Shown here piece after piece: positions 1 through 64,000 of a stretch of 64,000 bases of DNA. Numbering within the stretch: position 1 is the first letter of the stretch; each line of letters opens with the position of its first letter. The stretch spans positions 203,736 through 267,735 of the forward strand of contig CAWJZV010000004.1 of assembly GCA_963847445.1 (NCBI GenBank), given 5' to 3'. This stretch comes from an uncultured delta proteobacterium (lineage in GTDB: Bacteria > Desulfobacterota > Binatia > UBA9968). The notes under the pieces were generated by a model. It made no database searches. It had not been told where the DNA came from and worked only from the letters and a program-made list of their open reading frames with translations. The translations under genes and the position numbers were made by a program.

Positions 1-875
1 TGGATGAACTCGGGAACTTTGTCCTTGGAACCGATCTCCATCAACATGCGCAACACCGCCTCATTGGCGCCGCCATGGAGCGGGCCGTAGAGCGCCGCCG
101 CCGCGCCGGCTACGGACGAATAGGGATCGGGCTGGGAACTGCCGATGCCGCGCATGGCATTGGTGCTGCAGTTCTGTTCATGGTCGGCATGCAAGATGAA
201 GAGTATATCTAATGCGCGTTCGAGCACCGGGTTGGGCTTGTACTTGAGCTCGGTCATCTTGAACAGCATGTTCAGGAAGTTGCCGGTGTAGCTCAAGTCG
301 TTGTCTGGGTAGGAAAACGGTAACCCGAGACTATGGCGGTAGGCGAAGGCCGCCAAGGTCGGCATTTTGCCGACCAATCGATAGGTCTGCTCGCGCCGGT
401 TCTGCGCGTCGAAGATTCTTTTCGCATTGGGGTAAAACGTCGACAACGCGCCCACCGTACTCACCAGCATGCCCATCGGATGGGCGTCGTGATGAAAACC
501 GTCGATGAGCTTTTTGATGTTTTCGTGAATGATCGAATGAAAGGTGACATGGTGCGCGAAGTCGTCCAATTGCGCCTGGGTCGGCAGTTCGCCGTTGAGA
601 ATCAGATAGGCGGTTTCCAAGAACGTGCTCTTCTCGGCGATCTGCTCGATCGGATAGCCGCGGTAGCGCAATATGCCTTTGTCGCCGTCAATGTAGGTAA
701 TCTTGCTTTGACATGACGCCGTGTTCATGAAACCGGGGTCGTAACTGACGATCCCTTCGTCTTCAGAGATTTTGATCTGAAACAAATCCGTCGCCTTGAT
801 GGCACCGTTTTTGATTGGGATCTCGTACTGTTTTCCGGTCCGGTTATCGACAATCGTTAGAGTCTCTGCAGCCAT
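1..875 (-). CDS. gltA: Citrate synthase, 3' end runs off the window
   Basis: Manual translation from ATG at 875: MAAETLTIVDNRTGKQYEIPI...[34 protein letters not shown]...[14 protein letters not shown]...LYGPLHGGANEAV. Missing from the ORF track because its stop lies outside the window. Confidence 0.95.
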   Translation of the reverse strand, partial: MAAETLTIVDNRTGKQYEIPIKNGAIKATDLFQIKISEDEGIVSYDPGFMNTASCQSKITYIDGDKGILRYRGYPIEQIAEKSTFLETAYLILNGELPTQAQLDDFAHHVTFHSIIHENIKKLIDGFHHDAHPMGMLVSTVGALSTFYPNAKRIFDAQNRREQTYRLVGKMPTLAAFAYRHSLGLPFSYPDNDLSYTGNFLNMLFKMTELKYKPNPVLERALDILFILHADHEQNCSTNAMRGIGSSQPDPYSSVAGAAAALYGPLHGGANEAVLRMLMEIGSKDKVPEFI

Positions 876-948
876 TGGAATATACCTTTCACCACCGCTC
901 TCACTTTAGCCTTTTATTAGACCATCGCCATGCGCCGGTCAACTGTGC

Positions 949-1413
949 TCACCGCGGCGCAGCAGAAATCGACCAGCGGAGCTTCCAACCCGCCGGGCAG
1001 CGAGCCACACAGGCGAGCGTCGCCGGCGCAAATTCGATCACCGCCCGCTCGGCGTCGCCGGTAGTTAGTAAACCGGCGAGCCGGCCAAGGTACGGCAAGT
1101 GACTCACCAGCATTAGCGGGCGGTTCGCCGCTTCCAGCTCAGCCCTGGCAATATTTGGATCGTCGTCAGGGCATAGCCCGCCGAGTTCGCGCACGCCCTC
1201 TGCAGGCGCCAGTACCGCGGCGACCAGTTCAGCAGTCTGTTGCGCCCGCAAGATACCGGAATGGTAGATCCAAGCGACCGCCACACCGCGAGCGCTGGCG
1301 CGTTGCGCCAACGCGTTCACTTCGGCGCGCCCTCTTTGCGACAGCGAACGTCGGCCGTCGGGAGTTCCAGACAGCGCCTCGCCGTGGCGCATCAGATAAC
1401 AGTCCACCGCCAA
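949..1413 (-). CDS. sixA: Phosphohistidine phosphatase SixA
   Basis: YLMRHGEA (RHG motif), HSGILRAQQTA, LVSHLPYL; 154 aa. Confidence 0.85.
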   Translation of the reverse strand: MAVDCYLMRHGEALSGTPDGRRSLSQRGRAEVNALAQRASARGVAVAWIYHSGILRAQQTAELVAAVLAPAEGVRELGGLCPDDDPNIARAELEAANRPLMLVSHLPYLGRLAGLLTTGDAERAVIEFAPATLACVARCPAGWKLRWSISAAPR

Positions 1414-1589
1414 CTAAGTCCTCTCTGCTCAGTTCCCCATAACGTCAAAAATTGTTTTGCGGATTGGTCTTTGCAACTATATGACCGCAGATCGGCGCAA
1501 GCGCCAATTATTCTTGCAAAAAGTCGTTGTTGATATAGTATGCCGACCAGCGTTTTGCAATCAAATCGATTCTCCAAGTCTGCATAACC

Positions 1590-2318
1590 GTGATCGAATT
1601 TAGCAAGGTCAACAAATGGTTCGGCGCGCTCCATGTGCTGAGCGACATCGACCTCAGCATCGCTGCCGGGAACGTGGTGGTGGTCTGCGGCCCGAGCGGC
1701 AGCGGCAAAAGCACTCTGATCCGTTGCATCAATCGCCTCGAAACCATCCAATCCGGCGAGATCATCGTCGACGGAATATCATTGTCGGACCCCAAGATCG
1801 ACGCCGCCAAGCTGCGCGCCAACGTCGGCATGGTGTTCCAATCATTCAATCTCTATCCGCACATGACGGTGTTGCAAAATATCACCCTGGCGCCGGTCAA
1901 AGTTAGAAACGTCGCCGCCGCCGATGCCGAAAAAACCGCCAATCAATTGCTGGAGCGCGTCGGCATTCCCGACAAAGCCGATGTCTATCCGGCAAATCTT
2001 TCCGGTGGCCAGCAGCAGCGCGTCGCCATCGCCCGCGCGCTAGCGATGAAGCCCAAGGTCATGCTCTTCGACGAGCCGACCTCGGCCCTCGATCCCGAAA
2101 TGATCAACGAAGTGCTGGAAGTCATGACCGACCTGGCCAAGGACGGCATGACCATGGTGGTGGTCACTCACGAAATGGGCTTTGCCCGGCGCGTCGCCCA
2201 TCGGGTCGTCTTCATGGATCAGGGTAAGATCGTCGAGACCGCCGAACCGGAAACCTTTTTCGCCGAGCCGCAATCGGTCCGAGCGCAACAGTTCTTAAGC
2301 AAAATACTTTCACACTGA
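1590..2318 (+). CDS. Polar amino-acid ABC transporter ATP-binding protein (GlnQ/GltL family)
   Basis: Walker A GPSGSGKS, signature [26 protein letters not shown]. Confidence 0.95.
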
Positions 2319-2329
2319 GGAGCAAATTT

Positions 2330-3187
2330 ATGAAACGATCGTTAGCAATCCTAGCCCTCGCATACGTTCTCATAGCCCTGACTGACGCGGGCCACGCGCA
2401 AAACACCTTGGAGAAAATCGACAAGAGCGGCACACTGACCATCGGCACGCGCAACGGCTCACCGCCGTTCGCTTATATCAACAAAAACAATGACTGGGTT
2501 GGTTTTTCCATCGATCTCGTCGAGCATGCGATTCTACCGGCGTTGAACAAAAAGCTTAACAAACAAATCAAGCTGGAAAAAAAGGAGTCGGCGCCAGCGA
2601 CGCGCATTCCCCTGCTCACCTCCAACGCCGTCGATCTGATCGCCGAGACCATGACCGACACCCAGTCGCGGCGCGACCAAGTCGACTTCAGTTTGACCTT
2701 CTTCGTCACCGGCGCGCAATTCCTCGTGCGCAAAGGCAGCCCGGTGAAGAACATCGAAAGCATCGCCGGCAAACGGATCGCCGCCCAGCAAGGCTCGACC
2801 AACGCCAAAATAATTCGCGAGCGCGTGCCCAGCGCCAAGCTGGTGGAATTCCCCGACCAGCCCGCCGCATTCCAAGCGCTGTCCCAGCGCCAAGTCGATG
2901 CCTACACCAACGACGGCATTCAGCTCGCCGGGTTGAAAGCCAAGGCGCCCAAACCAGATGACTGGGCGGTGGCCGGCGAGTTTTTTTCCTACGAGCCCTA
3001 CGGCATGGCGATGCGCAAGAACGATTCGGACTTTCGCCAAGTCGTCAACGTCGGCCTAATGGATGCGATCGCTTCCGGCCGATACGCGGAAATTTACGAA
3101 AAATGGTTCGGCGCCAAAGGCGAAGTCCCCTACCCGCTGACGCCGGAAAACAAACGCTTCTTACAGCTTCAAGTCGTGCCCAAATAA
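2330..3187 (+). CDS. Polar amino-acid ABC substrate-binding protein (family 3, GltI-like)
   Basis: Signal peptide, PPFAY, RIPLL, SRRDQVDFS, EPYGMAMRK; operon context. Confidence 0.9.
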   Translation: MKRSLAILALAYVLIALTDAGHAQNTLEKIDKSGTLTIGTRNGSPPFAYINKNNDWVGFSIDLVEHAILPALNKKLNKQIKLEKKESAPATRIPLLTSNAVDLIAETMTDTQSRRDQVDFSLTFFVTGAQFLVRKGSPVKNIESIAGKRIAAQQGSTNAKIIRERVPSAKLVEFPDQPAAFQALSQRQVDAYTNDGIQLAGLKAKAPKPDDWAVAGEFFSYEPYGMAMRKNDSDFRQVVNVGLMDAIASGRYAEIYEKWFGAKGEVPYPLTPENKRFLQLQVVPK

Positions 3188-3193
3188 AATACC

Positions 3194-3270
3194 GGAGTGC
3201 TGGAGTACTGGAGTGCTGGTCTTAAAACCCAATACTCCATCACTCCATTACTGCAATTCTCCAGTTCTCC
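3194..3270. repeat. Intergenic imperfect palindrome of 8-nt units (GGAGTRCT / ACTCCA)
   Basis: ggagtgctggagtactggagtgctgg ... ccaatactccatcactccattactgc, between the SBP and first permease genes. Confidence 0.75.
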
Positions 3271-3277
3271 ATCCCCA

Positions 3278-4003
3278 ATGTCCTACAATTTCAACTGGAG
3301 CGTGCTGTGGACCGGCCAGTCGGGCAGCTGGCTGATTCAGGGCGTTCTCACCACACTGCATATTTTCGCTCTCGGACTGCTGATTGCACTCGCTCTCGGA
3401 ATCGTTGCCGGCGCGTTACGGACCATGCCGTTTGCGCCGCTGCGCTGGCTCGCCAGCGGCTATGTCGAATTTTTTCGCAACGTGCCGCTATTGGTCTGGA
3501 TGTTTTTCTGGTATTTCGGCGTGCCGCCTTTGTTGCCGCAGGCGATTCAGAACTGGCTCTTCGATCACGGCGTGGAATTCTGGGCCGGAGTCTTCGCGAT
3601 CGGTGTCTACCACGGCGCGCGCTTTTCTGAAGTCATCCGCGCCGGCATTCAATCGATTCCCAAGACCCAGTTAGAAGCCGCCCTGTCCACCGGACTGACC
3701 ATCGGTCAAGCCTATCGATTGATCATCGTGCCCATCGCCCTGCGCTTGATCATCCCGCCGGCAACCAATGAAATTGTCAACCTGCTCAAGAACTCCTCGG
3801 TGGCATTGACCATCGGCGTCGCCGAGCTGACCTTTCAAACCCGCCAGATTGAAACCTACACAGCCAGGGCCTTCGAAGCGTTGGCCGCCGGCACGATCAT
3901 ATATTTAATCCTCTGTCTCGCCATCGCTTCGATCATGGCCGGCGTCGAGCGGCGCGTCGCTATCCCCGGCATGATCGCCCAAGGACAGACCGGAGCGTCC
4001 TAA
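3278..4003 (+). CDS. Amino-acid ABC permease (HisM/GlnP family)
   Basis: YVEFFRNVPLLV, SEVIRAGIQSIPKTQLEAA, NLLKNSS; likely start ATG 3278 (MSYNFNW), with the longer ORF start lying in the repeat. Confidence 0.92.
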   Translation: MSYNFNWSVLWTGQSGSWLIQGVLTTLHIFALGLLIALALGIVAGALRTMPFAPLRWLASGYVEFFRNVPLLVWMFFWYFGVPPLLPQAIQNWLFDHGVEFWAGVFAIGVYHGARFSEVIRAGIQSIPKTQLEAALSTGLTIGQAYRLIIVPIALRLIIPPATNEIVNLLKNSSVALTIGVAELTFQTRQIETYTARAFEALAAGTIIYLILCLAIASIMAGVERRVAIPGMIAQGQTGAS

Positions 4004-4004
4004 A

Positions 4005-4679
4005 ATGGATTTCTCGGTCGTCACCGACAACTTCGTCTTTCTGATCGCCCAAGGATTTCTCGGTATCGGCGCCTTCACCGGCGGGACGTTGCGGCTGGCC
4101 GTTCCGGCGATCGTCCTAGGTTTTATTCTCGGCACCCTGGTTGGCCTGGCGCGCCTGTCACAAAGCCGCTGGCTGCACTGGCCGGCGAAAGTTTATATCG
4201 AGTTCTTCCGCGGCGTGCCGCTGGTCATGGTGATCTTTTGGTTCTGGTTCATCGTCCCGACCTTGGCTGGGAAATCTCTGCCGGAGTACGCGGTGGCACT
4301 GACCGCCTTTGTGATTTTCGAAGCCGCCTACCTGGCGGAAATCGTCCGCGCCGGCATCCAATCGGTGCCACGCGGCCAAGTCGAAGCCGCCACCGCCACC
4401 GGCCTCTCGCAGCATCAACTGATGCGCCATGTCATCCTGCCTCAAGCCCTGCGCAACATGATCCCCGCCCTGGTGACCCAATTCATCGTTCTGTTGAAAG
4501 ACACATCCCTGGCATCGATCATCGGCTATGTCGACCTCACCAAAGCCGCCCAGATCGTCAACAATCGCGAGATCCGCCCCTTCGAACTCTATCTCTTCAT
4601 CGCCATTGTCTATTGGCTATGCAGCTACGCCATGTCGCGCTACGCGCAACGCTTAGAATCGCGGCTGGCGTCGCACTAG
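4005..4679 (+). CDS. Amino-acid ABC permease (second subunit)
   Basis: YIEFFRGVPL, AEIVRAGIQSVPRGQVEAA, LLKDTSL. Confidence 0.93.
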   Translation: MDFSVVTDNFVFLIAQGFLGIGAFTGGTLRLAVPAIVLGFILGTLVGLARLSQSRWLHWPAKVYIEFFRGVPLVMVIFWFWFIVPTLAGKSLPEYAVALTAFVIFEAAYLAEIVRAGIQSVPRGQVEAATATGLSQHQLMRHVILPQALRNMIPALVTQFIVLLKDTSLASIIGYVDLTKAAQIVNNREIRPFELYLFIAIVYWLCSYAMSRYAQRLESRLASH

Positions 4680-4906
4680 AGCCTGCTAGGCATTCGCTCA
4701 TCGTGCTTTCTCGTTATGGATCGCGACAAATGTTTTCAATGGTGATGATCACACGAATGCACTACAATCATCGGTTGGCGCTTCGCTAACGGAGAGGGTC
4801 CACGGCTGATAGACTCGCCGGTCACGCCCCAATTGGCATCGCTTACATAGCCAGGCTGTAAACCGATCATCGCTCCAACGGAATTATCGCGAGAGAGGGA
4901 AATGCA

Positions 4907-5864
4907 TTGAAAGCTATCAAATTAACGAGTGCTGCGGTATTTACCGCGTTCGCCTGTTTCGCCTACATGTACCTAAACGATTTACCGAGACTCGCTCTCG
5001 TGTACCGGTGCTGGCGACAAGCGGTAAACATTTCAGCGTGCTATGGCGAGAAAAGTTTTGATTTCACCGCTGATCTTAACGGCGTCCGTTACCAAGGAAA
5101 CACCGGCAATCTTATCGACAAGAACATCTTTTATTATGGGGCTTTCGAAAAGCCGGTGTTATTTTTCCTGCGGGACATTATGACATCGGCGTATTCTGAC
5201 CAAGGGGTCTTTCTCGATATCGGCGCCAACACCGGACAACATTCCCTCTTCATGTCCCGCCATGCTAAAGAAATCCACGCATTCGAGCCATGGGAGCCTG
5301 TGTTAAAAAGACTACGCCGGCACGTTGAAATCAATCGTCTCAAAAACGTCGTGATTCACCCGTTTGGACTAGGAGATAAAAACTCCAGGCAGCTGTTTTA
5401 TCGTCCCCCGGACTCTAATCTAGGCACGGGCTCGTTCGTTAAAGAATTCGCCTCGACAAACTCACCGGAAAGCATTTTAGAAATTCGCGTCGGCGACGAG
5501 GTGCTTGAAACGGCGGGCGTCACCTCGGTGGCCCTGATCAAGATGGACATCGAGGGTTACGAAAAACTGGCTCTCAAGGGGCTAGAGCGCACCTCTGCGC
5601 AGACACCGACCGATTGTCGAATTTGAACTTTCCTCAGATCCTCAGAGTCCGGTTAGCGTTAAGAGCCCCGAAGAGCTTCGATCTCTGTTTCCGGAGAACT
5701 ATGAATTCCTGACATTCGCTGCGCACAGCAACCCAACCACTGGAGTCTATGTTTTGGAGCCCATCGCCGGATTGCTAAGGTTTGATAAGTTCGAGCAGCA
5801 TGACATCGTTGCCTACCCGATCGAAAAGAAAAACTTCATAGTGCGCCAGCGAACCACCCTCTAA
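4907..5864 (+). CDS. FkbM-family SAM methyltransferase (1-nt frameshift near 5593)
   Basis: FLDIGANTG, HAFEP, LIKMDIEGYE; the other frame continues LRRHRPIVEFEL... to TAA 5862-5864. Confidence 0.8.
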
Positions 5865-5948
5865 CCCGTCTCATCGCCGAGGCCTACTAGGGCTAAAGAC
5901 CGACCGCGCAACGAAGAATTAACTTGACGAATTCTCGCGCCTTGCAGT

Positions 5949-6923
5949 ATGGCTCCGGAAGTTAATAAGCCATGCTCTTCCTCAAGAACACCCCCATCGA
6001 TCGAGATTCTCTCGATGGCTGAAATGATCGACGTCATCGAGGACACCTTGAAAGAGGCCGCCTCTGGGCGCGGCTTTGAGCTGCCTAGGCGGCGCATTCA
6101 CCATCCCAATCGGATGATTTTCGGCATCCTGCCCGGCTCGGTTCACGGCGCCATGGGCGCTTATATCCAAACGGACTTAGACCGCAAGATTCACCACGAA
6201 AATGTCATGATCTTCAGCGCCGAGAGCGGCGCGCCGCTGATCCTGTTTCAGGACTGCTCGATCAACGAATACCGTACCGGCGCTGCCGGCGGCCTCGGCG
6301 CGAAATATCTGGCGCGCGCTGACGCCACCCGGGTCGCGGTTTTGGGTAGCTCGGTGCATGCCGAGACTCAACTCAAGGCCGTCGCCGCCGTCAGAAAATT
6401 GACGGAAGCCTGGGTTTTTAGCCCGACGTCCGAGCGGCGCGCGGCTTTTGCCGTCAAAATGGGCCGCGAATTAAAAATTCCACTCCACGTTGCCGAAAGC
6501 GCTGAAGAAGCGCTGGAAAGTGCCGATGTGCTGATTACAGCGACGAATTCACCGACGCCGGTCTTCGACGGCAGCAGTTTAAAGGAAGGCATGCATATTA
6601 CCTCCATCGCCAACGGCGATAAGACGCGCAGGCGCCAGGAGCTCGATGACCGGGTCCTGTGCCGGGCCGAGACGATATTCGTGACCTCCAAGGAGACGGT
6701 CTGCGTCAACGAAAGCGATATTTTCCGCGCCGTGCGCGATCAAGTAATCGCTTGGGACAAAGTCCACGAAATCTCGAGCCTGTTGCTCGGCCAAGTGGCG
6801 GGCCGTAGCGACGATCGGCAAATCACTCTATTCAAACTGCAGGGAACCGGCATCATGGACGTCGCCATCGGGCTCAAAGCCTACGAACGGGTCAAGCATA
6901 GCGGGCTAGCACAAGTACTTTGA
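5949..6923 (+). CDS. Ornithine cyclodeaminase / mu-crystallin family protein
   Basis: RTGAAGGLGAKYLAR, VLGSSVHAETQL, ADVLITATNS, ITLFKLQGTGIMDVA. Confidence 0.85.
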   Translation: MAPEVNKPCSSSRTPPSIEILSMAEMIDVIEDTLKEAASGRGFELPRRRIHHPNRMIFGILPGSVHGAMGAYIQTDLDRKIHHENVMIFSAESGAPLILFQDCSINEYRTGAAGGLGAKYLARADATRVAVLGSSVHAETQLKAVAAVRKLTEAWVFSPTSERRAAFAVKMGRELKIPLHVAESAEEALESADVLITATNSPTPVFDGSSLKEGMHITSIANGDKTRRRQELDDRVLCRAETIFVTSKETVCVNESDIFRAVRDQVIAWDKVHEISSLLLGQVAGRSDDRQITLFKLQGTGIMDVAIGLKAYERVKHSGLAQVL

Positions 6924-6949
6924 CGACACGACAACGCTGAGGCAATCCA

Positions 6950-8362
6950 ATGGCACACTATGACATGCTGGTGATCGGCTCCGGCCCGGCCGGCCAGAAG
7001 GCCGCGATCCAGGCCGCTAAAGTCGGCAAAAAAGTCGCCATCGTCGAACGCAAAAAAGTCGTCGGCGGCATCTGCATCAACTCCGGCACGATCCCGAGCA
7101 AATCGCTGCGCGAAGCGGTGCTGTTCCTTTCCGGATTCAGACAGCGCAACCTTTACGGCGCCAGCTACCGGGTCAAAAAAGATATCACTTTCGAGGACCT
7201 CGCCCAGCGCTGCGACCATGTCGTCAAAGCCGAGCAAGAAGTGATTCAAAGTCAACTGATCCGCAACTCGGTGGATTTTATCGTCGGCGCCGCATCCTTC
7301 CTCGATCCGCACCGAATACAGATCAAACACGAATGCGAAACCAACGAACACACGGCGGACTACGTGGTCATCGGCGTCGGCACCGAGCCGGCGCGCCCCG
7401 CGGATATTCCCTTCGACGACGATTTGATCATCGACAGCGATGGCCTGTTATCGTTGAAACGGCTGCCGAAGTCCTTAACCATCGTCGGCGCCGGCGTTAT
7501 CGGCTGCGAGTATGCCTGCATCCTGGCAACTCTGGGGATTCCCGTGGTGCTGGTCGAGAAACGGCCACGCCTGCTCGAATTCGTCGATAGCGAGATTATC
7601 GAATCGTTGCAATATCAGATGCGCAACATCGGCATCACACTGCGGCTCAATGAAGAAGTCATTGGCGTGAGCAAGGGGGCCGACAACGTCATCGTGCTGC
7701 AACTGAAGAGCGGCAAACAGATTCGCTCGCCCCTGCTGGTCTATTCAGCGGGCCGCATCGGCGCCACCAAGAACCTCGGCCTGGAAAAGCTCGGCGTGGA
7801 AGCTGACGAGCGCGGCCGCTTGAAAGTCAACGAGAACTTTCAGACAACCCTGAGTCATATCTATGCGGTCGGCGACGTCGTTGGCTTTCCGGCCTTGGCG
7901 TCAACCTCGATGCAGCAAGGCCGCCACGCCGCCTGCCACGCTTTCAGCCTCGCCTGCGACACCTCGACCCACTTGCTGCCCTACGGCATCTACGCAATTC
8001 CAGAGATCTCCATGGTCGGCCGCAACGAAGAGGAACTCACCCGCGACGGCGTGCCCTATGAGATCGGCGTCGCCCGCTACCGCGAGATCGCCCGCGGCCA
8101 GATCATCGGCGACACCGTCGGCATGCTCAAGTTGCTGGTTCACACCGAGACCAGGGAACTATTGGGCGTCCATGTGATCGGCGAAGGCGCCACCGAGCTG
8201 ATCCACATCGGCCAGGCCGTCATGGCCCTGGGCGGCAAACTCGAATATTTTGTCGACACGGTTTTCAACTATCCGACCTTGGCCGAGTGCTACAAGGTCG
8301 CCGCGCTGGCGGCGATGAATAAGCTCCCGGCCAACGGCGCATGCAGCGTGTTACCGCATTGA
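6950..8362 (+). CDS. sthA: Soluble pyridine nucleotide transhydrogenase
   Basis: GSGPAGQKAAIQAAK, GGICINSGTIPSKSLREA, GAGVIGCEYA, GFPALASTSMQQGR, FNYPTLAECYKVAAL. Confidence 0.93.
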   Translation: MAHYDMLVIGSGPAGQKAAIQAAKVGKKVAIVERKKVVGGICINSGTIPSKSLREAVLFLSGFRQRNLYGASYRVKKDITFEDLAQRCDHVVKAEQEVIQSQLIRNSVDFIVGAASFLDPHRIQIKHECETNEHTADYVVIGVGTEPARPADIPFDDDLIIDSDGLLSLKRLPKSLTIVGAGVIGCEYACILATLGIPVVLVEKRPRLLEFVDSEIIESLQYQMRNIGITLRLNEEVIGVSKGADNVIVLQLKSGKQIRSPLLVYSAGRIGATKNLGLEKLGVEADERGRLKVNENFQTTLSHIYAVGDVVGFPALASTSMQQGRHAACHAFSLACDTSTHLLPYGIYAIPEISMVGRNEEELTRDGVPYEIGVARYREIARGQIIGDTVGMLKLLVHTETRELLGVHVIGEGATELIHIGQAVMALGGKLEYFVDTVFNYPTLAECYKVAALAAMNKLPANGACSVLPH

Positions 8363-8393
8363 GACTGGCTCGCTGAGATTCAAAAGCCGGGCC

Positions 8394-8792
8394 TCAACCC
8401 ATCGTCGATATTTTCTGCGGACGGATCTTATAAATCACCCGCACTTCCCCGGGAGCGCGAAACGGGTAGCTATCTTTGCCCAGGTAATGTTTGGCCAAGG
8501 CATCGATATGGGCGTCGGCGCCGCTTTCAGTGATCTCCTCGACTTCGCCTTGAATCGCCAGATAGCGATAGGCGTTGTCGGGATCTTGGATCGACAGAGC
8601 GACTTGCTTGTTGCGCCGCATGTTCTTGTCCTTGAGCCGGCCCTTCGCCGAGTTGACCCAGATATGCGTGCCGTCGTAGCTGTACCACACCGGCGTTACC
8701 TGCGGGCTGCCGTCCGCCATCACGGTACCGAGGTGAGCGAAAGTGACTTTTGTAAACAAATCTTTAAAAGGTTCAGGGATCGTCGCGGCCAT
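8394..8792 (-). CDS. PPOX-class F420-dependent oxidoreductase
   Basis: TVMADGSPQVTPVW, GRLKDKNMRRNKQVALSI, HIDALAKHYLG. Confidence 0.88.
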   Translation of the reverse strand: MAATIPEPFKDLFTKVTFAHLGTVMADGSPQVTPVWYSYDGTHIWVNSAKGRLKDKNMRRNKQVALSIQDPDNAYRYLAIQGEVEEITESGADAHIDALAKHYLGKDSYPFRAPGEVRVIYKIRPQKISTMG

Positions 8793-8824
8793 GACCTACC
8801 TCCAGTTTCGGTTTATAAAGAAAT

Positions 8825-9472
8825 TCAGCAAAAATAATCGGACAAAGCAACGAGACTGTCGATGGTGAATTCTGGGCGCGCAGCGCGCAGCGCGTCTTGG
8901 TTGCCCAAGCCATAGGTCACGCCGCAGGTGATCACACCGGCGCGCTTGCCGGCTTCGATATCGGTATCGCCGTCGCCGACAATCAACGCGTTGGCGGGCG
9001 CGATGTGAAACTGCTGCAAAACCGACTGCAACATCGCCGGATGAGGTTTTTTCTCGGCGACACTATCGCCGCCCAGGATCGCATCGAACTCCGCCGCCAC
9101 GCCTAACCCTTGCACCACGGCCACCGTGAGCCGGTGTATCTTGTTGCTCACCACGGCGCGCCGCTTGCCGCGAAAGTAACGTAAAACTTCCGCCACTCCG
9201 GGATAAAGCACGGTGCGATCGAGCAGGTGACTTTCATACCGTTCGAGAAACACCTGCATGATTGCGCGAAAGTTCGCCTCCCCAGCGTCGGGTAGGGAAT
9301 GCTTGAGCAAATGCTCCACGCCGCGGCCGACGTTGGCGTACACCGCCGGCGCCGGCAACGGCGGCAGGTTAAAATGCCCGCGCGTAAAATTAACCGAGTC
9401 GGCCAGGTCATGGCCGGTATCGGCCAGGGTGCCGTCGAGGTCGAACATCACCAGATCAACGGATTTTTTCAT
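8825..9472 (-). CDS. HAD-family hydrolase, phosphoglycolate phosphatase-like
   Basis: FDLDGTLADT, VVSNK, KKPHP, VGDGDTDIEAG. Confidence 0.88.
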   Translation of the reverse strand: MKKSVDLVMFDLDGTLADTGHDLADSVNFTRGHFNLPPLPAPAVYANVGRGVEHLLKHSLPDAGEANFRAIMQVFLERYESHLLDRTVLYPGVAEVLRYFRGKRRAVVSNKIHRLTVAVVQGLGVAAEFDAILGGDSVAEKKPHPAMLQSVLQQFHIAPANALIVGDGDTDIEAGKRAGVITCGVTYGLGNQDALRAARPEFTIDSLVALSDYFC

Positions 9473-9588
9473 CAGGGCCGATTGAAATTGAATCTGGCCG
9501 CGAAGTCAACGTGCCAGCCTTTGTTTCAACCTACCAGTTGTTGTACTGTTGTCAGGGGCGATCCCACCATCGGTTTTGGAGGTCCGGA

Positions 9589-10587
9589 ATGAAACATGTT
9601 TCGCAAATTTTTGCCCTTTGGAGCGTCATCACCGTAATCCAATTTGCCGCGCAAACTAGCTTTGCTGCGGACAAGCTCAACACCGCATATATCTCGACCA
9701 CGCCGGGAACATCGACGGTGATCCAGGTCGCCAAGGAAGCTCGCCTGTTCGACAAACATGGCATCGACGCCACCGTTATTTTCATTTCCGGCAGCGTGCG
9801 CGGCATCCAGTCAATTCTCGCAGGAGAAATTCCCATCGGCGAAGGCGGCGGCCCCGGTCTGGCCAGCGCGCGGCTCGCCGGCGGCGATGTCGTCGCCATC
9901 GCCGGCAACGTCAACGTGTTGCCCTATTATTTAGTTTCCCATCCGAGCATCAAACGGCATGAAGATTTGAAAGGTAAGATCGGCGGCACTCATATCGCCG
10001 GCACCACCGCCGAGTTCGCCTTGAAAGTGGGGCTGAAACGCATCGGTCTCGACCCGCTCAAAGATGTCAGCTTGCGCGTCATCGGCGGCGCCATCGAGCG
10101 CATGGTGGCGCTGCAAAAAGGCATCGTCCAGTTCACCGTGGTTACCGAAGCCGGCAAATCTCAGGCCGAGAGACTCGGCTATCCGACGGTGGTCGACATG
10201 GTCACCCTGCAAATCCCCTTTCCGCAGAACGGCATTTATACATCGACAAAGCTGATCCGCGAAAACCCCGACCTGGTGCGCCGCTACATGCGCGCCTACG
10301 TCGAGGCGCTGCACTTCTATAAAACCCATAAGGAAGACACCTTGAAGTTCATGCGCAAATACTCTCGCATCGATGACCGCCGCATGCTCGATGAAGCGTG
10401 GGATTGGCACGCCAAGTTCATGCCCGAAGCGCCCTACCCGCCCGCCGACGGCTATCAACTGGTGCTGCAAGATTTAGCCGAGAAGAATCCCAAAGCCGCC
10501 CAGGCCAACGTGAAAGATTACATCGACACGCGCTTTGTGAAGGAACTGGAAGACTCGGGGTTTATTAAAAGCCTTTATCGTCGATAA
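9589..10587 (+). CDS. ABC substrate-binding protein, SsuA/NMT1-like, no cognate permease nearby
   Basis: Signal peptide from ATG 9589, LFDKHGIDAT, DLKGKIGG, ENPDLVRRYMRAYVEAL, IDTRFVKELEDSGFI. Confidence 0.85.
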   Translation: MKHVSQIFALWSVITVIQFAAQTSFAADKLNTAYISTTPGTSTVIQVAKEARLFDKHGIDATVIFISGSVRGIQSILAGEIPIGEGGGPGLASARLAGGDVVAIAGNVNVLPYYLVSHPSIKRHEDLKGKIGGTHIAGTTAEFALKVGLKRIGLDPLKDVSLRVIGGAIERMVALQKGIVQFTVVTEAGKSQAERLGYPTVVDMVTLQIPFPQNGIYTSTKLIRENPDLVRRYMRAYVEALHFYKTHKEDTLKFMRKYSRIDDRRMLDEAWDWHAKFMPEAPYPPADGYQLVLQDLAEKNPKAAQANVKDYIDTRFVKELEDSGFIKSLYRR

Positions 10588-10592
10588 AGGCT

Positions 10593-10696
10593 GGTTCAAA
10601 TCGTTCAAGCAGTTCAAGTCGTTCAAAACGTCAGAAGTTCGGAGGCTTTCATCCGAGGCATTCTACGGCTTGAACGATTTGAACGTTTTGAACGGT
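10593..10696. repeat. Palindromic element of 9-nt units (GTTCAA.../...TTGAAC) between convergent genes
   Basis: ggttcaaatcgttcaagcagttcaagtcgttcaaaacg ... cttgaacgatttgaacgttttgaacgg. Confidence 0.8.
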
Positions 10697-10697
10697 T

Positions 10698-11153
10698 CTA
10701 CAATTTCGCTCGCGAAGCTTCGAGCACCTGATGCATCGGCTCGATATCGATGACTAATGCCGAGAGCTGTAATTTCTCGTCGCGCAGTGATTCCGGCACC
10801 TGACCCATCACGTCCGCTTCGAGCACATGATAAACGGGAATCTTGAGCGCCACGCCGGCCAGCGGCCCGGCGAAACTTGGATCGCCCTCGGTTACCGTCT
10901 CGGCGAATACTTCGACGCCGTTAGCCTCGCCGTTGCCCAACACCACGGTCAAATTTTCCGGACCATACTGGTCCGCCAGGCGCTTGATGACTCCTTGGTT
11001 CTCGAAGTTCATCGCGCCCGCGGCGGTTCAAACAAAGCACTCAGTAGCCTGAAAAACCACCTCGTAGCCCGCGCCTTCGAGACACTCGGCGATGACCGGG
11101 CCGGTGACACCATCCCGTTCGCCGATGGCGATGATCTTTTTACCCTTTTGCAT
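10698..11153 (-). CDS. grdA: Glycine/sarcosine/betaine reductase selenoprotein A (Sec at codon 42; UGA at 11030-11028)
   Basis: Two in-frame track ORFs joined across TGA give [25 protein letters not shown]...[18 protein letters not shown]...[19 protein letters not shown], the GrdA CxxU signature; 151 aa. Confidence 0.93.
10973..11027 (-). promoter_or_regulatory. Putative bacterial SECIS hairpin directly 3' of the grdA UGA
   Basis: mRNA CCGC..CGGGCGC-GAUGA-A-CUUC[GAGAACCAA]GGAG-UCAUC-AA-GCGCCUG-GCGG pairs by eye; apical loop starts with G about 25 nt after the UGA. Confidence 0.65.
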
Positions 11154-11182
11154 GCGACCTCCACTAGATACTACCGTTGAAG

Positions 11183-11338
11183 AAAAATTCGAAATCCGAA
11201 GCACTAAATCCGAAACAAATTCAATCACCAAAAACACAATGTTCCAAACAAATTCAATTCGGATTCAGCGTTTTGGATTTTCTTCGGTTTTGGGTTTATT
11301 TTGCTACGGTTTGTTTCGGATTTCGTGCTTCGGATTTT
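11183..11338. repeat. Heptamer-unit palindromic intergenic element between grdC and grdA
   Basis: aaatccgaagcactaaatccgaaacaaa ... tttgtttcggatttcgtgcttcggatttt. Confidence 0.85.
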
Positions 11339-11351
11339 GTTTTTCCCCTGG

Positions 11352-12778
11352 TTAGTCTTCATTCCGATCGACCAGAAACGAGCAGCCATCCGACAGCTGC
11401 GTCATGCGGCCGAGAAACAAACTACCTTTGGCCATGAGCAGCGCGTTGCGAATCGCGCCGCTCTCGAGCGCCGCCTTGGCATGACCCAAGTAAACGATAG
11501 CCGACGGAATATGACCCTGGGTCGGGGCGTAGCCTAGCATGCCGCGGCTGCGGACGAAATCCTCCATCTGGTTCTTTTGAATCTGCCCGCGCATCACCGC
11601 CAAAGCGGCGAGGGTTAGATAATTCGTCCGCGGCACATCGCCGCTGCCGGAGGGAGCGGTGATTTCCGGGTTATGCAGCTCGACGCCGTAGCGGTCGACA
11701 TCGGTCAGCTTCATGCCGAGCTTGGCTAAGGCTTTCTCGGCCAACTCCTCGGCCATCGCTTGCGCCGAACCGCCGGCGCGCACCGGATGAAACGCCGCGG
11801 AGTCCAGCCGCATGCAGACCTGCCCCGGTTTCGCCGCGCTGAGAATCGCCGCGAAACTGCCAAGCATGTCTTCGAGCACCGGCATATTTTTTTTCAAATG
11901 GGACTCGAACTTCATGCCGAGCTTGGCCAACGACCCGCCGGCGACCACCGCGACCCGTTTCGCGACGCCGGCTTGTATCATGCTCGCGCCCTGTACCATC
12001 GCATACATCGGACCGGCGCAGAACGCTTTGACATCGCAGCCCGAGGCGTTGCCGCAGCCGACGTCCTCGGCGATCGCCTTGGCCAGGTTGCCGCCGCCGC
12101 GATTGTAACGGTCGCCCACCGCTTCTTCGGAACAGCTGATGACGAAATCGATGTCATCGGGCTTGAGCGCCAAGCTGCGCTAACACCAGGCGCAACGCGT
12201 GGGCCGCGGAAACTTTACCGGATAAATTCTCCAATAAGACTTCGGCGGCCAGACTGGCGTCTTCTTCGTGAGCCGCCTCAAAGGCGCCGACGAGTTGGGA
12301 CTCCGAATAAAGCGGCAGCGCGCCTTTGTCGCAGAGCTGTTGAAGTTCGCCCAGCGGCTTGAAGCGCGCCGCCCGGCCGATCGAATGTTTCGCCGCATGA
12401 GCTTGAAACCATTTCTCTTCGAACGAAATCAAATCGAACCGATCCGCGCCGGCGAGCAAAGCATAAAACTTCGCCTGATCGACCAGATCGCCAAAACGCC
12501 CCTGCGCCGTCGCCCCTTCGATCAGTTTCTCAAACCAAGGCTGCGGCAGATCGCGCAGTTTTTCCGGGCCGATGTTGCCAATGTAAACTTGATGCGGCGC
12601 GTAAGCCGTCGCCGCGGGAAAATCACGCAGGAGCCTGGCCAGATCGGCGGCCAGCGCTGGATTACCACGCAACTCGCGAATCGGCTTCGAGCCAAAGCGC
12701 ACCAGATCCGGCACATGGGCCAAGCGAATAGGAAACGCCCTCGATACCGACGCGATTAGGTCTTGTAAATTCTGCCAT
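11352..12778 (-). CDS. grdC: Glycine/sarcosine/betaine reductase component C beta subunit (FabH-like); indels near 12721 and 12170
   Basis: Spliced frames: MAEFTRPNRVGIEGVSYSL/AHVPDLVRFGSKP...AHEEDASLAAEVLLENL...IDFVISCSEEAVGDRYNRGGGNLAKAIAE...KAFCAGP...AGGSLAKLGM...ELHNPEIT...PTQGHIPS...KGSLFLGRMT. Confidence 0.88.
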
Positions 12779-12807
12779 TCGATTAATCCAAAATGATACG
12801 CCTTTTA

Positions 12808-13068
12808 TTACTTGGCTTTGAGAGGAAACCTTGCTGGGTGAGCAATAATTTCTTCGCTCAAATCGACGTCGAGATCCGGCCAATAGAAATGACCCGGTCT
12901 CGGCTCTTCCACGTTCAGTATTTTCCCCACCGGCACATCTCTAAACCATGGAAAATCTTCATAGGACATGAACAATTCGCGGTCGCCAGCCAACAGCCAA
13001 ATGCCATGACTTGAAATATGCGTAACTTCAATCGGGGAAGTATTCTTCCCAAGCGGGCCTACGCTCAT
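12808..13068 (-). CDS. DUF2442-family protein (putative antitoxin)
   Basis: EVTHISSHGIWLL, ELFMSYEDFPWF, HFYWPDLDVDL. Confidence 0.8.
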   Translation of the reverse strand: MSVGPLGKNTSPIEVTHISSHGIWLLAGDRELFMSYEDFPWFRDVPVGKILNVEEPRPGHFYWPDLDVDLSEEIIAHPARFPLKAK

Positions 13069-13140
13069 TATATGTATCTCTCAATGAATTGTCTCTCAAT
13101 CCAAAATCTTAGTTTTGCCTTTTTAATTTTTACTTTTGCC

Positions 13141-14193
13141 TTATCTTATGACCCTATCCGCCCGCGCCAGCACATTCGGCGGCACCGTCACGCCGATCTG
13201 CTTGGCGGCTTTCAAATTGACGACGAACTCAAACTTCGTCGGCTGCTCGACTGGAATGTCGGCGGGCTTGGTGCCTTTCAAGATCTTGTCGACAAAGTCA
13301 GCGGCGCGCCGGAATAAGTCCGCATTGTTCGGCGCGTAGCTCATCAAGCCGCCGGCCTCGACAAACTCAGTGTATGCGTACATCGCCGGCAAACGGTTCT
13401 TTGCCACGAATTCCAACACTTGGCGGTGCTGAGTATTGATAAGTGCACCTGTGGTCGTAATGAGCGCCTGGGCGCCGTCCCTTTTCGCCCGCGCGAATGC
13501 GCTGTCAAAATCGTCAAGGCTTCGCACCGAAAGCGATAGAAGTTTGAGTCCCAACGCCTTGGCCACAGCCTCCATGTCTGTGAGGGGCAGGTTTCCCATC
13601 GTGCCACCCGATCCTCGCCATAGGAAGGCCACCCGGACAACCTTAGGGAAGGCTTCCTTGAGCAGCTCCAACCGTTTGCCATCTAGATCCGTCACCATTA
13701 GGCTAAGTCCGGTGATATTCCCTCCTGGTCGCGCCAAGCTGGCGACAATCCCAGTTCCTACTGGATCGTTCGTACCGCCGAACACGATGGGAATTGTCGC
13801 GCTCGCCTTCTTAGCAGCTAAAACAGATTGGACTCCGGTGGTGACGATGACGTCAACTTTGAGACGGACCAGTTCGGCTGCAAGGTCAGGCAACCGTTCG
13901 AGTTTCCCTTCTGCATATCGGTACTCAATGAAAATGTTTTTCCCTTCGACATAGCCAAGCTCGCGCAGCCGTTGGCGAAATGCCTCGATCCGGGCCGAAA
14001 TGAAGGACGCGGAGGGCGGGGCCAGAATTCCTATCCGGGGAATTCCCGCCGGCTGCTGTGCCTCTACCACCACCCCGCACATCACGAGCGTGAGGGCGAT
14101 GATGACAGTCCCACCCCATTTTGGATTTTTGATTTTGGATTTCGGATTGTCGGGGGAAGAAACCCACCATCGCATCCAATGCTTATTGCTCAT
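13141..14193 (-). CDS. ABC_sub_bind (PF04392-type, putative Trp/Tyr-binding) substrate-binding protein, array copy 1
   Basis: AQQP..IPRIGIL, LRELGYVEGKNI.IEYRYAEGK, SLARPGGNITGL, GGLMSY, VDKILKG.KP.DIPVEQPTKFE; start ATG 14193. Confidence 0.92.
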   Translation of the reverse strand: MSNKHWMRWWVSSPDNPKSKIKNPKWGGTVIIALTLVMCGVVVEAQQPAGIPRIGILAPPSASFISARIEAFRQRLRELGYVEGKNIFIEYRYAEGKLERLPDLAAELVRLKVDVIVTTGVQSVLAAKKASATIPIVFGGTNDPVGTGIVASLARPGGNITGLSLMVTDLDGKRLELLKEAFPKVVRVAFLWRGSGGTMGNLPLTDMEAVAKALGLKLLSLSVRSLDDFDSAFARAKRDGAQALITTTGALINTQHRQVLEFVAKNRLPAMYAYTEFVEAGGLMSYAPNNADLFRRAADFVDKILKGTKPADIPVEQPTKFEFVVNLKAAKQIGVTVPPNVLARADRVIR

Positions 14194-14235
14194 GTTCTTT
14201 TCCCCAATCCAAAATCGAAAATCCAAAGTCCAAAA
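14119..14235. repeat. Heptamer (TTTTGGA/TCCAAAA) inverted repeat enclosing the RBS and ATG of SBP copy 1
   Basis: Upstream arm TTTTGGACTTTGGATTTTCGATTTTGGATT; in-CDS arm AATCCGAAATCCAAAATCAAAAATCCAAAA (encodes NPKSKIKNPK). Confidence 0.88.
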
Positions 14236-15285
14236 TTATTTTAAGACGCGGTCCGCCCGCGCCAGCACATTCGGCGGAACCGTCACGCCGATCTGCTTGG
14301 CGGCTTTTAGATTGACGACGAACTCGAACTTCGTCGGCTGCTCGACGGGAATGTCGCCGGGCTTTGTGCCCTTCAATATCTTGTCGACAAAGTCAGCGGC
14401 GCGCCGCCATTGGTCCGTTTGGCTTGGCGCGTAGCTCATCAAGCCGCCAGCCTCAACCCACTCACTCGTTGGGTACATCGCCGGCAACCGATTCTTTGCC
14501 GCGAAGTCCAACACTTGGCGTTGCTGAGTAGTGATAAGTCCACCTACGGCCGTAATGAGCGCCTGGACGCCTTCCCTTTTCGCTCGTGCAAATGCGCTCT
14601 CAAAATCGTCCAGGCTTCGCACCTCCAGCGATAGAAGTTTGAGTCGCAACGCCTTGGCCGCAGCTTCCATGTCTGTAAGGGTTAAGTTTCCTCTCGCACC
14701 ACCCGACCCCCCCCAGAGGAAGGCCACCCGGGCAATCTTAGGGAAGGCTTCCTTGAGCAGCTCCAACCGCTTGCCATCTAGATCTGGCGCCATCACGCTA
14801 AGTCCGGTGATATTCCCTCCTGGTCGCGCCAGGCTGGAAACGAACCCACTTCCTACTGGATCGGAAGCAAGAGCGAATACGATGGGAATCGTCGCGCTCG
14901 CTTTCTTAGCAGCTAAAACAGCCGAGCTGACGGTGACGATAACATCAACTTTGAGACCGACCAGTTCGGCTGCAAGGGCAGGCAGCCGTTCGAGTTTCCC
15001 CTCTGCATATCGGTACTCAATGACAATGTTTTTCCCTTGGACATAGCCAAGCTCGCGCAGCCGTTGGCGAAATGCTTCGAGCCGGGCCGAAATGTTGGAC
15101 GCGGAGGTCGTGATCAGAATTCCTATCTGGGGAATTCCCGCCGGCTGCTGCGCCTCGACCACCACCCCGCACATCGCGAGCGTGAGGGCGATGACGACAG
15201 TCCCACCCCATTTTGGATTTTTGATTTTGGATTTTGGATTGTCGGAAGAAGAAACCCACCATCGCATCCAATGCTTTTTGCTCAT
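14236..15285 (-). CDS. ABC_sub_bind substrate-binding protein, array copy 2
   Basis: Intact 349-aa ORF with the same framework as copy 1. Confidence 0.92.
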   Translation of the reverse strand: MSKKHWMRWWVSSSDNPKSKIKNPKWGGTVVIALTLAMCGVVVEAQQPAGIPQIGILITTSASNISARLEAFRQRLRELGYVQGKNIVIEYRYAEGKLERLPALAAELVGLKVDVIVTVSSAVLAAKKASATIPIVFALASDPVGSGFVSSLARPGGNITGLSVMAPDLDGKRLELLKEAFPKIARVAFLWGGSGGARGNLTLTDMEAAAKALRLKLLSLEVRSLDDFESAFARAKREGVQALITAVGGLITTQQRQVLDFAAKNRLPAMYPTSEWVEAGGLMSYAPSQTDQWRRAADFVDKILKGTKPGDIPVEQPTKFEFVVNLKAAKQIGVTVPPNVLARADRVLK

Positions 15286-15327
15286 GTTCTTTTCCCCAAT
15301 CCAAAATCGAAAATCTAAAATCCAAAA
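15211..15327. repeat. Heptamer inverted repeat enclosing the RBS and ATG of SBP copy 2
   Basis: ttttggatttttgattttggattttggatt ... aatccaaaatcgaaaatctaaaatccaaaa. Confidence 0.88.
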
Positions 15328-16381
15328 TTATTTTAAGACTCGATCCGCCCGCGCCAGCACATTCGGCGGAACCGTCACGCCGATCTGCTTCGGCGATCTT
15401 CAGGTTGATCGACGAACTCAAACTTCGTCGGCTGCTCGACGGGAATGTCGGCGGGCTTGGTGCCTTTCAAGATCTTGTCGACAAAGTCAGCGGCGCGCCG
15501 CCATAAGTCCGCATAGTTCGGCGCGTAGCTCATCAAGCCGCCGGCCTCAACAAACTCACTCGTCTGGGTACATCGCCGGCAACCGGTTCTTTGCCGCGAA
15601 GTCCAACACTTGACGTTGCTGAGTAGTGATAAGTGGACCTGGGGTCGTAATGAGCGCCTGGGCGCGTTCCCTTTTCGCTCGCGCGAATGCGCTCTCAAAA
15701 TCGTCAAGGCTTCGCACCTCAAGCGATTGAAGTTTGACTCCCAACGCCTTGGCCGCAGCCTCCATGTCTGTGAGAGCTCAGGTTTCCCCTCGTACCACCC
15801 GATTCCCAGAGGAACGCCACGCGGGCAACCTTGGGGAAGGCTTCCTTGAGCAGTTCCAACCGTTTGCCATCTAGATCCGGCGCCATGATGGCAAAGTCCG
15901 GTGATATTCCCGCCTGGTCGCGCCAGGCTGGAGACAAGCCCAGCTCCTACTGGATCGGCAGCAGAGCCGAATACGATGGGAATTGTCGCGCTCGCCTTTT
16001 TAGCAGCTAAAATAGCCCGGGCCGGTGGCGACGATGACGTCAACTTTGAGACGGACCAGCTCGGCTGCAAGGTCAGGCAGCCGTTCGGGTTTCCCTTCTG
16101 CGTATCGGTACTCAATGAAAATGTTTTTCCCTTCGACGTAGCCAAGCTCGCGCAGCCGTTGGCGAAATGCTTCGACCCGGGCCGAAATGACGGACGCGGA
16201 GAACGGGATCAGAATTCCTATCCGGGGAATTCTCGCCGGCTGCTGCGCCTCGGCCACAACCCCGCACATTGCGAGTGCGAGCACGAGGGCGACAGAGCCC
16301 CACCGATTTTGGATTTTGGATTTTCGATTTTGGATTGTCGGATCGAAGCCAGCGAATTGCAGTCCAAAATTTCTTTGTCAT
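15328..16381 (-). CDS. ABC_sub_bind substrate-binding protein, array copy 3 (several 1-nt indels)
   Basis: Fragments in ORFs 16112-16381, 16000-16284, 15375-16145, 15719-15937 and 15556-15765 splice into a full paralog. Confidence 0.85.
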
Positions 16382-16438
16382 GTCCTAGTCCTCCAATCCA
16401 AAATCCAAAAGCGGCCCCGCGGACGCAAATCCAAAATC
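16305..16438. repeat. Heptamer inverted repeat enclosing the start of SBP copy 3
   Basis: gattttggattttggattttcgattttggatt ... aatccaaaatccaaaa...aaatccaaaatc. Confidence 0.85.
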
Positions 16439-16444
16439 AGTATT

Positions 16445-17496
16445 CTAATGACCCGATCCGCCCGCGCCAGCACATTCGGCGGGAATCGTCAGGCCGATCT
16501 GCTTGGCGGCTTTCAGATTGATGACGAACTCGAACTTCGTCGGCTGCTCGACGGGAATGTCGCCGGGCTTTGTGCCCTTCAAGATTTTGTCGACAAAGTC
16601 AGCGGCGCGCCGGAATAAGTCCGCATAGCTCGGCGCGTAGCTCATCAAGCCGCCGGCCTCAACCAACTCACTCGTTGGGTACATCGCCGGCAACCGGTTC
16701 TTGGCCGCGAAGTCCAACACTTGGCGTTGCTGAGTAGTGATAAGTGGACCTGGTGGTCGTAATGAGCGCCTGGGCGCCGTCCCTTTTCGCTCGCGCGAAT
16801 GCGCCCTCAAAATCGTCAAGGCTTCGCACCTCAAGCGATTGAAGTTTGACTCCCAACGCCTTGGCCGCAGCCTCCATTTCTGTGAGAACCAGGTTTCCCC
16901 TCGGACCACTCGATCTGGCCAGAGGAAGGCCACCCGGGCAACCTTGGGGAAGGCTTCCTTGAGCAGTTCCAATCGTTTGCCATCTAGATCTGGCGACATG
17001 ACGCTAAGTCCGGTGATATTCCCGCCTGGTCGTGCCAGGCTGGAAACAAACCCAGTTCCTACTGGATCGCCAGAAGAGGCGAATACGATGGGAATTGTCG
17101 CGCTCGCCTTCTTGGCAGCTAAAGCAGCGCGGCCGGTGGTGACGATGACGTCAACTTTGAGACGGACCAGCTCGGCTGCAAGGTCAGGCAGCCGTTCGCG
17201 TTTCCCTTCTGCGTATCGGTACTCAATGAGAATGTTTTTCCCTTCGACATAGCCAAGCTCGCGCAGCCGTTGGCGAAATGCTTCGACCCGGGCCGAAAAG
17301 AAGGACGCGGAGGCCGTGATCAGAATTCCTATCCGGGGAATTCTCGCCGGCTGCTGCGCCTCGACCACACCCCGCAGATCGACGAACGTGATGACGAGAG
17401 TGACAAGCCCCACCGATTTTAGACTGCGAGGCCGATTTTGGATTTTGATTTTGGATTTCGGAACAAAGCCGCCATCGCATCCAATCTCTTTGTCAT
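16445..17496 (-). CDS. ABC_sub_bind substrate-binding protein, array copy 4 (indels)
   Basis: ORFs 16445-17527 and 16668-16877 splice into a full paralog; likely start ATG 17496. Confidence 0.85.
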
Positions 17497-17537
17497 GTTC
17501 TATTCCCAATCCAAAATGCCAGGTCAAAATCCAAAAT
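17415..17537. repeat. Heptamer inverted repeat enclosing the start of SBP copy 4
   Basis: gattttggattttgattttggatttcg ... aatccaaaatgccaggtcaaaatccaaaa. Confidence 0.8.
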
Positions 17538-18109
17538 GACTTGCCTTTCTAGCTCCGTGAAGCTGTGATGCTTCAAGAACACCTCAGCATCGCCGGCAGA
17601 GAAGAAGACCAATTTGACGGCATCGATCGATTTATCAACCGACAGAAACTGCTCGATGGTGCGCGACGACACACCCGCTGCCTTATCCATCGGATAACCG
17701 TAAATCCCGGTGGAGATCGCCGGGAAAGCGATTGACTTGAGTCCATGCGTCAACGGCTAGACGTAATGAATTGAAATAGCACGCCGCCAACAGTTCGGCC
17801 TTGTCCGACGCCACCGCTGCCGTAGACCGGACCGACGGTGTGAATCACATACTTCGCTGGCAATTTTCCACCTATGGTGATCACCGCCTCTCCGGTGGGC
17901 AATCCATCGGGATACTGTGTCCGGCGAATCTCCGCGCAAGCCGCTTTGATCTCCGGCCCGCCGGCGCGGTGAATCGCGCCGTCCACACCGCCGCCACCCA
18001 TCAACGTGCCATTGGCCGCGTTGACGATGGCGTCGACCGCTTCTTTGGTGATGTCGCCGACATTGATCGCGACCCGGCCAGCCAAGTAGGTTTTAAGCGC
18101 AGTCATCAT
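17493..18109 (-). CDS. Macro-domain O-acetyl-ADP-ribose deacetylase (YmdB-like), frameshifted
   Basis: [41 protein letters not shown], then [15 protein letters not shown] in the next frame; exact 3' end uncertain. Confidence 0.88.
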
Positions 18110-18179
18110 CTCTCCCGCTTTATATTACTATCGCGCAAGTTTGCGAGCTTGGGCAAATCATGATTCGAAGCTCTCGATC

Positions 18180-18327
18180 GGAATTCCTCCCGCAAGGCGC
18201 AAAGAGCCAAGTTCGGAATTGTTGTCATTTCGACCGGCGGGAGAAATCTTCAGATCCCTCGCGATTGCTCGGGATGACGGGCATCGGTTCCACCTTTGCG
18301 CCTTAGCGCCTTTGCGGGAGAGATTCC
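18180..18327. repeat. CGCAAAG/CTTTGCG palindromic element with a nested GTCAT...ATGAC element (18224-18278)
   Basis: ctcccgcaaggcgcaaagagccaag ... ctttgcgccttagcgcctttgcgggag flanking gtcatttcgacc...gagaaatct..agatccctcg...ctcgggatgac. Confidence 0.78.
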
Positions 18328-18660
18328 GGTTTCGGTTGCACCTGTTCGCCAACAGGCGAAGCTCTTTTTCCCAGCGCAGTCTGGGGAAAACATGAGTTGC
18401 AATCTATTAGAATTTGCCACGCCTGCGCAAATTGTGTTGCCACCCGTCGCCGCTCCACCACCCCAGGGCGTATGACATACGCCACATTTCGGATCTCGTT
18501 TTGCGCCCTTTGCGTTCCTTGCGGCCATTCTTCCGAATCCGCATCTTCTCTCTGTGACCTCTGTCACAGCGTCACACTGGTCAAGCGCGCGCGCTTGACT
18601 CCCGCGCCACAAACAAGCCAAAGTACCAGCCGATTCCAGCTCAACATCGCGAGGCTCTCG

Positions 18661-19627
18661 ATGATCGTCAACTGTGTCGCCTATGAGAACGGACGGAGAC
18701 TAACCAACATACCGGTGAGCGAGATTCATTCCTACATTTCTCACGCGGATTGTTTCGTCTGGGTGGCGCTCAACGACGCGACACCGGAAGAGCTCCAGGC
18801 GATGCAAGAGGAATTCGGCCTCCACGATCTCGCTCTGGAAGATGCCCAGCATGGCCATCAGCGGCCGAAGATTGAAGAATACGAAGACTCGCTGTTTGCC
18901 GTCTTGCAAATGATCGAACGCAGCGGTGACGAGTTGAATGTTGGCGAGGTCGGCATATTCGTCGGCACCAATTATGTTCTGTCGGTGCGCTCCGGCGCCG
19001 AACGCGGCTTTACCGATGTGCGCGCCCGCTGCGAGCGCGAGCCCGAACTATCTGCGCCATGGCTCGGGCTACGTCCTCTACGCTCTGATGGACGCGGTCG
19101 TCGACCGTTATTTTCCAATACTCGACGATCTCGAAACCGAGATTGAAAATATCGAAGACCGCATGTTCGCCAACCAGAACGCCAGGGATAACATCGAGGC
19201 GCTCTACGATTTGAAGCGCAAGTTGTTGACTCTCAAGCATGCCACCGAGCCGTTGCTCGAAGCCACCAGCAAACTGTTCGGCGGCCGCGTGCCGCGGCTG
19301 GCGGTGGGACTGCAAGACTATTTCCGTGATGTTTACGATCATGTGCTGCGCGTGCACCAATCCGTCGACAGCCTGCGCGACATGATCACTACCGCCATCT
19401 CGGTGGCGATCTCGCTCATCACGATTCAAGAAAACGAAGTGACCAAGCGACTCGCCGGCTATGGCGCTTTGGTCACGGTGCCGACATTAATCGCAGGGAT
19501 TTACGGCATGAACTTCCAGCACATGCCGGAACTTAGCTCGCCCTGGGGTTATCCGTTCACCGTCGCGGCAATGATCGCCATCGATCTCTTTTTGTTCTGG
19601 CGCTTCCGCAAAGCCAAGTGGATTTAG
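18661..19627 (+). CDS. corA: Magnesium/cobalt transporter CorA (frameshift near 19050)
   Basis: FGLHDLALED..HQRPKIEEY, then LYALMDAVVD.YF, YFRDVYDH, IAGIYGMNF..MPEL. Confidence 0.92.
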
Positions 19628-19722
19628 CTCGCCGGCAACGAAATCGTTTGGATTCGATGGCGCACGAGAGAGAGGGTCAGTCGCTCGCCAATGGCGCGAA
19701 GATTCGCCGCGAGCCATGAACT

Positions 19723-20430
19723 TTGGCAAAGTCGTATTCATTCCAAGGTAATCGTTTGGAACCGTTGAGCCGCACCGAACCAACTCCCGAGTTACAGGAC
19801 ACTGAACCGCGGTGGCCGGCTTTCGTAGCCGTGCTGGCGGCGGGCGGTCTCTATGCCGCATTACCCGAAGTCTTGACCATGGGCCCGCGTTGGCTCTTTC
19901 CATCGGTCGTTTTGGCGCTGCTGATTCCCAACATCGTTTCTCATCATACCGGCAGCCATCGGCTTAACACGCTCATCGGATTCACCGTCGACGCTGTGCT
20001 CACGGCCGGACTCATTATAGCCCTCGGACTCTTAGTCACTGCTCTGCCGACGAAGAAGGTAACGCCCATCGCGCTGCTGCTCGCGGCGGCATCCCTGTGG
20101 GTTACCAATATTCTAGTCTTTGCACTGTGGTATTGGCGGCTGGATGCCGGCGGGCCGCATCAACGGGACAAACGCGCGGTACACAGCGAAGGGGCGTTTC
20201 TCTTTCCGCAAATGACTATGAGCGAAGCTGCGTTGAGACAAACCGGCCAACGGCGCTGGTCGCCGAATTTCGTCGATTACTTGTTCTTGGCTTTCAACAC
20301 CAACACGGCATTTTCGCCCACCGACGTGCCGGTGTTGGCGCGCTGGGCAAAAGTCCTGATGATGGTGCAATCGCTGCTGTCGCTGCTGATCATCGCGCTG
20401 TTAGCCGCGCGCGCCGTGAACATATTGTAA
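19723..20430 (+). CDS. DUF1345-like membrane protein
   Basis: EPRWPA, FALWYWRLDAGGP, FLFPQM, WSPNFVDYLFLAF..NTAFSPTD.P.L.RWAK.LM. Confidence 0.75.
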   Translation: MAKSYSFQGNRLEPLSRTEPTPELQDTEPRWPAFVAVLAAGGLYAALPEVLTMGPRWLFPSVVLALLIPNIVSHHTGSHRLNTLIGFTVDAVLTAGLIIALGLLVTALPTKKVTPIALLLAAASLWVTNILVFALWYWRLDAGGPHQRDKRAVHSEGAFLFPQMTMSEAALRQTGQRRWSPNFVDYLFLAFNTNTAFSPTDVPVLARWAKVLMMVQSLLSLLIIALLAARAVNIL

Positions 20431-20446
20431 GCGCGCGACCGTGGAT

Positions 20447-21181
20447 TCAGCCGATCGGCGCCAGCTCGGTCAATTTCGGCAAAAGTTCGTCGAATCCATG
20501 AATCACGGCCTTGGGCCGCGCCGCCTTGAGGGTTTCCTCGTCGTTATAAGAATGCTTGGTCGATAATGCGATGGGCATCACTTCGAGAAATGTCTCGCCT
20601 ACTTTACAGCCATGGGCGTTATTGGCGGCTTTGATATAGTTCGCCGTGCCGCTAAGTAAGACGATACGTATGTGCGGCACTTTTTGTTTGCGGTAGAGGT
20701 AATAGAATCCCTGCTCCTTGGCATAATAGGTCTGTTCACGGTCGACGATCTCTTCGAAATAATCGCCGATGCCGACCTTCTCCATCGCCTGATGCTTATA
20801 GCGCCGTCCGCCGGTGGTCATCAGCACATTGCGCAGGCCGGCGGCTTTGGTTTCCTTCAAGGACTGCTCAATGCCCGGCTGAAACTCCGGCGGGTTGACA
20901 TCGTAGCCATGCTTGCGCGCGATCTCCAACGCCGCGCGGCGGATTTCCACCCGCTTGGCTTCGTTGAACGGCAGATTGCGGTCGTTGGCATACTCCGCGG
21001 CAAAAATAAGCGGGATCAAAAACAGATCGAACGGGCCGTCGGCGATTTTGCGCAGCTCAGCGAAACTCAGCGGTGGCAAGTTATAGCGCGGCAAGAGTTC
21101 GTTGGCGATCACGTGGACCCGCTGAATATCGGTCTCCACGGTATCTGACATCGTGCGCACGAGAAAAGTTACGCTATCCAT
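20447..21181 (-). CDS. Degenerate HAD-fold protein
   Basis: HAD-like layout (FQPGIEQSLKETK, VLMTTG, GIGDYFEEIV, EETLKAARPKAVI) but the motif I and IV aspartates are not visible. Confidence 0.6.
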   Translation of the reverse strand: MDSVTFLVRTMSDTVETDIQRVHVIANELLPRYNLPPLSFAELRKIADGPFDLFLIPLIFAAEYANDRNLPFNEAKRVEIRRAALEIARKHGYDVNPPEFQPGIEQSLKETKAAGLRNVLMTTGGRRYKHQAMEKVGIGDYFEEIVDREQTYYAKEQGFYYLYRKQKVPHIRIVLLSGTANYIKAANNAHGCKVGETFLEVMPIALSTKHSYNDEETLKAARPKAVIHGFDELLPKLTELAPIG

Positions 21182-21247
21182 CGCTCTGCCCTCCCTGGAA
21201 CGCATACTATTGAAGCCCGCCGGTGGTGGCAAGGGTTCTTTTTATTA

Positions 21248-21328
21248 CAAATTCCAGATTCCATATTTCAAATATCTCGGACTGCTCCGTGATCGAGAGT
21301 ATGTAATTTGGAATCTGGAATTTGGAAT
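21248..21328. repeat. Heptamer-unit palindromic intergenic element (TTCCAGA/TCTGGAA)
   Basis: caaattccagattcca ... tggaatctggaatttggaat. Confidence 0.8.
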
Positions 21329-21330
21329 GG

Positions 21331-21621
21331 CTAGTCGCCAGGAGTAGCCTCGAAAGGCAGCCGATGGCTGCGCTCGGTATTACACGGCTTGCAGCTCGGC
21401 ACAACATTTCCTTTAGTCGACTTGCCGCCGCGCACCACCGGCACGAGATGATCCATGGTCAGCTCCGCCGGCGCGAACTTGCCAGCACAATGGTGGCAAA
21501 CTCCGCTCGCCAGCTTGCGCTTCCACCACTGGCTCTGGCGCAACTCCCGCGCCTTTTGCCGCTCGCGGCGCATCTCCGCCGCGGAAACTTCGACTAGAAA
21601 GGGAGTAGGTTCCATCGCCAA
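21331..21621 (-). CDS. Small HNH endonuclease
   Basis: CHHC, LTMDHLVPVVRGGKSTKGNVVPSCKPCN. Confidence 0.88.
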   Translation of the reverse strand: MAMEPTPFLVEVSAAEMRRERQKARELRQSQWWKRKLASGVCHHCAGKFAPAELTMDHLVPVVRGGKSTKGNVVPSCKPCNTERSHRLPFEATPGD

Positions 21622-21628
21622 GATTTTT

Positions 21629-21817
21629 CTAGCGGTACCACCGCTTGAGATTCTTTAGATAGACGGCGAATCCGCCGGCGACAATCAGATACAACCCGCT
21701 GCGCCACGCGGCCGAGGAGTCGCCGGCGGCGTAGTTGCGGTATTCCCAGCCGCTGAAGAAAATAAAGAAGATCACGGCGCTGGTAATCAATATCTTGTGG
21801 GCAGTGATGAGTTTCAT
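21629..21817 (-). CDS. Small two-TM hypothetical protein
   Basis: [26 protein letters not shown]...[14 protein letters not shown]; co-oriented with the HNH gene. Confidence 0.6.
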
Positions 21818-21930
21818 CGTGTCTTTCCAGTCAAGCACAGCCGCACCGGGAAGTTCAAGCGAGCAGGCCAACGATCGTTGCACCGGTTGGGGTTCATGTT
21901 ATAGCTCGTCAAAGTCGCGCGACAAGGAGA

Positions 21931-22317
21931 ATGACAATGATCCGAGAAACCGTCAACACCGACAAAGCGCCCAAGGCCATCGGCCCCTACGCACAAGCGA
22001 TCAAAGCGGGTGAGTTCATTTACACCGCCGGGCAAATTCCCATCGATCCGCAAACCGGCAATCTAATCGCGGGTGGCATCGCCGAACAAACGCGCCAAGT
22101 CTTGGAAAATCTCAAAGCGGTGCTGGAAGCCGCCGGCTCATCCCTCGACAAGGTGGTCAAAGCGACCGTGTTCTTGAAAAACATGGCCGACTTCGCGGCG
22201 CTCAACGAAGTCTACGGCGAATACCTCGGCAAGGCGAAGCCAGCGCGCTCGACGGTCGCCGTCGCCGAGTTGCCGCGCGGCGCGTTGGTGGAGATCGATT
22301 TCGTCGCCATGGTTTGA
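21931..22317 (+). CDS. ridA: RidA/YjgF family enamine deaminase
   Basis: [39 protein letters not shown]. Confidence 0.92.
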
Positions 22318-22385
22318 TTGATGACTCTAGGCAGGCTGAACCACCAAAGCCATTCCACGGGCCTTGAAAACCCAAGCGGTCCTGG

Positions 22386-22421
22386 AAAAAAACGGGGAGT
22401 CTAACCAACTCCCCGTTCTTT
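22386..22421. terminator. Putative bidirectional intrinsic terminator
   Basis: AAAAAAACGGGGAGT-CTAACCA-ACTCCCCGTTCTTT between convergent ridA and hicA. Confidence 0.7.
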
Positions 22422-22554
22422 ATTGTGCTGTGCGTTTCATTCCACTCTCGTTCGCGTCATGTGCACCATTCGTTTCACAAAACGTTGGGCGCTTTTGAGA
22501 CCGAGGTGTTCACATGAAAAGTAACGGTGCCGGGTGAGCTCGTAGACCGTGAAA

Positions 22555-22749
22555 CTAAAACTGCTTCCCTAGGCCGGCCTGCTTCATGATGGCGTTGGCC
22601 GTGTGGCGTGAAAGGATCTTATTATCGACGGTGACGTGACGCTTGGTAATGGGGCTGAACCAAATCTCATGGTCGCCCTTGCCAGGTCTTACCCAGTAGC
22701 AACCGTTGGCTTTAAGGATTTTCTTAACGTCGGGGGAAAAGTCGCCCAT
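22555..22749 (-). CDS. hicA: HicA-family toxin
   Basis: 64 aa; VRPGKGDHEIW.SP, SRHTANAIMKQAG. Confidence 0.85.
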   Translation of the reverse strand: MGDFSPDVKKILKANGCYWVRPGKGDHEIWFSPITKRHVTVDNKILSRHTANAIMKQAGLGKQF

Positions 22750-22988
22750 CAGTCCCGAATCGAAATCATCGCCTCGCGGTGGGCGATCAAGTTCATAGGG
22801 ATACTACGAACTTCCGAAGCTGTTCCGCCGCTGGCCTCGAGCAGATCGGGGACCATGACGGCCAGCTTTTGCTGAAGGGATTCAACGGTTTCGGCCTCGG
22901 TTACCAGGCCCGGCAGGTCGTCGCTTGTGGCAACCCATACGTTGGCTTCCGGGTCCCACTCAGCCCTGATTTCAATGCTGGTAATCAC
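22749..22988 (-). CDS. DUF1902 / HicB-like antitoxin
   Basis: IRAEWDPEANVWVATSDDLPGLVTEAET..L; stop overlaps the hicA start; start codon uncertain. Confidence 0.78.
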   Translation of the reverse strand: MITSIEIRAEWDPEANVWVATSDDLPGLVTEAETVESLQQKLAVMVPDLLEASGGTASEVRSIPMNLIAHREAMISIRD

Positions 22989-23094
22989 ATCAAAAAGCCT
23001 ATTCGATCGGGTCAAACGTGTCAACTGATCGTATTGAATCAACTAAAATGCAACTTTGGGAGGGGATGTTGACTCATAACGAATGTAACCCAGC

Positions 23095-23470
23095 GCGTCG
23101 AGCCGTAAGAGCCGACGCCGATGGTTTTGCCTTTCACTTCCTTAACGGCCTTGATATTCGCTCGGCTCACCAACGACAGCGGCGTGCGGTCGAGGGAGCA
23201 GGCGATCATCTGGACCCGCGCGCCTTTCAAGTTGGCGATGATTGTCGAGCCGATCAAGGTTGAATAGTCGACATCGGCGCTCACCAGCGCCATGGTGGCG
23301 ACATTGGAATTCATGCGGATGATTTCCGCATCGATCCCCTCTTGTTTAAGAAGCCGCGGGTCTGGGCGACGCCGACGGTGAGATTGGAAATATTGTAATT
23401 GGACACGCCGATCCGGACTTTGTCGGCAGCGTCAAGATCAGCCGCGAATATCATGGCGCACAGTATTAAA
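23095..23470 (-). pseudogene. 5' remnant of an SsuA/NMT1-like substrate-binding protein gene
   Basis: AADKVRIGVSNYNISNLTVGVAQTRGF/EGIDAEIIRMNSNVATMALVSADVDY...VKGKTIGVGSYGST, then homology stops abruptly upstream of the TA pair. Confidence 0.7.
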
Positions 23471-23540
23471 AAAAATTCCTCAGCCGCATCGAAAGCCTCC
23501 GCTGGGGTAGCGATACAATTTGATTTCAACGCATTGTCAG

Positions 23541-23602
23541 TGTAGGGGCGGACCCCCGTGTCTGCCCTCTGGGACGGGCGACCACAGGGGGTCGCCCCTA
23601 CA
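23541..23602. repeat. GTAG-family REP doublet (REPIN-like)
   Basis: TGTAGGGGCGGACCCCCGTGTCTGCCC ... GGGCGACCACAGGGGGTCGCCCCTACA. Confidence 0.85.
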
Positions 23603-23713
23603 TTGGTGTTGCTTGACAGCCGCGGCACCAGCCGATATTTGAGCTTAGCATTGATGAGGTTTTGCACGCCTATGGTTGTCGAAAGCAAAGCCCCATTTGG
23701 CTAGAGTGACTTC

Positions 23714-25132
23714 ATGGCCTACAACGATCTGCAAGAATATTTGACGCGCTTGGAAGCAGCCGGCAAGCTCCACTGGGTCGAGCAGCGCGTCGACCCATCC
23801 TGGGAAGTGTCGGCGATCACGCGCCACAGCTTCGACCGCTACGGCTGGAACGATCGACCGGCGCTGGGCTTTCGCCAAGTCGGCGTCAGCGAATTTCCCC
23901 TGGTGATCGGCGTGATCGGCGGCTCGCCGGAAATCTATGCGCTGGCGCTGTCGACGACTATAGACAAAATTCCCGAAGTCTGGGAACGCGGACAGCGTCA
24001 TCCGATCGATCCGGTGATCGCGCCAACTGGACTGTGCAAGGAAATCATTCTGCCCAGCTCAGGGATTGACCTCGGCAGCCTGCCCCAGGTGGTCTGGACG
24101 CCGAACCAGGATCCCGGACCGTATATCACCGCGCCGGTGATCATCACCAAAGATGCCGAGACCGGCAGGCGCAACGTCGGCACCTACCGGCTGCAGTTGA
24201 AAGGCGCCAACCGGCTCGGCTTGTACGTCGGCGGCGCGCAGCACGCCGCGCGACATATTCGCCAGTACGAAGCGCTCAAAAAGGACATGCCGATCGCCAT
24301 CGCCATCGGCATGGACCCGACCATCGTGCTCACCTCCATCAGCAAATTTCCCTACGGCACCGATGAGTTTTCCGTTGCCGGCGGCCTGCGCGGCGAGCCG
24401 GTGCCGCTGGTGCAGTGCGAAACCGTCGATCTCCAAGTGCCGGCCAATGCCGAGATCGTGCTCGAAGGCGTGCTGCGCGCCGGCTATCGCGAACCGGAAG
24501 GCCCCTTCGGTGAATTCTCCGGTTACATGAGTCCCGGCGGTCAACAGCCGGTGATCGACATCACCTGCATCACCCGAAGACGCACGCCGGTTTATCATTC
24601 GTTTCTAAGTCAAATGCCGCCCAGCGAATCGAGCTGCATCCGCAGCCTGAGCCGTTCCGCTGGATTATTTCACCACCTGCGCAACGTGCTCGGCCTGCCG
24701 GTGCAAGACGTCCACTTCACCGAAGCCGGCGGCGCCAGCGGCATGCTGGTGATCTCGATGAAAAAGGAATATCCCGAACAGGTCAAAGAAGTCGCCTGGG
24801 GCGCCTGGTCGCTAATGAACAAGGAAGGCAAATTCACCGTGGTGGTCGACGATGACATCGACGTGCGCAATCCATTTCAAGTCGAATGGGCCATGGGTTT
24901 TCGCGCCCAACCGGCGCGCGATAGTTTCATAGTCGACGGTGTGGTCACCTCCGGGGTCGATCCGTCCACCGCCGCAGCGGACATTCCGCAACATGACCCG
25001 CGCCGGCGCGCCGGCAGCAAAATCCTCATCGACGCCACCCGCAAACACCCCTACCCGCCCGCCGCCCGGGTGCCGAAAGAATTCATCGACAAAGCGAAAC
25101 AGAAATGGTCCGAGTATGGCTTCAGCAAATAA
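23714..25132 (+). CDS. UbiD-family (prFMN-dependent) decarboxylase
   Basis: RNVGTYRLQ, VPANAEIVLEG, EGPFGEFSGY, VVVDDDIDV, KILIDAT. Confidence 0.92.
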   Translation: MAYNDLQEYLTRLEAAGKLHWVEQRVDPSWEVSAITRHSFDRYGWNDRPALGFRQVGVSEFPLVIGVIGGSPEIYALALSTTIDKIPEVWERGQRHPIDPVIAPTGLCKEIILPSSGIDLGSLPQVVWTPNQDPGPYITAPVIITKDAETGRRNVGTYRLQLKGANRLGLYVGGAQHAARHIRQYEALKKDMPIAIAIGMDPTIVLTSISKFPYGTDEFSVAGGLRGEPVPLVQCETVDLQVPANAEIVLEGVLRAGYREPEGPFGEFSGYMSPGGQQPVIDITCITRRRTPVYHSFLSQMPPSESSCIRSLSRSAGLFHHLRNVLGLPVQDVHFTEAGGASGMLVISMKKEYPEQVKEVAWGAWSLMNKEGKFTVVVDDDIDVRNPFQVEWAMGFRAQPARDSFIVDGVVTSGVDPSTAAADIPQHDPRRRAGSKILIDATRKHPYPPAARVPKEFIDKAKQKWSEYGFSK

Positions 25133-25230
25133 AAGTAAGATTCTCTTCACCACGAAGTGTCCATGAGCTTACACTCGCCTACAGAGCATGAAAATGGTTG
25201 GCATTCCCAGAACATGATCCCCCTCAATTC

Positions 25231-25306
25231 GTCATACCCGCGCACGCGGGTATCCAGGCTAATTTGGCGCAGAACAAACCTGGATTCCCGCGTGCGCGGG
25301 AATGAC
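25231..25306. repeat. GTCAT...ATGAC palindromic REP-like element
   Basis: gtcatacccgcgcacgcgggtatccag ... ctggattcccgcgtgcgcgggaatgac. Confidence 0.85.
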
Positions 25307-25345
25307 GGAGCCCCGCAGGCTCTTTGTTGTGCATATCAGGATTGA

Positions 25346-25456
25346 CTCTCGCCAAGGCGCAAAGCTCGCCAAGTTCGGAGGGAAGAGATGAATTAACTTG
25401 AAGAATTTATTCACCGTTATTTTCCGACCTTTGCGGCCTTGGCGTCTTCGCGAGAG
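25346..25456. repeat. CGCAAAG/CTTTGCG palindromic element
   Basis: ctctcgccaaggcgcaaagctcgccaagttcggag ... tccgacctttgcggccttggcgtcttcgcgagag. Confidence 0.78.
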
Positions 25457-25578
25457 ATATTCCGAGATTCGGTTACGGCTGTGCCGTGGGACCAACGCAA
25501 ACTGAACGTGGCAACATCTCCACACACAGGCATGAAGGAGCCACAATCAATCCGCTTAGAAACATTGGAGGAAAGAAA

Positions 25579-26031
25579 ATGAAACTGACTCTCGATAAAG
25601 CCAACGTCATCGCCGATCAGACCCTAGCGAAGGCGCGCGATGCGAAATACCGTCCCATGTGCGTCGCCGTCCTGGACGAAGGCGGCTGCTTGAAAGTGCT
25701 CAAGCGCGAAGACGCCGCCAGCATCCTGCGCCCCGACATCGCCATCGGCAAAGCCTGGGGCGCCGTCGGCATGGGCGAATCGAGCCGCTCCCTGGCGAGA
25801 GATAGCCGCTCCCTGAGCGAGCGGCTCAAGGAACGGCCGGCCTTTCTCGGCGCCTTGTCGGTGATGTCCCAAGGCAAAGTCGTGCCGGTGGCCGGCGGCG
25901 TGCTGATCATGGACGGCGCTGACGGCAACGAAATAATCGGCGCGGTCGGCGTCAGCGGCGGCACTGCCGACGAGGACGAAGCCTGCGCCATCGCGGGCAT
26001 CAAGGCCGCAGGCTTTGTCGCCAAATCCTAG
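25579..26031 (+). CDS. GlcG/HbpS-family heme-binding protein
   Basis: VAVLDEGG, IAIGKAWGA, GGVLI, IGAVGVSGGTADEDEACA. Confidence 0.88.
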   Translation: MKLTLDKANVIADQTLAKARDAKYRPMCVAVLDEGGCLKVLKREDAASILRPDIAIGKAWGAVGMGESSRSLARDSRSLSERLKERPAFLGALSVMSQGKVVPVAGGVLIMDGADGNEIIGAVGVSGGTADEDEACAIAGIKAAGFVAKS

Positions 26032-26055
26032 CGCGGCACAGTGTCAACCGGAACT

Positions 26056-26189
26056 CGGAATTTCTCCCGCAAAGGCGCAAAGGCCGCAAAGGTCGGAGAA
26101 TGAGGGTGAAGAACATTCGAGTAGGAGTGATTTTTCTCCGGCGAACTTGGCGGTGCGCTCGACTGCGGACATCTGCGCGAGACATTTCC
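26056..26189. repeat. CGCAAAG-family palindromic element
   Basis: cggaatttctcccgcaaaggcgcaaaggccgcaaaggtcggag ... ctccggcgaacttggcgg...tgcgcgagacatttcc. Confidence 0.72.
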
Positions 26190-26395
26190 CAATCCGAGAC
26201 TCTGTAATCTCCGGGGCATTTGCAAAAACCGGCATCGAAGGCGAAGCGGTTAAACAACGCCACCTCGCACGCACGGGGAAATTGGGCCGGTCGCCCAATG
26301 AAATCGGCTGGCGGATTCGTTCCGAACGGCGCACCTCTCCCGCCGCAACGCTCGGTGCCAAGATTGCGCCGACAAACTTAAGCAGCGGCTGCCGC

Positions 26396-26881
26396 CTACG
26401 CCGCGAACTTGCTGCGATCGCCAACCAACCGTGCCACCTGCGGCTGTACCAACCGTGCGAAGTCTGTGTATTTTAATCGCACGGTCTGGACATGATTGCC
26501 GGCGTTAAAATAAATATACTCGTCCTTGGTCAAAGCCGGATCGACATACACTTTCAGGCCAAACAGATTACCGAACGGCGGCATCGCGCCGATCTCGCAT
26601 TCGGGGAAACGTGCGATGAACTCGTCTTCAGTCGCCAACCTGGCGTTCCGTGCGGCGAGGCTATCCTCGACGATGTGTAGGTTGACCTTGTCGTTGCCTC
26701 GAACCACCGCCATCACCAGCTGCTCATCGGCTTCGATCATGACGACCTTGGCCAGCTCATTGCCTGAGACATGTTGCCGAGCGGCAACCTCCTGGGCCGT
26801 GTACGCCAGCGCATGCGTGTAAACCTCATAGGGGATCTTCGCCTCATCGAGTTTCTCTTTGAGTCTTTTTAGAATGGGCAT
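26396..26881 (-). CDS. YbaK/EbsC-family aminoacyl-tRNA deacylase-like protein
   Basis: HALAYTAQEVA, LAKVVM, RLATEDE, FPECEIGAMPPFG, FNAGNH. Confidence 0.88.
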   Translation of the reverse strand: MPILKRLKEKLDEAKIPYEVYTHALAYTAQEVAARQHVSGNELAKVVMIEADEQLVMAVVRGNDKVNLHIVEDSLAARNARLATEDEFIARFPECEIGAMPPFGNLFGLKVYVDPALTKDEYIYFNAGNHVQTVRLKYTDFARLVQPQVARLVGDRSKFAA

Positions 26882-26941
26882 GACCGGCTCCTTTCTCAAA
26901 CACATTTTGTCATCGATGTTACAGACGCAATTCAAACATGC

Positions 26942-26956
26942 GCAAGAATCATGCCC
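26942..26956 (-). promoter_or_regulatory. Sigma-54 -24/-12 promoter for the ybaK-like gene
   Basis: GGGCAT-GATTC-TTGC on the minus strand. Confidence 0.65.
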
Positions 26957-27164
26957 GCTAGTGACAATTTTCTCAGCGAATGACTACTTGAAATCATATA
27001 GAATCGAGCTCACTTTGGGCGCTACGGGGGCGTCGAGGTTTATCACGACTGACAAGCACGCAGCGACAAATTCGCAGCACTGAGAAGGGCGCGCCAGGAC
27101 CGTCGACGGGTCAAGAAATTCTCCAGATAAATCAATTCATTTATAGGCGCTAAAAAAAACCCAG

Positions 27165-27179
27165 TGGCATATCTCTTGC
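27165..27179 (+). promoter_or_regulatory. Sigma-54 -24/-12 promoter for hpf-usp
   Basis: TGGCAT-ATCTC-TTGC. Confidence 0.75.
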
Positions 27180-27242
27180 CGTTTTTTGATTCAGGGTTAA
27201 CAATAGATTGCGTGTAGGAACAACAACCGGAGGAAAAGAAAT

Positions 27243-27866
27243 ATGAAAATTCCCTTGCAGATCACCTTTCGTGACATGGCACCGTCGCCAGCCATCGAAG
27301 ATAATATCCGCGAGAAAGCAGCCAAGCTCGACGAGCTGCATGACGGGATCATGGGCTGCCGGGTGACCGTCGAAGCGCCCCATCGCCATCACCACAAAGG
27401 CAAAGCTTACGTGGTGCGGATCGATTTAACCGTTCCCGGCGGCGAACTGGTTATTAATCGAGAACCAAAACGTATAGTGCCGAAAAAAGCCAAGGCCGGC
27501 GACGAACCGGATAATGACTTCGCCGAATCACATGAACCGAGCAAACACGCGGCCCACGAAGACATCTATGTCGCCATCCGCGACGCCTTCAACGCTGCTG
27601 GCCGAAAGCTTCAGGATCATGCGCGGCGCCGGCGCGGCAAGGTAAAAGTCCATGAACCGCAGCCGGTCGCTCGGATCGCCAGCCTGTTGCCGATGGAAGA
27701 TCATGGATTTCTCCTAACGCCCGACGGACGCGAAGTGTATTTTCACAGGAACAGTGTGCTCGCGCCGGGATTCGATCGTCTAGAAATTGGCCACGAAGTT
27801 TATTTTGCCGAGGAACTCGGCGACAAAGGGCCGCAGGCTAGCACCGTGCGGTTGGCGGGTAGATGA
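27243..27866 (+). CDS. HPF/RaiA ribosome-hibernation protein with a C-terminal cold-shock domain
   Basis: PLQITFRDMAPSPAIE, CRVTVEAPHRHHHKG, EDIYVAIRDAF; HGFLLTPDGREVYFHRNSV, GDKGPQAS. Confidence 0.9.
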   Translation: MKIPLQITFRDMAPSPAIEDNIREKAAKLDELHDGIMGCRVTVEAPHRHHHKGKAYVVRIDLTVPGGELVINREPKRIVPKKAKAGDEPDNDFAESHEPSKHAAHEDIYVAIRDAFNAAGRKLQDHARRRRGKVKVHEPQPVARIASLLPMEDHGFLLTPDGREVYFHRNSVLAPGFDRLEIGHEVYFAEELGDKGPQASTVRLAGR

Positions 27867-27889
27867 TTCCATAACGGCTGGAGTTATTC

Positions 27890-28744
27890 ATGTTCGAAGA
27901 AGTCATCGTCTGCCTCGACGGCTCATCCCTGGCGGAAACCATTCTGCCCCTGGCGCGCGCCGTGACCGCACCAACCGGCGGCAAGCTAACCCTCCTGCGA
28001 GTCGTCGGCGATGAAGCTGAGCTCGCCGCCGAGGAATCTTATTTGCGCGACTGCGCGCGCCAGTACGCCGCGCGAGCTGAGCTTCGCCATCTCGGCGGAC
28101 CCGGCCGGCGCCATTGCCACTGAGCTGAAAAATAATCCCCATGCAATCGCGGCAATCACCACACATGGCCGGACCGCCTGGGCCGAAGCGATTTTAGGTG
28201 GCGTGGCGTTCCAGGTGATTCGCGCAATCCCACCGGCCGGTGCTGGTCTACCGTCCGATAGACAAAGACTGGCGATGCACCGAAGCAGATCGACACCGTC
28301 GTTATCGCCCTCGATGGCAACGCCCTCTCGGAAAAGATCATCACCTACGCCGTCCCAGCGGCTCGGTCGTTGACAGCGAGGCTGCTTTTAGTTCAAGTTC
28401 TGCCGGTGCAGTCACCGGCAGCGCTGCTGCCGGACCAGGGGAAAAACGACATCAGCGAGTCGGCGTATGTTCATAGCAAAGCAGCGGAGATCAAAAAACA
28501 GTATGGCTTGGACGCTCAGTGGGACGTGCTCCATGGCGATCCGGCAGAGGCGATCTGCCGCTACGTCAGGGGCACGCCCAATACGTTGCTGGCGATGACC
28601 ACCCACGCACTCCCTGGCATCGAGCGCGCCATCCTCGGCAGCGTCGCCGCCGCTTGCGTGCGCCGCGCCGCCACTCCCCTGCTGCTCTACTGGCCGAACG
28701 ACGATAGAGAATTGGATGACCGCGAGATCAGAGACTTGAGATAG
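27890..28744 (+). CDS. Tandem-domain universal stress protein (frameshifted)
   Basis: VCLDGSSLAETILP, TTHGRT..ILGGVA; IALDG..LSE, HGDPAEAI, AMTTH..ILGSVA. Confidence 0.85.
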
Positions 28745-28774
28745 CGTTAGGTCGCTCATCTCTGTCTCTGTCTC
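28724..28774. terminator. GAGAC/GTCTC hairpin between the convergent usp and pntB ends
   Basis: gagatcagagacttgagatagcg-ttaggt-cgctcatctctgtctctgtctc. Confidence 0.5.
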
Positions 28775-30153
28775 AATACTCTTTCAATCCCTTGACCAGT
28801 GCCGTCAGCGTCTGGTTGGCGTCGCCAAAGAGCATCATGGTATTGGCTCGGGAGAATAATTCGTTGTCGATCTTAGCGAAGCCGGGGGCCATGCCGCGTT
28901 TGAGCACGATGACCGTGCGCGCCGATTCGGCATCGAGTACCGGCATGCCGTAGATCGCACTATTGGGGTCATGCTTGGCTGCCGGGTTGACTACGTCATT
29001 GGCACCGACGACCAGGGCGACATCGGTGGTGGCGAATTCATTGTTGATCGCGTCGATGTCGTAGAGCCGGTCATAGGGCACGTTGGCCTCGGCGAGCAGC
29101 ACATTCATATGGCCGGGCATCCGGCCGGCCACGGGATGAATTGCGTATTTAACCGTGAGACCGCGCTGCTCCAATAATTCACCCAACTCACGCAAGGCAT
29201 GCTGACAGCGCGCCGCCGCCATGCCGTAACCGGGAACGACGATCACCGATCTGGCGCTGGTGAGGACAATCAACGCATCACCGATGGTGGCGCCGAGCGT
29301 AGTCTGACGCGCCGCCGCACCGGCTTGGCCGCCGCCGCTTTCCCGTCCGAAACCACCAAAGATAATATTGCCAAACGACCGATTCATCGCCTTGCTCATG
29401 GCCAGCGAAAGGAAAAAGCCCGACGCACCGTCGAGGGCGCCGCAGACGATCAAAACACTGTTAGACAAAGCGAATCCGGTGGCCACCGCGGCCAGGCCGG
29501 CGTAGGAATTCAACAGCGAGATCACCACCGGCATATCGGCGCCGCCGATAGGCAGCACCAGCAAAACCCCCAACACGAAAGCGCCACCCGGCCATGCCGT
29601 AAAATACTTGCCGAGCGGCGGGGTGCACCGTCAGGTAGGCGATGGCCGCGAGCGCGCCCGCCAGCAGCGCGATATTCAGGCCGTTCTGAAAGCGGTGCGT
29701 CAAGGGCCGTTCGGCGACGGCACCTTGGAGTTTGCCGAAGGCGATCAGGCTACCGGTAAAGGTTATCGCGCCGAGCAACACCTCAAAACCGAGGGCGGCA
29801 ATCTTCGCCGCGCCAAGCTCCGCCGCCATGGCGCGCATACTCGGCGATCCCCACCAAAGCCGCGGCCAGACCGCCAAAGGAGTGGGACAGCGCGATCCGC
29901 TCCGGCATCTTGGCCATCGGAATAAATAACGCCATGGCGATGCCAACGGCCGAGCCGATGGCGACGCCGGCGATAATCCAATCGTAACGAACCAGCTGGT
30001 TGCCGAGTAAAGTACCGGCGACGGCGATCGCCATCGCCAAGCCGGCGAGCCACACGCCGCGCCGGGCGGTTTCCGGCGCGCGCAATTGATGCAGGCCAAA
30101 GACAAATAGCAGCGCGGCGACGAGATAAGCGGTTCCGCCAATGGCGTCGTCAC
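28773..30153 (-). CDS. pntB: NAD(P) transhydrogenase beta subunit (frameshifted)
   Basis: MPERIAL.HSFGGLAA, GAITFTGSLIAFGKLQG, PIGGADMPVVISLLNSY, VVPGYGMA, AIHPVAGRMPGHMNVLLAEA, GANDVVNPAA. Confidence 0.92.
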
Positions 30154-30443
30154 GATCGCGGCTCACCATGTTTTTTGAACATTTTGAGCATGCGGTCGGT
30201 GATCAAGAAACCGCCGACGACATTGACCGTCGCGCAGGTAACGGCAACCAGACCCATCACAGAGCTGGATAGATCGTAATCGCCACCGGCGAGTACCAGC
30301 GATCCGACCAGAGAGATGCCAGAAATCGCGTTGGTCACCGACATCAGCGGCGTATGCAAGAACGGCGGCACGCCGGAGATCACCAGATAGCCGACAAAGG
30401 CGGCGAAGAAAAAAATGTAGAGCCAGAAAATCCACTCCGCCAC
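30150..30443 (-). CDS. pntA: NAD(P) transhydrogenase alpha subunit, membrane part
   Basis: VPPFLHTPLMSVTNAISG, NVVGGFLITDRMLKMFK. Confidence 0.92.
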   Translation of the reverse strand: MAEWIFWLYIFFFAAFVGYLVISGVPPFLHTPLMSVTNAISGISLVGSLVLAGGDYDLSSSVMGLVAVTCATVNVVGGFLITDRMLKMFKKHGEPRS

Positions 30444-31597
30444 TAGCCTTCTCCTTTGAGCGCGGCCAAGGCTTGGCGCAACTCGTCGCCAACAATTGCG
30501 CCGTCGTGAGTCACCACGCAGCGGCGGGTGATTTCATCGCGAAAGTCCAAGCCGCAGAATACCGTCGCGTAGCAAATGGCCCAGAAAATTTTCCATGTTG
30601 CGCGAAAACATCCGGCTGGCATCCTGGGCGACTTCGGCGGCGAGATTTAACCGGCCGACTGATGGTCACGCCGCGGCAGACGATATCTTCGCCGGGTTTG
30701 GTCAATTCGCAGTTGCCGCCCTGTTCGGCGGCGAGATCGACCAGCACCGCGCCGGGTCTCATATTCTCGAATCATCTCACCGGGTGATGAGAATCGGCGC
30801 GCGCTGCTGCGGCACCAATGCCGTGGTGATACAGACATCGGCATTGGCCAGCGGCAGGCGTATCGCGTTGCGCGCCCGTTCGAGGGAAACTTCGTTCAAT
30901 TGACGCGCATAGCCTTCGGCGCTCTCGGCAGCTTGTTCCAACCCAGGTTCGATATATTTCGCGCCTAAGCTTTCGACCTGCTCGCGCACGTCCGGCGGAC
31001 ATCGAACGCTTCGACCAGCGCGCCCAGACGGCGCGCCGTGGCGATCGCTTGCAGACCGGCGACACCGGCGCCCAAGCACCAAGACCCGCACCGGCGCGAA
31101 GGTCCCGGCGGGAGTCATCAGCATCGGGAAGAAACTTGGCGAGTAACATTGGCGGCGACAATCACCGCGCGATAACCAGCCGCGGTACTCTGCGAGCTCA
31201 AGACGTCCATGGACTGCGCGATCGTCGTGCGCGGCAGATTTTCCAGCGCCAGGGTGGTCACCCGCGCGGTCGGCCAAGCGCCGTGTCGCATCGACATGAT
31301 CGCGTGGATATAGCAGACAGACGAGGGTCGCGCCGCGGCGCAGCTGCTCGACTTCGAGCAGAGTCGGCGGCCGTATCTTGACCAGCAAATCGGCTTTGTT
31401 CGAGGAGCCGTTGGGCGGAGGATTCAAGCCTCGCGCCAGCCCGCACGTAGTCGTCGTCACTGAACCCCGCGGCCTGGCCCGCACCACTCTCGACCGCAAG
31501 CCTGATTTTGTTCGCAGTCAGCCGGCGCACGCCCTCGGGCACCAGCGCAACCCGCCGCTCGCCGGGAAAGACTTCTCTGCGCCACGCCGACAATCAT
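30443..31597 (-). CDS. pntA: NAD(P) transhydrogenase alpha subunit, NAD-binding part (many indels)
   Basis: FPGERRVALVPE, VESGAG..AGFSDDDY, FFPMLMTPAGT, REQVESLGAKY, DVCITTALVP, PGAVLVDLAAEQGGNCE. Confidence 0.88.
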
Positions 31598-31960
31598 GCC
31601 GCCTCCCGATGGGCCGCTGCGCCGCCCCCGCTTTCTCGTTAGCGCTGGAGGAGCCGCCGATGCGAGCAAACCACGGCGCACATACTGCGGATCGAGCGCC
31701 AAGTAACTCACAGACGTTTTCAAAGGAGAACAACCAGTGGTTGCCTTCGCGCATGAACCAGTCTTCGACCTCGCGAAAGCGCTCTTTGCCGGCACGGTCG
31801 GCGCGCCGCGATACTTCTGAAAGAGATGGATCGCGTCTTCAAGCATTGCCAGGAGTAACGATTTCTCCGGCGCCAAATGTTCGCTGCGGCGGAAAGTATC
31901 GAAATAGCGTCGTTGAGCATCGCTATCGTTAGCGACGATCGCCAAGATTGGTTCGTCCAT
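31594..31960 (-). CDS. Small hypothetical protein (frameshifted)
   Basis: YFDTFRRSEHLAPEKSLLLAMLEDAI..FQKY / WLFSFENVCELL / QYVRRGL; stop overlaps the pntA start. Confidence 0.6.
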
Positions 31961-32027
31961 CGATATCCCCCCTATAGGCTTCGCACCAGCACTCGGCTCT
32001 GTGCGCTCCACCGCCAACGACGTATTC

Positions 32028-32042
32028 GCAACGCCTATGCCA
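32028..32042 (-). promoter_or_regulatory. Sigma-54 promoter for the hypothetical-pntAB operon
   Basis: TGGCAT-AGGCG-TTGC on the minus strand. Confidence 0.72.
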
Positions 32043-32158
32043 TGAGATTTCGTCGTTTGCAGGCGTCTTCCTTCGCAACCTTGCGACGATCGTTAAGGCT
32101 TCTTCTCAGCTGTAAGAAACCAAGTGCTGGGAACGCGTTATTCAAATGAGCGAATTCA

Positions 32159-32173
32159 TGGCATGGCCATTGC
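32159..32173 (+). promoter_or_regulatory. Sigma-54 promoter for the hsp20-lon-dksA-like operon
   Basis: TGGCAT-GGCCA-TTGC. Confidence 0.72.
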
Positions 32174-32261
32174 GTTTAGAACCAAGTGAACGATTGTCAA
32201 ATCGCAACTTGATCGCACAGCCCAATTAATTGGGTTTAAACAAATCGCGGAGCTGATAGCG

Positions 32262-32694
32262 ATGGCGAAAAAACCAAATGACTTGATATCGTTTCCGATG
32301 CACCTGCCGCGCGAAGTCGAACGACTCTTCGACGAAATGATCCACCGGCCCTGGGGCTTCTGCCGGGATATCCGCGGCTGGAATCCGTCGGTCGATGTCT
32401 ACGAGACCGAAGACTTCTTCATCCTCGAAGCCGACCTGCCGGGCGTCAAAGCCGAAGACGTCAAAGTCGAGGCGGAAAACGGCGATCTGGTTTTACAAGG
32501 TTGGCGCACCATCGAGACCAGCCAAAGCGACGGCCAGTTTCACACCATGGAACGGTCTTCGGGCAATTTCATGCGTCGCATTAAACTGCCGGAGTCCATC
32601 GACAAAACTGCCATCGAAGTCGAATTTCACGACGGTGTGCTGCAGAGTGCAGTTGCCCAAGACTCAAGGGAACAAGAGAGGAGAGGCGCGATGA
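32262..32694 (+). CDS. Hsp20/alpha-crystallin small heat-shock protein (indel near the 3' end)
   Basis: WNPSVDVYET, EADLPGV, ERSSGNFMRRIKLP, FHDGVL/VQLPK. Confidence 0.9.
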
Positions 32695-35157
32695 TCGACA
32701 GAACCGAGGTTGTTAACAGCGAAACGCGGCATCGAAGACGGTAGCGCGCCGCGGGAACTGTCCGCCGAGGAGCTGCGCTTCTCGACCAAGATCGAGCCAC
32801 CACTTCGGCGTCGACCCGCGAGCTCGCCGGCGCCAAAGATTTTGTCGGCCAGGAGCGCGCCTTGGCGTCGTTAGAACTCGGCATCGGCGTCGCCGGCAGC
32901 GGTTATAACATTTTCGTTTCCGGTTTGACCGGCGCGGACAAGCTGGACACGCTGCGCCGTTGGGTCGCCGAACGGGCCAGCGCCACGGCGACTCCAGGCG
33001 ACTGGGTGTATGTGCATGATTTCAAACATCCCGATGCGCCGCGGGCGATTTATTTGAAACCCGGCGCGGGTATCGAGCTGCGGGACATGATGCATGATCT
33101 GGTCAAGACCCTGCGCGAGGAATTGCCCAAGGCGTTTCGCCAGGAAGCCTTCGATAAGGAAAAATCTTCGCTGATGGAGAAGTTCAACAACCGCGCCCAG
33201 GAACTCAACGTCCAATTCGCCACCCTGGCGCGCGAGCGCGGTTTCCAGGTGCAGACCAGTTCGCGCGGCCATATCTATTTTATTCCAGTGGTCGACGGCA
33301 AACCGATGCAAAAGCCGCAGGACTTCGCGGCGCTTTCGGAAGATGAGCGGCGCGATGTCGAACGGCGCCAGCAGGAGCTCAACGTCGAGCTCGAACGGTT
33401 GGCGCGCCACCAGCAGGAAATCATGCGCGAGATGGAACAGGATATCCGCACCGTGGAGCGGCGTTTCTGTGAGACACTTGCTGATCCCAATCCTCGGCCG
33501 CATCATCGACAAGCTCGACAACCCGGAGGTGAATATCTATCTGGACGAGACTCGCGAACATATTCTCAACAATCTCGACGATTTCAAGGAAGCCGGCGCA
33601 AGCCCGATGGCGTTGCCGTTCATGCCGGCGCCGCGCGCGAGCGCGATCCTTACCTGGAATATGAAGTGAACGTCGTCGTCGACAACGCCAAGACCCAAGG
33701 CGCGCCGATCATCGTCGAAAGCGCGCCGACCTATTTGAATTTGTTCGGCACCATCGAGCGGGTGGTCGACCGCTTCGGCCGGGTGGTGACCAATTTCACC
33801 CGGATCAAATCCGGCTCCTTCCTGCGCGCCCATGGCGGTTATCTGATCTTCAGCCTGGAAGACGCGATCACCGAACCGGCGGTGTGGAAGGTGCTCAAGC
33901 GGACGCTGCGCAGCGGCCGCATCGAAATGGAAACCTACGAACCCTTCGCGATGTTCTCCGCTTCGGGTTTGAGACCCGAACCGGTCAAGGTCAACACCAA
34001 AGTCATCGTCGTCGGCAGCGCCTATCTCTATCACCTGCTCTACACCTGGGACGACGACTTCCACGAGATGTTTAAGATTCGCGCCGATTTCAATCCGGTG
34101 ATGCAGCGCGACGACGACCACCAGCTCGCCTACGCCCACTGGGTCGGCAATCTATGCAATGAAGAAGGCATGCCCCATTTCGACGAGAGCGGCGTGGAAA
34201 AATTGATCGAGTACGGCGCCCGCCAGGCCGGCGACCGCGATAAAGTCTTGGCGTCCCATGCGACCATCGCCGATTTAGTCCGCGAAGCGGCTTTCTGGGC
34301 GCGCAAGGAAGATCGCCAGCTGGTGTCGGCGCGCCATGTCGAGAAGGCGCTCGAAAGCCGGGTCTTCCGCTCCAACCGCATCGAAGAGAATATTCGCGAG
34401 CTGATCGCCAACGGCACGATCTTGGTCGACATCGACGGCAAGAAAACCGGACAGGTGAACGGTCTGTCGGTGATGGAGATCGGCGGCTACGCCTTCGGCC
34501 GGCCAAGCCGGGTGACCGCCAGCGTCGGCATGGGCCAGGCCGGCATCGTCAATATCGAGCGCGAGTCGAAGTTAAGCGGCAACATCCACGACAAAGGCAT
34601 GTTGATCCTGGCCGGCTATCTGCGCAACCGCTTCGGCCAGAACCAACCGCTGGCGCTCTCGGCAAGTCTCTGTTTCGAGCAGTCCTATGGCGGCGTCGAA
34701 GGCGACAGCGCGTCGTCGACCGAGCTTTACGCCCTGCTGTCGCGGCTGGCGAATCTGCCGCTGCGCCAAGATATCGCCGTCACCGGCTCGGTCAATCAGT
34801 GGGGCGAGGTGCAAGCGATCGGCGGCGTCAATGAAAAGATCGAAGGCTTTTACGATGTCTGCCGGATGGTCGGCTTGACCGGCAAGCAGGGAGTGCTGAT
34901 CCCCGCCGCCAACGTGCGCCATCTGATCCTGCGCGGCGATGTCGTGCAAGGCAGTGGCCGAGGGGAAGTTTCACCTCTACCCGGTGAAGACCATCGACGA
35001 AGGGATAGCGATCCTGACCGGCGATGTTCGACGACGGCAAGCCGGGACGACGAGACGCATCAATGACGCCGTGGCCAAGCGTCTCAAGGAATTGGCTGTG
35101 GGATTAAAGGAATTCGCCGCGCCAGAGAAAAATGGCGCGGCCGACAATAAGCAATGA
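32691..35157 (+). CDS. Lon-like S16 protease (LonC-type), frameshifted
   Basis: FVGQERA, DWVYV.DF..P..P, LFGTIER, RAHGGYL, GQVNGLSV, VNIERESKLSG.IH.KG, FEQSYGGVEGDSASS (Ser), AIGGVNEKIEGF (Lys). Confidence 0.88.
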
Positions 35158-35197
35158 CGTTCTGCGGCCCGCGCGCGCTCGAGGCTTGCGAAAAAAT

Positions 35198-35569
35198 ATG
35201 GAGATTACAACCATGGAAGCGCTCACCATCGACGCCAATATCGATCGTCTCACCCAGCGACGCGAGCAGTTGCTGACGACGCTGCGCCATCTCGACGACG
35301 AGCAAAAGCAAGTCGAACATAACACCGACTGGGTCGATCAGGCTGCCTACGTAAGCCGCATCGCTTTGCTCGACGGCCTGCGCCAAGATTACCGGGCGGA
35401 GCTGACCAGGATCGACCGGGCGCTCGAGCGCATCGCCAATCATCAGTACGGCACGTGCGCGGCTTGCCACGATGCCATCGAGCCAAAGCGGCTGGAGTCG
35501 GTGCCGGATACCGAGTACTGCTGTGGCTGCGAAAGTTTCAGGGAGGGCCTAGAGCAGTACGCGGCCTAG
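35198..35569 (+). CDS. TraR/DksA C4 zinc-finger protein
   Basis: IDRALERI...YGTCAACHDAIEPKRLESVPDTEYCCGC. Confidence 0.85.
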   Translation: MEITTMEALTIDANIDRLTQRREQLLTTLRHLDDEQKQVEHNTDWVDQAAYVSRIALLDGLRQDYRAELTRIDRALERIANHQYGTCAACHDAIEPKRLESVPDTEYCCGCESFREGLEQYAA

Positions 35570-35955
35570 CGACGGACTTCGAAGCGAACCGCGCTTAGCC
35601 CTAATGAATCGCCGGAATTGTCGAGCTGCGATTGCCCGCGCGCAACCCATGCTATCGTAGTGGCTCCACTTAACGGCTATCGCCTTTACCCTCGCCAGTC
35701 TCCATGGTAACCCTTTGACTCGTCTGGTGGAGAAGCAAGGTCCCCGGTGGTCACGAAATCTCTTTTCATCACGCCATGACCGTTTTGCAACCGCCATGTT
35801 GTCGATGTACGGGATCATAGCAGGTCAGCCAAAGGCGGTTGCGCGTTGATTTAGAAAAAGACAGGAAGAGGCTGGATAGCGAACCTTGGTGAGCGCGTTC
35901 AGGACCAATCAATTCATCTTGATCATTCCACAGTACCGATTAGCACTATCATCCG

Positions 35956-37326
35956 TCAGAAAATGGAGTCTAAAATAGAGTCCAGGCTGAAATAATACCG
36001 GAGACGAAACTCAACCCGATAGTTGTTTTGTTTTTCACCGTACTCTGTTCCTCTCCAGCCAATCAGGACCGGTGTCCGAAACCGCAGCTCGAGATTGGTT
36101 GTGGGACTGTAGGCGAGCTCCGGAATTACCGAAAAGCTGCCATCCTGCAGATTGATTGTGGTGGTCAGAGCGGGAGTGAAATACAGGATGTCAAAGGGTT
36201 CTTTTTGACTGGCGCGAAAGTATAGGTAGTGACCCATCGGGTTTGGCCGGCCGTAAACGGATTCAGCCAATTGTGAAGCGCGCACGAGACCGCTCCTATT
36301 TCCGGTGTTGCGATACGTTGTATAGCTGTCGTTGACGAAGGTAACGAAATCTTTGAATTGATCTTGGCTTAGCCCTGTCCCGTTGCGGTAATATTCCAGG
36401 ATGTAAGTGGTTTCCTGTTCGGTCAGATAACGAAAACCCAAAAGATAGCTGACGGCGTCCCATTGGTGGCTGGACGCGACTCCCTGAGCATTAATCGTTG
36501 TCATCTTAAAATTGTTGATTCTCGCCCATTCGCCGTGGACCTCAAGATTCGTCGATAGGTTTCTGGAGAAGTCAAAACCGAATCGGGTCGTGCGGCTCGA
36601 TCCGGTAAGCAACGTGACATCGATATCGGTATCGTAATAAAGCAGGTAGAGCTTGGACGCAAAATTTACGTGGTAGGGTTTGCCAAAGTCAGTGTTGACA
36701 TGCTCCCAAACCGGAACGGCGGCCGCGCTTAGGGACGCATTACTCAGAGGTCCGGCAAAGCTTTGGTTCCATGTGGCATTCAACACCGTGTACCCTTGGC
36801 GAATTTCTTCAGGGTCTTCCGGGTTCTTCGGCCGGTCGACAAAGGCGACCGGACTCCATGCATAGCCTTTACCCCATTTGAAGATTTTATTGCCCGCCTC
36901 CAGACTGAAGTTGTCGTTGGGTCGCAGGGAGATCAGGCCTTGCAAAAGTTTAGTGGATTGCTGCCAGCCGACAAAGTCGTTTTGCACGAAGGTTTCGCTC
37001 TGGAAAGACACCGAGAAGATGTCCTTCTTGTAACTCCCCTCGAGACGGAGGCCGAAATTATATTGCTGGAAGGTCCGGCCGCTGCGCAGCAGGTCGAACT
37101 TCAATTGAGCAAAGGCATGATCCCGATCGACGCCGAAGGTTATCGGCTGGAACTCGAAAAAACCACCAAGGCTGTAGGGTTTGCTGGCCGCTTTGTCGAC
37201 TTCCTTCTGCAACTCCGAAAGGTCAATTTCGAATCGCTTCTCGTCCGGTGGCTGATCCTGCGCGGGAAGATTGGGCGCAAAGAGTAGGCCCGAAAGTAGC
37301 ACCGCGCATTTACAGATTCTACGCAC
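35956..37326 (-). CDS. Putative outer-membrane beta-barrel protein
   Basis: Signal peptide, G.K..KWGKGYAWSP, aromatic alternating strands, terminal RLRYYF; last gene of the Lol-like operon. Confidence 0.65.
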   Translation of the reverse strand: MRRICKCAVLLSGLLFAPNLPAQDQPPDEKRFEIDLSELQKEVDKAASKPYSLGGFFEFQPITFGVDRDHAFAQLKFDLLRSGRTFQQYNFGLRLEGSYKKDIFSVSFQSETFVQNDFVGWQQSTKLLQGLISLRPNDNFSLEAGNKIFKWGKGYAWSPVAFVDRPKNPEDPEEIRQGYTVLNATWNQSFAGPLSNASLSAAAVPVWEHVNTDFGKPYHVNFASKLYLLYYDTDIDVTLLTGSSRTTRFGFDFSRNLSTNLEVHGEWARINNFKMTTINAQGVASSHQWDAVSYLLGFRYLTEQETTYILEYYRNGTGLSQDQFKDFVTFVNDSYTTYRNTGNRSGLVRASQLAESVYGRPNPMGHYLYFRASQKEPFDILYFTPALTTTINLQDGSFSVIPELAYSPTTNLELRFRTPVLIGWRGTEYGEKQNNYRVEFRLRYYFSLDSILDSIF

Positions 37327-37329
37327 CGC

Positions 37330-38072
37330 TCACCTGATGGTTTCAATCTTGGGCATAAACTCCAGCGTAAACACTTCATCGGCAACGATCTTCTTTTTAA
37401 CGTTGGCATACGCGATGATGGACTGATAGCCCTTATAGAGCGGGCTGTCGGTCTCGATGACAGACGGCCGCCGCACCCCTTCGAACGGTTTGATTTCTTT
37501 AAAATAGAGAGTCTTGATCAAAAGACCGGTCGCGGCATAGCATTCGATCTTGGTCGGAACCACCGCCTTCTTATCGACCCACATCTTCAGTTTGTCGTAC
37601 GCCACCGCGGCGGTCTTCGCCTTCAAATTGAGTACATACTCGCTCTTGCCATCCTCCATGTTTTGGACGTTGTATTCCACGTTGTAGTCGAGGCGCATGA
37701 TGTCGGCGTTGTTGAACACGCCGCCGACAACTGACTGGAGACTGGTGATCCGCACCGGTTTGCCGACATTGGGGATATAGAGCCACATGTTGTCGCCCAG
37801 TCGGAGCGTAGCTCGACCTTTTTCGCTGGCCGGTGAAAGAAATAGTGAAACAATTTTGTCGTTGCCCTTTTTTAAGTGTGTAAAGGAGAAATTCCCTCTT
37901 GGCGCCGCTCGGCTCGATGTTGATCAGCTTGCGGTAGGATTCAAATGACTCCGGTTGGAGATTGGCGTCCACTTTCTTGAGAATCTCTGTCCCATCTAAA
38001 GCGAACACTGGGGTTGCCAAGAGCAACGTGAGACCCAGAGCGAAGAACCGTTTGATATAGTGGTCTTTTCAT
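37330..38072 (-). CDS. Outer-membrane lipoprotein-sorting (LolA-like) protein, frameshifted
   Basis: EILKKVDANL.P, FLSPASEKGRATLRLGDNMWLYIPNVGKPVRI, VAYDKLKMWVD. Confidence 0.8.
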
Positions 38073-39318
38073 ACATGCCTCAACGCGTCGATCGGTTCCA
38101 TCCTGGAAGCCTTGTACGCCGGCTGTAGGCTCGCAAGAACGGAAACTATGATCACCATGAGAGAAGCCGTTACAACCTCCATCGGCGCGATCGTTGGGGC
38201 GAGAATAAGACCCGTGGCCTGGCCAAAGTTGAAGGTAATTTTCGAGACGTACAACGCCAAGATAATTCCCAAACCGAAAACCACACCGACAACCGCGCCA
38301 GTTACGCCAAGACAAAAGCCTTCCACCAGAAACAGCGAAAGGATCTTTCGTGGCAGCGTCCCGATTGCCGCGATCGTGCCGATTTCTCTGACACGCTCAT
38401 AGACCGCCATGATCATGACGTTGAGAATGCTGATCAGCACGATGGCGATGAGCATCAGCTTGATGAAAAAAGTCATCAGGTCGATCATATTGGCGATGTT
38501 GGCGAAGGGTGATAGTTGCGCCCACGTGTGGACCTCGATGGCGCCACCTTTTTGCTTTTTCTCTCCCAAGCCAAGTGCTGCCTCGGATAGCTTTGAGCGA
38601 CCCCTTCCACCGCCGGAAGAGATTTTACTCGAACTGCGATCTCGCTCACCTCTTTGCCGGACATCCGCAAAATTTCTCTGGCGTCATCGAAATTGATGTA
38701 ACCGTCTCGGCCGCCCGGTCCGGTAGCGCTTTCCAGAATGCCGCTGACGAGAAATGTCTTGCCGTTGACCGATCCATCTTTGTTGGTCGCGACTATTACG
38801 ACGGTGTCGCCGACTTTGGCGCCAAAGCCTTGGGCCAGCAGTTTCGGCACCAGCATTTTCCCCTTTTCCAACGAACGGACACTCTTTTCCCCTTCCAAAA
38901 TCCGCGAGAGCATCTGCGGCAAGGCGGCAAACTCTTTTTCCGGATAAACGCCGTTGATCCTGATATTGGTGGTCTCGGTAAAATTGCTGAATAGGGCGCC
39001 AAACTTTATCCGCTCCGAATAGGCTTCGATGTCCTTATTCCCCGCCAGGGTTTTTTCGAGCTGCGATACCGCGGCAGGTGGGAGATTCATATTCAAAGGA
39101 AGGCTTTCAATAGACGCCACATAACCGCCGCGATGGATCTGCAAGGCCCCCAGATAAGAATCGGTGATCTGGGCGATCATGAAATCCTTGATCGAAACGG
39201 TCACCGCGACGAAGACCAGAACGAAGACGACTCCGAAGGCGATCAACGAGACGGTCAGGAGGCTCCGCCTCTTATAGCGCAGTAAGTTTCGCGCCGCGAT
39301 CTTCATCAGATTGAACAT
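38069..39318 (-). CDS. FtsX/LolE-like ABC permease, frameshifted
   Basis: KIAARNLLRYKRRSLLT; NVMIMAVYERVREIGTI.AIG, PAYKASRMEPIDALR. Confidence 0.88.
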
Positions 39319-40012
39319 TAGCTTTACCCTTCTCTTCCCGATTTAGAAGGCGACCGTCTTCCAGGGAGTAGATAATTTCCGCCTCGCCAATGATTCGCGT
39401 ATCGTGCGTCGAAAAGATAAACGTAATGCCGAAGTTATCTCTCATCTGCTTCATCAATCGGAGAATCATGTACGCAGTCTCATGATCCAGGTTTGCGGTC
39501 GGCTCATCGGCGAGGACCAACTTTGGCCGGGTGACCAGCGCGCGGGCGATCGCAACCCGTTGCTTCTGACCGCCGGAAAGCTGATCCGGCATTTGATTCT
39601 TTTGCTCTAGCATTCCCACGGCTTGTAAGGCTTTGAGCACCCGGTCGCGGCGCTCGGCCAGAGGCAGTTCTTGCACCATCACCAGCGGGTACTCGACGTT
39701 CTCAAAAGCCGTCAAGACGGCAAGTAAATTGAAACTCTGGAAAATAAAGCCGATATTTTGCCCGCGAAACTCTGCCGCTTGGCGCCGATCCAACCCGAGG
39801 ACATCGATCCCCGCCACCTGTAACTCTCCACTGGTCGGTTTGTCCAAGCATCCGACAAGATTGAGCAACGTTGTCTTGCCGCTGCCCGAAGGCCCGATGA
39901 ACGCGAGGAAGGCACCTGCCTCGATCTCGAAACTGACCTCCTGCAAGGCTTTCACTTCCACACTGTCGGTTGCGTATGTCTTAGTCAAACTTTTTGCGAC
40001 AATCAGGCTCAT
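39272..40012 (-). CDS. LolD/MacB-type ABC ATP-binding protein
   Basis: [40 protein letters not shown]. Confidence 0.92.
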   Translation of the reverse strand: MSLIVAKSLTKTYATDSVEVKALQEVSFEIEAGAFLAFIGPSGSGKTTLLNLVGCLDKPTSGELQVAGIDVLGLDRRQAAEFRGQNIGFIFQSFNLLAVLTAFENVEYPLVMVQELPLAERRDRVLKALQAVGMLEQKNQMPDQLSGGQKQRVAIARALVTRPKLVLADEPTANLDHETAYMILRLMKQMRDNFGITFIFSTHDTRIIGEAEIIYSLEDGRLLNREEKGKANVQSDEDRGAKLTAL

Positions 40013-40075
40013 ATCGCTTCATTCTCCTCAGCGTTCGCACGCCAAATTCCATGTCTTTCGTGGCACTGGCCTTTA

Positions 40076-40701
40076 CTAATTGCCGCTGCTCTCGTCGCGC
40101 CGGGATCGATCTCTCGACTCCTGCCCCCGGGCAATGTCGATCTCCTCTTCGATTTTCCGGCCTACCCACTCGCCGCTCGCGATAAGCTTCTGCCCGTCGA
40201 TTTCTTTTCCTGAAATCATGGCAAGGCTATTTTTGATCTCGGAGCGGATTTCATTTGTCGGGTCCCAGTACTGTCCGTACGAGGATGCTGCGTATTGATT
40301 AACATAGTCGAGCCAGTCGTGCAGCCCTCTCAAACCACTCTCGATTTCCTTCAGCCCTCTCTGACGATCTCCACTCCGCGTCAAGGTGAGGCCCAAGTAG
40401 AGCTTCGCCATGTTGTCGTCTTGTGAAGCGAGATCGCCCGTTCCAGAGCTTGGCGGGCCTCCGGATACTTTCCCGCAACGTAGTAGGCCCGCCCCAGGTA
40501 GGTCCAGGTTCCTTGAGGAAACACGCTGAAGTACAAATGGTTTGGGTCTAATTCAGCCGCGCTTTGAAATGACCCAATTGCCGCATTTGGATCACCGTAC
40601 AGCAGAGCCATGCGGCCTTGCTGGACCTTGGTCTCTGCCGCGCAAGCGGAAATGAAAAGAATGATCGACGCTAGCCCAAAAATTAAGTTTTTCGGATTCA
40701 T
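40076..40701 (-). CDS. TPR-containing lipoprotein, frameshifted
   Basis: MNPKNL...ISAC lipobox, WTYLGRAYY..GKYPEARQALERA, AKLYLGL. Confidence 0.7.
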
Positions 40702-40723
40702 ATTGTTGCCACTAGGAAGCGGG

Positions 40724-40738
40724 GCAACATTTGTGCCA
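40724..40738 (-). promoter_or_regulatory. Sigma-54 promoter for the TPR-ABC export operon
   Basis: TGGCAC-AAATG-TTGC, exact consensus. Confidence 0.72.
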
Positions 40739-40835
40739 TGAGAAACACTGAACACAACCCGTTCCTCTAAAACGTGAGCAGATGTGATTCGAGCTGCTGC
40801 GACAAAATCATAAAACCTTATGCACCCGCCATGGT

Positions 40836-41243
40836 TCACCTATTCAATTGCTCTTCGGCACGACAGTCCCAATACATCCTTTCAAGACGCGTATAATAAT
40901 CGGCAATGCGTTCAAGATGATCCATCGCCAGTTCAAGAGCTAGCATGTCATCCTTAGTATGGTCCCGCTCGAAATCTATTCCTGTGAGTAGTTGTTTCAA
41001 ATCATAGTTGATGACCGCTTTTCCGTCCGCATGACCTCCTGGCATTTTGTCTTTGTAGTTTTTAATGTCTATCTGATAAGCGTTTCTAATAGCCCTTCGG
41101 TACTCCTCAAACTTTAATTCCACGCTCTGACGAAGCTGAGGCTGCTGAGCTTGTGCCCAGGTACGATCCGACTTGACGAACAGCATTAGAGCAAAGCCCA
41201 TAATCACAATCGACGTGACTTGCTGGAAATTGTTCCTCTTCAT
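40836..41243 (-). CDS. Secreted protein with a DUF5661-like C-terminal motif
   Basis: Signal peptide; L.TGIDFERDHTKDDMLALELAMDHLERIADYYTRL. Confidence 0.6.
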   Translation of the reverse strand: MKRNNFQQVTSIVIMGFALMLFVKSDRTWAQAQQPQLRQSVELKFEEYRRAIRNAYQIDIKNYKDKMPGGHADGKAVINYDLKQLLTGIDFERDHTKDDMLALELAMDHLERIADYYTRLERMYWDCRAEEQLNR

Positions 41244-41333
41244 TTTTCCCCCTTACTGCAAAGGCATTTTCGTTTGACCCATCATACGCGACCTCGTGAT
41301 GCACCTGGCGACCCTCTGTCAATACAGGCCACA

Positions 41334-41348
41334 GCAAGACTCGCGCCA
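41334..41348 (-). promoter_or_regulatory. Sigma-54 promoter for the DUF5661-like gene
   Basis: TGGCGC-GAGTC-TTGC on the minus strand. Confidence 0.65.
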
Positions 41349-41484
41349 GGGGATATTTCCAAATCTTATTCGACCCGTCTAGCTAAACTTCTTAGGGCTG
41401 AGAAAAATCGGGACTGGATTCGCGCCAGTGAGAAGAACCGGAGCGTTGCGGAATGTTATCGCCTCAAACATCCGGCGCACCACG

Positions 41485-41912
41485 TCACTGGCCCGCGCGA
41501 ATCATTCGGCAGAGAGCATGAAAAACGGCTCGTACGAGGTCGAAGTCAAGGGAAAGAATGTCATCAAAATCCTGAGCGTTGAGTTTGAGCGCGTAAACGG
41601 GGTCGATAGCCTTTACCGTATGCATGGCCGGGTTGCGATCGAGCGCGGGCACCGTCCCGAATGCTTGTTTTTCGCCTAGCTCACGGACTGACTTGACCGT
41701 TTACCCTCGATCGCTACGCGCCCCTCTAAGACAAGATAGATTGCATCAACAGGTTCACCCTCACGGTAGATCGTCGCTCGGGGCTCGAAATGGACATCCT
41801 CGGTCAGCGCAGCGACCCTGCCGAGTGCCTCTATAGTGGCGTGACTAAAAATATCCACGGATTTGAGGAAAATGACTTTTTCTATTGCGGCAAGCTTTTT
41901 TTGTTCCATCAT
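41485..41912 (-). CDS. Cyclic-nucleotide-binding domain protein (frameshift near 41690)
   Basis: IEKVIFLKSVDIFS, IYREGEPVDAIYLVLEGRV, continuing ELGEKQAFG...F.DIL...AVFHALC to TGA at 41485. Confidence 0.8.
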
Positions 41913-44708
41913 CGATTCCAGGTCCGGTTAATCACCAGCGCCGCCGTTTCACGCAACACATCATTCTCAGAATTCACGAACTTCGCGATCTTGTCATGAA
42001 ACCCCGGGAGTCCTCTGATGCCAATTTCCCACATGGTTGCTGCCGTTAGCCAAATATCCTCTTGTTCGAAAAGCATGTGGAGTGCAGTCGTGGCATCGAG
42101 ACTGGCCCAGCCAAGGAATTCGAGAGACAATCGGAAGCGCTCGGGTTCAAGTGTATCGCCATAAAAAGGGAAGATATATCGCTTTACCTCCCCTGTCAGC
42201 AAATTATCGAGAAGCTCGACAGCGTAAGCTTGCTTAGCTGCATCCGCAGAATTGAGAGCGCCCCAAATCCCCCGAATATCTTTGGGTGGATAGATAAGAG
42301 ATAGCAGCCAAATTGTCCTTTCTCTCACGCGCTCCATGCTCTCGATAAGCGCTTGCCGCAATAGCGATGTGCGCCCAACCGATGATTGCTCGACACCAGC
42401 AAAAAGAACAAAGAAAATCGCGAACCTTTGAATATAGAGCATCGCGTCCGAGACAATAGCGCTTTCGATGATCTGGCGGTCGACCGGGAGATCTGGGAAG
42501 CGGCGGGCCATCTCTTCCAGAGCAAGAATAGACTGGAAACGGAGAGAGCGGTCCTCCTCAAGCAGCCCAGCCAAGACGGCGTTCATCGCCGACTGTGAAT
42601 GGATTTTACTGAGAGTTCGAGGAATATCGAGGCGGAGGTCGCGGGCAATCCGGTCGTCGAACAGTGCGTTTCTCAATGGCTTCACCGCCATTTCGCCATA
42701 CTGGGCCAGGGCCTGGCGCGCCGCGGCCTTGGTCCCGTGATTGCCCAACTGGGCGATCGTTTCGGCAACGAGTCCGGGATATTTACCTTTAGCCGCAGAC
42801 GCCAGCGCCTCGCGGACCACCGCCGCAGACTCATCCGTCCTGATCAGTTGACTGAGATAGCTGGAAAACTCAGGCTCCACCGATTCCCCCATCAGGCGAG
42901 CCGCTTCGACGCGAAGTTTGTTCGCCGTCGGAGCCGCGCGCCGCGACCATAGCGCGAAACGCCGCTAACGCCTCTTGGCGCGCCGCGTCATCGCCGCTGC
43001 GCAGCAGCAATTGGATGGCGGCGCGGCGCGTTTGCGCTTGCGGACTTTGCAACAGCGGCCGAACGAATGGTGCCGCGCCGGTCTTCAGCATGGCGGCGAG
43101 CGTCGGAATCGCTTCCGAGCGCACTTGAGCGCTCTCGGACGTGAGTAATTCGAATACCGCCGCCAAGGCGTTGGGCTCCAGAGAAGCGGCCACCAGTGAC
43201 AGAGCGCGCTTGCGCACTTCGGCGGATGGATGGCGCAGCAGCTCGCGCGGCAAATGCGCCACCAGGCTCCGCGGTTCAAACTTCTCCGCAAGGTCCAGGG
43301 CAAAAAGAATCGACGGCTCATCTTGTTGATCTAAAGTAGCCAGCACGGTATCGATTGTCCCCTCGTCCGCAAAATCGATCCTCGCGGTCTCAAGGGAGAC
43401 TGCGCGGTAGGTCAAACTGCGGCGCAGGGCGTCAACGTAACCCGCGTGCGCGCGGGAAACCAGGGCGAACCAGACGGCCACGAGAGCGATGGAAAAATAA
43501 CCGACGAACGTAACCGGATTCCCCGCCAGGGCGAGCGAGCCCAGGAGAATGATCACCGCGGCCATGCCGTCCGCTAGCCGCTCGACGGTCACGTCGAGGA
43601 AAACTTTAACCTTGTCCTTAATCGCGTCGGGGATCGGCAGATACAGAATCTGCACGCCGCTCTGATTAATACCGGTGCGCAGAGAAGCCTCGGCCAGCCG
43701 CGTCGCGGTGGCTGCCATCAAACCGGGCCATGCCAGCATGCTGAGCAATCCCGCAAGTAGCGTGGACGGAAGAAAGAGCAGACTTGGGCCTAAGCCCAGC
43801 CGCGTCAGAACCTTCCCGGTGAGCCAGAGCTGGCCGACCATGGTAACGGCGCTCAGCCACGCATAGTAGGAGCCGAAAAAACTCGCCAGTGCATCTGCGG
43901 TCGGATAGGCGAGTTTCACCGTGGCTTTAAACTGATAGTCGATCAAGGTCGAAACCACCACCGAAACAAAAATCACTCCGGCGATGGTGCGCAGGTAGCC
44001 GGTACCGAGGATTTCCTGCAAGATACCCGGCGCGTTCGGCGGCACCGTTTCGTGGACCGCGTCATTTTCCCGACGATTGACCGCGAACAACCGATCTCGC
44101 TCTCTCAGGGCTAGACCGGCCACGACGAAAGCGCCAGCAAGCAGCGCGACCACGAGCCAGAGGAGCTGTCGCGTGCCAAAAAGAAAATTCACCGCCCAAT
44201 TCGCCGCAAGCCCGCCCACCATCGCGCCCAGGGTCCCGCCGGCCGTGATTATGCCGAAGAGGCGTTTACCGTCGCGCGGATTGAACAGTCCGTTGGCCAA
44301 CATCCAAAATTGCGCTACCAAGATAAGGCCGCCGATCGCCGACCACATATAATACGCGTAGAGCACCCAGCCAGCGCCATAAAGGGTGATCGTCAGCCAG
44401 AACAAGATGACGTTGGAAATGACGAACGCGAGCGAGCCGGGAATGAGCCGCGAAAGCGAAAACTTCGCCGTATAACGGGAATAAACGCCGATGACGACGC
44501 CGGCGAGCACCGCCGCGAGGAGATAAACATAAGGCAGTTGAGTTATCGGAAAGCGACTGAGAAAAAGCGCATCCCTGACCACCTTGATGATGTTATTGGC
44601 GGCCAGCAAGAAAAACAGAAAAGCCGCCATCAATCCGACGCGCGTTGCCTCACCGGGTCGAACGTCAAAGAAGCGCGAAAGATGGGTCGTCAAAAACCGC
44701 AGGGTCAC
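41909..44708 (-). CDS. Npt1/Npt2 (TLC-family) nucleotide transporter fused to HEAT repeats (frameshift near 42880)
   Basis: FFDVRPGE, IIKVVRDALFL, QFWMLANGLFNPRDGKRLFG, STLIDYQFK, LYLPIP..IK.KVK.FLD; HEAT-like helical repeats follow. Confidence 0.85.
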
Positions 44709-45015
44709 GGCTCAGCCATTTTGTTGCCTGCGACACGGGTTTAAATCGCAGTCTTGAACGTAGCTCGGCGGCTACGAGAAGTCTAACGCAGCGCGCCGTC
44801 TTCAAACTCATCGAGGTTCACGATGTCGAATCCCCGCGCCAGATGCTTGACTTTGCCCCTCGCAGAGAAGTGGGCGATGAGCAACATCGTTCGTCACAGA
44901 CGCAAAACCATGAATGTTAGTGTCTGCAAAGTATTTGATACGCTTAAGTCTGTTTCACGCCGGCGCTGGTCTTGACTCACTGCGAATGCGTTGCGGCTCT
45001 TGACTCAATTTAGTA

Positions 45016-45033
45016 TTTCGATAATTATAGAAA
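45016..45033. promoter_or_regulatory. Putative ArsR operator palindrome abutting the arsR ATG
   Basis: TTTCGATAATTATAGAAA (16/18 palindromic); TTGACT at 45000. Confidence 0.6.
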
Positions 45034-45034
45034 C

Positions 45035-45412
45035 ATGGAAAATAAGACGGCGGTATCGGCTCTTGGCGCGTTGGCGCAGGAAACCCGGCTGGCAATTTTT
45101 CGGCTGTTGGTCGCGGCGGGCGCCGAGGGCGTGTCCGCCGGCCGGATCGGCGAGGAGTTGGAAGTTCCCGGCGCAACCCTTTCGTTTCATCTGAAAGAGC
45201 TGGTGCATTCGGGTTTGGTGTCGTCGCGCCAAGAGAAGCAGTTTATCTATTTTGCGGTCGATTATGAGCGCATGGCCGAGCTCATGACTTTTCTCACCCA
45301 GAATTGCTGTCAGGGCATGCCGCAGAAGTGTCTGACCGTCGTTGAAACGGCACTGGGAAGCTGTTGCGCACCGGCTAAATCGAAATCCAAAACTAAGAGG
45401 AGACAATCATGA
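45035..45412 (+). CDS. arsR: ArsR regulator with C-terminal CC..C site (AfArsR type)
   Basis: ALGALAQETRLAIFRLLV.AG, TLSFHLKEL, FLTQNCCQG...C. Confidence 0.88.
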   Translation: MENKTAVSALGALAQETRLAIFRLLVAAGAEGVSAGRIGEELEVPGATLSFHLKELVHSGLVSSRQEKQFIYFAVDYERMAELMTFLTQNCCQGMPQKCLTVVETALGSCCAPAKSKSKTKRRQS

Positions 45413-45870
45413 AACGTTTTCACGTGCACGTGTCTGTCGACGATCTCGAAGCCAATGTTAAATTTTACTCAACCGTGTTCGGAGCCCCGCCTACAGTGGT
45501 CAAGTCCGACTACGCGAAATGGATGGTGGACGATCCCCGGATCAATTTCGCTATTGCGAAGAGGGGCGGCGGGGCAGGAATCGACCATCTTGGCATTCAG
45601 GTGGAATCGGACGAAGAACTGATCGCCTTGCGGGAGCAAGTTTCTGGAGCGCAGATCGCCGCCCTCGATCAACCCGACTCGGAGTGCTGTTACGCGCGCT
45701 CCGATAAGTACTGGACAACTGATCCGCAAGGAATCGCCTGGGAAACTTTTCACACCCTCGACGCCATTCCGGTTTATGGCGACACGAACCGCAATCAGAC
45801 GCGTGCTTGCTGCGACGCCGCGCCGACCGCCGAGTCCGCAGCTAGCAAAACCAGCTCGTGCTGCTCGTAA
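45409..45870 (+). CDS. ArsI/CadI-family glyoxalase-fold metalloenzyme
   Basis: MKRFHVHVSV, DYAKW..DDPRINFAI, DHLGIQV, CCYARSDK.W.TDPQG..WE.F. Confidence 0.9.
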   Translation: MKRFHVHVSVDDLEANVKFYSTVFGAPPTVVKSDYAKWMVDDPRINFAIAKRGGGAGIDHLGIQVESDEELIALREQVSGAQIAALDQPDSECCYARSDKYWTTDPQGIAWETFHTLDAIPVYGDTNRNQTRACCDAAPTAESAASKTSSCCS

Positions 45871-45881
45871 GCGAGATCTCT

Positions 45882-46325
45882 ATGAAACAGGAAATTCTGA
45901 ACGTTCTGTTCCTGTGCACTGGCAATTCGGCGCGCAGCATCATAGCCGAGTCGATCCTGAATTCCATCGGCAAAACCAATTTCAAAGCCTTTAGCGCGGG
46001 CAGCCGTCCGGCGGGCAAAGTCAATCCGTTAGCGCTGGAACTACTGGCAAAGAATCGTCTGCCGACCGAAGGTCTGCGCAGCAAGGATTGGAATGAATTC
46101 TCCCAACCGGGCGCGCCGTTCATGCATTTTGTCTTCACGGTTTGCGATCAGGCAGCGGCGGAAGCGTGCCCGGTCTGGCCCGGCCAGCCGATGACGGCGC
46201 ATTGGGGTGTGACCGATCCGGCCGCGGTTCAAGGCAGCGACGAGGACAAGCGCAAAGCCTTTCTACGGGCTTACACGGAGCTTTACCGGCGCATATCTCT
46301 ATTTGTCAGTTTGCCTTTCGACAAG
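45882..46325 (+). CDS. arsC: Arsenate reductase (LMWP/thioredoxin type), 3' end cut at the junction
   Basis: VLFLCTGNSARSI, TVCDQAA.E.CPVWPG, AHWG..DP; homology ends at SLPFDK. Confidence 0.88.
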
Positions 46326-46770
46326 GGGGAATCCGGCCGGCCTCGCCGCCGCGAATGTCGGTCGTCACATTGCGGATGCGGACATCGCCAATGGTGAAAT
46401 CGTATTTTGCGGGACTGCCGTCTTCGGTCCAGCCGCGCAGCACATGCTTGATCGCGGGATCGGGCGCATCCGTATAGTGGCTGCTATGCGCCTGGTTCAT
46501 CGTCACAACGTCGGGAACGAAGTCGCCGGCATAACCATCATAGTCGGTCGCAATTTTCACCCCGCCGGGGCTTTCGATCAGGAATGTCGCGTGTCCGAGA
46601 AAGGTCAACCGAACTTGTTCGGCTTCCAGCGCGGTCGCGGTGAATTTTGCGGGCTGCACCAGTGACGGCGCCTGCGCCATGGCAAGACAGTCGCTCGCCA
46701 TCGCATGCGCTGAAACGGTCATGTACATCGAGGTCAGCACAGAAACGAGACCGGCGAGGCTGCGCATCAT
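46326..46770 (-). CDS. MBL-fold metallo-hydrolase, 3' end cut at the junction
   Basis: LTFLGHATFLIESPGGVKIATDY, PDVVTMNQAHSSHYT, IRNVTTDIR. Confidence 0.8.
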
Positions 46771-46851
46771 CAGCGAACTCCTGTAATGTGGGTCGTCTGC
46801 TTCCGGGTGCTGGCCGGCATTCTCACCCGCTATCCGGCGGAAATGTGGAGA

Positions 46852-48042
46852 TCAGGGCACTGCGATCAACAGCAAATAGGCAACGAAAACCACCAGATGC
46901 ACGATGCCGGTCAGAACGGTCGTGCGACCTGTTCCGAAGCTGATGATGCAGAGCGTCAACGTTGTGGCAAGAAGAACCATGTCGCCGCCGCCCAGTCCGA
47001 GGATCAATTCCGTCCCTGTCAATAGGCTGAGCGCCGCAACCGTGGGGATTGTCAGACCGATCGTCGCCAAAGCAGAGCCGAGTGCAACGTTGAGGGCTCT
47101 TTGCAGTTCGTTGCGGAGTGCCGCGCGGATTGCCACCAGCGCCTCTGGCAACAGCACCAGAAAGGCAATGAGGGCGCCGACAATGGCGTCGCCTTGTTAA
47201 ATCTGCAAGGCTTTTAACCCGTCATCCACCCCCGCGGCGACGCGCTTGGCGAGGATCACCACCGCCAAGAGGCCCGCGACCAGGCAGACCGCATGGAGCA
47301 GAATTTCCCAGCTCGAACGCGAGGAATGCGCTCTTTCCTTATTCTGCTCGGCATGCTCGTCGATGAAATAGCGCCGATGCCGGACCATCTGCATGAATAG
47401 GAAGGCGCCATAGAGGAGCAGCGACAGCAGGCTCACAAATACCAGCTGCAGGGCGGAGAACCTTCCGGGGGAAGCCGTCATCGTGAAATCCGGCAGGATA
47501 AGGATCAGCACGGCGAGCGTCAGGAGGACGGCAAGATAGGCACTCGTGCCCTGCTGTTTGAGGTCCTGCTCATAGTTTCGGAGCGCCCCGAGCGTGAGGC
47601 AGATGCCGACCAGTCCCGTGCACACGATCATCACCACCGAAAACACCGCTTCGCGCGCGAGATAGGGATTGGGATCACCATGCAGCATGACCGAGGTGAT
47701 GATCGACACTTCGATGACGGTCACGGCAATGGTGAGAAGCAGCGTTCCGAACGGTTCGCGTAGTTCTACGGCAAGCGCCTCGGCGTGATGGAGCACAATG
47801 AAGACGGTGCCGAGCAACAGTCCGGCGGCGACCAGCGAGATCAAGATCTCGCCCATCGCGGTATGCGTGACCGGACCATCTCCAAGAAATTGAATTGCCA
47901 GCGCTATTCCAAGCGCCAAAAGGGGGAGAATGAAACCAAAAGCCGCCCGACCCTTGACATGACCCGATGGCGTCACGTCGGGCTCGGCAAGCGGAGACAC
48001 GTCGCCGGCCAGCCCCATGGGTTCAAATCTGCTTGTTTTCAT
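46852..48042 (-). CDS. chaA: Ca2+(Na+)/H+ antiporter, ChaA family (frameshift near 47200)
   Basis: HHAEALA..L.EPFGTLLLTIAVTVIEVS, LLPEAL.AI.AA..NELQRALN.ALGSALATIGLTIP. Confidence 0.85.
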
Positions 48043-48188
48043 GATTCCCCACTCATATCCGCCTCTTATAAGGCACCAGCCGCAGGGCTACCATGCGCGA
48101 AACACTCACAATGATGCGGCTCCGGCTCTTTCAAGTGCAGCCAAGGCTCCTTATCTCGCGTTTTCCGACCCATAGAGTTGTCTGAACA

Positions 48189-49195
48189 ATGATCCCCTTT
48201 CGGTTCTCGATTTATCGCCGGTCGCCGAGGGTCAAACTGCCGGCACGGCGCTGCGAAACAGCCTCGCTCTGGCCCAGCACGCCGAGAAACTGGGGTTTCT
48301 GCGTTATTGGCTGGCCGAGCACCACAACATGCCGGGAATTGCCAGCGCTGCGACGGCCGTGGTGATTGCCCATGTGGCGGCCGGCACGCGCACAATCAGG
48401 GTTGGTTCCGGGGGTATCATGCTGCCGAACCATGCACCGCTGGTTATCGCCGAACAGTTCGGAACGCTCGCCTCGCTGTTCCCAGGGCGCATCGATCTGG
48501 GGCTCGGCCGCGCACCTGGAACCGACATGCTGACGGCGCGCGCCTTACGCCGCGATCCGGTGCAGGCAGGCGATCGGTTTCCGCAGGATGTGATTGAACT
48601 CAAAGCCTATTTCGACGAGCCCGAGCCCGGCCAGAAGATCATAGCAGTGCCGGGGGCAGGGCTGAAGGTGCCGCTATGGATTCTGGGCTCAAGTCTATTT
48701 GGTGCGCAGTTGGCGGCAATTTTGGGCTTGCCCTTCGCTTTCGCCTCGCATTTCGCGCCCGATGCTCTCATGCCGGCGCTCGAGATCTATCGCGAGCGCT
48801 TTACCCCTTCGGATCAGCTTGATCGCCCCTATGCGATGGTTGCTGCCAATATTATCGCCGCCGACACCGAGGGCGAAGCGCGGCTGCTTTTCACCTCGCT
48901 GCAGCAGTCCTTCGTGCGGTTGCGCCGCGGCGCCCCCGGCAAGCTGCCGCCACCCGATGGTCAGGTCGAGGCCGATTGGACGCCGGTTGAACGGGCAGGG
49001 ATGGAGCAAGCCCTGCGCTATTCATTTGTCGGCACCCGCAACAGTATTGAGAAGGGCGTGCGGGCGTTCCTGGCGGAAACCAAGGCGGACGAACTCATGG
49101 TGACCGGTCACATTTACGATCATCAGGCCCGGCTGCGCTCGTTTGCGATTGCGGCGGAGGTTCATGCCGCCCTTTCATCGGGGCGTGCCGCCTGA
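48189..49195 (+). CDS. LLM-class flavin-dependent oxidoreductase (one T missing in the run at 48198-48200)
   Basis: MIP(F)SVLDLSPV..., [41 protein letters not shown]. Confidence 0.9.
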
Positions 49196-49215
49196 GCGGG
49201 TGGCCCGGTTGCCCC

Positions 49216-49384
49216 TTGCGCGGCAGGGCCGGTTCTCCTATAAGCCGCCGCACTTCAACTCACACGCGGATGCGGGATGTTTCGCACGGGAGACCAGTCT
49301 CCCCACATAGCGATACCTCCCTCCGGTGCCGGGAAACCGGTCACATCATCCGCGGCGGATCAACCGGAAAAGGATAGACAAGGC
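49216..49384 (+). promoter_or_regulatory. Sigma-70-type promoter and rpsB 5' leader
   Basis: TTGCGC-17 nt-TATAAG (49216-49244); leader CACACGCGG...CCGGTG...CCGCGGCGGATCAACCGG resembles alphaproteobacterial rpsB leaders. Confidence 0.55.
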
Positions 49385-50149
49385 ATGTCACTGCCAGAAT
49401 TCACTATGCGCCAGCTCCTCGAAGCGGGCGTTCATTTCGGCCATCAGACGCACCGTTGGAACCCCAAGATGAAGAGCTACATCTATGGGTCGCGCAATGG
49501 CATTCACATCATCGATCTCGCCCAGACCGTTCCACTGCTGCACCAGGCACTCGTCTCGGTGCGCGACACGGTGGGCAATGGCGGCCGGCTGCTTTTCGTC
49601 GGCACCAAGCGCACCGCGCAAGAAGCGATCGCCGATGCCGCCAAGAAGTCGGCTCAGTATTACGTGAATTCGCGTTGGCTCGGCGGCACGCTGACCAATT
49701 GGAAGACCATTTCCAACTCGATCAAGCGCCTGCGCCAGCTCGAAGAAATCCTGTCCAAGTCGGATGTCGGCCTCACCAAGCGCGAACTTCTCACCCTGAC
49801 ACGCGAAAAGACCAAGCTCGACCAGGCGCTCGGCGGCATCAAGGACATGGGCGGGACGCCCGACATCATGTTCGTGATCGATACCAACAAGGAGCAATTG
49901 GCGATCAAGGAAGCGAATCGGCTCAGCATTCCGGTCGTCGCCATCATCGACACCAATTCCGATCCCGTCGGCATCACCCATCCAATTCCAGGAAATGATG
50001 ACGCCGGCCGCGCCGTGGCGCTTTATTGCGATCTGATCAGCCGTGCGGCGATCGAAGGCATTTCTCAGGCGCAGGGTTCACTCGGGCGCGATATTGGTGC
50101 TTCCGAGAATCCGATCGTCGAACAATTGCCCGAAGCGGCCACCGCTTAA
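49385..50149 (+). CDS. rpsB: 30S ribosomal protein S2
   Basis: [37 protein letters not shown]. Confidence 0.98.
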
Positions 50150-50161
50150 CGGAGATACAAC

Positions 50162-51085
50162 ATGGCTGATATTACCGCAGCGATGGTCAAGGACCTGCGC
50201 GAGAAAACTGGCGTGGGCATGATGGACTGCAAGGCAGCGCTCGCCGCCACCAAGGGCGACATGAACGCTGCAGTGGATTGGCTCCGGGCCAAGGGCCTCG
50301 CCAAGGCCGCCAAGAAATCGACGCGTGTTGCTGCCGAAGGGCTGGTCGGTCTCGCCACCGCCGAGAAGTCGGCTGCCTTGGTCGAGGTCAATTCCGAGAC
50401 CGACTTCGTAGCCCGCAACGAAAAGTTCCAGGCCATGGTTGCCGAGATCGCCAAACTGGCGCTCAAGACCGGTGGCAATCTTGAGAAGCTCAAGACGGCG
50501 ACCTATCCCGGTTCGCATCATGCCGTCGCTGAATATGTCGCCGAGGTGGTGGCGACCATCGGCGAGAACATGACGGTTCGCCGCGCGGCCGCATTGTCGG
50601 TCGGCAATGGTGTGATCGGCGCCTATGTTCACAACCAGATCGCTCCCGGCCTCGGCAAGATCGGCGTGATGGTGGCACTCGAATCGACCGGCAACGCGGA
50701 AGAACTGAAAGCGTTCGGCCGGCTTCTGGCGATGCATGTTGCAGCGACCAATCCGGTTGCTTTGGACCTCGCCGGCGTGCCGCCCGAGACGCTGGCGCGC
50801 GAGAAGGCCATTCTCGAAGAGAAGAATGCCGGCAAGCCGGCCAATGTCCTCGAGAAGATCGTGGCGAGCGGGCTCAAGTCGTACGCCAAGGAGAATTGCC
50901 TCCTCGAGCAAGTTTATGTGCATGACGGCGCCAAGACGGTGACGCAAGCCCTCGGTGAGGCCGCCGCCAAGGCGGGTGCGCCGATCAAGATCGCCGCTTT
51001 TGTCCGCATGCAGTTGGGCGAGGGTATCGAAAAGGGCAATGACGACTTCGCAGCCGAGGTAGCCAAAGCAGCCGGGCAAGCCTGA
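50162..51085 (+). CDS. tsf: Elongation factor Ts
   Basis: [28 protein letters not shown]. Confidence 0.98.
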
Positions 51086-51172
51086 TACTCTTAGCCTGCA
51101 CCGATTGAGGATAAAGGCGAATCAGCGTCGGGCGGGTTATGACGTCGGCCGGCGTCCGCCGGAGAATTTGAA

Positions 51173-51892
51173 ATGAAAGAACTCGCCTATAAGCGCATCC
51201 TGCTCAAGGTGTCGGGCGAGGCGCTGATGGGTGGGCGTGAGTTCGGCATCGACCTCGCAACTGTTGGTCGTGTCGCCGACGATGCGATTGCCTGTCTGAA
51301 AGCTGGCGCGCAGATCGCTCTGGTAATCGGCGGCGGCAATATTTTCCGGGGCGTGGCGGGCGCCGCCAAAGGCATGGATCGGGTGAGTGCCGATCACATG
51401 GGCATACTGGCAACGGTCATGAATGCGCTCGCCATGCAGGGCGTCTTGCAGGGCAAGGGCATCGATGCGCGCGTATTGTCGGCCATTGCCATGCCGACCG
51501 TGTGCGAGACTTATTCCCGCGACAAGGCGGTGCACCACCTCTCGGAGGGCAGGGTGGTGATATGCGCGGCGGGCACTGGGTTGCCCTTCTTTACAACCGA
51601 TACGGGTGCCGCCCTGCGCGCCGCCGAGATGGCCTGCGATGCGTTGTTCAAGGGCACCAGTGTCGATGGAATTTACTCGGCCGATCCCAAGACCGATCCC
51701 AAGGCCACTCGCTTCGAGCGGCTGACCTACAACGACATTCTTGCCCGCGATCTGCGCATCATGGACCCCGCCGCCATAGCGCTTGCGCGCGATAATGCGA
51801 TTCCGGTAGTTGTGTTCTCGATCCGGACGCCCGGCGAGGTGTTGCGCGTCTTGCGCGGCAACGGCCGTGCGACAATTGTGACGAGAAACTGA
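51173..51892 (+). CDS. pyrH: UMP kinase
   Basis: [33 protein letters not shown]. Confidence 0.98.
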
Positions 51893-51893
51893 C

Positions 51894-52460
51894 ATGGCAC
51901 AACCCGCTCCCTATGACGCCAAGGAGCTGAAACGGCGCATGCATGGCGCTGTCGACGCGCTGAGACACGATTTCTCCGGTCTGCGCACCAGCCGCGCCTC
52001 AGCCAGCCTCCTCGACCCGATCCATGTCGAAGCCTATGGCGCCCAGATGCCCCTTAACCAAGTTGCATCTGTTTCGGTGCCCGAGCCGCGGCTCATTTCC
52101 GTTAACGTGTGGGATCGCGGGCTTGTCATTGCCGTGGAGAAGGCGATCCGCGCCTCCAATCTGGGCTTGAACCCGCAAACCGAAGGCCAGGTCATCCGTC
52201 TCAGAATGCCCGACCTCACCCAGGAGCGGCGCAAGGAATTGGTTAAGGTCGCTCACCAGTATGCCGAGAAGGCCCGCATTGCCGTGCGCAATGTCCGTCG
52301 CGACGGAATGGAACATCTCAAGCTCCTCGAAAAGGAGCATCTGATCAGTGAGGACGACCATCGCCACAAGTCGGACGAAGTCCAAAAGCTCACCGACGAG
52401 ACCATTCGCGAGATCGATGCGACGCTTAAGACTAAAGAAGGCGAGATTATGCAGGTTTGA
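51894..52460 (+). CDS. frr: Ribosome recycling factor
   Basis: [31 protein letters not shown]. Confidence 0.98.
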
Positions 52461-52499
52461 GGGGCGGCCTGACCACGTAACTCCGAGAGGCAATTTGCG

Positions 52500-53237
52500 A
52501 TGACGCAACAGCGACCGCCAGAAGCGCTGCCACCCAGACACGTCGCCATCATCATGGACGGCAACGGACGCTGGGCGAGCGCGCGAGGACTGCCGCGCAC
52601 GGCCGGTCACAAGCAAGGTGTCGAGGCGCTGCGGGGTGCGGTGCGCACCGCTTCCGATATCGGTGTCGAATACCTGACTATCTACAGCTTCAGTTCGGAG
52701 AACTGGGCGCGTCCGCGCTCCGAGGTGACATTCCTCCTCGACCTGTTACGCCGCTTTATCCTCCAGGATGTGGCGGAGCTTCACCGTGCCAATGTGCGCA
52801 TCCGTGTCATCGGCGAGCGTTGCGGGCTCGATCCCGACATCGTTGCCCTCCTCGAACATAGCGAGAAGCTGACCCAAGACAATTCCGGGCTCACGCTGAT
52901 TGTCGCCTTTAACTATGGCGGTCGCCAGGAGATCGCGCGAGCGGCGCGCGACATCGCTGAGGCAGTCAAATCGGGTCGGCTCGATCCGGCCGCCATAACG
53001 GTTGAACTGATCGGCAGCCACCTCGATACCGTCGGAATACCGGATCCAGACCTGCTGATCCGCACCGGCGGTGAGCAACGTCTTTCCAACTACCTCCTGT
53101 GGCAATGCGCCTATACGGAATTTGTCTTCGTCAACGAACACTGGCCGGACTTTACGCGCGAGACCTTCGAAAATGCGATTGCCGAGTTTCGCAAGCGCGA
53201 GCGGCGTTTCGGCGGCCTTGCGGTGCAGACCGCCTGA
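52500..53237 (+). CDS. uppS: Undecaprenyl diphosphate synthase
   Basis: HVAIIMDGNGRWA, FSSENW.RP, DLLIRTGGEQRLSNYLLWQ. Confidence 0.97.
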   Translation: MTQQRPPEALPPRHVAIIMDGNGRWASARGLPRTAGHKQGVEALRGAVRTASDIGVEYLTIYSFSSENWARPRSEVTFLLDLLRRFILQDVAELHRANVRIRVIGERCGLDPDIVALLEHSEKLTQDNSGLTLIVAFNYGGRQEIARAARDIAEAVKSGRLDPAAITVELIGSHLDTVGIPDPDLLIRTGGEQRLSNYLLWQCAYTEFVFVNEHWPDFTRETFENAIAEFRKRERRFGGLAVQTA

Positions 53238-53238
53238 C

Positions 53239-54090
53239 ATGCCCGATCGCAACGGGGTGAGTTCGCAATCACCCAAATGGCAAGACCTTGGCATCAGGAC
53301 ACTCTCTGCGGCTGTTCTCATGCCGGTTGTCCTTGTCGATATCTGGCTGGGCGGCGTCTGGTTCGAAGTCTTCGTGCTCCTGATCGGAGTCCTGATCGCG
53401 CGCGAATGGGTGCGCCTGGCACTGGCTGACGAAGACCTGCAATTTGGCCTCCATGTCCTGGCGGTGCTGGCCGCGGGTGTCCTGCCTTTCGCGACCGGTT
53501 TCATGATGACGCTCGCTGTGGTCGCGGTTGTCTGGCTCATCAGCGCCATGATGGCGCGCAGAACCAGCCGTGGCGCAATCTGGCCCTATCTCGGAATCCC
53601 CTATGCTGCGGGTTCGACGATGGCATTGATGATCCTCGGCAATGATGTGGCCTATGGACCATTGGCAATCGTCTGGTTGCTGGCGATTGTCTGGGCGGCC
53701 GACAGCCTTGCCTATTTTTCCGGAAGGATCATTGGCGGCCCCAAGCTTGCGCCTTTAATCTCGCCCAAGAAAACCTGGGCCGGCATGGCCGGCGCGGTTG
53801 TAGGCGGTGTCATGGCCTCGCTTGCCGTCGCTGCGCTGGCTGGATTGGATTCCAGGGTCTTTCTGGCACTGCTTGGCGGCCTCTTGGCCATCGTTGAGCA
53901 GGGGGGTGATCTCTTCAAGTCGGCGCTCAAGCGATTCTACGGCGTCAAGGATGCCGGGCGCCTGATTCCCGGCCATGGCGGCATCATGGACCGGGTCGAT
54001 GGCCTGGTGGCGGCGGCGATCGCCGGAGCGCTAATTGGCACGCTTCATAGTGGCTCTGGGGCCGCAGGTGCGGGACTTCTCCACTGGTAA
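53239..54090 (+). CDS. cdsA: Phosphatidate cytidylyltransferase
   Basis: WAADSLAYFSGR, KLAPLISPKKTWAG, GDLFKS.LKR...VKD...IPGHGGIMDRVD. Confidence 0.95.
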   Translation: MPDRNGVSSQSPKWQDLGIRTLSAAVLMPVVLVDIWLGGVWFEVFVLLIGVLIAREWVRLALADEDLQFGLHVLAVLAAGVLPFATGFMMTLAVVAVVWLISAMMARRTSRGAIWPYLGIPYAAGSTMALMILGNDVAYGPLAIVWLLAIVWAADSLAYFSGRIIGGPKLAPLISPKKTWAGMAGAVVGGVMASLAVAALAGLDSRVFLALLGGLLAIVEQGGDLFKSALKRFYGVKDAGRLIPGHGGIMDRVDGLVAAAIAGALIGTLHSGSGAAGAGLLHW

Positions 54091-54242
54091 CCATGATTTG
54101 CCGAAATATTGTCTCAATGGCCGTATTCTGTGGTTAATAATTCGTCACAGTTTCGGGCCGCCAGCCTTGGGGAGAGACCAGAGTTGGCCGGCCGGAACAG
54201 CGGACAAAAACGAGCCTGGTCCGGAAGAGATGGTGACGGCGC

Positions 54243-55388
54243 ATGAGCTTTTTTTTCAATCTAGATCTCGGCCTCATCGGCATCCTAGCCTACACGCTCG
54301 CCTTCCTGCTCGCCTTGACCATCATCGTCTTCATTCATGAATACGGTCACTTTCAGGTTGCGCGCTGGTGCGGTGTGAAAGTCGATACGTTCTCGGTCGG
54401 CTTCGGCCGCGAGATTTGGGGCTGGACCGACCGCCATGGAACCCGCTGGAAAATCGGTTGGTTGCCGCTGGGCGGGTTCGTCAAGTTCGAGGGTGATGCC
54501 AACGCCGCCAGCATGCCAGAGGACAATAGTCCTTCAAGACCGCCCAACGACAGCGATTTTCACCAGAAGAAAGTATGGCAAAGAGCCGCCGTTGTCGCTG
54601 CGGGGCCAATCGCCAATTTTCTCTTGGCGATTGCGATATTCGCCCTTTCCGCTCTGGCGATCGGCGTGCCGATCAATGATCCGCGGATCGATGGAATTGT
54701 ACCTGGTGGCGTAGCCGAGCAGGCGGGTCTTCAGCCTGGCGACTATGTGCGCTCGATCGATGGCCGCACCGTCGATTCGTTCTATGAGCTTGCCGAAATA
54801 GTTCGCTTCCGCCCCGGCGAGAAAATCGTGATGGGGATAGAGCGCAACGGCGCACCCCAGACCATTGAACTGACCATCGGCCTGCGCGAAGAGACCGATC
54901 CTTGGGCGGGGACCATTCGCGTCGGCTTTCTTGGCGTCGAGCACAGCGATGCAAACGATATGCGCATCGAACGCCAATCGATTTCCCAGTCCATCCACTA
55001 CGGCTTGGACCGGACCTGGATGATCGTCGACCTGACGATGCGCTATGTGAAGAAGCTTTTCTTGGGCCAGGAAAGCCCGGCCCAGCTCGGCGGCGTCATG
55101 TCGATGGCGAAGGCAGCAGGCGACGCCGCGGCGGCGGGACTGTTGCCCTTCGTATGGGTTGTGGGCTTTCTGTCGGTGAGTATCGGGCTGATCAATCTGT
55201 TCCCAATTCCGATGCTGGATGGGGGACATTTGGTGTTTTACGCGATCGAAGCCGTGCGTCGGCGTCCGCTTGACGCGAACGCCCAAGAATGGTGCTATCG
55301 AATCGGTTTTTCGCTTGTCTTGGCGTTGATGCTCATCGGCAACGGAAATGACGTGTGGAGATTTTTCAAGCCAATTCTAGGCCTTTGA
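54243..55388 (+). CDS. rseP: RseP (M50) intramembrane zinc protease
   Basis: HEYGH, PLGGFVKF, AGPIANF, PDZ region, NLFPIPMLDGG. Confidence 0.95.
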   Translation: MSFFFNLDLGLIGILAYTLAFLLALTIIVFIHEYGHFQVARWCGVKVDTFSVGFGREIWGWTDRHGTRWKIGWLPLGGFVKFEGDANAASMPEDNSPSRPPNDSDFHQKKVWQRAAVVAAGPIANFLLAIAIFALSALAIGVPINDPRIDGIVPGGVAEQAGLQPGDYVRSIDGRTVDSFYELAEIVRFRPGEKIVMGIERNGAPQTIELTIGLREETDPWAGTIRVGFLGVEHSDANDMRIERQSISQSIHYGLDRTWMIVDLTMRYVKKLFLGQESPAQLGGVMSMAKAAGDAAAAGLLPFVWVVGFLSVSIGLINLFPIPMLDGGHLVFYAIEAVRRRPLDANAQEWCYRIGFSLVLALMLIGNGNDVWRFFKPILGL

Positions 55389-55458
55389 AAATACGGCGAT
55401 ATCTTTCGTTTGATTTCGCGGGGAAACAGCGTAAAAGGGCAGGCAAGAAGAAGCCAAA

Positions 55459-57863
55459 GTGATGCGGGGCGGCGTCGACTTGAGGGTGATTGGCCAATTG
55501 ATGTTTTACCGGTTTGTAGTCGTCTGGCTATGGGTCCTGGCATTCGCCGTGCTGGGGCCTGTTGCAGCGCCAAGATTCCTCGCATCGGATGCGCAAGCGC
55601 AGGTCATTTCAAGAATAGTTGTTGAGGGCAACCAGCGCATCGAGCCCGACACCGTCGTCTCCTATATGCAGATCGGACCGGGCGACTACTACGATCCCGA
55701 ACGCATCGACGAATCAGTCAAGTCGCTGTTCCAAACCGGCCTGTTCTCTGATGTCAAAATATTCCTTCGCGGCAACCAGCTCGTTGTTGTGGTGGACGAG
55801 AACCCGCTGATCAATCAGGTCAATTTCGAAGGCAACAGCGCGATCAAAGACAAGGATCTCGCCAAGGAAGTGGAACTGCGCGAGCGCACGGTATTGACGC
55901 GCGCCAGGGTCCAGAGCGACATCCAGCGCATTATCGCGCTCTATCGCCGGTCGGGCTACTACTCGGCGCGCGTCGAGCCCAAGATCATTCGGCTGCCGCA
56001 AAACCGCGTCGATCTGGTTTTCGAGATCAATGAGGGCACCGAAACGCTGGTGGCTTCGATCGCCTTCATTGGCAACGAGTTTTTCAGCGATAGCGACTTG
56101 CGCGCGGTCGTAAGCACCAAGGAATTCGCCTGGTGGAAGATCATGTCGACGGCGGATCGCTATGATCCCGATCGTTTGAACTACGACAAGGAATTGCTGC
56201 GCCGCTACTACCTCAAGACGGGCTTTGCCGACGCCAAGATTATTTCTGCCGATGCCGAATTGGCACCCGATGGTGAGAGCTTCTACATCACCTTCACTGT
56301 CGAGGAAGGTCCGCTCTACAGAATTGCGGCGGTGACGATCGACGAAGGCGATACCAATCTCGATCCCGATGCCCTGCGTTCGGCCGTGGCGATTGGGCCA
56401 GGCGAAGATTACGACGCAACCAAGATCGACAAGACTGTCGAACGGATGACGATCGAAGCGGGCAAGGCGGGCTATGCTTTTGCCAAGGTCGAGCCGCAGA
56501 TTGAGCGAGACCCGATCAACCGGACATTGTCGGTCACATACCGAATTCAGGAAGGTCCGCGCACCTATATCGAGCGTATCGATATTGTCGGCAACAAGCG
56601 TACGCGTGACGAAGTTATCCGTCGCGAACTGCGCCTCTACGAGGGCGACGCCTACAATCGGGTTCTAGTCGATCGCGCCCGCCGGCGGCTTACGGCGCTA
56701 GACTTCTTCGAGAAGATCAACTTTCGTGAGGATCCCGGCTCCGCTCCCGATAAGGTGGTCATCATCATCGAACTTGTCGAGAAGTCCACTGGTTCGCTCA
56801 ACTTCTCGGCCGGTTACTCAACCAACGACGGTGTCGTGCTTGGCGTCTCGCTGGCCGAGCGCAACTTCATGGGTCGCGGCCAGTCCGTGAAGCTGAATAC
56901 GTCACTGAGCCTCGATCGGCAGTCGGTGGATTTCAGCTTCACTGAGCCCTATTTCATGGGCATGCCGCTCGCGGTCGGCACCGACCTGTTTACAACGTAT
57001 ACGGACGATCAGAAAGCTTCATCCTATTCGCTCTTCGCGGTCGGTGGCGCCGTTCGCACCGGCTTCAGGATCGATGAGTTCCAAGGCATGGGGATTCAGA
57101 TATAGCTTGGCACGCCGCGACGTCGAGAATGTGCCGGACAGCGCCTCGCTAGCCATCTAGATTTCCGAAGGTGTCACGTGGAAATCCATGATCGGCGCCA
57201 CCTATACCTATGATGATCTCGACAACCCGGTACGCCCGACCAAGGGATTCCGTGGTCGCCTGGCAGCCGACCTCGCCGGACTTGGCGGCAACGTCTATTA
57301 CGGCGCGACGGAGGCCTCGGGCTGGTACTTCATTCCGATCTACGAAGAGAAGGTCGTGTTGAAGCTCGAAGGCAATGTCGGCATGGAACAGCCATGGAAC
57401 GGCAAGGAAGTGCCGATTTAAGACCGATACTTCAAAGGCGCCGACAGCTTCCGTGGAATTCGCGCCGCAGGGCGTTGGACCGCGCCAGGAAAACGAAGAA
57501 ACAAGCCGCAAAGACGCGATCGGCGGGCAAGTCTTCGCGATCGGAACCGTCGAAATGGTCTTCCCGCTCGGTTTGCCGGACGAGTTTGGTCTGGAGGGTT
57601 CCGTCTTCTCGGATTTTGGCACCGTTTTCGATGCACCCGAAAAGTCGACGGTCAACAGCGATGCCGAGGAATGCGACCCCGATCCGGCACCGTGCATACA
57701 GAACGAGGTGTTCGATACGGCGGCATTTCGGGCATCCGTCGGTGCCGGCGTGATCTGGCAGTCGCCTTTCGGCCCGTTGCGCGTCGATCTTGCTTATCCC
57801 TTTGCCAAGGCCGATTATGACAAGACTGAGTTTTTCCGTTTCAGCTTCGGCAGCCGCTTCTAA
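55459..57863 (+). CDS. bamA: Outer-membrane assembly factor BamA (indels near 57100 and 57420)
   Basis: POTRA repeats (VEGNQRIE, GNKRTRDEVIRRE), ERNFMGRGQ, WQSPFGPLRVD, terminal FSFGSRF. Confidence 0.95.
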
Positions 57864-57905
57864 CCTGACTGCCAGCATGGACTAATATCGTTTTGCGGAC
57901 GGTCT

Positions 57906-58409
57906 ATGCCGTCCGCAACCGCTTTGGGGCTTCGAATGCCGGATTTAACGGGCACATTGCGCAGCGCAGATATCACGCGGGTCATGAAATTGCTGCCGCA
58001 TCGCTATCCCTTCCTGTTGATCGACAGGATGGTCGATCTTGACGGCGACCGCTCAGGCACCGGCATCAAGAATGTGACGATAAACGAGCCGTTCTTTCAG
58101 GGTCATTTCCCGGGAAGACCCGTCATGCCCGGCGTATTGTTGATAGAGGCGATGGCGCAGACCGCCGGCGCCCTCGTACTTGATACCCTTGGCGACGAAC
58201 ATGCGGGCAAGCTCGTGTTCTTCATGTCGATCGACAATGCCCGCTTTCGCCGTCCCGTTCTTCCCGGCGACACGGTCCACTTTCACGTAAAGCTCACGCA
58301 GAAGCGTCCGCCTGTATGGAAATATGCGGCTGAAGCTATGGTCGACGGCAAGAAAGTCGCTGAAGCAGAGATTGGCGCGATGTTGATGAACGATCGCGGC
58401 GCAGACTGA
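57906..58409 (+). CDS. fabZ: 3-hydroxyacyl-ACP dehydratase
   Basis: [42 protein letters not shown]. Confidence 0.96.
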
Positions 58410-58410
58410 A

Positions 58411-59715
58411 TTAGCGCCCGCGGCGGCTCATCGGCACATAATCGCGACGGGGCGAGCCTGTATAGAGTTGGCGCGGCCGCCCAATCTTCTGCGAGGGATC
58501 CTCGATCATCTCCTTCCACTGGGCAATCCATCCCACCGTCCGCGCCACCGCAAAGAGAACGGTGAACATCGACGTCGGGAAGCCCAGCGCGCGCAAGATG
58601 ATGCCGGAATAGAAATCGACATTGGGATAGAGCTTGCGCTCGATGAAATAGGAAGTCGCTGAGCGCCGCCTTTTCCAGCTCACGCGCGACATCGAGTAGG
58701 GGATCGTCCTTGATACCTAAGTTCGCCCAGGACCTCGTGCGCCGTCTTCTGCATGATCTTGGCGCGCGGATCGTAGTTCTTGTAGACGCGATGGCCGAAG
58801 CCCATCAATCGCGTGTGCTGCGACTTGTCCTTCACCCTAGCGATGAAGGCGGCCACTTTGCCCGGATCGCCGATCTCGCCCAGCATCTGCAAAGCCGCCT
58901 CATTGGCGCCGCCATGCGCCGGGCCCCATAGGCAGGCAATGCCCGCCGCAATACAGGCGAACGGATTTGCTCCCGACGAGCCTGCCAGTCGCACCGTCGA
59001 CGTCGATGCATTCTGCTCATGATCGGCATGGAGAATGAATATCTTGTCCATGGCGCGCGCCAGGATCGGATTGACCTTGTACTCCTCGCATGGCACCGCA
59101 AAGCACATGTGCAAGAAATTTGCGGCGTAGGACAGGTTGTTGCGCGGATAAACGAAAGGCTGGCCGATATGATACTTGAATGCCATGGCGGCAATAGTCG
59201 GAAGCTTGGCGATCATCCGCCGTGAGGCGATCTCACGCTGCCGCGGATCGGTGATGTCGGTAGAGTTGTGATAGAAAGCCGACAGCGCGCCGACGACTCC
59301 CACCAGCACGGCCATCGGATGTGCGTCACGACGAAAGCCTGTAAAAAACCGGCTCATCTGCTCGTGTATCATCGTGTGGTGCGTGATGGCGTATTCGAAC
59401 TCTTTGCGCTGGGCCGGGTTGGGAAGTTCGCCGTAGTAGAGCAGGTAGCAGGTCTCGAGGAAGTCGCCGTGCTCGGCCAACTGCTCGATCGGATAACCGC
59501 GATAGAGCAGAATCCCTTCATCGCCGTCGATATAGGTGATCTTTCGACTCGCATGAAGCGGTCGAGGTGAAACCAGGATCGTAGGTGAAGACATCGCCCT
59601 CGGAATAAAGTTTGGTGATTTCGACGACATCAGGCCCGAGCGTCCCATGCTTGATGGGGAGGTCCAGGTTTTTCTCGCCGATGCTCAATTTCGCCGTCGT
59701 GCTTCGGTCGGCCAT
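58411..59715 (-). CDS. gltA: Citrate synthase (type II), indels near 59545 and 58700
   Basis: [69 protein letters not shown]. Confidence 0.95.
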
Positions 59716-59845
59716 GTCTGCCTCCTTGCCTCGCGGTTTTCTCTGCGCCGTCAATCTGACGATCCGACGAACGCCCGCCTCTCAATTGGGATAGGTCTAG
59801 AGTATTGCACCGCACAACAAACGGGTCAATAACACTGACCTGTTC

Positions 59846-61274
59846 TCACGCGGACTGATCCTTGACACGCGCCAGGGATTTATCGCGACCGAGAACTTCC
59901 AGAACGTCAAATATGCCCGGTGATGTACTGGTTCCCGTCAATGCCGCACGCAGGGGCTGTGCGAGCTTGCCCAGCTTCAAATTCTTCTGCTCGGCCAGCA
60001 CTTTCAATTGCTCTTCAAGTCGCGCCGCGTTCCAGTCTGCCTCGGTCACCGCACCCAAGGCGACGAGGCTAAGACTGTTGGCTGCCTGGCCTTCCGCGGT
60101 CAAAAGCTGTTCAGCCTTGGCGTCGAGCTTTCAATGGGCGTTTGGCGAACAGATACCGTGCGCCATTCATGAGATCGAGCAGCGTCTTGGCGCGCTCCTT
60201 AAGACCAGGCATGGCCTTGAGCAGCTTGGATTTCATCGCGTCATCGATCTGCGCGAGAAGGGCGGCGCCACCTTCGGCATGAGGAAGGAAACGAAGAAGG
60301 TGATCGAGCAGTGTGGCGTCTGGCGTTGTGCGAATATAGTGGCCATTGAGGTTCTCGAGCTTGGCGAAATCGAACCGGGCCGCCGACTTGCCGATCCCAT
60401 CCAGTTCGAACCAATCGATCATCTGGTTGGTGGAGAATATCTCGTCATTGCCATGGCTCCATCCGAGCCGCGCCAGATAGTTCCGCATCGCTTCCGGCAG
60501 ATAGCCCATGGCCCTGTAGGCCTCGACGCCAAGCGCTCCATGTCGCTTCGAAAGCTTGGCGCCGTCCGGGCCATGAATAAGCGGAATATGCGCCATGTGC
60601 GGGACCTGCCATCCGAGCGCCCGATAGATTTGCGATTGCCGTGCGGCATTGGTCAGGTGGTCTACACCGCGTATGATGTGGGTGACGCCCATGTCATGAT
60701 CATCGACCACCACGGCCAGATTATAGGTCGGGTTGCCGTCCGAACGCAGGATGATGAGATCGTCGAGATCCTTGTTGGCGAAGACCACGCGTCCTTGCAC
60801 GGCGTCATCGATAACCGTTTCGCCGGATTGCGGCGACTTGAACCGGATTGCCGGCTTGATGCCGGTTGGCGCATGCGATGGGTCACGCTCGCGGCAGGTT
60901 CCATCATAGCGGATAGGCTGCTTCTCAGCTTCGGCCTTGGCGCGCTTCGTGGCGAGTTCCTCAGGCGTGCAATAGCAGTGATAGGCATGCCCGCTATCGA
61001 GGAGCTGTTGTACCGCCTCCCGGTGCCGCTCGACACGTCCATATTGCGAAACGGCCTCGCCGTCCCAAGTGAGACCGAGCCAGGAGAGCCCGTCGAGGAT
61101 TGCATCGACAGCCGCATCCGTTGAACGCTCGCGATCCGTGTCCTCGATCCGCAAGAGCATCTTGCCGCCGAGGTGTTTGGCATAGAGCCAGTTGAACAGC
61201 GCCGTACGCGCGCCGCCAATATGCAGAAAGCCAGTCGGGGAGGGGGCAAAGCGCGTCACGACCGGCAATGACAT
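59846..61274 (-). CDS. gltX: Glutamyl-tRNA synthetase (indel near 60125)
   Basis: [36 protein letters not shown]. Confidence 0.96.
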
Positions 61275-61373
61275 CAGGGCAGTTCTCCGTCTAAATTACC
61301 TAAGGATAGCGCCTTCTTGCGTTGGGCCTGCGTTAGCACGGCCTTCGCCGAGGCGTAAGGGGACGGAGCGAAG

Positions 61374-63532
61374 GTGAGCGTTACCGCTGTTGCAACGGAT
61401 ACGCAGGTTGCTCGCGCTAACCTGGCCGCCTGGATGCAGTCTGCGAACTGGCGCATCGCGGCGCAGGAGGGCGCACTTTTTGCCTGGACGCCCATATGCC
61501 TGATGATCGGTATCTGGGGCTATTTCGCACTCAAACAGGAACCGACCCTGTTCCTCGTTCTCTTCCTGGCTCCTTTGATCGCCGGCCCGGCGCTCATATG
61601 GACAAGAAACCGCAATCGTCATGTGGCGCTCGCGTTTGCGCTTCTTATTGCAGGCTCGTGCCTGGGCAAGCTGCGCACCGAGTGGGTTCGCGCACCGGTA
61701 CTTCCGGCCACTACCGGCAAAGTCATCTGCGAAGGGGAAGTCGAAGCAATTCAGATGCGGAAGGGAGATCGCCAGTCTCTCACCATTCGTCTCGCATCCC
61801 TGACAGGCGTGGCTGCTCACAACCGGCCCAATCGTATTCGTTTGAATACGGCCGCCACGCCCATCATTGCGATTGGCGACCACATCAGGACCGACTGCAC
61901 CCTGATGCCGCCGCCGGCGCCGGCCGAGCCGGGCGGTTATGACTACGCGCGCACCTTATGGTTTGAAGGGATTGGCGCGACAGGGCGCGCCCTCGGCCAA
62001 GCGACTATAATTGGTCATTCGCATTCTCTGCGTACCTGCAGAAGGCGCGGACCGCGATCGGCGATCGCATACGCAGCCACTTGTCGGGCGACATCGCCGC
62101 GATCGGCGAGGCGCTTATCACCGGGGAGCGGGCTGAGATTTCGCAGCAATCCAACACGAGCCTGCAGATTTCCGGCCTTGCGCATGTGCTCTCCATCTCG
62201 GGCCTCCACATGTCTTTAATCGCCGGCGGCGTCTTCGCGCTGGTGAGGGGCTTGCTCGCGTTGTCGCCCACCCTGGCGCTCAGCTTTCCGATCAAGAAAT
62301 GGGCCGCCCTTGCCGCCCTGCTGATCGGCTTCCTCTATATGCTGCTCTCCGGCAGCGCCGTCGCGACGCAGCGCTCCTACGTCATGTTGGCGATCATGTT
62401 CCTCGCCATACTATTGGACCGGCCGGCGCTCTCGACCCGCAACCTCGCCATTGCGGCGTTGCTGATCCTGGTCCTCGAACCGGAAGCAGCACTGTCGGCA
62501 AGCTTCCAGATGTCCTTTCTGGCCGTTGCCGGGCTTGTCTGTTTCTATGATGCCTGGTTTTCTCGCGATAAAGAAAGCGACCGGTCTCTTGAGCGCAACG
62601 GGGGATGGAGGAGATGGCGCGGCAAATTATGGCGCGCGCTCCTGATTGCGAGCGCTACCACGCTGATTGCCGGAACCCTCTCCTCAATTCCGGCACTCTA
62701 TCATTTCGGCCGCGCTTCGCCCTTCAGCCTGCTCGCCAATCTCTTGGCAACACCGGTGATCGGGCTCGTCGTGATGCCGATGGCGCTGGCGAGCATTCTG
62801 CTGATGCCGCTTGGCCTGGATGCGCTGCCCTTGCAGCTCATGGGCGAGGGACTGCGTGTCATGCTCTCGATTTCCGACTGGGTTGCCGCCCTGCCCAGCG
62901 CACGCATGATGGTTCCCACCCTTGCGCTGAGTACCGTACTGCTCTTGGCTCTTGCAGCGCTGATGCTGTGCCTCCTTCGCGGACCGCCGCGCTGGGCAGG
63001 CCTTGTGCTGTTGCCCGTCGCCTTCGTGTGCGCTGGATTTCGCAATGAACCGGACATCCTCGTCGAGCGTACCGTGTCCAATGTCGCGATCCGCACCGAG
63101 ACGGGCCACTTGGCATTCGCAAATACGAAACGAGGCCGCTTCGCCGCGGAAAAATGGCTGCAGGCCAATGGCGAGGAGCCGCGTCTGACATCCTCATCGG
63201 GCAGATTGAGCTGGACCTGCACCAAGGCTAGTTGTCTGGCCATGGTGAAGGCCCACCGGGTCGTCTATCTCGACGACGTGGCCGCTTTAGGCGGCGGCTG
63301 TCCACCCGCCGACATCCTGATCGCCAGATTCCCCCTCCGCGATAAATGCGATGGGCGCCTGCTGACCATCGACCGGTTCGACGTATGGCGAAATGGCGCT
63401 TACGCCATATACCTCGACCAGGCTGGTATCACGCAGCGGACCTCGCGCAGCGAGCAGGGCAGGCGGCCTTGGACGCTTGCTCCCATTCCGCGACGGGACC
63501 TCGACAAGGAGCCGCCGGATGCGGTCCAATGA
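61374..63532 (+). CDS. comEC: ComEC/Rec2 competence protein (indel near 62040)
   Basis: EPGGYDYAR..WF, SGLAHVLSISGLHM, ATQRSYVM, SFQMSF, LLANLLA.P. Confidence 0.92.
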
Positions 63533-63552
63533 GCGGCCTCAGGGGACCTGCC

Positions 63553-64000
63553 ATGCCTGCCTCATACCCGCATCTTTTCTCGCCCGTCACGATCAACAAA
63601 ACGGAGATCCGCAATCGGATATTCTCGACCGGGCATGACACCTATCTGCCGGAAGGCGGCCTTCCTTCCGATGCGCTTATTGCCTATCAGCGCGCCCGCG
63701 CCAAGGGCGGTGCCGGCCTGATCATCATCCAGGTTGTCGGCGTCCACGAGAGTGCACGCTATACGAGCGAGCTTTTGATGGGCACGTCCGATGACTGCAT
63801 CCCATCCTTTCGCAGATTGATCGAGGCCATTCATGCCGAAGGCACAAAGGTCTTCGTCCAGCTTTTCCATCCCGGTCGCGAATTGCTCGGCCGTCCGGAA
63901 GGGGTGCTGCAATCGGCCTACGCCCCTTCATTGTCCCCCTCCGAGCGCTTCCGCGTCATTCCGCGGCCCTTGAGCCGCGATCTAATCGCCGAAATTATCG
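63553..64000 (+). CDS. NADH:flavin oxidoreductase (old yellow enzyme family), partial
   Basis: Manual translation MPASYPHLFSPVTINKTEIRNRIFSTGH...RARAKGGAGLII...VFVQLFHPGRE; runs off the window. Confidence 0.88.
   Translation, partial: MPASYPHLFSPVTINKTEIRNRIFSTGHDTYLPEGGLPSDALIAYQRARAKGGAGLIIIQVVGVHESARYTSELLMGTSDDCIPSFRRLIEAIHAEGTKVFVQLFHPGRELLGRPEGVLQSAYAPSLSPSERFRVIPRPLSRDLIAEII

What the first reader, a model, noticed from the sequence alone, without database searches (positions are those of the whole stretch)
13141..17537. Tandem array of four orphan substrate-binding proteins: constant framework with hypervariable loops
Seen: four head-to-tail units of about 1.1 kb encode ABC_sub_bind SBPs with long near-identical stretches, while differences cluster in about eight short segments: GIL[APP/ITT/IPF/ITA]SAS[FI/NI/VI/FF]; VIV[TTGVQS/TVSSA/ATG./TTGRAA]; IVF[GGTN/ALAS/GSAA/ASSG]DP; GL.[LMVT/VMAP/IMAP/VMSP]D; FLW[RGSGGTM/GGSGGAR/ESGGTR/PDRVVR]; LIT[TTGA/AVGG/TPGP/TT..]; AMY[AYT/PTS]E[F/W/F/L]; YAP[NNADLF/SQTDQW/NYADLW/SYADLF]. 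No cognate permease or ATPase is adjacent. Known: in type I periplasmic binding folds, loops following the core beta-strands line the ligand cleft. Inference: an antibody-like repertoire of periplasmic receptors, expanded by duplication and diversified at the binding site, perhaps sharing one distant transporter or sensor. Copies 3 and 4 contain indels, so some of their segments are less certain.
Basis: partly seen in the sequence, partly recalled or inferred. Interest (0 to 1): 0.82.

Follow-up and report, generated by a model that had tools for sequence, protein, structure and literature searches.

The report
Four fast-diverging orphan binding-protein genes
Four side-by-side copies of a periplasmic nutrient-receptor gene keep an almost identical scaffold but are being pushed apart by selection exactly where the ligand sits; they belong to a genus-wide family of dozens of such receptors with no matching transporter next to them.

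Summary
Window 13141-17537 (minus strand) carries four head-to-tail PF04392 (ABC_sub_bind) genes, 87-93% identical in DNA. Copies A and B are intact. C has seven and D three frame-breaking single-base indels, probably assembly errors, because neighbouring conserved genes carry the same kind.

Differences sit in short loops after beta-strands. Nine of ten positions homologous to the published ligand contacts of TrpX/CD0873 vary among the four copies. At 48 codons chosen independently (hypervariable in 14 relatives), omega is 3.4 (LRT against 1, p about 3e-5); at the other 259 it is 0.27. Synonymous divergence is equal in both classes. No DGR signature was found.

Three related genomes have one copy at the syntenic locus. 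The genus carries 18-43 full-length family members per good genome, but only 4-5 Liv/Urt-type permease pairs. The canonical single-permease partner turned up in 4 of 20 genus genomes and not in this one.

Best reading: a birth-and-death repertoire of orphan receptors under diversifying selection on specificity. The closest known kind is the TTT/Bug orphan expansions. Ligands and membrane partner are unknown. "Antibody-like" overstates it. The scan earlier noted many-receptor arrays of another SBP family (LivK type) on other DNA.

The parts
13141..14193 (-). Copy A: intact PF04392 binding-protein gene (ATG 14193, stop 13141-13143; mature part from codon at 14064)
   Evidence: AF2 model pLDDT 93, TM 0.89/0.92 to 3LKV
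14236..15285 (-). Copy B: intact PF04392 gene, 83% aa identical to A
15328..16381 (-). Copy C: PF04392 gene broken by seven single-base insertions (one of them in the signal-peptide region); no in-frame stop once they are dropped
16445..17527 (-). Copy D: PF04392 gene with one 1-nt deletion and two 1-nt insertions in the mature part, and a frame-shifted N-terminal region relative to its ATG at 17495
13993..14022 (-). Variable patch 1 in copy A (residues 15-24, after strand 10-15)
13819..13842 (-). Variable patch 2 in copy A (residues 75-82, after strand 72-75); V78 aligns with the ligand-binding Thr of TrpX/3LFT
13768..13779 (-). Variable patch 3 in copy A (residues 96-99); G97 and N99 align with ligand-binding Ala and Thr of TrpX
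13690..13701 (-). Variable patch 4 in copy A (residues 122-125, after strand 117-121); L122 aligns with ligand-binding Asp of TrpX
13585..13617 (-). Variable patch 5 in copy A (residues 150-160, after strand 144-149; carries indels between copies; lowest model confidence)
13435..13458 (-). Variable patch 6 in copy A (residues 203-210, after strand 200-203); T203/T204 and A207 align with CD0873 V235/P236 and TrpX N233
13363..13377 (-). Variable patch 7 in copy A (residues 230-234, after strand 227-229); A230/Y231 align with CD0873 A262/E263, a specificity determinant
13312..13329 (-). Variable patch 8 in copy A (residues 246-251, after strand 241-245); N247 aligns with CD0873 Y279 / SP1069 Q284, a specificity determinant
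14105..14245 (-). Long imperfect hairpin enclosing ribosome-binding site and start codon of copy A; equivalents at 15197-15337 (B), 16293-16433 (C), 17405-17545 (D)
   Evidence: z = -2.8, -6.0, -1.3, -2.0; motif statistics

Best explanation
The locus is a real, young tandem expansion of a periplasmic type-I (cluster B) solute-binding protein of family PF04392. It is one small part of a genus-wide, birth-and-death expansion of this family. After duplication the copies kept the two-lobed scaffold under purifying selection. The loops at the C-terminal ends of the beta-strands, which line the ligand cleft, were driven apart by positive selection, so each copy probably recognises a different small molecule. 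The residues that hold the amino and carboxyl groups of aromatic amino acids in the characterised members are replaced and variable here, so the ligands are probably not standard amino acids. Shown: the four copies, the fold, where the variation lies, dN/dS above 1 at contact positions, and the absence of a cognate-type transporter nearby and in most genomes of the genus. Inferred: secretion by a Sec signal peptide (read by eye), different ligands per copy, and delivery to a shared membrane partner encoded elsewhere. My guess for that partner is one of the 4-5 Liv-type PF02653 permease pairs (about 45%) or a sensor (about 20%). The frame-breaking indels in C and D are most likely assembly errors (about 65%).
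For: Array and family.

Fold: the AF2 model has pLDDT 93.0 and pTM 0.89. Foldseek TM is 0.85-0.92 to 3LKV, 3LFT and 6HNI.

Position of variation: 27/56 post-strand positions vary against 45/251 elsewhere (p=5e-6). Cross-validated hypervariable sites give 37/48 against 35/259 (p=3e-18). Nine of 10 codons homologous to published ligand contacts vary among A-D, against a background of 72/307 (hypergeometric p=1.2e-5), and pN/pS there is 3.76. The contact list is TrpX T108, A127, T129, D152, N233, Q273 (PMC9382623, section 13 read) and CD0873 V235, P236, A262, E263, Y279 (PMC6816091, passages read). The mapping uses the alignments.

Selection: by Nei-Gojobori, pooled pN/pS is 2.19 at 48 independently chosen codons and 0.24 at the other 259, with equal pS (0.146 and 0.157). 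ML omega is 3.41 against 0.27. The LRT against omega=1 gives 2dlnL=17.5, p about 3e-5. The reciprocal test, on 12 other sequences at A-D-variable codons, gives omega 1.45 (p=0.003) against 0.21. Excluding the two indel-bearing loops still gives pN/pS 2.43.

Recent origin: the syntenic locus in G003, G014 and G007 holds one copy. Other arrays in this genome are 29-73% identical, against 83% here.

Expansion and orphan status: 17 of 18 same-genus genomes have matches at E<=1e-40. Five good genomes hold 18-43 full-length PF04392 matches against 8-11 PF02653 matches. This genome's four PF02653 loci are permease pairs, and three of them have their own Peripla_BP_5/6 receptor beside them. The canonical single permease was found in 4 of 20 genus genomes and not here.

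Indels as errors: six single-base insertions, unique to the window against all three relatives, lie in flanking sequence including Macro, CorA and GrdC. CorA and PntB are split in Pfam coordinates. The contexts are the same non-homopolymer kind as in C and D. C has no in-frame stop and 6 synonymous to 4 non-synonymous private scaffold changes.
Against: No ligand, expression or partner data exist.

Sites were chosen by amino-acid variability in relatives, which enriches for high-omega sites. Recombination among copies and multi-nucleotide changes can also inflate omega. Under the null, kappa was only searched on a coarse grid.

With a purely structural site definition (5 residues after every strand) omega is only about 1.05-1.18 in 16 sequences, and pooled pN/pS is 1.24 in A-D.

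The scaffold tree is poorly resolved (backbone support 13-56%) and does not show A-D as a clade. In-situ duplication after the split from G003 is therefore not proven.

Copy C carries 7 indels per kb against roughly 0.5 per kb in the flanks, so it could be a true pseudogene.

No sequencing run holding this DNA was available (best share of words 0.22), and only short contigs of relatives could be laid. The four-copy structure is therefore not confirmed by reads.

I had no model coordinates, so cleft location rests on secondary structure plus homology to published contact residues.
Confidence: 0.7

Rival explanations
1. Assembly artefact: the four units are alleles of one hypervariable locus from co-existing strains, strung together by a long-read metagenome assembler.
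For: Three related genomes have a single copy at the syntenic site. The assembly is visibly noisy. No run holding the DNA could be laid to check.
Against: The copies differ by 7-13% in DNA, and their longest exact shared stretch is only 39-72 nt, so reads would not confuse them. Each unit has its own complete leader and spacer. Tandem arrays of this family are common in the genus, including short-read assemblies with many contigs. Other arrays exist in this genome.
Confidence: 0.07
2. Decay, not selection: copies C and D (and perhaps others) are pseudogenes, and the loop differences are neutral drift at unconstrained surface loops.
For: C and D contain 7 and 3 frame-breaking indels. That density is higher than in the flanks. 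Many family members elsewhere in the genome are fragmented.
Against: Omega at the loops is significantly above 1, not merely near 1. The intact pair A-B shows the same pattern (dN/dS 2.29 in the loops against 0.21 elsewhere). The same positions vary in 14 relatives from other genomes. C and D have no in-frame stops once the indels are set aside, and scaffold dN/dS for C-D is 0.27. All seven of C's breaks are +1 insertions, with none a deletion, which is unlike natural decay.
Confidence: 0.12
3. Targeted hypermutation or cassette exchange: a diversity-generating retroelement, or programmed gene conversion from silent donors, rewrites the loops.
For: The variable patches are short and sharply bounded. 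Informative sites support conflicting partitions (10 AB|CD, 12 AC|BD, 5 AD|BC) in fewer runs than chance (13 against 18.0, p=0.027), which points to some exchange between copies.
Against: The genome has one reverse transcriptase, on another contig (C45). No template repeat matches the array there: the longest match in the first 8 kb of that contig is 15 nt. Variation at hypervariable codons affects all four bases (A 30/30, C 42/47, G 35/37, T 26/30), not adenines only. Synonymous divergence is not raised in the patches, which argues against import from distant donors.
Confidence: 0.04

Closest known systems
Lineage-specific expansions of orphan TTT-family (TctC/Bug) solute-binding proteins in Bordetella, Cupriavidus and Rhodoplanes (PMC5994714, abstract and passages read)
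   Same: Both have dozens to hundreds of periplasmic receptor paralogs per genome, many in tandem arrays, and far more receptors than membrane components. In both cases the proposed roles are shared transporters or sensing.
   Different: The protein family and fold class differ (PF04392, ABC-type cluster B, not PF03401), and so does the lineage (uncultured MAGs labelled delta proteobacterium, Binatia or Syntrophobacter sp. SbD2). Here a very young array (83% aa identity) allows a direct dN/dS test, and it shows positive selection at contact positions. The passages I retrieved from that paper report no such test; a search of its text for 'positive selection' gave 0 occurrences.
Aromatic amino-acid receptors of PF04392: TrpX/SP1069 (3LFT, Trp), VC_1101 (3LKV, Phe), CD0873 (6HNI, Tyr)
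   Same: Same Pfam family and same fold (TM 0.85-0.92).
   Different: Sequence identity is about 25%. The conserved Thr/Ala/Thr/Asp/Asn contact residues are replaced and variable. There is no adjacent single permease plus ATPase operon.
E. coli LivJ/LivK sharing LivHMGF (several receptors for one ABC core); recalled, not looked up here
   Same: It sets the precedent that more than one binding protein can dock on one PF02653-type permease pair.
   Different: That case has two receptors, encoded next to the transporter. Here there are dozens, of another family, and none is adjacent.

Membership tests
PF04392 ABC_sub_bind | Match to the Pfam model above the gathering score | tested here: met
   A scores 169.8 bits, B 165.3 and D 130.3 against a cut-off of 25.9. 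C matches in pieces.
PF04392 ABC_sub_bind | Two-lobed type I / cluster B periplasmic binding fold | tested here: met
   AF2 pLDDT 93.0. Foldseek TMq/TMt is 0.89/0.92 to 3LKV and 0.86/0.89 to 6HNI.
PF04392 ABC_sub_bind | N-terminal export signal | not tested
   Read by eye only: a basic n-region (PKSKIKNPK), a hydrophobic stretch (TVIIALTLVMCGVVV) and VEA-QQ. No predictor was run.
TrpXYZ / CD0873-type aromatic amino-acid ABC importers | Receptor gene in an operon with one PF02653 permease and one ATPase | tested here: not met
   Nothing of that type lies beside the array. This genome has only four PF02653 pairs, three with their own Peripla_BP_5/6 receptor. The canonical permease of G015 has no tblastn hit in this genome and was found in 4 of 20 genus genomes.
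TrpXYZ / CD0873-type aromatic amino-acid ABC importers | Conserved ligand-contact residues (TrpX T108, A127, T129, D152, N233) | tested here: not met
   The aligned positions 78, 97, 99, 122 and 207 read V/S/x/G, G/L/S/S, N/S/A/G, L/V/L/V and A/G/P/P in A-D.
Orphan solute-receptor expansions (TTT/Bug-like kind) | Many paralogs per genome, tandem arrays, few membrane components | tested here: met
   There are 60 matched pieces in this genome. Five good relatives hold 18-43 full-length matches against 8-11 permease matches. Arrays are seen.
Orphan solute-receptor expansions (TTT/Bug-like kind) | Membership of the TctC family PF03401 | tested here: not met
   Pfam gives PF04392, not PF03401. TctC-type genes do exist elsewhere in the genome.
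Diversity-generating retroelement target | Nearby reverse transcriptase, a template repeat, and adenine-specific variation | tested here: not met
   The one RT lies on contig C45. No template match longer than 15 nt was found. All four bases vary.

The most novel reading that the evidence does not exclude
The expanded PF04392 clade is an olfactory-receptor-like chemoreceptor repertoire. Its strongly conserved scaffold docks on one membrane partner that is not the canonical PF04392 permease. That permease was not found in 16 of 20 genus genomes, including genomes 98-99% complete that carry 35-43 receptors. On this reading it is a new receptor-dependent uptake or signalling system in an uncultured soil and sediment lineage, with ligand specificities evolving by birth-and-death and positive selection.
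Probability: 0.2. Interest if true: 0.8.

Novelty: new variant of a known kind. Interest (0 to 1): 0.55.

Why it matters
Orphan binding-protein expansions are known for the TTT/Bug family, but what drives them is still argued. This array is young enough (dS 0.09-0.24) to catch the process at work. The scaffold is frozen, and the ligand-contact residues turn over faster than silent sites. That makes two questions directly testable in a family with only three ligand-bound structures, all binding aromatic amino acids (PMC10443332, Table 1): whether new paralogs acquire new ligands, and which membrane component dozens of receptors share. The four copies are also a natural set of scaffold-matched binding-site variants for ligand screening or biosensor design.

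Tried and rejected
Read support: no public run holds the stretch (best share of sampled words 0.22, none reaching half). The four runs laid gave only short contigs (about 100-480 nt) of relatives at 88-99% likeness. They show that intact relatives lack the extra bases of C and D. They cannot tell an assembly error from a true frameshift, nor confirm the array.

DGR: rejected.

Scaffold homogenisation by gene conversion as the cause of the 'constant framework': not supported, because pS is the same in scaffold and patches.

Fused sensor forms: among 382 longer homologues (539-2000 aa), the 120 listed carry only PF04392 or overlapping binding-protein families. They look like receptor-receptor fusions, with no kinase, GGDEF or chemoreceptor domains, so they give no hint of the partner.

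Permease pairs near large arrays: G014:C3:841959-843710 and this genome's C24 and C47 turned out to be Liv- or Urt-type systems with their own Peripla_BP_5/6 receptors.

Framework tree: too poorly resolved to date the duplications.

Literature: six papers mention PF04392 and none concerns an expansion. 'Binatota' plus 'substrate-binding' gave none. 'Binatia' plus 'ABC transporter' plus 'binding proteins' gave one unrelated preprint. The search for orphan SBP paralogs under diversifying selection returned nothing relevant among the 15 listed of 96. Supplements could not be opened, so tables of family counts in MAG papers may exist unseen.

Earlier scan notes: none on this place or for PF04392.


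Full report
WHAT IS THERE

On the minus strand of window 13141-17537 lie four head-to-tail units of 1092-1112 nt. I call them A (13141-14193), B (14236-15285), C (15328-16381) and D (16445-17527).

A, B and D match Pfam PF04392 (ABC_sub_bind) at E=1e-49, 2.4e-48 and 1.1e-37. A four-way DNA alignment has 91% mean column identity. Over the mature coding part the copies are 87.3-93.2% identical in DNA, and A and B are 83% identical in protein. The spacers are about 40-60 nt.

One exception is that copy D's 'PDRVVR' is an out-of-frame reading.

THE INDELS

A and B are intact. In the mature part and signal region, C has seven single-base insertions and D has one single-base deletion and two insertions. 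D's N-terminal region is also out of frame with its ATG.

When those columns are set aside, both copies read through without a single in-frame stop and keep the scaffold. C's private scaffold changes are 6 synonymous to 4 non-synonymous.

The window as a whole is noisy. Six single-base insertions that the window alone has, against all three related genomes compared, lie in flanking sequence including the Macro, CorA and GrdC genes. CorA and PntB are split into consecutive pieces of one Pfam profile. Macro is split into two ORFs. The sequence contexts of the flank insertions and the array insertions are the same non-homopolymer kind.

The closest relatives are long-contig MAGs, and some of them also show frame changes in these genes. 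I therefore think the indels are assembly errors (about 65%). Against this, C's density (7 per kb) is well above that of the flanks (about 0.5 per kb), and reads could not settle it. No public run holds the stretch (best share of words 0.22), and only short contigs of relatives could be laid.

IS THE ARRAY REAL?

Three related genomes (G003, G014, G007) have the same neighbourhood but only one receptor gene. That neighbourhood is NMT1-type receptor, GrdA, GrdC, DUF2442, then Macro and CorA, with the single receptor between DUF2442 and Macro.

The four copies share exact stretches of at most 39-72 nt, each has its own leader, and tandem arrays of this family are common in the genus. I rate mis-joined alleles at about 7%. 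Spanning reads are the missing proof.

WHERE THE DIFFERENCES LIE

An AlphaFold2 model of mature A, built from 36 aligned paralogs, has pLDDT 93.0 and pTM 0.89. It superposes on the three solved PF04392 receptors with TM 0.85-0.92.

- Among A-D, 72 of 307 codons vary in amino acid.
- 27 of the 56 positions within five residues after any strand vary, against 45 of 251 elsewhere (p=5e-6).
- I built an 18-sequence codon alignment of the subfamily from at least ten genomes. The 48 codons with four or more amino-acid states among the 14 non-window sequences predict the A-D variable sites: 37/48 against 35/259 (p=3e-18).
- Adjacent variable pairs exceed chance (26 against 16.6, p=0.003).
- A coarser dispersion index in 10-codon bins does not (p=0.24).

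LINK TO KNOWN LIGAND CONTACTS

Two papers name the ligand-binding residues of characterised members:

- TrpX T108, A127, T129, D152, N233 and Q273 (PMC9382623, section 13 read).
- CD0873 V235, P236, A262, E263 and Y279, with SP1069 A268 and Q284 (PMC6816091, passages read).

Using the HMMER alignments, checked by residue spacing in two independent alignments, these map to mature positions 78, 97, 99, 122, 203, 204, 207, 230, 231 and 247.

Nine of the ten vary among A-D (background 72/307, p=1.2e-5), and nine of the ten are in the independent hypervariable set (p=2.5e-7).

The Thr/Ala/Thr/Asp/Asn set that is conserved in the amino-acid binders is replaced here and differs between copies. The ligands are therefore probably not standard alpha-amino acids. 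All three ligand-bound structures of this family hold aromatic amino acids (PMC10443332, Table 1).

SELECTION

Nei-Gojobori estimates for A-D:

| Codon set | dN/dS per pair | Pooled pN/pS | pS |
|---|---|---|---|
| 48 independently chosen codons | 1.7-5.7 | 2.19 | 0.146 |
| Other 259 codons | 0.15-0.32 | 0.24 | 0.157 |

Because pS is the same in both classes, the constant scaffold is not explained by local homogenisation, and the patches are not explained by a general mutational hot spot.

- Maximum-likelihood omega (GY+F1X4) is 3.41 against 0.27. Fixing omega at 1 costs 2dlnL=17.5 (p about 3e-5).
- The reciprocal test, on 12 other sequences at A-D-variable codons, gives 1.45 (p=0.003) against 0.21.
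- At the ten contact-homologous codons pN/pS is 3.76.
- Without the two indel-bearing loops it is still 2.43.
- With a purely structural definition (five residues after every strand) the signal is weaker. Pooled pN/pS is 1.24 in A-D, and omega is about 1.05-1.18 in 16 sequences.

Caveats: sites were pre-selected by variability, there is recombination between copies, and kappa was only coarsely searched under the null.

OTHER MECHANISMS

Informative sites support conflicting groupings (10, 12 and 5 sites) in fewer runs than chance (p=0.027), so some exchange between copies is likely.

A DGR is not supported. The only reverse transcriptase is on contig C45, no template repeat exists there, and all four bases vary at the hypervariable codons.

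THE WIDER PICTURE

This genome holds 60 matched PF04392 pieces. Judging from the tblastn map, that is roughly 35-40 loci, many of them in arrays. Full-length paralogs elsewhere are 33-55% identical to A. Other arrays are 29-73% identical internally, so this array is the youngest.

These tallies include G005, an unpublished genome on which no other claim rests. None of the seven genomes of a sister family has a match.

Five good genomes carry 18-43 full-length matches but only 8-11 PF02653 permease matches, almost all as adjacent pairs.

In this genome the four permease loci are pairs. Three have their own Peripla_BP_5/6 receptor beside them: C24 is Liv-type, C47 is next to urease genes, and C15 has a LivK-like gene. 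The fourth, on C3, was not examined further, and no PF04392 hit lies on that contig.

A canonical PF04392 operon (receptor, one permease, one ATPase) exists in G015. Its receptor is only 25-29% identical to the expanded clade. Its permease has no hit in this genome and was found in only 4 of 20 genus genomes. Those lacking a hit include G014 (99% complete, 43 receptors) and G007 (98%, 35 receptors).

Longer homologues are receptor-receptor fusions, without sensor domains among the 120 listed of 382. Record titles of close relatives read 'uncultured delta proteobacterium', 'Syntrophobacter sp. SbD2' and 'Candidatus Binatia bacterium'.

COMPARISON AND VERDICT

The kind is known: lineage-specific expansions of orphan receptors of the TTT/Bug family. 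Examples are 79-181 genes in Bordetella and 434 in Rhodoplanes, with tandem arrays up to nine and few membrane components (PMC5994714).

This case differs in protein family and lineage. It also offers a young array in which positive selection on ligand-contact residues can be measured. I found no paper on an expansion of PF04392.

The scan has earlier noted many-receptor arrays of the LivK type on other DNA. Those sit beside their transporter.

I file this as a new variant of a known kind, with interest 0.55. 'Antibody-like' should be replaced by 'paralog repertoire under diversifying selection'. The ligands and the membrane partner remain open.

Noticed in passing
window 14105-14245, 15197-15337, 16293-16433, 17405-17545 (minus strand): Each copy's ribosome-binding site and start codon sit inside a long imperfect hairpin. 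The 5' arm (GATTTTGG repeats) lies in the spacer. The 3' arm (CCAAAATC repeats) encodes the basic n-region of the signal peptide (NPKSKIKNPK). Folding z-scores are -2.8, -6.0, -1.3 and -2.0. The 11-mer GATTTTGGATT or its complement occurs 61 times in the genome against about 1.5 expected. It forms 33 clusters, of which 11 lie within 300 nt of a PF04392-like gene. Possible roles are translational control, or a dispersed palindromic repeat that could seed unequal crossing-over.
   Followed up: partly
window 17493-18109 (Macro), 18397-19627 (CorA), 28773-30153 (PntB), 11352-12723 (GrdC-like): Conserved genes are split by single-base frame changes that related genomes lack. The assembly carries residual insertion-type errors, so broken genes in this genome should not be read as pseudogenes without read support.
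   Followed up: partly
window 10698-11012 (minus strand): A glycine-reductase selenoprotein A (GrdA) ORF matches only profile positions 47-144 of 147. The missing N-terminal part would lie upstream of an in-frame stop, as expected for a UGA-selenocysteine codon. A GrdC-like gene (DUF5940 plus ACP_syn_III) lies next to it.
   Followed up: no
L033 and L035 (G007 contigs C180, C100); G000:C24 (L041 2039-3226, 11746-12477); window 9511-10587: Other receptor families are multiplied too. Four to five NMT1-like genes lie beside subfamily copies in G007. TctC-type genes lie near a Liv operon in this genome. An NMT1-type receptor lies 2.5 kb from the array. The lineage seems to expand several orphan receptor families at once.
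   Followed up: no
L124 (G015:C2:229001-249000) 16039-18846: A STAS-domain protein is followed by a single PF02653 permease and an ABC ATPase, with no receptor gene between them. This is an unusual pairing, seen about 8 kb downstream of the ATPase of the canonical PF04392 operon in G015.
   Followed up: no
proteins P0001-P0120: Metagenomes hold hundreds of proteins of 540-735 aa made of two PF04392 units in one frame. They are either true receptor-receptor fusions or gene calls that run through tandem copies.
   Followed up: no
window 37330-40012 (minus strand): A chain of six overlapping same-strand ORFs of 124-277 aa looks like one or two long genes broken by several frame changes.
   Followed up: no
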